Shown: positions 1 to 23,287, counted from the first letter of the stretch. The stretch is DNA of 23,287 nt from Promethearchaeota archaeon (GCA_048938005.1 JBHLMQ010000048.1:1-23287); one strand, 5' to 3'. Program-made: numbers and translations. The notes: a model not told the origin generated them from the sequence alone.

Positions 1-1
1 C

Positions 2-1255
2 CCACGTATGTTTAGAGATTTTCCTGAAATGATGAAGGAACTAACTCCTGATATGTGTCCCTCAATGAGAGCTGGAACAGCTTCACGAAATTATTTTATA
101 AATAAAGATGACATTGTAGCAGGTTATATTATGGCGCGACCTACGGAATCTGTCTCATATGAACCTGCAAAATCATGGATTACTATGAATGTATATCGTA
201 GTGAGTTTGACCCATGGATTGCTAAATTTGCGACTGAAGCTGGTGCTGAATTAAAGACTTCTACATTAATTGTGGATCTATTGAAGGAAGATGGCAAAGT
301 GTGTGGTGTGATTGATGAAAAAGGAGAGAAATTTGGTGCTCCTCTTGTTATTGGTGCAGATGGAGTCATATCAACTGTAGCACAAAAATCTGGATTAAGA
401 ACAAAATGGCCACAAAATCAAGTTACATTAGTACCACAATATGATTTTCATGCACCTTCAGAAAAAATTGATGATATTATGGGTGATGAGACATTAGGTA
501 TATGGTGGGGATCAACCTTTCCAGCATCATATCAAGTTTTTTTTAATGATGGTTTTCATCAAGGATTAGGCAATTGGATGAATTGGTGGGATAAAAATCC
601 ATTATATTATTTAAATCGTGTTGTAAATCTCAAATATTATCAAAGATTGTTAAAAATACTGGATGCTAAACCACGTGAGCTTCAAGCGCACCTACTTCCT
701 TGGTTAGATTATCCTAATAATACTCATACCGATGGAGTTATATTAATCGGAGACGCTGGTGGATTTCCATGTCCACTTGAAGCAGAAGGAATATATCCTG
801 CTATGGTAACAGGAAAAATAGCAGCAGAGGTAGCTTCTGACTTAATAACTTCTGGAGATATGTCAAAGGCAAATCTTAAAAAATTTGATGAAAAATGGCA
901 AAAAACTAGTATTGGAAAAGAGTTTGAGGCTGGTTTTGAGTTATGGAATATATGGAAAGCTTTGCCATTTAGCCCAAAAGAAACTATGTCTTGGTTTGTA
1001 CCAATGATAATGGAAATCATTGGAGGAATATTCGATTGGTCGCAACCTCATGCTTTAAGAGTGCGTCAAATTATTGGGCACATAAGATCATATATGCCTA
1101 AAGCAACGCCATTTATAATGGTATACGTGATTCCTTTATTGACCAAGGTTTTTGAAGATGATTTAGATAAATTAATTGATCCTAAGAAGATTATGAAAGT
1201 TTTACCTAAAATTTTGGATTTACTACCACAGAAAAAGAAGAAGAGAGGTGTTTAA
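2..1255 (+). CDS. FAD-dependent oxidoreductase, FixC/geranylgeranyl reductase family (5' partial)
   Basis: Frame is open from position 2. The N-terminal GxGxxG FAD motif is missing, so the gene starts upstream of the window. Motifs VYRSEFDPW, IGADG and IGDAGG..PLEAEGI are present, and a FixX-like ferredoxin follows directly. Confidence 0.8.
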   Translation, partial: PRMFRDFPEMMKELTPDMCPSMRAGTASRNYFINKDDIVAGYIMARPTESVSYEPAKSWITMNVYRSEFDPWIAKFATEAGAELKTSTLIVDLLKEDGKVCGVIDEKGEKFGAPLVIGADGVISTVAQKSGLRTKWPQNQVTLVPQYDFHAPSEKIDDIMGDETLGIWWGSTFPASYQVFFNDGFHQGLGNWMNWWDKNPLYYLNRVVNLKYYQRLLKILDAKPRELQAHLLPWLDYPNNTHTDGVILIGDAGGFPCPLEAEGIYPAMVTGKIAAEVASDLITSGDMSKANLKKFDEKWQKTSIGKEFEAGFELWNIWKALPFSPKETMSWFVPMIMEIIGGIFDWSQPHALRVRQIIGHIRSYMPKATPFIMVYVIPLLTKVFEDDLDKLIDPKKIMKVLPKILDLLPQKKKKRGV

Positions 1256-1260
1256 CAAAA

Positions 1261-1530
1261 ATGAATATAGAACTAGAAGGATTAACCAAACGAATTCCGG
1301 GTACTATTAACTTCATTTCAATAGATTATAATAAATGTAACAATTGTGAACGTTGTTTAGTTATATGTATTATGAATTTATGGCGCAAAAAAGAAGGAAG
1401 AATCTATATTATTGACAAGTATCAATCGAAATGTTTAGAATGTGCTGCTTGTTACCAAGTTTGTGATGCTGGTGCAATAATATTTCAATATCCTAAAGGT
1501 GGTACAGGAATAGTCATTGAAAAAGGGTAG
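1261..1530 (+). CDS. FixX-like 2x[4Fe-4S] ferredoxin
   Basis: CNNCERC...C and CLECAACYQVC motifs, plus C-terminal FQYPKGGTG resembling the FixX W/YP-x-GG-x-G tail. Lies 5 bp after the FixC-like gene with an upstream GAGGTG SD-like motif. Confidence 0.85.
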   Translation: MNIELEGLTKRIPGTINFISIDYNKCNNCERCLVICIMNLWRKKEGRIYIIDKYQSKCLECAACYQVCDAGAIIFQYPKGGTGIVIEKG

Positions 1531-1542
1531 ATTAAATTTGAA

Positions 1543-2508
1543 ATGCAAACCAATCTCTTAAAAGTGAGTTTAAAAACGATAACCAGACCTCATCGAATTG
1601 ATATCCATCATCATATTCTCCCTCCTGAGTATCTATCATCATTAGCTAAAATTGGTATTACTACTGTTACTAATGTACCTTTCCCTAAATGGGATCCAGA
1701 GTATAGTCTTGAGTTTATGGAACGACAAGGCATTGCAACAGCAATAACTTCAATATCTTCTCCAGGAATTTATTTTGGAGATCCCAAATTTACAAGAAAT
1801 CTCGCACGTGTTTGTAATGAATATTCTGCCAATTTAATAAGTAATTATCCAAAACAGTTTGGTGGATTTGCTATATTACCTCTTCCTGATATTGAGGCAT
1901 CACTGCTTGAATTAGAGTACGCATTAGATATATTAAAATTAAATGGTGTTGGAATGCTCACAAATTTTAATGGTAAATATATCGGCGATCCTGAATTTGA
2001 AAACCTTTTTTCTGAACTCAATCAGCGAAACGCAATAGTTTTCATTCATCCAGATATTCCTCCTGAGGAAAAGCTATCCAATCTTAATTTTCCTTCCGCT
2101 ATTTTAGAATTTGTTTTTGATACAACACGAGCAATAACAAATCTCATGCATCATGGTATTTTTAAAAGGTATTCTAATATTAAGTTTATTTTCGCTCATG
2201 CTGGAGGGACAGCACCCTATATTGCATGGAGGATTACCTTTGGAAAAAAAAAATTGATTAAACAATTCAAAAATCTTTATTATGGTACAGCGCTGTCTGC
2301 TACAAGGAATGTTTTTCAATGTTTGATGGAATTAGTAGATCATTCCCATATCCTCTTTGGAAGTGATTTTCCATTTGTTCATGAAATTGCTATAAAAGAA
2401 ATGATTCGAGAAATTGTAAATTATAATGAGGTGGAAAAAAAAAAATGCTTAGATATTGAACAGAAAAATGCATTATCACTTTTTCCACATTTTAAATCTA
2501 TTATATAG
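1543..2508 (+). CDS. Amidohydrolase-2 family metal-dependent hydrolase/decarboxylase (6-methylsalicylate decarboxylase/ACMSD-like)
   Basis: Motifs RIDIHHH, FIHP, FDTTRA, HAGG and FGSDFP. Confidence 0.85.
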   Translation: MQTNLLKVSLKTITRPHRIDIHHHILPPEYLSSLAKIGITTVTNVPFPKWDPEYSLEFMERQGIATAITSISSPGIYFGDPKFTRNLARVCNEYSANLISNYPKQFGGFAILPLPDIEASLLELEYALDILKLNGVGMLTNFNGKYIGDPEFENLFSELNQRNAIVFIHPDIPPEEKLSNLNFPSAILEFVFDTTRAITNLMHHGIFKRYSNIKFIFAHAGGTAPYIAWRITFGKKKLIKQFKNLYYGTALSATRNVFQCLMELVDHSHILFGSDFPFVHEIAIKEMIREIVNYNEVEKKKCLDIEQKNALSLFPHFKSII

Positions 2509-2588
2509 ATAATTAGGACTCAAAGTTAAGAGACTTCAAAAAAAATATAAAAAATATAGTTAAGAAAAAAATTTGCTTTTGATTTACT

Positions 2589-3482
2589 TTATGTGGGAAT
2601 AATTATTTTTAATTTTTTCTTTAATTCTTTATAACGTGAACGGAGAGTCACTTCTGTAACTCCAATGGATTCTACAATTTGTTGCTGTGTAAGATCTTTA
2701 TTTTTAATTTTGCTAGCAAGGTAAATAGCACCTGCACATAAACCTTTTGGATCTTTTCCACTAATAGAAAATTTGTTTTTATAAGAATTTAAAATCTTGG
2801 TTGATAATTGTTCTATGTCTGAATCTAATCCTAAATCATTAATATATCTTGGAATAAGAGACACAGGATCTGTAGATGGAGATTTTATATTAAATTCTCT
2901 AATCAATGTTGTGTAACTTCGTCTTACATCTTTAGCATTTGCTGATGCTTCATTTGTTATTTCTTGAAGTGTTCTTGGGAGCTGTTTTCTTCTACATGCT
3001 AAGTATAAGCACGCTGCAACCATAGCATTAATAGATCTACCTCGCAATAATTTTTTCTTAAAAGCTTCCCTATAAAGACGCATAGCATCTTCTCTTATGT
3101 AGATAGGTAAGTTCAGATTTGTGCTAATTCTTTTTAATTCGGTGGATGCAATTAATAAGTTTCTCTTTTGCCATGTTATACGAGTATTCCATTTAGCAGC
3201 TCGTTTTAAATCAGGATTATTTATTTTATTTCTGTCTATAACTGTACTTAATCCCATATCTGGTAGTAAAATTGAAATTGGAGCTCCTGTTTGTTCTCTA
3301 CTATTTTTTTCTTGATTAGTATATGCTCTCCTCCCTTTATGCGAAAAATCAACATTTTTTTCATTAATTACTAATCCACACTGATTACATACAACATCTC
3401 CAGTATTTAACAATTGAATTATTGATCCCCCACATTCGGGACAAACATTTAATAAAACATTATTTTTCGTATTTAAACCCAT
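2589..3482 (-). CDS. tfb: Archaeal transcription initiation factor B (TFB/TFIIB paralog)
   Basis: N-terminal Zn ribbon CPECG...CNQCG, cyclin repeats LLRGRS...AACLY...PRTL and GKDPKGLCAGAIY, and C-terminal HTH VTEVTLRSRYKEL. GTGAGG SD-like motif at 3491-3496. Confidence 0.95.
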   Translation of the reverse strand: MGLNTKNNVLLNVCPECGGSIIQLLNTGDVVCNQCGLVINEKNVDFSHKGRRAYTNQEKNSREQTGAPISILLPDMGLSTVIDRNKINNPDLKRAAKWNTRITWQKRNLLIASTELKRISTNLNLPIYIREDAMRLYREAFKKKLLRGRSINAMVAACLYLACRRKQLPRTLQEITNEASANAKDVRRSYTTLIREFNIKSPSTDPVSLIPRYINDLGLDSDIEQLSTKILNSYKNKFSISGKDPKGLCAGAIYLASKIKNKDLTQQQIVESIGVTEVTLRSRYKELKKKLKIIIPT

Positions 3483-3584
3483 TTTAATATCCTCACTATC
3501 ATAATTTTATTTAAAATTATAAAACAATTGTAGACCAATTATTAATTTCCTTATATTTTCTAATTTTACTTTAATATTAATTTA

Positions 3585-4595
3585 TCAAACACCAATTGCT
3601 TGTAATTTCTCTAATAATTCTTTCTGATTTTGATTTAATTTTTTCGGGACCTTAATTTTAATTTTAATTAATAAATTTCCCCTTTGATTTGAGTTAATTT
3701 TATAAAAACCCTGATTTTTTAATCTTAATAATGATAAATCATTCGTTCCCGGAGGAACATTAACATTTAGAGAATTTTCTATTCCTGAAACTTGAATTTT
3801 TCCTCCAAGTACAGCTGTCGTAAAAGGAATTTCTTGCTCAATATATAGATCATCGTCTCTTCTTTCGAATTTTGGATGATTTCTAATGTGTATAGCAATA
3901 TATAAATCCCCAGGAGATCCTCCATTTTCTCCCGGCATTCCTTTCCCCTTTAATCGTAATTTTTGATCATCTTTAATCCCTCTTGGAATGTTTACATTTA
4001 ACGTCTTTATTTGACCTGTTGTTGGATCTTTATATTGAACTTTCTTCTTTCCCCCATAGAATGCATCCATAAAATCTATTTCCATATCATATCTTAAATC
4101 ATCCCCTTCTCTTGGAAGATTATTATAATTTGAAGATCTTGCTCTTGTGCTCCCTCTTCCTCTCCGATTAAAAACATCAAAAATATCTCCTAAATCATTA
4201 AAAAAATCAAATCCACCAGCTCTATCCCCGGAATTATTGCGATTTCCAAATATTTCACTGAAATTGAATCCTCCAGGTGAACCTGACGTGGAATAATAAT
4301 AGGTTGTGCCATCTGGACTTTGATATACTCTTGAACCTCCTGCAGCCCCACCCCAGTTTTGATATGTTGAAGAATCACCTTCTACAACACCAAATTTGTC
4401 ATACATTTCTCTTTTTTTATCATCACTTAAAATACTGTATGCCTCATTTATCTCCTTAAATTTTTCTCCTGACTTTGGTTCATCAGGATTAACATCAGGA
4501 TGGTATTTACGAGCCATTTTACGAAATGCTCTTTTAATTTCTTCCTTTGAAGCTCCTTTATTAATTCCTAATGTTTTATAATAATCTTTTGCCAT
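3585..4595 (-). CDS. dnaJ: J-domain co-chaperone, class B (DnaJ/CbpA-like, no Zn-finger)
   Basis: KDYY...KYHPD J-domain, G/F-rich linker and C-terminal domain (LRLKGKG...GDLY). No CxxCxGxG repeats. Lies downstream of dnaK. Confidence 0.92.
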
Positions 4596-4620
4596 ATTTT
4601 ACAACCTTCTTATAGAATAA

Positions 4621-4660
4621 TAATTTTATAAAAAATTAAAAAATTAAAAAAAAAATTAAA
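4621..4660 (-). terminator. Oligo-T tract between dnaK and dnaJ (putative intrinsic terminator/attenuator)
   Basis: The minus strand reads as several T5-T10 runs immediately after the dnaK stop, the typical form of an archaeal terminator. Confidence 0.5.
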
Positions 4661-6559
4661 TTAATCATACTCAGCATCGACTACATCATCTTGGCCAGTT
4701 GCTTTCCGGAATTGTTCTTCTTCAATTTCATCTTGAGTCTTATTTTGATATCCATAGTTAGCTCCAGGTGGTACTCCTCCCATTCCCCCAGGTGGAGCTC
4801 CTTGATATTGTCCTTGTTGTTGACCATATATACGAGATGATACTTCATGTAATGAATTTTGTAATGCTTCTGCTGCACTTTTAATTCGGGTGACATCATC
4901 AGATTCCATTGCACTCCTTAAATCAGATATCTTGTTAAGAATATTTGATTTTAAGTCTCCGATAACAGCCTCATTTTCTTTCAATAGCTTTTCAGTTTGG
5001 TATATTAATGATTCACTATGATTTTTGGCTTCGGTCAACTCTTGGAATTTTCGGTCTTCTTCTGCGTTTCGTTCGGCTTCTCGAATTTTTTGTTCAATTT
5101 CATCATCAGGCATCTTAGTTGATGCAGTAATTGTTATCGATTGACTTTTTCCAGTTCCTTTATCTTTAGCCGAAACATTTAAGATTCCATTTTGATCAAT
5201 ATCAAATGATACTTCGATCTGTGGGACTCCCCTTGGAGCTGGTGGAATACCATTTAAATGAAATCTTCCTAATGTTATATTATCAGCTGCTCTTGGGCGT
5301 TCACCTTGTAATACATGAATTTCTACTGCTGGTTGATTATCAGCTGCTGTTGAGAATATTTCTGCTTTTTTAGTCGGAATTGTTGTGTTTCTTTCAATTA
5401 ATTTTGTAAATACTCCACCTAATGTCTCAACTCCCAATGATAAAGGTGTCACATCAAGCAATAATAAATCCTCAACTTCACCAGTTAACACTCCACCTTG
5501 AACTGAAGCACCCATCGCAACACATTCCATTGGATCAATACTCCGTTCTGGAGCCTTACCTAATAAATCTTCGAATTTTTTCTGTACAACGGGCATTCTT
5601 GTAGGTCCACCAACTAAAATAATCTTATCGATTTCTCCTCTAGCCATACCTGCATCTCTCAATGCCTTCAAAATTGATGTATCTAGTTTCCTTAATACAG
5701 GATCAATTAGTTGTTCTAATTTAGCTCTTGTTAGTGTCATATTAAGATGTTTAGGGCCTTCACTTGTAGCAGTTATATATGGTAAATTTATATCAGTTGT
5801 AATCGATGTAGATAATTCAATTTTAGCTTTTTCAGCAGCTTCCCGAATTCTCTGCATAGCCATCGAATCCCCTTTTAAATCTACACCCTCATCTTTCTTA
5901 AATTCTGAAACGATAAAATCAACAAGTATCTTATCCATATCAGTTCCTCCTAATTGAGTATCACCGGCTGTAGAAATCACTTCAAATACTTGATTATCCA
6001 TCTCCATTATTGTAACATCAAAAGTACCACCGCCAAGGTCCAATACTGCGATTTTAAGTCTAGCATTCTTCTTATCTAACCCATAAGCTACAGCTGCGGC
6101 AGTGGGTTCGTTAATTAAACGCTTAACATTTAATCCCGCGATCCTTCCCGCGTCCTTCGTAGCTTGTCTTTGGTTATCGTTGAAATAAGCTGGTACCGTA
6201 ATAATAGCATCAGTAACTTCTTCACCTAAATAAGCACTAGCATCTTCCTTGATTTTTCTTAAAATCATTGCGGAAATCTCTTGAGGTGTATAATCCTTAC
6301 CATCTATTGTTACCTTATAAGAAGTACCCATTTTCCTCTTAATCGCTGTAATTGTACGATCTGGATTTGAGATCGCTTGCCTTCTTGCAGGCTCACCGAC
6401 TAATCTCTGACCATCCTTCGTAAACGCAACCACAGAGGGAAAAGCTTTACCTCCCAAAGTTAATCCCTCAGCACTTGGAATAATTGTTGGTTTACCTCCA
6501 ATTAATACTGCTGCTGCTGAGTTTGACGTTCCTAAGTCAATTCCTATTATTTTTCCCAT
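4661..6559 (-). CDS. dnaK: Hsp70 chaperone DnaK
   Basis: Motifs [32 protein letters not shown] and [11 protein letters not shown], with C-terminal VDAEY. GGAGTGA SD motif at 6566-6572. Confidence 0.99.
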
Positions 6560-6607
6560 ATTTTATCACTCCATTTTTATTTTAATTTTAATAATTTTGA
6601 TCTTTTT

Positions 6608-7336
6608 CTAATTTTCATTTAAAGTTTGTAATTTTGATTTTTTTGAGATTTTGACCTTCGCAGGCCTTAAAACTTTATCTTTTAAATAATAACCCTTAGA
6701 TATTTCTTCTAATATAGTATTTTCGGGGAGATCATCACGACCTTCTTCAATTAAAACTGCTTCGTGCTTATAAGGATCAAATTTCTCACCTTCAGAGTTC
6801 ATAGGTTTTACACCCTCCTCAATTAACAGTTTTTCAAAATTTTTCACTATTATTTCAAAACCATTCTTAATGCCTTCCATGTTTTCAAGTATCATTAGTA
6901 AGTTGAATGCTCTTATTAGATCATCATAATGATCAATTAGCTTTTTTAACATAGACTCCATAACATATGACTTGTATCTGCTATTTTCTCGCTCAGAGCG
7001 TTTCTTATAATTATCAAAATCCGCGCGTACACGTAAAAGCGAATTCATAAATTTCTCCTTTTCTTCAAGCAACTCTTTGAATTTACGACCATCATCTTTC
7101 ATATCATCTAGTTCTTTAAGCAAGCGGTCGTTTTGAGACTTTATTTTTTTATGTTCCTCCACCAATGCTTCATATTTCTCTGCTTTTTCTTTAAGTTGCT
7201 TATAATCACTTTTTGAAATTGAAATATGATTTGATTCTCTACGTGGAGTATTGCGTTCATTAATAAATCTGTCAAAATAATCTTCAAATGTCATAGATCT
7301 TATATCTCCCATATCTTTTCCATATTTATATATCAT
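6608..7336 (-). CDS. grpE: Nucleotide exchange factor GrpE (with N-terminal extension)
   Basis: Motifs RVRADFDNYKKR, GEKFDPYKHEAV and KGYYLKDKVLRPAKV. Lies upstream of dnaK. Exact start uncertain. Confidence 0.95.
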   Translation of the reverse strand: MIYKYGKDMGDIRSMTFEDYFDRFINERNTPRRESNHISISKSDYKQLKEKAEKYEALVEEHKKIKSQNDRLLKELDDMKDDGRKFKELLEEKEKFMNSLLRVRADFDNYKKRSERENSRYKSYVMESMLKKLIDHYDDLIRAFNLLMILENMEGIKNGFEIIVKNFEKLLIEEGVKPMNSEGEKFDPYKHEAVLIEEGRDDLPENTILEEISKGYYLKDKVLRPAKVKISKKSKLQTLNEN

Positions 7337-7371
7337 TTTTTAAATTTTTGAGTTTTAAACCCCATTTTTTT

Positions 7372-7442
7372 GTATGTAATTTTTGGTTGTCAACCCAGCC
7401 TTTACATACTTTAATATAACAATATTAATTTGCCTATTTAAA
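7372..7442 (-). promoter_or_regulatory. Putative grpE-dnaK promoter: TATA box plus nested inverted repeat
   Basis: Minus-strand TTTAAATA at 7442-7435. GTATGTAA (7372-7379) pairs with TTACATAC (7402-7409), enclosing GGTTG-T-CAACC (7385-7395) on nearly the same axis. Confidence 0.45.
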
Positions 7443-7554
7443 GGTTACGTTTTTGAAAAATAAAAAAAATCTGGGATATATTCTGTAATTTTTTAGAAGA
7501 ATTGCGAAAAAAAGTAATTAAAGTAATTTTATGTGATAAATAGTTTTATGGTTT

Positions 7555-8229
7555 TTATTTAAAATTATTAATGCTTATTCTTTTCTTTTGAGTAATTAAG
7601 CAATAGAAGTAATAGATTGAAATAAATAATTCTGGCAACCAATTTTTAAGTAGTATAAAAACGAATAAAGCTGCGATTATAGCAGATAAAAAGAATAAAG
7701 ATTCATGAATGAATTCAAATGGAATTCCTTTAAAATTAAAATATAATAAAAATAAAATTCGAAAAATGTTTAATATGTGAATAACTCCAACTGTAACAAT
7801 TAAGGTTTTTATTTTTCTCCATATAAAATTATTCTTACTCGAGAGATCTTTTGAAGAAGGTATGAATAATATTATACCAATCAAAATGCTAAAAATATGA
7901 GCTGCTAAGCAATTTGGAGTGATAGAAAATGTTCCCTCAAAGGGGTGGTTAGGTATCATAATTGTAGGAAATATATTGTGATCAGGATAGATAATCACTG
8001 TTGAATTCATATTAAAGATAGAATTTAAAAGAAAGGATATCTGTATAGATGTGAATTCATATATCCAGTAATTAATTTTAAGACTTAAAACTAAATAGAT
8101 CAAAATAGATAATAATGGACTGCCAATTATTAAACTCAAAATTTGAAGATTAGAAAATTTATAAGCTTTGCCATTAAGGTTTAGAATTGGTCTATGAAGG
8201 TTAAAATTTTCATTTTGATTTTCTTTCAT
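7555..8229 (-). CDS. Exosortase/archaeosortase family membrane transpeptidase
   Basis: Polytopic membrane protein with ITPN-C107, LNIF-R157 and FI-H175, matching the Cys/Arg/His catalytic pattern and spacing of exosortases/archaeosortases. Adjacent to a gene with an IPGF-TM-basic tail. Confidence 0.8.
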   Translation of the reverse strand: MKENQNENFNLHRPILNLNGKAYKFSNLQILSLIIGSPLLSILIYLVLSLKINYWIYEFTSIQISFLLNSIFNMNSTVIIYPDHNIFPTIMIPNHPFEGTFSITPNCLAAHIFSILIGIILFIPSSKDLSSKNNFIWRKIKTLIVTVGVIHILNIFRILFLLYFNFKGIPFEFIHESLFFLSAIIAALFVFILLKNWLPELFISIYYFYCLITQKKRISINNFK

Positions 8230-8299
8230 TTTGGAGTAATATGTAACTTTTTTTATTTAGGTAAAATATAATAAAAAAAAAATTAAATTTTCTCCATTT

Positions 8300-8944
8300 T
8301 TAGTTCTTTTTTGCATTTAAATGATATTTATATATAATAATTATTGAAAGTACCATGAATAAGCCAATAAATAAGAACGGCTCAAAGCCGGGTATTTCAA
8401 TATTTTCGAATAGCGCTGTAAAAAAGCTATTTATTGCATTGGATATTGCTTGCCCTATTGCTGTAAAAATTGCTCCAACTATTGGAGCTAGTGCAAAAAT
8501 AATCCAAACAGGTATAGCGATTCCTACTAGTATAATAGCAACTGCAAAAGCACCACAATATCCTATTCCTTCTATCGCATCAGCTCCACCAATTGAGTAT
8601 GCTCCCCAAAATATACCAACCATGAGCATTGAGAGTAAAAACATTCCACCAAAAATTGGAAAATAGCTGTCAGGAGTAAGAGCAAATCCTATCATAACTA
8701 TATATGATAAAATAAAATTAACAAAAGCCACAATACCAAAGAATATTAATATTTTGTATGGAAATGTTATTTTTTTTTTTAATTTTTTTGGTGGTGTGAT
8801 AGAAGTTATATCACTTATTTTTCCAGTATCTGGGGTATATTCTTGAGTTGGTACCGCAATCAAAGCTCCACAATCAATACAATATTTACTATCTTTTTTA
8901 TTTGGCTTACCACAATTATTACATATTATCTCGTCTTCAGACAT
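8300..8944 (-). CDS. Zn-ribbon membrane protein with IPGF (Loki-CTERM/PGF-CTERM-like) sorting tail
   Basis: N-terminal CNNCG...CIDCG, about three hydrophobic segments, and C-terminus EIPGFEPFLFIGLFMVLSIIIIYKYHLNAKKN (IPGF at 8384-8395). Confidence 0.75.
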   Translation of the reverse strand: MSEDEIICNNCGKPNKKDSKYCIDCGALIAVPTQEYTPDTGKISDITSITPPKKLKKKITFPYKILIFFGIVAFVNFILSYIVMIGFALTPDSYFPIFGGMFLLSMLMVGIFWGAYSIGGADAIEGIGYCGAFAVAIILVGIAIPVWIIFALAPIVGAIFTAIGQAISNAINSFFTALFENIEIPGFEPFLFIGLFMVLSIIIIYKYHLNAKKN

Positions 8945-9152
8945 AAATTATCACAACAATTTATTTTTTTAAATTAATTGGAATTTCATTTTACTTTAAT
9001 TCAAGAATAAAACAATCTTTATTAATCCATACAAATATAAAAATATTTATGATAGAATCCAAAAATTCGAGATTTTTTTTTTTGAAATTGGTAGATGTAA
9101 ATCTTAAATTCTTAATATTTCTTATAGAATAAGATTAGGGTGAAATCAATTA

Positions 9153-9569
9153 ATGTATAATAAACAGGAATACAAGTTTTTAGTGAGATTATTTGTTTTA
9201 ATGTTTTTGATATCATTAATACTATTTATAATTAATCTGATACTAATCCTATGGATAAATAAATCAATTTTTTTAAATGAAATGGTTTATTTAGGATTAT
9301 CCATAATTTTATTCGGATTTGAAATTATTAGAATAGGGATAATATTCATATCAGGAATCATCATATTGAGATTTGAGGCAATTAATAGAAATTATAAAAT
9401 CATTATAATAAGCATCTTGTTTATAGCATTCTTTTTCAATACACTTTTTTTAATCCGGTTATTTGGATTTGCTTGTTTTACTCCAATATATAGTTTTTTA
9501 TGCACACCATTTATTTTTATCTCATTTGTATTAATTATCATAAAAAAACATGATAATAATCGGATTTAA
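9153..9569 (+). CDS. Hypothetical 4-TM membrane protein
   Basis: 138-aa hydrophobic ORF with an upstream GGGTGA SD-like motif. Its stop abuts the stop of the convergent gene at 9570. Confidence 0.6.
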   Translation: MYNKQEYKFLVRLFVLMFLISLILFIINLILILWINKSIFLNEMVYLGLSIILFGFEIIRIGIIFISGIIILRFEAINRNYKIIIISILFIAFFFNTLFLIRLFGFACFTPIYSFLCTPFIFISFVLIIIKKHDNNRI

Positions 9570-10520
9570 TCAAAAAAAGAGAGCCAATTCTAAAATTATT
9601 AGCCAAATTAACCCCCAAATAACAAAAACAGAGAAATATATTAAAGATGCAATTTTATTTTTTGCTTTTTCATTCTTAATATTCGTAAGAATGAATAATA
9701 TTATAACACCAATGAACATCAGATGAGCAGGTTGAATTAGACGCCAAATTATTAAAAAGAAGGTTAGAATAGGGAGTCCTGATGTTGTATCTGCACTGCG
9801 AAACCAATTAGAGATCATCGATAATAAATATTCTGGAAAAATAAAATAAGGAATACAGATTAATCCAAAGGGTAAAAAATAATAAATTAAATCTTTCCCC
9901 TTAATCTTTTTAATGATGATTAAGATAAATGGAATAGCAATTAAAATTATTTTAAATGTGCAAAGAGTAAAAAAGATTCCAGATAAAAGCTTTTTGTCTT
10001 TTTCTAATTGAATATATGATTCAAATAAAAGTAATTGAATTATCCAATTGTTATTATTTAAATACATATCAGCGAGATATCCAATTCCAGAAAAAACAAA
10101 GAAAAAAAGGAGATCTTTTCTACTTTTAACTAACTTTTTGATCTTAATTGCTATGTATATTGTAGAAATGAATCTTAATAGATCCCAGAGATATACTGAA
10201 ATTTCCAATGGTATAATGTAAAAAGGATAAAAGATAAAATACCAGAAGTATAGATATATCGCTTTTTCATTTACCAGAGGATTATCTTCATAATACTGAA
10301 TAATTCCGTTATGCATTAAATCGTAATTGGTTTTAAAGTTTAGGTCTCGATTTCTCATTAACAAATCAATAATTAATAATCCTGATGAATCTTCTTGGAA
10401 GAAGTAAAAGATAATCCTAAGAATAATTAAAATAGTAGTTATCATGATGATTATAAGAATATAGATCAAAAGATATGACTCTCTCTCTTCTTTAACAAAA
10501 GTCAATTCATTTGATTTCAT
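9570..10520 (-). CDS. GT87/DUF2029-like GT-C glycosyltransferase (lipid-phosphate-sugar dependent)
   Basis: Multi-TM protein with RD-x-x-F after TM1, YLYFWYFIFYPF..IP.....LW, D...NN-N-WII and G.....FK, matching the GT87 motif layout. Confidence 0.6.
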   Translation of the reverse strand: MKSNELTFVKEERESYLLIYILIIIMITTILIILRIIFYFFQEDSSGLLIIDLLMRNRDLNFKTNYDLMHNGIIQYYEDNPLVNEKAIYLYFWYFIFYPFYIIPLEISVYLWDLLRFISTIYIAIKIKKLVKSRKDLLFFFVFSGIGYLADMYLNNNNWIIQLLLFESYIQLEKDKKLLSGIFFTLCTFKIILIAIPFILIIIKKIKGKDLIYYFLPFGLICIPYFIFPEYLLSMISNWFRSADTTSGLPILTFFLIIWRLIQPAHLMFIGVIILFILTNIKNEKAKNKIASLIYFSVFVIWGLIWLIILELALFF

Positions 10521-10565
10521 GATTAACTTTCAAATCATTTGTAATTAATATATAGCCTTTAAACT

Positions 10566-11000
10566 TTATTCAATAATCTGTTTATTTTTTCTAAAATAAT
10601 ACTTTTTAATTTCATACCTCAGGATACAATAAATTAAAATTGATGCTAAAAAGTAGATACAAATAGGAATTGTATAATAAATATCAATTAATACCAAAAT
10701 TACTAATCTCAATGCAACAATGAAATTAATAATGACTGACACAAAAACCAATAAAAACGTCAAACTTTTTGAGATAGATTCATCATTTTTCTTAGACGCA
10801 TGATATATATCAAGAGCATATTTAAAAATTAAAACAGCTAAACTCCAAAAGAAAAATGGTAAAATCACTTGACTATCTGCAAAACTAATGAACAAAATTA
10901 GAATCCAACATAACAAATAACTTATTGAGATTGAAAATAATGAATAATAAACTTCCTTTTTTCGCTGAATTATTCTTATTATTAACTTATTAGAACTCAT
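10566..11000 (-). CDS. Hypothetical 4-TM membrane protein
   Basis: 144-aa hydrophobic ORF, co-oriented and 30 bp downstream of the GGR gene. Confidence 0.6.
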   Translation of the reverse strand: MSSNKLIIRIIQRKKEVYYSLFSISISYLLCWILILFISFADSQVILPFFFWSLAVLIFKYALDIYHASKKNDESISKSLTFLLVFVSVIINFIVALRLVILVLIDIYYTIPICIYFLASILIYCILRYEIKKYYFRKNKQIIE

Positions 11001-11030
11001 TATTGGAATTATTTTACTTTAAATTATTAA

Positions 11031-12200
11031 TTAATCATTAATTTTTGCCAAAAAATCCTTTGAAGGAATTTCTCCGTATGTAAACATGTTAACTACCTGC
11101 TCTCTAAACAACAAATCTTTTTCAGATAAGCTAAGCATTTTATTAAGATTTCTACCTTTATTTTCATAGAAGAATTTAATCATTGACCGTTTCAATTTGA
11201 AATTCCTAATGATATTTTTGATCTCAGAGTTAGATCTATACTTTTTTAAAATATTTTTTGAATAATCTTCTTCTTGTAATGCTTCTATAGCGGTTGTCCC
11301 TGCAACTTTACCAGATGCCACAGATGTTTGAATTCCTTCACCACTTATAGGAGAAACAAATCCCCCTGCATCTCCTATCAACATTAAATTATCATCATAT
11401 AAACTTCTTTCCAATACTCCTTCTGCGGGAAAAGAATATAAACCTGTCCATATAGTTTTATAGTTTGAACCTGGAATATATTTTTTAACATTAGGATTAT
11501 CAAAAAACTCTTGATAAATTTTATGTAAGTTATATTTAATGTTATCTTTGCCAAATGAAAATACGCCAATATTGAATCTTTTTCTGCCTAAGGGAAATAT
11601 CCATCCATATCCCTGATATGGCTTAAAATATACGTATACAAATTCTTCATCTAAATTATTATTTCCTTCCATAATTGCACATTTGCCAATTGCTAGTTCA
11701 CTAATTTTCCATTTTGATCTTATCCCTGATCTTAGAGCTAATTTAGAACTCATACCATCAGCAACTATAATTATATTTCCGTAATACTCCTTGATACCAG
11801 TAGGAGATTTCGTTTTTATACCAATTTTTTTCTGATTTTTTGTTATAAAATCAATAGATAAATTTTTATCAAAAAGCTCTGCTCCAGCTAAAACAGCAGC
11901 ATCTCTCATTAAATTATCAAGCTCTAATCTATCCATAATTATTGAATATTCTTTACCTGCTCCTTTAAATTCTAATTTATGATAATCCGCTGAATGCATA
12001 ACAACGCCTAAAACTTTTGGTATATCTAATTTTTTCAACTGTGGATACAGATCCAACACACTGGAATGAACGGCTCCTCCACATGGTTTTCGCCAATTTG
12101 TATTTTTTTCAATTAAAGCAACTTTATATCCTGCTTTAGCTAAGACTTCAGCACATTGCGATCCTGAAGGTCCAGCACCTGAGATTAGAATATCATACAT
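11031..12200 (-). CDS. Geranylgeranyl reductase family flavoprotein (DGGGPL reductase-like)
   Basis: Motifs GAGPSG, KPCGG, DR..LD, VADG, YGWIFP and GDAGGFVSPISGEGI. ATG at 12200 preferred over TTG at 12206. Confidence 0.9.
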   Translation of the reverse strand: MYDILISGAGPSGSQCAEVLAKAGYKVALIEKNTNWRKPCGGAVHSSVLDLYPQLKKLDIPKVLGVVMHSADYHKLEFKGAGKEYSIIMDRLELDNLMRDAAVLAGAELFDKNLSIDFITKNQKKIGIKTKSPTGIKEYYGNIIIVADGMSSKLALRSGIRSKWKISELAIGKCAIMEGNNNLDEEFVYVYFKPYQGYGWIFPLGRKRFNIGVFSFGKDNIKYNLHKIYQEFFDNPNVKKYIPGSNYKTIWTGLYSFPAEGVLERSLYDDNLMLIGDAGGFVSPISGEGIQTSVASGKVAGTTAIEALQEEDYSKNILKKYRSNSEIKNIIRNFKLKRSMIKFFYENKGRNLNKMLSLSEKDLLFREQVVNMFTYGEIPSKDFLAKIND

Positions 12201-12376
12201 GAACAAAACCTTTAAATAAATAACTCATACTTTCTTCAAATTATGGTTAGATATTTAATAAATTTCTGGTTAAACACAAATTTTAGTATAAGACTTTTAT
12301 ATTATAGACTGAAAGTGCATTTTTTTTATAATTCTTATAGCTTTTATTAAAAAATAGAGTTTGTTGTAAATATACT

Positions 12377-12976
12377 ATGGATTATGTAAAAATAGATAAG
12401 AAAAAAATCTTCATTGATAGTGGTCATTTATATTTGGAAAGCTTTAATATAAACAAAATCAGCGAAATAAAAAGATTGAAACATTATGATAATTTAGGTG
12501 CTCTCTATTTGGAAAAAAATAAAATTACTGAAATTGAGGGTTTAGAACATCTTATTAACTTGAAGAAACTCCATTTAGAAGCTAATCTAATAACAGGTAT
12601 TAAAGGATTGGATTCTCTTACTAAGCTAGAAGAATTAGAATTAAGAGGAAACCAAATTTCAAATATTACAGGATTGGAAAAACTTACTAATCTAAGAAAA
12701 TTAGAATTGAGTAATAACAGGATAAAAAAGATTGAAGGGTTAGAAAATTTAGTTAATCTTGAGTATTTAGACTTAAGCCATAACCAAATAGTAGAAATTC
12801 GAGGATTAGATAATTTAAAAAAAATAAAGGTTCTTGATCTCAGTAATAATCCCATTTCAAAAATCCAAGGACTCGAGAATCTTGATAATTTGCATCAGAT
12901 AAGTCTAAATGGAACCAAAATCACCCAAAAACCAAATTTAGATTACCTTACCAAATTAGAAAATGTCTATTTATAG
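12377..12976 (+). CDS. Leucine-rich repeat protein (SDS22-like, 22-aa repeats)
   Basis: About 7-8 tandem LxxLxxLxxLxLxxNxIxxIxG units. Confidence 0.92.
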   Translation: MDYVKIDKKKIFIDSGHLYLESFNINKISEIKRLKHYDNLGALYLEKNKITEIEGLEHLINLKKLHLEANLITGIKGLDSLTKLEELELRGNQISNITGLEKLTNLRKLELSNNRIKKIEGLENLVNLEYLDLSHNQIVEIRGLDNLKKIKVLDLSNNPISKIQGLENLDNLHQISLNGTKITQKPNLDYLTKLENVYL

Positions 12977-13065
12977 TTTATTTACGCAATACTTTTATCG
13001 ATAATTAAAACTTTAAATTGGCAAAAATTGTGGTTTTTTTTAAAGTCTAATATAATAAATAGACA

Positions 13066-14088
13066 ATGGAAAAAGGCAAAAAAATAGTTATTGCATTTAA
13101 TTTTGAGTTAGGCAAAATTTTCAATGTTTTAGACGGTTTACCTGATAATTTTCAAAATTACACATGGGTATGTACAATCTGTAAAAAGTCACTTTTTTTT
13201 AATCAAAACTTAGGTTATTTCTTGCACAAGGGTAATAGGAGTTATTGCTTTGAGCCAGAAACAATAGAACATAAGGTTATGAAAGCATATTGGTATGTGA
13301 TGTTTCCAAAATTCAATCCAGTTTCTATGAAAAAGTTGGAATATAAGATAGGAGATCAAATAGCTGATATGTATTTTATATTGCGAGATGGAAAGAAGGT
13401 AGTTATTGAGTGTCAAAACTCACAAATAAGCAGAAGTAAATTAATAGAACGAACAAAAAACTATACAAAGAAAAATATTTATGTACTATGGATATTCAAT
13501 GGGCATGGAAAATGCGTATCTAACGAAAAAAATCCAAAGAATGAAGATGAGGTAGGAGTATTAGGGATGGAAAAGAAAGCACATTCTTTGTATGGTGGTC
13601 GGGTTTATTATATGAATGTATCAGGGAGGAAAATAATTGATCCACCATATGCCCTTCATTTTACCCCTTTCTTTAAATATAAAAACTCAGAATTTAATTA
13701 TTTAGGGTATAATAAATATTATAAGGATAAAAGGAGTATTACTCTTGGTAAAATTCCCAGCTATAAAATACTGTGTCTAGAAAACAAGGGCTATAAATTA
13801 GCACAATTAACAGATAAACATGTGAGCACCTTATGCGTAGAAAAAATAATCAGTAGTATTAAAGAGGTTTGTAAAAAAAACCTATTAAAAGGAAAAACTA
13901 TTGATGATTTGATTGAAATACCTTTAAATTCAATTATTTTAGAGGTCAAAAATCGATATGGTTTTTATCTACCACATTTGTTGTTAAAGAAATCAAAAAA
14001 AATTAAAAAAGTGAAAATTGAAAAACTTTTGGATGAAAAATATAACATACACTATATAATTACGTTTCGGATTTCTGATTATCTTTAA
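13066..14088 (+). CDS. CoiA-like PD-(D/E)xK-family nuclease
   Basis: Motifs CTIC...H...C..E...H, IAD, IECQNS.IS, RT..Y and VLWI, following the CoiA pattern. Confidence 0.7.
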   Translation: MEKGKKIVIAFNFELGKIFNVLDGLPDNFQNYTWVCTICKKSLFFNQNLGYFLHKGNRSYCFEPETIEHKVMKAYWYVMFPKFNPVSMKKLEYKIGDQIADMYFILRDGKKVVIECQNSQISRSKLIERTKNYTKKNIYVLWIFNGHGKCVSNEKNPKNEDEVGVLGMEKKAHSLYGGRVYYMNVSGRKIIDPPYALHFTPFFKYKNSEFNYLGYNKYYKDKRSITLGKIPSYKILCLENKGYKLAQLTDKHVSTLCVEKIISSIKEVCKKNLLKGKTIDDLIEIPLNSIILEVKNRYGFYLPHLLLKKSKKIKKVKIEKLLDEKYNIHYIITFRISDYL

Positions 14089-14190
14089 TTAAATCTCTAA
14101 TTTTGAATTAGAAATATTAATAAACAAATATAACTCTAAATAACATTATTGATTTTTTATCTTATTTGATTAATTTTATTGTACGGAATA

Positions 14191-14697
14191 ATGGATATCA
14201 ATGGAAAAAAAAAGCAGTTAATTTTAAATAAATTAAAGTGTGTAGCTTGTGGCTCTGCAAATGTTTATTTAGAACCATATAAATATAAGCAAGTTGAGAA
14301 GATAAAAACTCTAAAAAAGTTTAGAAAAAACTCACCTCTTAAATTTAAATTGGATTTACCCATATGTCAAGGCTGTAGAAAAAATTTCTATAGATGGAAA
14401 ATATATAACAACACTTCTATGTTAATTTTTGTATTTGGGCTAATAAGTGTGCTTACAGGAATTTTTTTTCTCATTTCCCATCGAATTTTGGGTGATATAG
14501 GTGTTCCATTAATCGTTTTTGGCTTCTTTTTCGTCGCTACTGGATTAATTGTAAGATATGTAATTGGTAAAATCGATTCTAATCCTAGTAATTATTTCTT
14601 CTACGATTTCATTAATAATGATTTTTATGTGAAACAAAAGGGAGAAACGGATTGGATCCTTTATAAACTATGGCTTAAATCTGTTCTAGGAAAATAA
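14191..14697 (+). CDS. Zn-finger (CxxC...CxxC) protein with 2 TM helices
   Basis: CVACG and CQGC followed by two hydrophobic helices. ATG at 14191 preferred over TTG at 14179. Confidence 0.7.
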   Translation: MDINGKKKQLILNKLKCVACGSANVYLEPYKYKQVEKIKTLKKFRKNSPLKFKLDLPICQGCRKNFYRWKIYNNTSMLIFVFGLISVLTGIFFLISHRILGDIGVPLIVFGFFFVATGLIVRYVIGKIDSNPSNYFFYDFINNDFYVKQKGETDWILYKLWLKSVLGK

Positions 14698-14826
14698 ATA
14701 CAGGGAATTCTATAATTAACGCCCCCATTATGTTTAAAGATCAACAGATCTCAATGTTTATCACAGAATTAGCTTAATAAGTAAAAATTTAGTGCTCTTT
14801 AAAAAATAAAACATCAAATTACCATT

Positions 14827-15645
14827 ATGACAGCAATAAACAAGAGAAGGCTATATAAATTTAGCTTGCTTTTAAGTGTCATTTTAGGTACTCTTAGCGT
14901 GTTTTTTCTTTTTTTCGTAAACTATTCATTGATAATAAAAGCATTTACCGATTATGAGGGAGCATTGCAAGTCGTTCTCATCATTTCACTTAGAATCCTC
15001 CTCTTATCTATAATAACATTTTATCTCTTTAATAAATGGTTTAAACAGGAAGCACAATACTTAACGGATATTCCATTTTTACTAGGGATTTTTTTCTTTC
15101 TCTTAGCTTTTGGAAAAGCAATTGACATTTTTTGGGATCTTACATTTTTTACATTTGATGATACATTTGTCCTTCTGCTCGTAAAGCTTCGGTATTTTAT
15201 TATCGTGTTTGAAGTTGCTCCTCTAATATACCTTGGATTTGAAATAGTATTTTTTAGGTTAGAAGATAGATTTACACGGTTAAAAGATAAACGATATATG
15301 AATAGGCTTAGGACCAGATTGATTGCTATCATTGTGGGTGTTGAATCTGTTGCAATTATTATTGTTCCTAACATAACAATTTTGGGCATGGTTTTACCCA
15401 TTATACTGATTCCCTCGTTGCTTGGCATAGTATATATTTTTTACTTAGCTTATAGATATAATCGTCTCAAAATGGTAAAACCTAAGATCCTTACAATCGG
15501 CTTTCTTCTATACATGATTTCCAACATCCTTAGACCGGTTATGCAAAATATTTTAGGTGAGACTGCGAATTACGTTATTATAGTTGAATTAGTTGATTTA
15601 TGTATCTTTCTGGCAATATTTCTAGGCCTATATAAAAAAGTTTAA
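14827..15645 (+). CDS. Hypothetical polytopic membrane protein (~8 TM)
   Basis: 272-aa ORF with about eight hydrophobic segments and intramembrane charged residues. Confidence 0.75.
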   Translation: MTAINKRRLYKFSLLLSVILGTLSVFFLFFVNYSLIIKAFTDYEGALQVVLIISLRILLLSIITFYLFNKWFKQEAQYLTDIPFLLGIFFFLLAFGKAIDIFWDLTFFTFDDTFVLLLVKLRYFIIVFEVAPLIYLGFEIVFFRLEDRFTRLKDKRYMNRLRTRLIAIIVGVESVAIIIVPNITILGMVLPIILIPSLLGIVYIFYLAYRYNRLKMVKPKILTIGFLLYMISNILRPVMQNILGETANYVIIVELVDLCIFLAIFLGLYKKV

Positions 15646-15676
15646 AGAATAAGTTAAGTTAAATTTGTCTAATTGG

Positions 15677-15696
15677 GATCTGACTAACTTCAGATC
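15677..15696. terminator. Hairpin between convergent genes
   Basis: GATCTGA-CTAACT-TCAGATC forms a perfect 7-bp stem with a 6-nt loop in the convergent intergenic region. A-tracts (minus-strand T-tracts) lie near 15749-15770. Confidence 0.35.
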
Positions 15697-15786
15697 AAGA
15701 TGCAAATATGCAAAAAATTCAATTCTTATCCAATAATTGATAGATTACAAAAAAAGAAAAAATTAAAAGAAATTTATTAGTTTTTA

Positions 15787-18597
15787 TTATTTTTTTCGGC
15801 GTTTTTTTTGTAATATAATGGTGGTTAAACTAAATATCCCTAATAAAATTAATATATCGTATCCAGGAATTTCTGGAGGGAATTCCCCCTCTCCTTTATC
15901 TTCATATGCCCAGGCGAATACTCCAGCAAGAGGACCGGTAACATTGAATACTATTGTAATAGAATTAGCCCCTACGTTGTATGAAACGGATTCATTCATT
16001 TTTTCTACGGGCATACCTTCCCAATATCCATACATACCGCCATATTCCGTATTATTAATCCATGTATAGAGAATTAAATCTAATGTGGCCACAGGGAGAT
16101 AGAGAGGTAATACTACTGTCATTTCAATCTGATCTACTATTGAGTGATTTGTTACCATGATATCGCTGTAGAATAATAAAGTTCCATTAGGTACTTCTTC
16201 ATGTACAGGAGATTCAGGTAGAATAGCAAAAAGGAAATCTGCACCACCACTGGAGGTTGTGATATTTGCTGAGAATGCAAAATCAGGTAATAAATCAGAT
16301 TGTAATATTAATGGATTAGATCCAAATGAGAGAGGGGCACCTATTTTATAGTAAGAGCTGAAAAAATGAGACCACATCATACCTCTCATATATAAGGGAA
16401 CTCCGAGAGGTACATCAAGGTACAATTTAGAAAAATCACCACTTGAATAATTATATGCCTCAACTCTATCAAATGATAGATATACATCTTCCCACATAAA
16501 CGATAGTTCATCAAAATCAAATCCCGTAGTTCCCATTGGATATAATAAAGGAGGACCTTGTGTTCCTGCCATCATATAATATGGTGCCATTGCCCAATAA
16601 TTATTTGCCGCGGCGATAAGAATGTATGTATTAGATAAAATCCACATCTCCATCGTCATATTCCAATAATAGAGATCAGCATAAACCTCCGAAAAAACTT
16701 GGGAACCTTCATAGAATCCACCCGTTAATTCAGATAAATCTACTAAAACTTCTTTAATTTCAGTTATTATTGCCTTTAATTCAAATCCATTTGATCCATA
16801 ATAAATTTCATCCGATACTCCATATGCCCATTTAGTATTACTGGTGGAATTTGCCCCAATTGTAAAAAGAGTCATCCCAGGATCGGGAATATCAATTGTT
16901 ATTACATCATTTGCCGTATCTATATTATAAAAGTTTTTGGGAGGGATTCCCCACATTTTAGCGGAATTATTATAACCTATTAGAAGTAGGTCGTTTTCAG
17001 TAATTCCAAAATTACTCAAAAATAACTCATCATATTCAATTGCTAAACTCATCGGTCCAATTCCAAGTGAATTATTTGTATATATGTCAAGATAAAAGCC
17101 AACTCCAGGTGGGAATGCGTTTGGAGCAGATACATTTATTGGATTTATTGGTAATAACGCCCAATATAATTCAATATCTCCTGAAATTGTAAAATTAACA
17201 AAAATATCCCAAGGTATAAACAAATCTGAGTAGAGATATTCCATAACAGCATTGCTCGTAAGGATTGTCATATTCTTTTCAAACATTATAAAACCATACT
17301 CATCAGGCTCACCATCTATATATCGAATTAACTTATTAACACCTGTTTCAAGGTTTGCAATACTTATAACATGATCGAAAGAGGTATAGTTCCACATTTC
17401 AAAATGCATGAATTTTCCCTCTTCTTTTATGTAAACCTCATCAAAGTTTACATATCTTCTACACGTAAAATTATTCTGCATAAATAGCATTTCCTCTATT
17501 GTTGCACTTTTATCAAATACAATAGGACTAGGTGGTGGGCTAACATCTGCTTGCCATGGTAAGGAAGGATATAAATTATTTGCTGCTCCTACAACTGCAT
17601 TTTCCATTTGAAATTCATAAATTTCCAATGTCGGATTCCATACTGATATATTCGCAAGTACTTGCTCAAAAGCCATTGGTCCTGTACCATAAGGATTATG
17701 ACTCCAATATCCCCAATAATTTGTAATATTAAATCCAGTGATTTTGATTTTTTTTTCTACAAATCCTTCAAAATAGTTGTTTTCACCAAAATAGATTGTG
17801 TCTCCTATGTTAACGCCCCATTCAACTTCATCAGTTATATCTGTATCAAAAACTCGATGTATTTTTTCATATTCATCAACCATATCTCCCCCAGAGCCCC
17901 ATTCTTGAGAAATGTAGTATTCAGCTTCTCTTATGGTCCCATTATCGAAATAAGTGGCATTAATGAAATACGGTTCACTACTGCTTCCAAAATGAAGATT
18001 TTTCTCGGAATTATCTGCATTATAATAATCAAATGAGTTTAGACGCCCTTCAGCAGCGAGAGGATCAAAGCAAGTTGTTAATATTATGTTTCCTAAATAG
18101 TTAAGATCTAAGGTTTTACTCGAACCGTTTAATGGTAAGATTAATGGTATATATCCATAAACACCACTATAATAAATTTCAGACATAATAGATGTATTAA
18201 ATCCAAAATGAGCAATTGGAGCTGGATCTCCAGTAGATTGTGGCATATCTGCAACAAGATCGTACCAAACACTAGTTCCATTGACTCTTGATAGATTAAA
18301 AGTTCCTAATCCAAAAATATCTACAAGTGTTGTGTCAAATCCAGTTATATTCAAGCCAAGACTGTTTTTAAACATATGTATGATTTCATTCGTCGTTGAG
18401 TTCTTATCAATAACTTCCAATTCAACCCATAGCGTATCTCCAGTAGTTACATTCCACACCCATGCATTATTTGGGTGTGGTTCTGGAACTGGCACATCTG
18501 CTTTTGTATTTGTAATCATTATATTAAAAAGCATTAATGTAGGAACAATAGCGAGAAGTATTACCAAAATTATACTCCTAATCTTAATTTTTTTCAT
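15787..18597 (-). CDS. Large secreted cell-surface glycoprotein with IPGY (Loki-CTERM-like) sorting tail; S-layer/adhesin candidate
   Basis: N-terminal signal peptide (MKKIKIR plus hydrophobic core, TKA/D), internal repeats and more than 25 N-x-S/T sequons by manual count. C-terminus EIPGYDILILLGIFSLTTIILQKKRRKK (IPGY at 15859-15870). Confidence 0.85.
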   Translation of the reverse strand: MKKIKIRSIILVILLAIVPTLMLFNIMITNTKADVPVPEPHPNNAWVWNVTTGDTLWVELEVIDKNSTTNEIIHMFKNSLGLNITGFDTTLVDIFGLGTFNLSRVNGTSVWYDLVADMPQSTGDPAPIAHFGFNTSIMSEIYYSGVYGYIPLILPLNGSSKTLDLNYLGNIILTTCFDPLAAEGRLNSFDYYNADNSEKNLHFGSSSEPYFINATYFDNGTIREAEYYISQEWGSGGDMVDEYEKIHRVFDTDITDEVEWGVNIGDTIYFGENNYFEGFVEKKIKITGFNITNYWGYWSHNPYGTGPMAFEQVLANISVWNPTLEIYEFQMENAVVGAANNLYPSLPWQADVSPPPSPIVFDKSATIEEMLFMQNNFTCRRYVNFDEVYIKEEGKFMHFEMWNYTSFDHVISIANLETGVNKLIRYIDGEPDEYGFIMFEKNMTILTSNAVMEYLYSDLFIPWDIFVNFTISGDIELYWALLPINPINVSAPNAFPPGVGFYLDIYTNNSLGIGPMSLAIEYDELFLSNFGITENDLLLIGYNNSAKMWGIPPKNFYNIDTANDVITIDIPDPGMTLFTIGANSTSNTKWAYGVSDEIYYGSNGFELKAIITEIKEVLVDLSELTGGFYEGSQVFSEVYADLYYWNMTMEMWILSNTYILIAAANNYWAMAPYYMMAGTQGPPLLYPMGTTGFDFDELSFMWEDVYLSFDRVEAYNYSSGDFSKLYLDVPLGVPLYMRGMMWSHFFSSYYKIGAPLSFGSNPLILQSDLLPDFAFSANITTSSGGADFLFAILPESPVHEEVPNGTLLFYSDIMVTNHSIVDQIEMTVVLPLYLPVATLDLILYTWINNTEYGGMYGYWEGMPVEKMNESVSYNVGANSITIVFNVTGPLAGVFAWAYEDKGEGEFPPEIPGYDILILLGIFSLTTIILQKKRRKK

Positions 18598-18761
18598 AAG
18601 AAATCAGTTTTTACTTGGTTTCTAAATTATATTATAGTATTTAGAATTTTTTGTAATAAGAAAATAAAAAAATCTATTTTTATATTTATGTATATGGAGA
18701 CCAAATAATAATTTTGAATTTTTCCAAAATTGTAGAAAAAGAGAGAGCTAATTAAATCGAA

Positions 18762-19562
18762 ATGAATAGTGAAAATAACAAAATAACAAAAAAAATATGG
18801 GATATTCAAGTCTATATCCTAAAACTCGAAGATATTAAAGAAGAAATGATAAATCATTTAAATTCTCTTAAAGAATTAGATAGCTCAACAAAAAATTTAT
18901 GGATCTCGGACATTGAGGAATTCTATTATAATATTGTTTCAGCATGGGAAATGTTAAGAGAAAGCACAAACGTAGGGCATAAAGATATTGAGAATTCAAA
19001 AAGTTATATATTTGATGCGAGAAATCGTCTATCCAAAATTATAAGCGAACTTAAAATTTTCCAGAGTGAGAAATCAAATTTGCTTATTAGTAAAGCTGAG
19101 AAAGCTTTTAATAAATGTTGGGAAATGTTTTGGTTGCGATTCAAGAATTTATTAACTGAAAAAGAGATTTTGAAACCTAAAGAAAGAGTTATTAAGATTT
19201 CTGATTTTAAATATCACTTGCCCTGTTCAGTATGTGGTAAGATTGCTGTAGATTTTAAGATTGGATATGGAAGACTTGATAAAAATGAATCTTTAGTCTT
19301 TAGAGGAATAACGCTTGAAACCTCTTTGAATGTTACTCTGGCAAATGATTTATTTAAAATTTTACAAAGAAAAGACCTGTTAGGAGTTCATAATTTTATG
19401 AAAAAATACCATTCATATGAAGGAGTAGATGCTTATTGTCCCGAATGTGATAAGATTTATTGTTGGGAACATTACAATGCTAAAGAAGAATATGACGATG
19501 GTTTTTATGATTGTACTTATGGTGAGTGCCCTAATGGACACAAAAGAATGATAGATGATTAA
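18762..19562 (+). CDS. Hypothetical protein: helical N-terminal domain plus Cys/His-rich putative Zn-binding domain
   Basis: CSVC, CPEC...CWEH and CPNGH motifs in a 266-aa ORF. Confidence 0.7.
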   Translation: MNSENNKITKKIWDIQVYILKLEDIKEEMINHLNSLKELDSSTKNLWISDIEEFYYNIVSAWEMLRESTNVGHKDIENSKSYIFDARNRLSKIISELKIFQSEKSNLLISKAEKAFNKCWEMFWLRFKNLLTEKEILKPKERVIKISDFKYHLPCSVCGKIAVDFKIGYGRLDKNESLVFRGITLETSLNVTLANDLFKILQRKDLLGVHNFMKKYHSYEGVDAYCPECDKIYCWEHYNAKEEYDDGFYDCTYGECPNGHKRMIDD

Positions 19563-19674
19563 TTTAAATCAAGTTAATAATCATTTTTAAATGAAATATA
19601 ATAGATAATAAAAAAGTTAAAAATTTTGGCACAATTAAAATTATGAAACATTAAGCACATTAAAGAGAATTAAA

Positions 19675-20190
19675 ATGGATTTTCACGATGTAGTAAAATT
19701 GAGAAGGAGTTATAGGTTTTATAAACCAGAAATGCCTGAGAAAGAAAAGGTCAGAAAGGTTTTAGAAGCTGCGCGTTTAGCACCAACATGGGCTAATAGG
19801 CAGGGTGTAAAATATATAATCGTACAAGAATCTGAAAATCTAAAAGCAGTTTGGGAAGCAATCGGACAGGAAAAGAAATTTATTGGTGCACCAATGTTCA
19901 TAATAGGTATAATTTCTGAGAGCGATTCAGGTTCAAATATAAATGGTGAAAAATATTATGGTGTAGATTTTGGAATTTGTTTTGAACATTTAATTTTAGC
20001 GGCAGCATCAGAGGGTTTGGCAACTTGTTGGATTGGTCGATTTAACGATAAGAAAATAAGGAGTATATTAAAAATTCCTAAAAAATATAAAATAATGGGA
20101 ATAACACCTTTAGGATATTCAGTTAAACCCAAAGGTGAAGTTAAAGAAAGAAAACCTATTGATGAGATTGTTCATTACGAACAATTTTAA
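19675..20190 (+). CDS. Nitroreductase family flavoprotein
   Basis: Motifs RRSYR, AARLAPTWANRQ and LAAASEGLATCWIG. Confidence 0.93.
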   Translation: MDFHDVVKLRRSYRFYKPEMPEKEKVRKVLEAARLAPTWANRQGVKYIIVQESENLKAVWEAIGQEKKFIGAPMFIIGIISESDSGSNINGEKYYGVDFGICFEHLILAAASEGLATCWIGRFNDKKIRSILKIPKKYKIMGITPLGYSVKPKGEVKERKPIDEIVHYEQF

Positions 20191-20231
20191 ATTAATTTTT
20201 ATTTTTTATATAACATTTCATTTATTTAGTT

Positions 20232-20420
20232 ATGAGAATGAGAAAATGTTTTAGATGTGGAAAAGATTTGGACTTTGAAAGTTATATCAAAAATAGTAGC
20301 CCCAATGAAATTGACCATTTAACAAAAATTTGGAATTGTAAATATATAGAATTCTATTGCTGTCATTGCTATTGTTTCAAAACTAAATATCAACCCTATA
20401 TTAATTCAGAACAAGAATAG
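20232..20420 (+). CDS. Small putative Zn-binding protein
   Basis: 62 aa with CFRCG...FYCCHC, filling an intergenic gap. Confidence 0.65.
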   Translation: MRMRKCFRCGKDLDFESYIKNSSPNEIDHLTKIWNCKYIEFYCCHCYCFKTKYQPYINSEQE

Positions 20421-20428
20421 ATATTAAC

Positions 20429-20833
20429 TTATTTATTTTTTAATTCTGTAAGAATTTCTTCTAATATTTTAATTATCCTTTCTTTATATGAAGGTTGATT
20501 TGGATAATTATAACTAAAAGTCTTCCAATAAGGTCGTTTATGTCCTATTTTAAACTTGATTCCCTTCATAGAGGTCTTATAAGAATTACTATCAATTTTA
20601 GTTGCGATTTGATCAGCAATTATATACCAATGAAATTGCGTATTGATGCTCGCGCCAGTATTATTTGGAGCAGGATTTATTCTTGTTTTGTGGCACTCAA
20701 ATTTAAAATCCCATCTATCAGGTGCTTTTTTAATCTCATACCATCTACCATTGGTATAATTCCAATTATGAGAGTTTCCCACTCTCATACCGGTATATAC
20801 TTTATTATCATATTTCTTAAGAGAATTGTACAT
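20429..20833 (-). CDS. Conserved-looking hypothetical protein (YTGMxVG..HxW.Y..G.W motif)
   Basis: 134 aa, rich in Trp/His/Gly, with motifs FHWYIIADQ and KFKIGHKRP. No function recognised. Confidence 0.75.
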   Translation of the reverse strand: MYNSLKKYDNKVYTGMRVGNSHNWNYTNGRWYEIKKAPDRWDFKFECHKTRINPAPNNTGASINTQFHWYIIADQIATKIDSNSYKTSMKGIKFKIGHKRPYWKTFSYNYPNQPSYKERIIKILEEILTELKNK

Positions 20834-20880
20834 TAAAAGCTGGTGAAATTAATTTTTATAGCAAGTATAAAAAAAATAGG

Positions 20881-20896
20881 ATTGTATAAATACAAT
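20881..20896. promoter_or_regulatory. Palindromic candidate transcription-factor operator
   Basis: ATTGTAT-AA-ATACAAT, a perfect 7-bp inverted repeat about 48 bp upstream of the 20833 start. Confidence 0.35.
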
Positions 20897-20945
20897 ACAA
20901 GTCTTAAGATTTATTGATAAAAGAAAAAAAAATAAAGAACTTCAA

Positions 20946-21356
20946 TTATTTTTCGATTATCCATTCATATTTTGTTGGACCAGCAAATATTAAGACTAAT
21001 GCAGGGATTATAACTGGCCATCCACCCCACCAATAACCGAATATATCTAAAAGTATTCCCCAAAAAAGCATCCACGGGAACCTAATATTTCCAAGAGGCA
21101 TTACCCAATTAAGTAAGAAATCCCAATCTTTTTTAGAACATTTAATCGAAAATTTAGGCAAGATTATAAAAAAGGATATCAGAATTGCTAAAATTCCGCT
21201 TATAATCAACCAAATAGGATTTGCCCAACCAATTGTAACATAAGGTAAAGTTAAAATACCCCATATTACGTTGATAATTCCACTTATTATTCCAACTATC
21301 CAAGCGATCATCCCAAGAAATGATACCCAAGAGGCATGTTTCCATTCTGTACTCAT
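20946..21356 (-). CDS. Hypothetical Trp/Gly-rich membrane protein
   Basis: 136 aa with 3-4 hydrophobic segments and an upstream GAGGT SD-like motif. Confidence 0.75.
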   Translation of the reverse strand: MSTEWKHASWVSFLGMIAWIVGIISGIINVIWGILTLPYVTIGWANPIWLIISGILAILISFFIILPKFSIKCSKKDWDFLLNWVMPLGNIRFPWMLFWGILLDIFGYWWGGWPVIIPALVLIFAGPTKYEWIIEK

Positions 21357-21524
21357 ACTTTTTACCTCAAACCTTTTTTTTAAAGTCTTTAATTTTTTAT
21401 TTAAAAATCTTTAACTTATTAATATACAAAATGATATATATAATATTTAGGTAAAATACTAAATTTTTATTAGGTGGATGAAATTGAAAAGTTTGAGTAT
21501 ATTCATTTAATTTTTCAAATTCTT

Positions 21525-22997
21525 TTATTCAGATTTCGGTTCCAGTATTTCTTCTACGTAATATAATCCTACTAAATTTCCTCTTCGTTCAAATTTTCTT
21601 GAAACTAATAAGATTATTACATGTTCATTTTCATATAGTAATTTTTTTTCAACAGTATATTTAACAGATTGTTCTATTATTTCTTCAGCATCCATATTGA
21701 AGAAATCAACATTCTTAATATGAACAGGATGTACTCCCCATACTAAATTTAATTCCCTTGCGGTTTTTTTAAAAGGAGTTATAGCAATTATCGGCAATGG
21801 GGGACGATACTTTGCTATCATTCTTGCTCCATAACCTCTGCGTGTGATCACTAGAATTTTACCCCTGAAATTTAATTCCTCCATTTCGGACGCTAACGCA
21901 TGGATAGCATGTCCCAAAGTTTGGGTGTGAGTAAGTCTATCCGAATCGTATTCATCTGGAATTCTTTTAGGCATGTTTTCGGTAGCTGTTTTAGATATTT
22001 GATTCATATACTGAACAGAATTAATTGGATATTTACCTACTGCCGTTTCTGCAGAGAGCATCACAGCATCAGTTCCATCCATAACAGCATTATAAACATC
22101 ATTAGCCTCTGCCCTTGTAGGTATTGGGTTAGAAATCATTGATTCAAGCATTTGTGTTGCAACAATAATGGGTTTTCCTTCTCTATTACACTTGTATATC
22201 ATTTCTTTTTGCCATAAGGGTACTTTATCTGGATCGATTTCAACCCCTAAATCACCTCTGGCCACCATAATACCATCTGAAACTTCTAAGATTTGATCAA
22301 AATTATCTAGTGCAATTGGGCGTTCAATTTTAGAAATTAGTTTAATTTTAGAATTTCCATAATTTTCAAGAATTTTTTTTACATGAAGAACATCATCTCC
22401 TCCAGCTACAAATGAAATTGCAACATATTCAGGACTAATTTCTGCAATAAATTCAAGATCCTTTACATCTTTTTCAGTGGGAACTTTTTGAGATAATTCT
22501 CCAGTTGGGATATTGACTCCTTTTCTATTACTAATCATTCCTCCAGCTAAGACTTCTCCAACAATATAGTCTTCTTCTTTTCTAATAACTTTAATTTTGA
22601 TAATCCCATCATTTACGAAAAATATATCTCCAACCTTCATCGATTTAAGAAAACCTTCTAATGGAATTGAGAATTGATCCTGATTGCCTTCTATTTCTTT
22701 TTCAAAAACTTTTACTTCTTGACCGATGGCTAAACTATAAGCTTGATCTTCTTTAAATTTCCCTACTCTAATTTTTGGACCTTGAATATCAGCTAAAATT
22801 CCTGTGTATTCATCTACTTCTCTTATTCTTTTAATTAATTCTCTCTTTTCATCATGAGTCCCATGAGAAAAATTTAATCTAAAAATATCAACTCCTGTAT
22901 CTATTAAATTTCTAAGCATGGTTTTTGAACTCGAAGCAGGACCAAGAGTACTTACAATCTTCACTGTATTTTCTCTAAATGACATTTTTGTATACAT
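21525..22997 (-). CDS. pyk: Pyruvate kinase
   Basis: Motifs KIVSTLGPAS, RLNFSHG, DIQGPKIR, DGIMVARGDLGVE, ATQMLESM, PTRAE and DAVMLSAETA. Alternative start at 22985. Confidence 0.98.
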   Translation of the reverse strand: MYTKMSFRENTVKIVSTLGPASSSKTMLRNLIDTGVDIFRLNFSHGTHDEKRELIKRIREVDEYTGILADIQGPKIRVGKFKEDQAYSLAIGQEVKVFEKEIEGNQDQFSIPLEGFLKSMKVGDIFFVNDGIIKIKVIRKEEDYIVGEVLAGGMISNRKGVNIPTGELSQKVPTEKDVKDLEFIAEISPEYVAISFVAGGDDVLHVKKILENYGNSKIKLISKIERPIALDNFDQILEVSDGIMVARGDLGVEIDPDKVPLWQKEMIYKCNREGKPIIVATQMLESMISNPIPTRAEANDVYNAVMDGTDAVMLSAETAVGKYPINSVQYMNQISKTATENMPKRIPDEYDSDRLTHTQTLGHAIHALASEMEELNFRGKILVITRRGYGARMIAKYRPPLPIIAITPFKKTARELNLVWGVHPVHIKNVDFFNMDAEEIIEQSVKYTVEKKLLYENEHVIILLVSRKFERRGNLVGLYYVEEILEPKSE

Positions 22998-23074
22998 TTT
23001 TATAATTTTAAATTAGATTCTAAAATCCAAACTATTGTAGTAATTAATATTATTATTATGTTTATCCTTAAAAA

Positions 23075-23287
23075 TTATTCATTTTCTATTATTTTCTTAA
23101 ATTTTACTAATTTGCTACGAAATTCTTTTCTAAAATGATTCAATTTTTCTATAGAATTAGTGTAATCTTCAACTTTTTTGATTTCTTTTAATAATAACAA
23201 TTGAATTCTTAAGGTTTTTGGAAAAAGCGAATATTGAATTAACTTTAAATCATGTTTAATTGCATAATCTCTCGCGAGTTGAACTAA
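23075..23287 (-). CDS. 3' end of a hypothetical protein (partial; not in the ORF track)
   Basis: Manual translation from the window end gives an open frame LVQLARDYAIKHDLKLIQYSLFPKTLRIQLLLLKEIKK...KKIIENE* (70 codons, stop at 23075-23077). Confidence 0.65.
   Translation of the reverse strand, partial: LVQLARDYAIKHDLKLIQYSLFPKTLRIQLLLLKEIKKVEDYTNSIEKLNHFRKEFRSKLVKFKKIIENE

Follow-up and report, generated by a model that had tools for sequence, protein, structure and literature searches.

A five-gene accessory membrane cassette with a candidate dedicated archaeosortase system in one family of Loki-type Asgard archaea

Gene Content of the Locus

The window analyzed here is the whole stretch of 23,287 nucleotides from a Promethearchaeota archaeon (GCA_048938005.1), and the features of the locus are presented in Table 1. 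An ORF listing returned five minus-strand genes and one plus-strand gene, located as described in an earlier note on this DNA, and the archaeosortase, GT87-like and geranylgeranyl reductase (GGR) family calls of that note held, two of them with scores below curated cut-offs. Five of these genes, namely p144, GT87, p138 (on the opposite strand), the predicted substrate gene and the archaeosortase gene, make up a cassette in which p138 is convergent with GT87 at a gap of 0 bp and divergent from the substrate gene. We consider it reasonably likely that the accessory membrane cassette at window 7555-11000, which one family of Loki-type Asgard archaea carries, is self-contained and constitutes a dedicated archaeosortase system. 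All five genes are under purifying selection, with median dN/dS values of 0.20 to 0.40 (0.40 for p138 and 0.35 for p144). Pairwise distances correlated between genes with r of 0.78-0.96, values which may in part reflect shared species history. A search for fused forms of the cassette genes found none, which is weak evidence.

Table 1. Features of the cassette and its neighbor in the window.
Feature	Position	Strand	Description
Archaeosortase, divergent ArtH-like paralogue	7555..8229	-	224 aa; predicted Cys transpeptidase
Predicted dedicated substrate, zinc-ribbon polytopic membrane protein	8300..8944	-	214 aa; PGFEP-type C-terminal sorting signal
Substrate tail E183-IPGFEP-FLFIGLF...Y-K-Y-H-L..KKN	8303..8398	-	motif, transmembrane helix, basic end
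Substrate CxxC...CxxC zinc ribbon, predicted cytoplasmic N-terminus	8870..8923	-	Zn_Ribbon_1 and invariant Cys
p138, orphan 4-helix membrane protein	9153..9569	+	138 aa; between GT87 and substrate gene
Probable GT87-family GT-C glycosyltransferase, compact, cassette-specific paralogue	9570..10520	-	316 aa
p144, orphan 4-helix membrane protein	10566..11000	-	144 aa
GGR-family flavoprotein, neighbor, not a cassette member	11031..12206	-	391 aa

The Archaeosortase and Its Predicted Adjacent Target

The archaeosortase matched the exosortase/archaeosortase superfamily model TIGR04178 with 36.2 bits (38.7 bits in a six-frame search) against a cut-off of 23, while scores for the ArtH equivalog NF041736 (116.4 bits, cut-off 200) and the ArtA model TIGR04125 (17.9 bits, cut-off 75) were below threshold. 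The proposed catalytic residues Cys107, Arg157 and His175 were invariant in 23 archaeosortase sequences, true ArtH included; the roles of Cys/Arg/His residues in this superfamily are those given in the accessible portions of PMC1569441 and PMC6098224. The protein is 33-37% identical to ArtH of genus genomes, lacks in alignment the C-terminal extension of ArtH (approximately 75 aa), and falls in a clade separate from ArtH in a quick tree (SH-aLRT 100).

The adjacent 214-aa protein, tested for features of a cognate target, carried the motif, helix and basic cluster that were looked for. It matched Pfam Zn_Ribbon_1 with 25.8 bits (cut-off 25), is predicted from hydropathy to be polytopic in the membrane, and has C8, C11, C22, C25, E183 and P185-P189 invariant in the alignment. 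Its tail (...ENIEIPGFEPFLFIGLFMVLSIIIIYKYHLNAKKN) is built like a complete sorting signal, with a motif, then a hydrophobic helix, then a basic end, and no other part of the protein is conserved as strongly. Among family members in the database, [IVL]PGFEP was kept in 42 of 42 and the Cys4 ribbon in 40 of 42, and within cassettes the motif E[IV]PGFEP was invariant. The substrate gene lay immediately upstream of the archaeosortase gene in all 13 archaeosortase-baited loci, which bears out the pairing of archaeosortase and IPGF-tailed protein put forward in the earlier note. From these sequence features we regard it as very likely that the two proteins are enzyme and target.

When the isolated 45-aa tail was searched with the Loki-CTERM model NF033507 it scored 13.4 bits (E 0.075) against a cut-off of 19.9, and the window tail was absent from the 31 genome-wide matches to this model at E up to 1, of which 16 passed the cut-off. 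Because the pair falls under both the ArtH and the Loki-CTERM cut-offs, window archaeosortase and tail are, judged by their sequences, an undescribed paralogous variant of ArtH/Loki-CTERM. A search of the accessible literature found no occurrence of the names Archaeosortase H or Loki-CTERM. The two systems are alike in superfamily, Cys/Arg/His residues and lineage, and the tails of both run from an IPG[FY] core through a helix to a basic end. The same genome carries a true ArtH on another contig (C9; 323 bits to NF041736), with 16 Loki-CTERM tails over the cut-off elsewhere. However, while ArtH has many scattered targets, the cassette has a single, adjacent and private one; its archaeosortase occurs in about one sixth of the family genomes sampled, compared with ArtH in 40 of 41 relatives; and no GT87, p138, p144, glycan or lipid genes adjoin the ArtH gene on C9. 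A PGFEP-tailed neighbor was encoded beside 27 of 29 paralogue-clade archaeosortases and 0 of 25 in the ArtH clade, the former count being partly by construction since many of the 29 were drawn from substrate-baited loci.

A Probable GT87 Glycosyltransferase and Two Orphan Membrane Proteins

The GT87 protein of the window scored 23.9 bits against Pfam GT87/DUF2029 (PF09594), just below the gathering cut-off of 25. The family match was obtained for 36 of 40 aligned homologues (best E 8.3e-13), and two stand-alone paralogues in the same genome (contigs C63 and C70), 43-45% identical to the cassette protein, scored 43.2 and 50.1 bits. Membership therefore rests on a homology chain, as the window protein itself is below threshold and its relatives match. 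An Atlas structure model (pTM 0.69) gave TM scores of 0.62-0.65, by query, to GT87 and MptA_B clusters. The putative likeness to PimE and MptA/MptB is one of Pfam family and of predicted fold. A profile of the 40 homologues found no sequence match among solved structures in the PDB at E up to 10. Compared with PimE and MptA/MptB, the cassette protein is archaeal and much shorter, and it has Asn in place of the second Asp in its D-x-D-like motif.

Residues D59, D113, R116, D151, N155, N156, N158 and K190 were invariant in 40 of 40 homologues; D59 follows the first helix, and the cassette clade has D59-L-N61 in place of D-x-D. In PimE, according to the available text of PMC12041525, the catalytic residue is D58, on a juxtamembrane helix, and the phosphate site contains K195. 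Compared by position, not by alignment, D59 after the first hydrophobic segment and K190 of the cassette protein could be their counterparts. As all family-invariant polar residues are kept, the protein probably functions as an enzyme, in contrast to the non-enzymatic PIGU.

Searches of Pfam and NCBIfam found no family for p138, and none was found for p144. Just 16 representatives of p138 were present among 1.84 billion proteins, with E57, R102, G105, C108, F109, P111, S114 and F115 invariant. In variant gene orders the start of p144 abuts the stop of the archaeosortase gene or overlaps it by 4 to 20 bp, and p144 is probably a partner of the archaeosortase. By a guess from gene adjacency, p138 may be a partner of GT87. 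That GT87, p138 and p144 are functionally coupled to the rest of the cassette we consider likely.

Distribution and Synteny of the Cassette

Co-occurrence was assessed across the family, in a sample of 135 genomes. Twenty of these contained the complete set of five, on one contig in 19 and split over two contig ends in one (G019), and a further three genomes held four, three and two of the five genes, respectively, beside contig ends (G201, G263 and G260). The GT87 orthologue was found in 22 genomes, p144 in exactly those 22, and p138 in 21 of these, with a further 3 fragments or other matches, so that the small plus-strand gene, taken in the earlier note for an interruption of the block, is a conserved member of it. 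The substrate protein was found in 23 of the 135 and the archaeosortase (at least 53% identity) in 21, plus 2 partial sequences. Outside the family, the substrate protein was found in the one genome of family f3 (1/1) and in 0 of 264 genomes of other families of the phylum.

At 13 species-level loci baited with the archaeosortase, the substrate gene was present in 13, p138 in 12, GT87 in 11 and p144 in 10, with the five-gene core complete in 10 and cut in 1. Four of the misses were at contig ends, and one locus (L052) showed neither GT87 nor p144, beyond unrelated sequence. At 25 metagenome loci baited with the substrate, the archaeosortase was present in 21, GT87 in 19, p138 in 20 and p144 in 16; one locus (L082) had an odd gene order, and at another (L071) no p138 or GT87 match was found within 990 bp upstream.

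The same gene set was kept through three gene orders and in differing chromosomal contexts, at least two of them other than that of the window, with GrpE/GGR/CoiA neighbors in some genomes versus Fpg/enolase-type neighbors in others. The GT87-archaeosortase link suggested earlier thus has strict synteny which resists rearrangement, and since this is so the core neighborhood, whose non-conservation had been named as the outcome that would count against the proposal, is conserved among relatives. The cassette occupies a rearranging spot between GrpE, GGR and CoiA, which could suggest that its genes are mere neighbors in a variable region with no shared function. We regard this as exceedingly improbable, given that the five genes occur together in 20 of the 135 family genomes, that, contig-end cases aside, the sample has no GT87 orthologue or p144 outside those genomes, and that the set persists through changes of order and context. 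The arrangement is far beyond chance.

The Geranylgeranyl Reductase Is a Backbone Neighbor

The GGR protein scored 181.7 bits against the geranylgeranyl reductase family model TIGR02032 (cut-off 158.8) and 107.9 bits against the DGGGPL-reductase equivalog NF041080 (cut-off 580). Three further GGR-like regions were found in the genome at 25-28% identity (window 197-928, C97 and C23). Cassette-less genomes of the genus, at least 8 of them, had orthologues with 70% identity or more; the range was 70-82% among G004, G022, G010, G016, G006, G013, G007, G009 and G012. Of these, G022, G006 and G016 had the order GrpE-GGR, followed by CoiA in G022 and G006, while the contig of G016 stops after GGR; the cassette-less backbone is DnaJ-DnaK-GrpE-GGR, with DnaJ-DnaK seen in G022 and G016. 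Conversely, three cassettes had no GGR at the locus and had CoiA abutting p144 (G005, L046 and L047). GGR is therefore a resident backbone gene outside the cassette, and its candidacy as a cassette member, implied by the block drawn in the earlier note, was ruled out on these two observations.

This result bears on a reading in which GGR, GT87 and archaeosortase form one pathway whose product, a saturated glycolipid, is attached to cleaved IPG[FY] proteins generally, in the manner of GPI anchoring. The window gene order, with 30 bp between GGR and p144, suggests such a pathway, GGR also adjoins the cassette in G019, L045, L053, L058 and L059 (and on its other side in L044/L061), and enzymes of the GT87 family, PimE among them, use phosphatidylinositol glycolipids as substrates (PMC12041525, in the part available). 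However, the orthologues in cassette-less genomes and the GrpE-GGR backbone order argue against it, as do the cassette of G005, where the sole GGR homologue is 58% identical and on a different contig, and the visibility of GGR at only 3 of 25 substrate-baited metagenome loci. Nor does the general transfer suggested earlier fit the targets, as the cassette has one private target and no general substrate set, and the 16 Loki-CTERM tails go with the universal ArtH, which has no glycan or lipid genes beside it. We consider this reading highly improbable. A tempting inference is thereby corrected: the adjoining lipid reductase belongs to the backbone and not to the pathway.

Proposed Function and Comparison with Known Systems

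In the mechanism that we propose, the ArtH-like paralogue would be a polytopic Cys/Arg/His transpeptidase whose recognition site is the E[IV]PGFEP-helix-YxYH-basic tail, private to the zinc-ribbon protein of the adjacent upstream gene. By its predicted activity and topology, it would cut this tail at the outer membrane face. If the substrate has four helices, hydropathy and charge would put the PGFEP motif on that face. By analogy with sortases and ArtA, the new C-terminus would then be passed to a nucleophile. GT87 would act on the same face, with a sugar donor expected to be of the polyprenyl-phosphate type, and would most likely build or modify a lipid-linked glycan that is either linked to the cleaved target or functions alongside it. 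Covalent transfer of the processed protein onto a glycolipid or glycan made by GT87 is a tentative possibility. Counting against the proposed mechanism are the sub-threshold Pfam score of GT87, the polytopic nature of the target, the unusually strong conservation of its tail, and distant archaeosortase-target pairs with no GT87 in view, the last three of which are taken up below. Archaeosortases lipid-anchor surface proteins in haloarchaea; to our knowledge, the acceptors used by most members of the family are not known. With one sortase, one substrate and one predicted outer-face glycosyltransferase among only five genes, the cassette is compact and portable, and heterologous co-expression with mass spectrometry would allow the acceptor to be addressed directly.

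In Haloferax volcanii, ArtA cleaves a PGF-type tripartite tail, followed by covalent attachment, and the adjacency of artA, pssA and pssD in Methanosarcina rightly foretold a lipid pathway in Haloferax (PMC7157517 and PMC6098224, in the portions available). As far as those portions describe ArtA, the cassette resembles it in the PGF-type tripartite tail and in a gene neighborhood that may point to acceptor-making enzymes. However, ArtA acts on proteins secreted by Sec or Tat, whereas the cassette target is predicted to be polytopic with a cytoplasmic zinc ribbon, and where ArtA is associated with lipid head-group enzymes the cassette has a GT-C enzyme and two orphan proteins. No match to the PS-decarboxylase family was found in this genome (95% complete). 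The cassette also resembles PEP-CTERM/EpsH systems in having a homologous transpeptidase family habitually encoded amid glycan-biosynthesis genes, with 90% of EpsH exosortases near exopolysaccharide genes according to the accessible text of PMC1569441. In contrast to the cassette, whose five genes include only one target and one predicted outer-face GT-C enzyme, PEP-CTERM/EpsH loci are large and contain many cytoplasmic GT-A/GT-B enzymes, exporters and many PEP-CTERM proteins.

Small partners stabilize some GT-C enzymes, and the cassette could instead serve to mature a complex around its glycosyltransferase. GT87 would then have the zinc-ribbon protein, p138 and p144 as subunits or regulators, and the archaeosortase would only trim the tail helix to activate or assemble the complex, with or without addition of a plain lipid as for ArtA, and no protein-glycan bond would form. 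The polytopic target would remain in the membrane after cleavage, the predicted activity of GT87 agrees with this reading, and the tail helix and YxYH are conserved far above the needs of a disposable signal, which suggests specific helix-helix contacts and could mean stable binding rather than cleavage. Two more distant paralogue archaeosortases (L088 and L089) have a PGFEP-tailed partner with no GT87, p138 or p144 in view, so that the archaeosortase would not need GT87 in principle, and the three proteins track the zinc-ribbon target and not the whole archaeosortase clade. However, the stand-alone GT87 paralogues need no such partners, and a dedicated transpeptidase is an elaborate means of merely removing a helix. 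We judge complex maturation to be rather unlikely.

GT-C enzymes include protein glycosyltransferases, and GT87 might O-glycosylate an outer segment of the zinc-ribbon protein or another surface protein, with the archaeosortase acting on the tail independently. A candidate acceptor would be the near-invariant Ser168 of the substrate, which lies within a conserved outer amphipathic segment, AIS[ND]A. Against this, the acceptor of PimE is a lipid-linked glycan and not a protein, as described in the available part of PMC12041525. N-X-S/T sequons were absent from the 60 residues before PGF in 40 of 40 substrate family members, a result which rules out N-glycosylation only. Direct O-glycosylation seems decidedly improbable.

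A more specific form of the proposed coupling can be stated, in which, after cleavage of the PGFEP tail, the archaeosortase transfers the new C-terminus of the protein onto an outer-leaflet glycolipid built or presented by the GT87/PIGU-fold enzyme together with p138 and p144, as a non-homologous counterpart of the GPI transamidase. The likeness is one of analogy only, a Cys transpeptidase beside a GT87/PIGU-fold protein. The eukaryotic GPI machinery consists of a PIGK-type transamidase (PIGK protease with PIGU as lipid-binding subunit), GPAA1, PIGT and PIGS as further partners, a GlcN-inositol lipid and an ethanolamine-phosphate bridge, and the cassette is without counterparts of GPAA1, PIGT and PIGS. 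None of the texts consulted describes the archaeosortase as a relative of PIGK. A target that is already predicted to span the membrane several times requires no GPI-type anchor to stay there, and lipid or glycan attachment to it is without an obvious anchoring purpose. We consider this specific form unlikely. If true, it would mean that a close relative of the ancestor of eukaryotes makes a protein-glycolipid conjugate, and any protein-glycolipid coupling in Asgard archaea would be relevant to how eukaryotic GPI anchoring arose. PIG-L family deacetylases are encoded elsewhere in the genome and are not linked to the cassette.

Gene content and conservation of the cassette

Our ORF calls reproduced all of the genes that the earlier note had named in the window, which is an entire contig (C84; 23,287 bases) of a 3.7 Mb, 95% complete genome (G000). 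Synteny and co-occurrence across related genomes showed that the GT87-archaeosortase neighbourhood is conserved. Five genes form the cassette, encoding the orphan four-helix membrane proteins p144 and p138, a GT87-like protein, a zinc-ribbon target protein and an archaeosortase. GrpE, DnaK and DnaJ genes are found downstream of this region, and genes for proteins with LRR and CoiA-like nuclease domains upstream.

Table. Positions of genes and sites in the window and in related genomes and loci
Feature	Location	Strand	Remarks
GGR	window 11031-12206	-	391 aa
p144	window 10566-11000	-	cassette gene
GT87-like protein	window 9570-10520	-	316 aa
GT87 residues 59-61	window 10338-10346		D59-x-N61 in cassette clade
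p138	window 9153-9569	+	between GT87 and target genes
Target protein	window 8300-8944	-	214 aa, C-terminal end ...EIPGFEPFLFIGLFMVLSIIIIYKYHLNAKKN
Archaeosortase	window 7555-8229	-	224 aa
Second GGR-like paralogue	window 8-1255	+	FAD-binding
LRR protein	window 12377-12976	+	199 aa
CoiA-like nuclease domain protein	window 13066-14088	+	340 aa
Loki-CTERM-tailed ORF	window 15787-18597	-	936 aa, end ...PPEIPGYDILILLGIFSLTTIILQKKRRKK
True ArtH	G000:C9:51888-52799 (L038:9389-10300)	-	322-323 bits
Archaeosortase pseudogene	G023:C7 (L037:9635-10234)		1 TAG, 2 TAA
Distant paralogue and tail pair	L088:22-918 with L088:915-1691
Distant paralogue and tail pair	L089:788-1318 with L089:1457-2383
Duplicated target-archaeosortase pair	L090 = G183:C176:24500-29400
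Two tandem target copies	G248:C214:7910-9643
Unrelated sequence upstream of p138	L036/L052:1-1200		Promethearchaeota CR_4
~258-aa membrane protein	L034:4825-5601; L035:14210-14983; L042:6119-6892; L048:6251-7027; L049:2310-3095; L051:6502-7299

Searching with the archaeosortase recovered 13 species-level loci, in which the target was directly upstream in 13/13 and p138, GT87 and p144 were found in 12, 11 and 10, respectively; four of the misses lay at contig ends, and in locus L052 both GT87 and p144 were unseen beyond a stretch of unrelated sequence. All five ORFs were intact in 10 loci and in the window. Using the target as bait, 25 metagenome loci were obtained, with the archaeosortase in 21, p138 in 20, GT87 in 19 and p144 in 16; the gaps were nearly all contig ends, and there is some redundancy between these contigs and the genome loci. 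Exceptions were L071, which had no p138 or GT87 match in the 990 bp upstream, and L082, in which the gene order was odd.

When 135 genomes of the family were surveyed, the GT87 orthologue was present in 22 and p144 in exactly the same 22, p138 in 21 of these (plus three fragments or other matches), the target in 23, and an archaeosortase of at least 53% identity in 21 (plus two partial copies). All five genes occurred together in 20 of the 135 genomes, on one contig in 19 and split across two contig ends in genome G019. Partial sets of four, three and two genes lay next to contig ends in genomes G201, G263 and G260, respectively. A search beyond the family detected the target in the single f3 genome sampled and in none of 264 genomes sampled from other families.

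The genes were arranged in one of three orders: p144, GT87, p138 (on the opposite strand), target and archaeosortase; GT87, p138, target, archaeosortase and p144; or target, archaeosortase, p144 and GT87. The second and third of these bring the archaeosortase stop and the p144 start together, with an overlap of 4-20 bp or a spacing of 1 bp. The cassette was also observed away from GrpE, between Fpg-like and enolase-superfamily genes as read from ORF translations. Median dN/dS values of 0.20-0.40 (15 pairs) indicated purifying selection on all five genes, these figures being rough because dS was near saturation. Chance adjacency was rejected, as the same gene set was kept across the three orders. 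Taken together, the data support a sortase dedicated to its substrate, the pair being inherited alongside a GT-C enzyme and two orphan membrane proteins.

Pfam provided no family for p144 (11 orthologues) or p138 (13 orthologues) save single weak matches, and the two are unrelated to each other (hhalign probability 1.7%). An Atlas search with p144 returned nothing over 0.9. The p138 profile had only 16 representatives, similar in size apart from one 75-aa fragment.

Several minor features of the surroundings were recorded. In the window an LRR gene flanks the region together with the CoiA-like gene, and LRR genes border the archaeosortase paralogue of G019 and of G023 as well. PADLOC gave 0 matches (8 proteins), none for the LRR or CoiA-like genes, so nothing points to a known defence system. 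A sigma-70 promoter scan, a model which does not cover archaeal promoters, scored at the level of shuffled sequence. In Promethearchaeota CR_4, unrelated sequence occupies the place upstream of p138 where GT87 would be expected; it has multi-frame overlapping ORFs, is apparently richer in Gly, Arg and Ala, and could be an insertion or result from an assembly join. The CR_4 record is masked in parts. A conserved polytopic membrane protein of approximately 258 aa (...LSDAIPNLFVPAG...) recurs within a few kb of the cassette in varying position. The window revealed no counterpart, as queries with its genes hit none of these ORFs.

The geranylgeranyl reductase gene lies outside the cassette

The 391-aa protein passed the geranylgeranyl reductase (GGR) family model (181.7 versus 158.8) and did not pass the lipid-reductase equivalogs. 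The earlier note had counted this gene as part of the archaeosortase/GT87 block, a claim refuted by orthologues without a cassette and by cassettes without GGR. Orthologues of 70-82% identity were found in at least eight cassette-less genomes of the genus. GGR adjoins GrpE in three relatives (G022, G006 and G016); DnaJ-DnaK come next after GrpE in G022 and G016, and G022 and G006 have CoiA on the far side of GGR. Within the window, GrpE and GGR are separated by the inserted cassette. In G003 the cassette has GGR on one side and CoiA on the other, and a 32-codon remnant of the GGR N-terminus survives there; in G005, L046 and L047 CoiA abuts p144 and GGR is absent. Cassette membership of GGR was ruled out by the cassette-less orthologues beside GrpE. 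The second GGR-like paralogue of the window is 25% identical to the 391-aa protein, and a GGR-like match of similar identity is found beyond the TFIIB-DnaJ-DnaK-GrpE block in relatives too.

An archaeosortase and its predicted private target

The 224-aa protein passed the exosortase/archaeosortase signature model (36.2 bits versus a cut-off of 23) and fell below the ArtH equivalog (116 bits versus 200) and the ArtA model (17.9 bits versus 75). ArtH and the Loki-CTERM tail exist as curated NCBIfam models, and the window pair is under both cut-offs, the isolated target tail scoring 13.4 bits against 19.9 for Loki-CTERM. Neither name was found in the literature searched. The true ArtH of the genome is encoded on another contig (C9), and this type is present in 40/41 relatives sampled; the C9 gene is flanked by those for an MtrH-like protein, a small GTPase and TBP, none of them a lipid or glycan gene. 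Compared with ArtH in genomes of the genus, the window archaeosortase is 33-37% identical and is without the C-terminal extension of about 75 aa; like ArtH, it keeps Cys107, Arg157 and His175, which are invariant in both groups. No longer or fused archaeosortase forms were found, which is weak evidence.

A quick tree separated an ArtH clade from a paralogue clade (SH-aLRT 100). A PGFEP-tailed neighbour within 1.5 kb was found for 0/25 ArtH-clade rows versus 27/29 paralogue-clade rows, the two misses being a locus cut by a contig end (L049) and a short contig (L087). Since many paralogue rows came from substrate-baited loci, fairer evidence is provided by the 13/13 archaeosortase-baited loci and by the distant paralogues of G181 and G191, which also lie beside PGFEP-tailed proteins, where the available sequence shows none of GT87, p138 and p144. 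At loci L088 and L089, distant paralogues (37-40% identity) are paired with PGFEP-type tails and none of these three genes is in view, indicating that the PGFEP signal tracks the whole paralogue clade and the GT-C partners track the zinc-ribbon target only.

Some further observations concern these proteins. One PGFEP-tailed protein of the L088/L089 pairs has a Kre9/KNH Ig-like domain. The pseudogenised paralogue archaeosortase of G023 adjoins a 632-aa repeat protein with the end ...YYPGFPPYVILIV...KKLKRLKSKKN and a 179-aa protein that ends in a similar hydrophobic and basic stretch. The target-archaeosortase pair is tandemly duplicated within one cassette of G183, a genome with four target-like matches in total, and G248 carries two target copies in tandem.

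The 214-aa target begins with a Cys4 zinc ribbon (C8, C11, C22 and C25 invariant), followed by a lysine-rich linker, hydrophobic segments at approximately 59-91, 93-119 and 121-168, an acidic loop with E183-I-P-G-F-E-P189, a last helix, and Y-K-Y-H-L-N-A-K-K-N. If the target has four helices and follows the positive-inside rule, its PGF motif would be on the outer face. The family comprises 42 clusters in a collection of 5.8 billion proteins, all named ones being Promethearchaeota; [IVL]PGFEP was kept in 42/42 and the zinc ribbon in 40/42, the other two being fragments.

Loki-CTERM tails above the cut-off numbered 16 in the genome, with the consensus xIPGY[DNSE]-helix-KK. The best of these (36.8 bits) belongs to a 936-aa ORF in the window without a Pfam domain, likely to encode a large surface protein and client of the housekeeping ArtH.

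The GT87-like enzyme

On Pfam GT87 the 316-aa protein scored 23.9 bits, just below the cut-off of 25. The family was matched by 36/40 of its aligned homologues (best E 8.3e-13) and by two stand-alone paralogues of the same genome (43.2 and 50.1 bits), which are 43-45% identical to the window protein. The Atlas model of the window protein aligned to GT87 and MptA_B clusters at TM 0.62-0.65, and PDB sequences gave 0 matches at E up to 10 to a profile of the 40 homologues. The GT-C fold is probable, with good support from these comparisons. The protein retains every polar residue that is invariant in the family (D59, D113, R116, D151, N155, N156, N158, K190, N238 and Q263), so an inactive, PIGU-like GT87 is less likely. 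In the GT87 alignment D59 is invariant in 40/40 rows, and position 61 is Asn in 18/18 cassette-clade rows, mostly as D59-L-N61 with D-S-N in row P0055; the 22 housekeeping paralogue rows carry [KR]-D-x-D. Judged from the alignment, the Asn61 switch may mark changed metal or substrate use.

Proposed mechanism

ArtA of Haloferax is the archaeosortase precedent for PGF cleavage and covalent transfer (PMC6098224, PMC7157517), a sortase-type mechanism is proposed for EpsH (PMC1569441), and the GT87 enzyme PimE uses a polyprenyl-phosphate mannose donor and lipid-linked glycan acceptors on the outer face (PMC12041525). As precedents for the gene linkage, exosortases are linked to glycan loci and artA to pssA/pssD. 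By analogy with ArtA and EpsH, the archaeosortase would cut the target at PGF, form a thioacyl intermediate at Cys107, and pass the processed target to a nucleophile. An N-glycosylation sequon was found in 0/40 target homologues over the 60 residues before PGF. Together with outer-face GT87-type action on lipid-linked glycans, this points to a GT87-made lipid-linked glycan as the acceptor for the processed target, or its working partner, as the simplest link; a covalent bond between the two is a tentative proposal and rather unlikely. We regard direct O-glycosylation of the target by GT87 as quite improbable.

The target has no signal peptide-like start, which sets it apart from typical secreted sortase substrates. 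The tail helix and YxYH are strongly conserved, which is unusual for a disposable signal. The target, p138 and p144 could instead be subunits of a GT87 complex which the archaeosortase merely matures, an explanation that we consider unlikely.

With respect to the GPI-like glycolipid anchor for cleaved IPG[FY] proteins proposed in the earlier note, the family calls and the conserved core of archaeosortase, target and GT87 held, and the GGR link fell with the cassette-less orthologues. The GPI-like reading is of low probability, and an interesting possibility if true. Literature searches on Asgard archaeosortase systems and on archaeosortase with GT-C returned nothing on this cassette, and none was found on archaeal GPI-like lipids.

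The PS-decarboxylase family PF02666 had no match in the 95% complete genome (one model), and 7/14 control genomes were matched. It is therefore possible that this lineage does not use the archaetidylethanolamine route proposed for Haloferax, and G000 may have no PS-decarboxylase route to the amine-lipid acceptor that was proposed for ArtA. Two PIG-L family deacetylases were above cut-off in this genome, on contigs C45 and C59.
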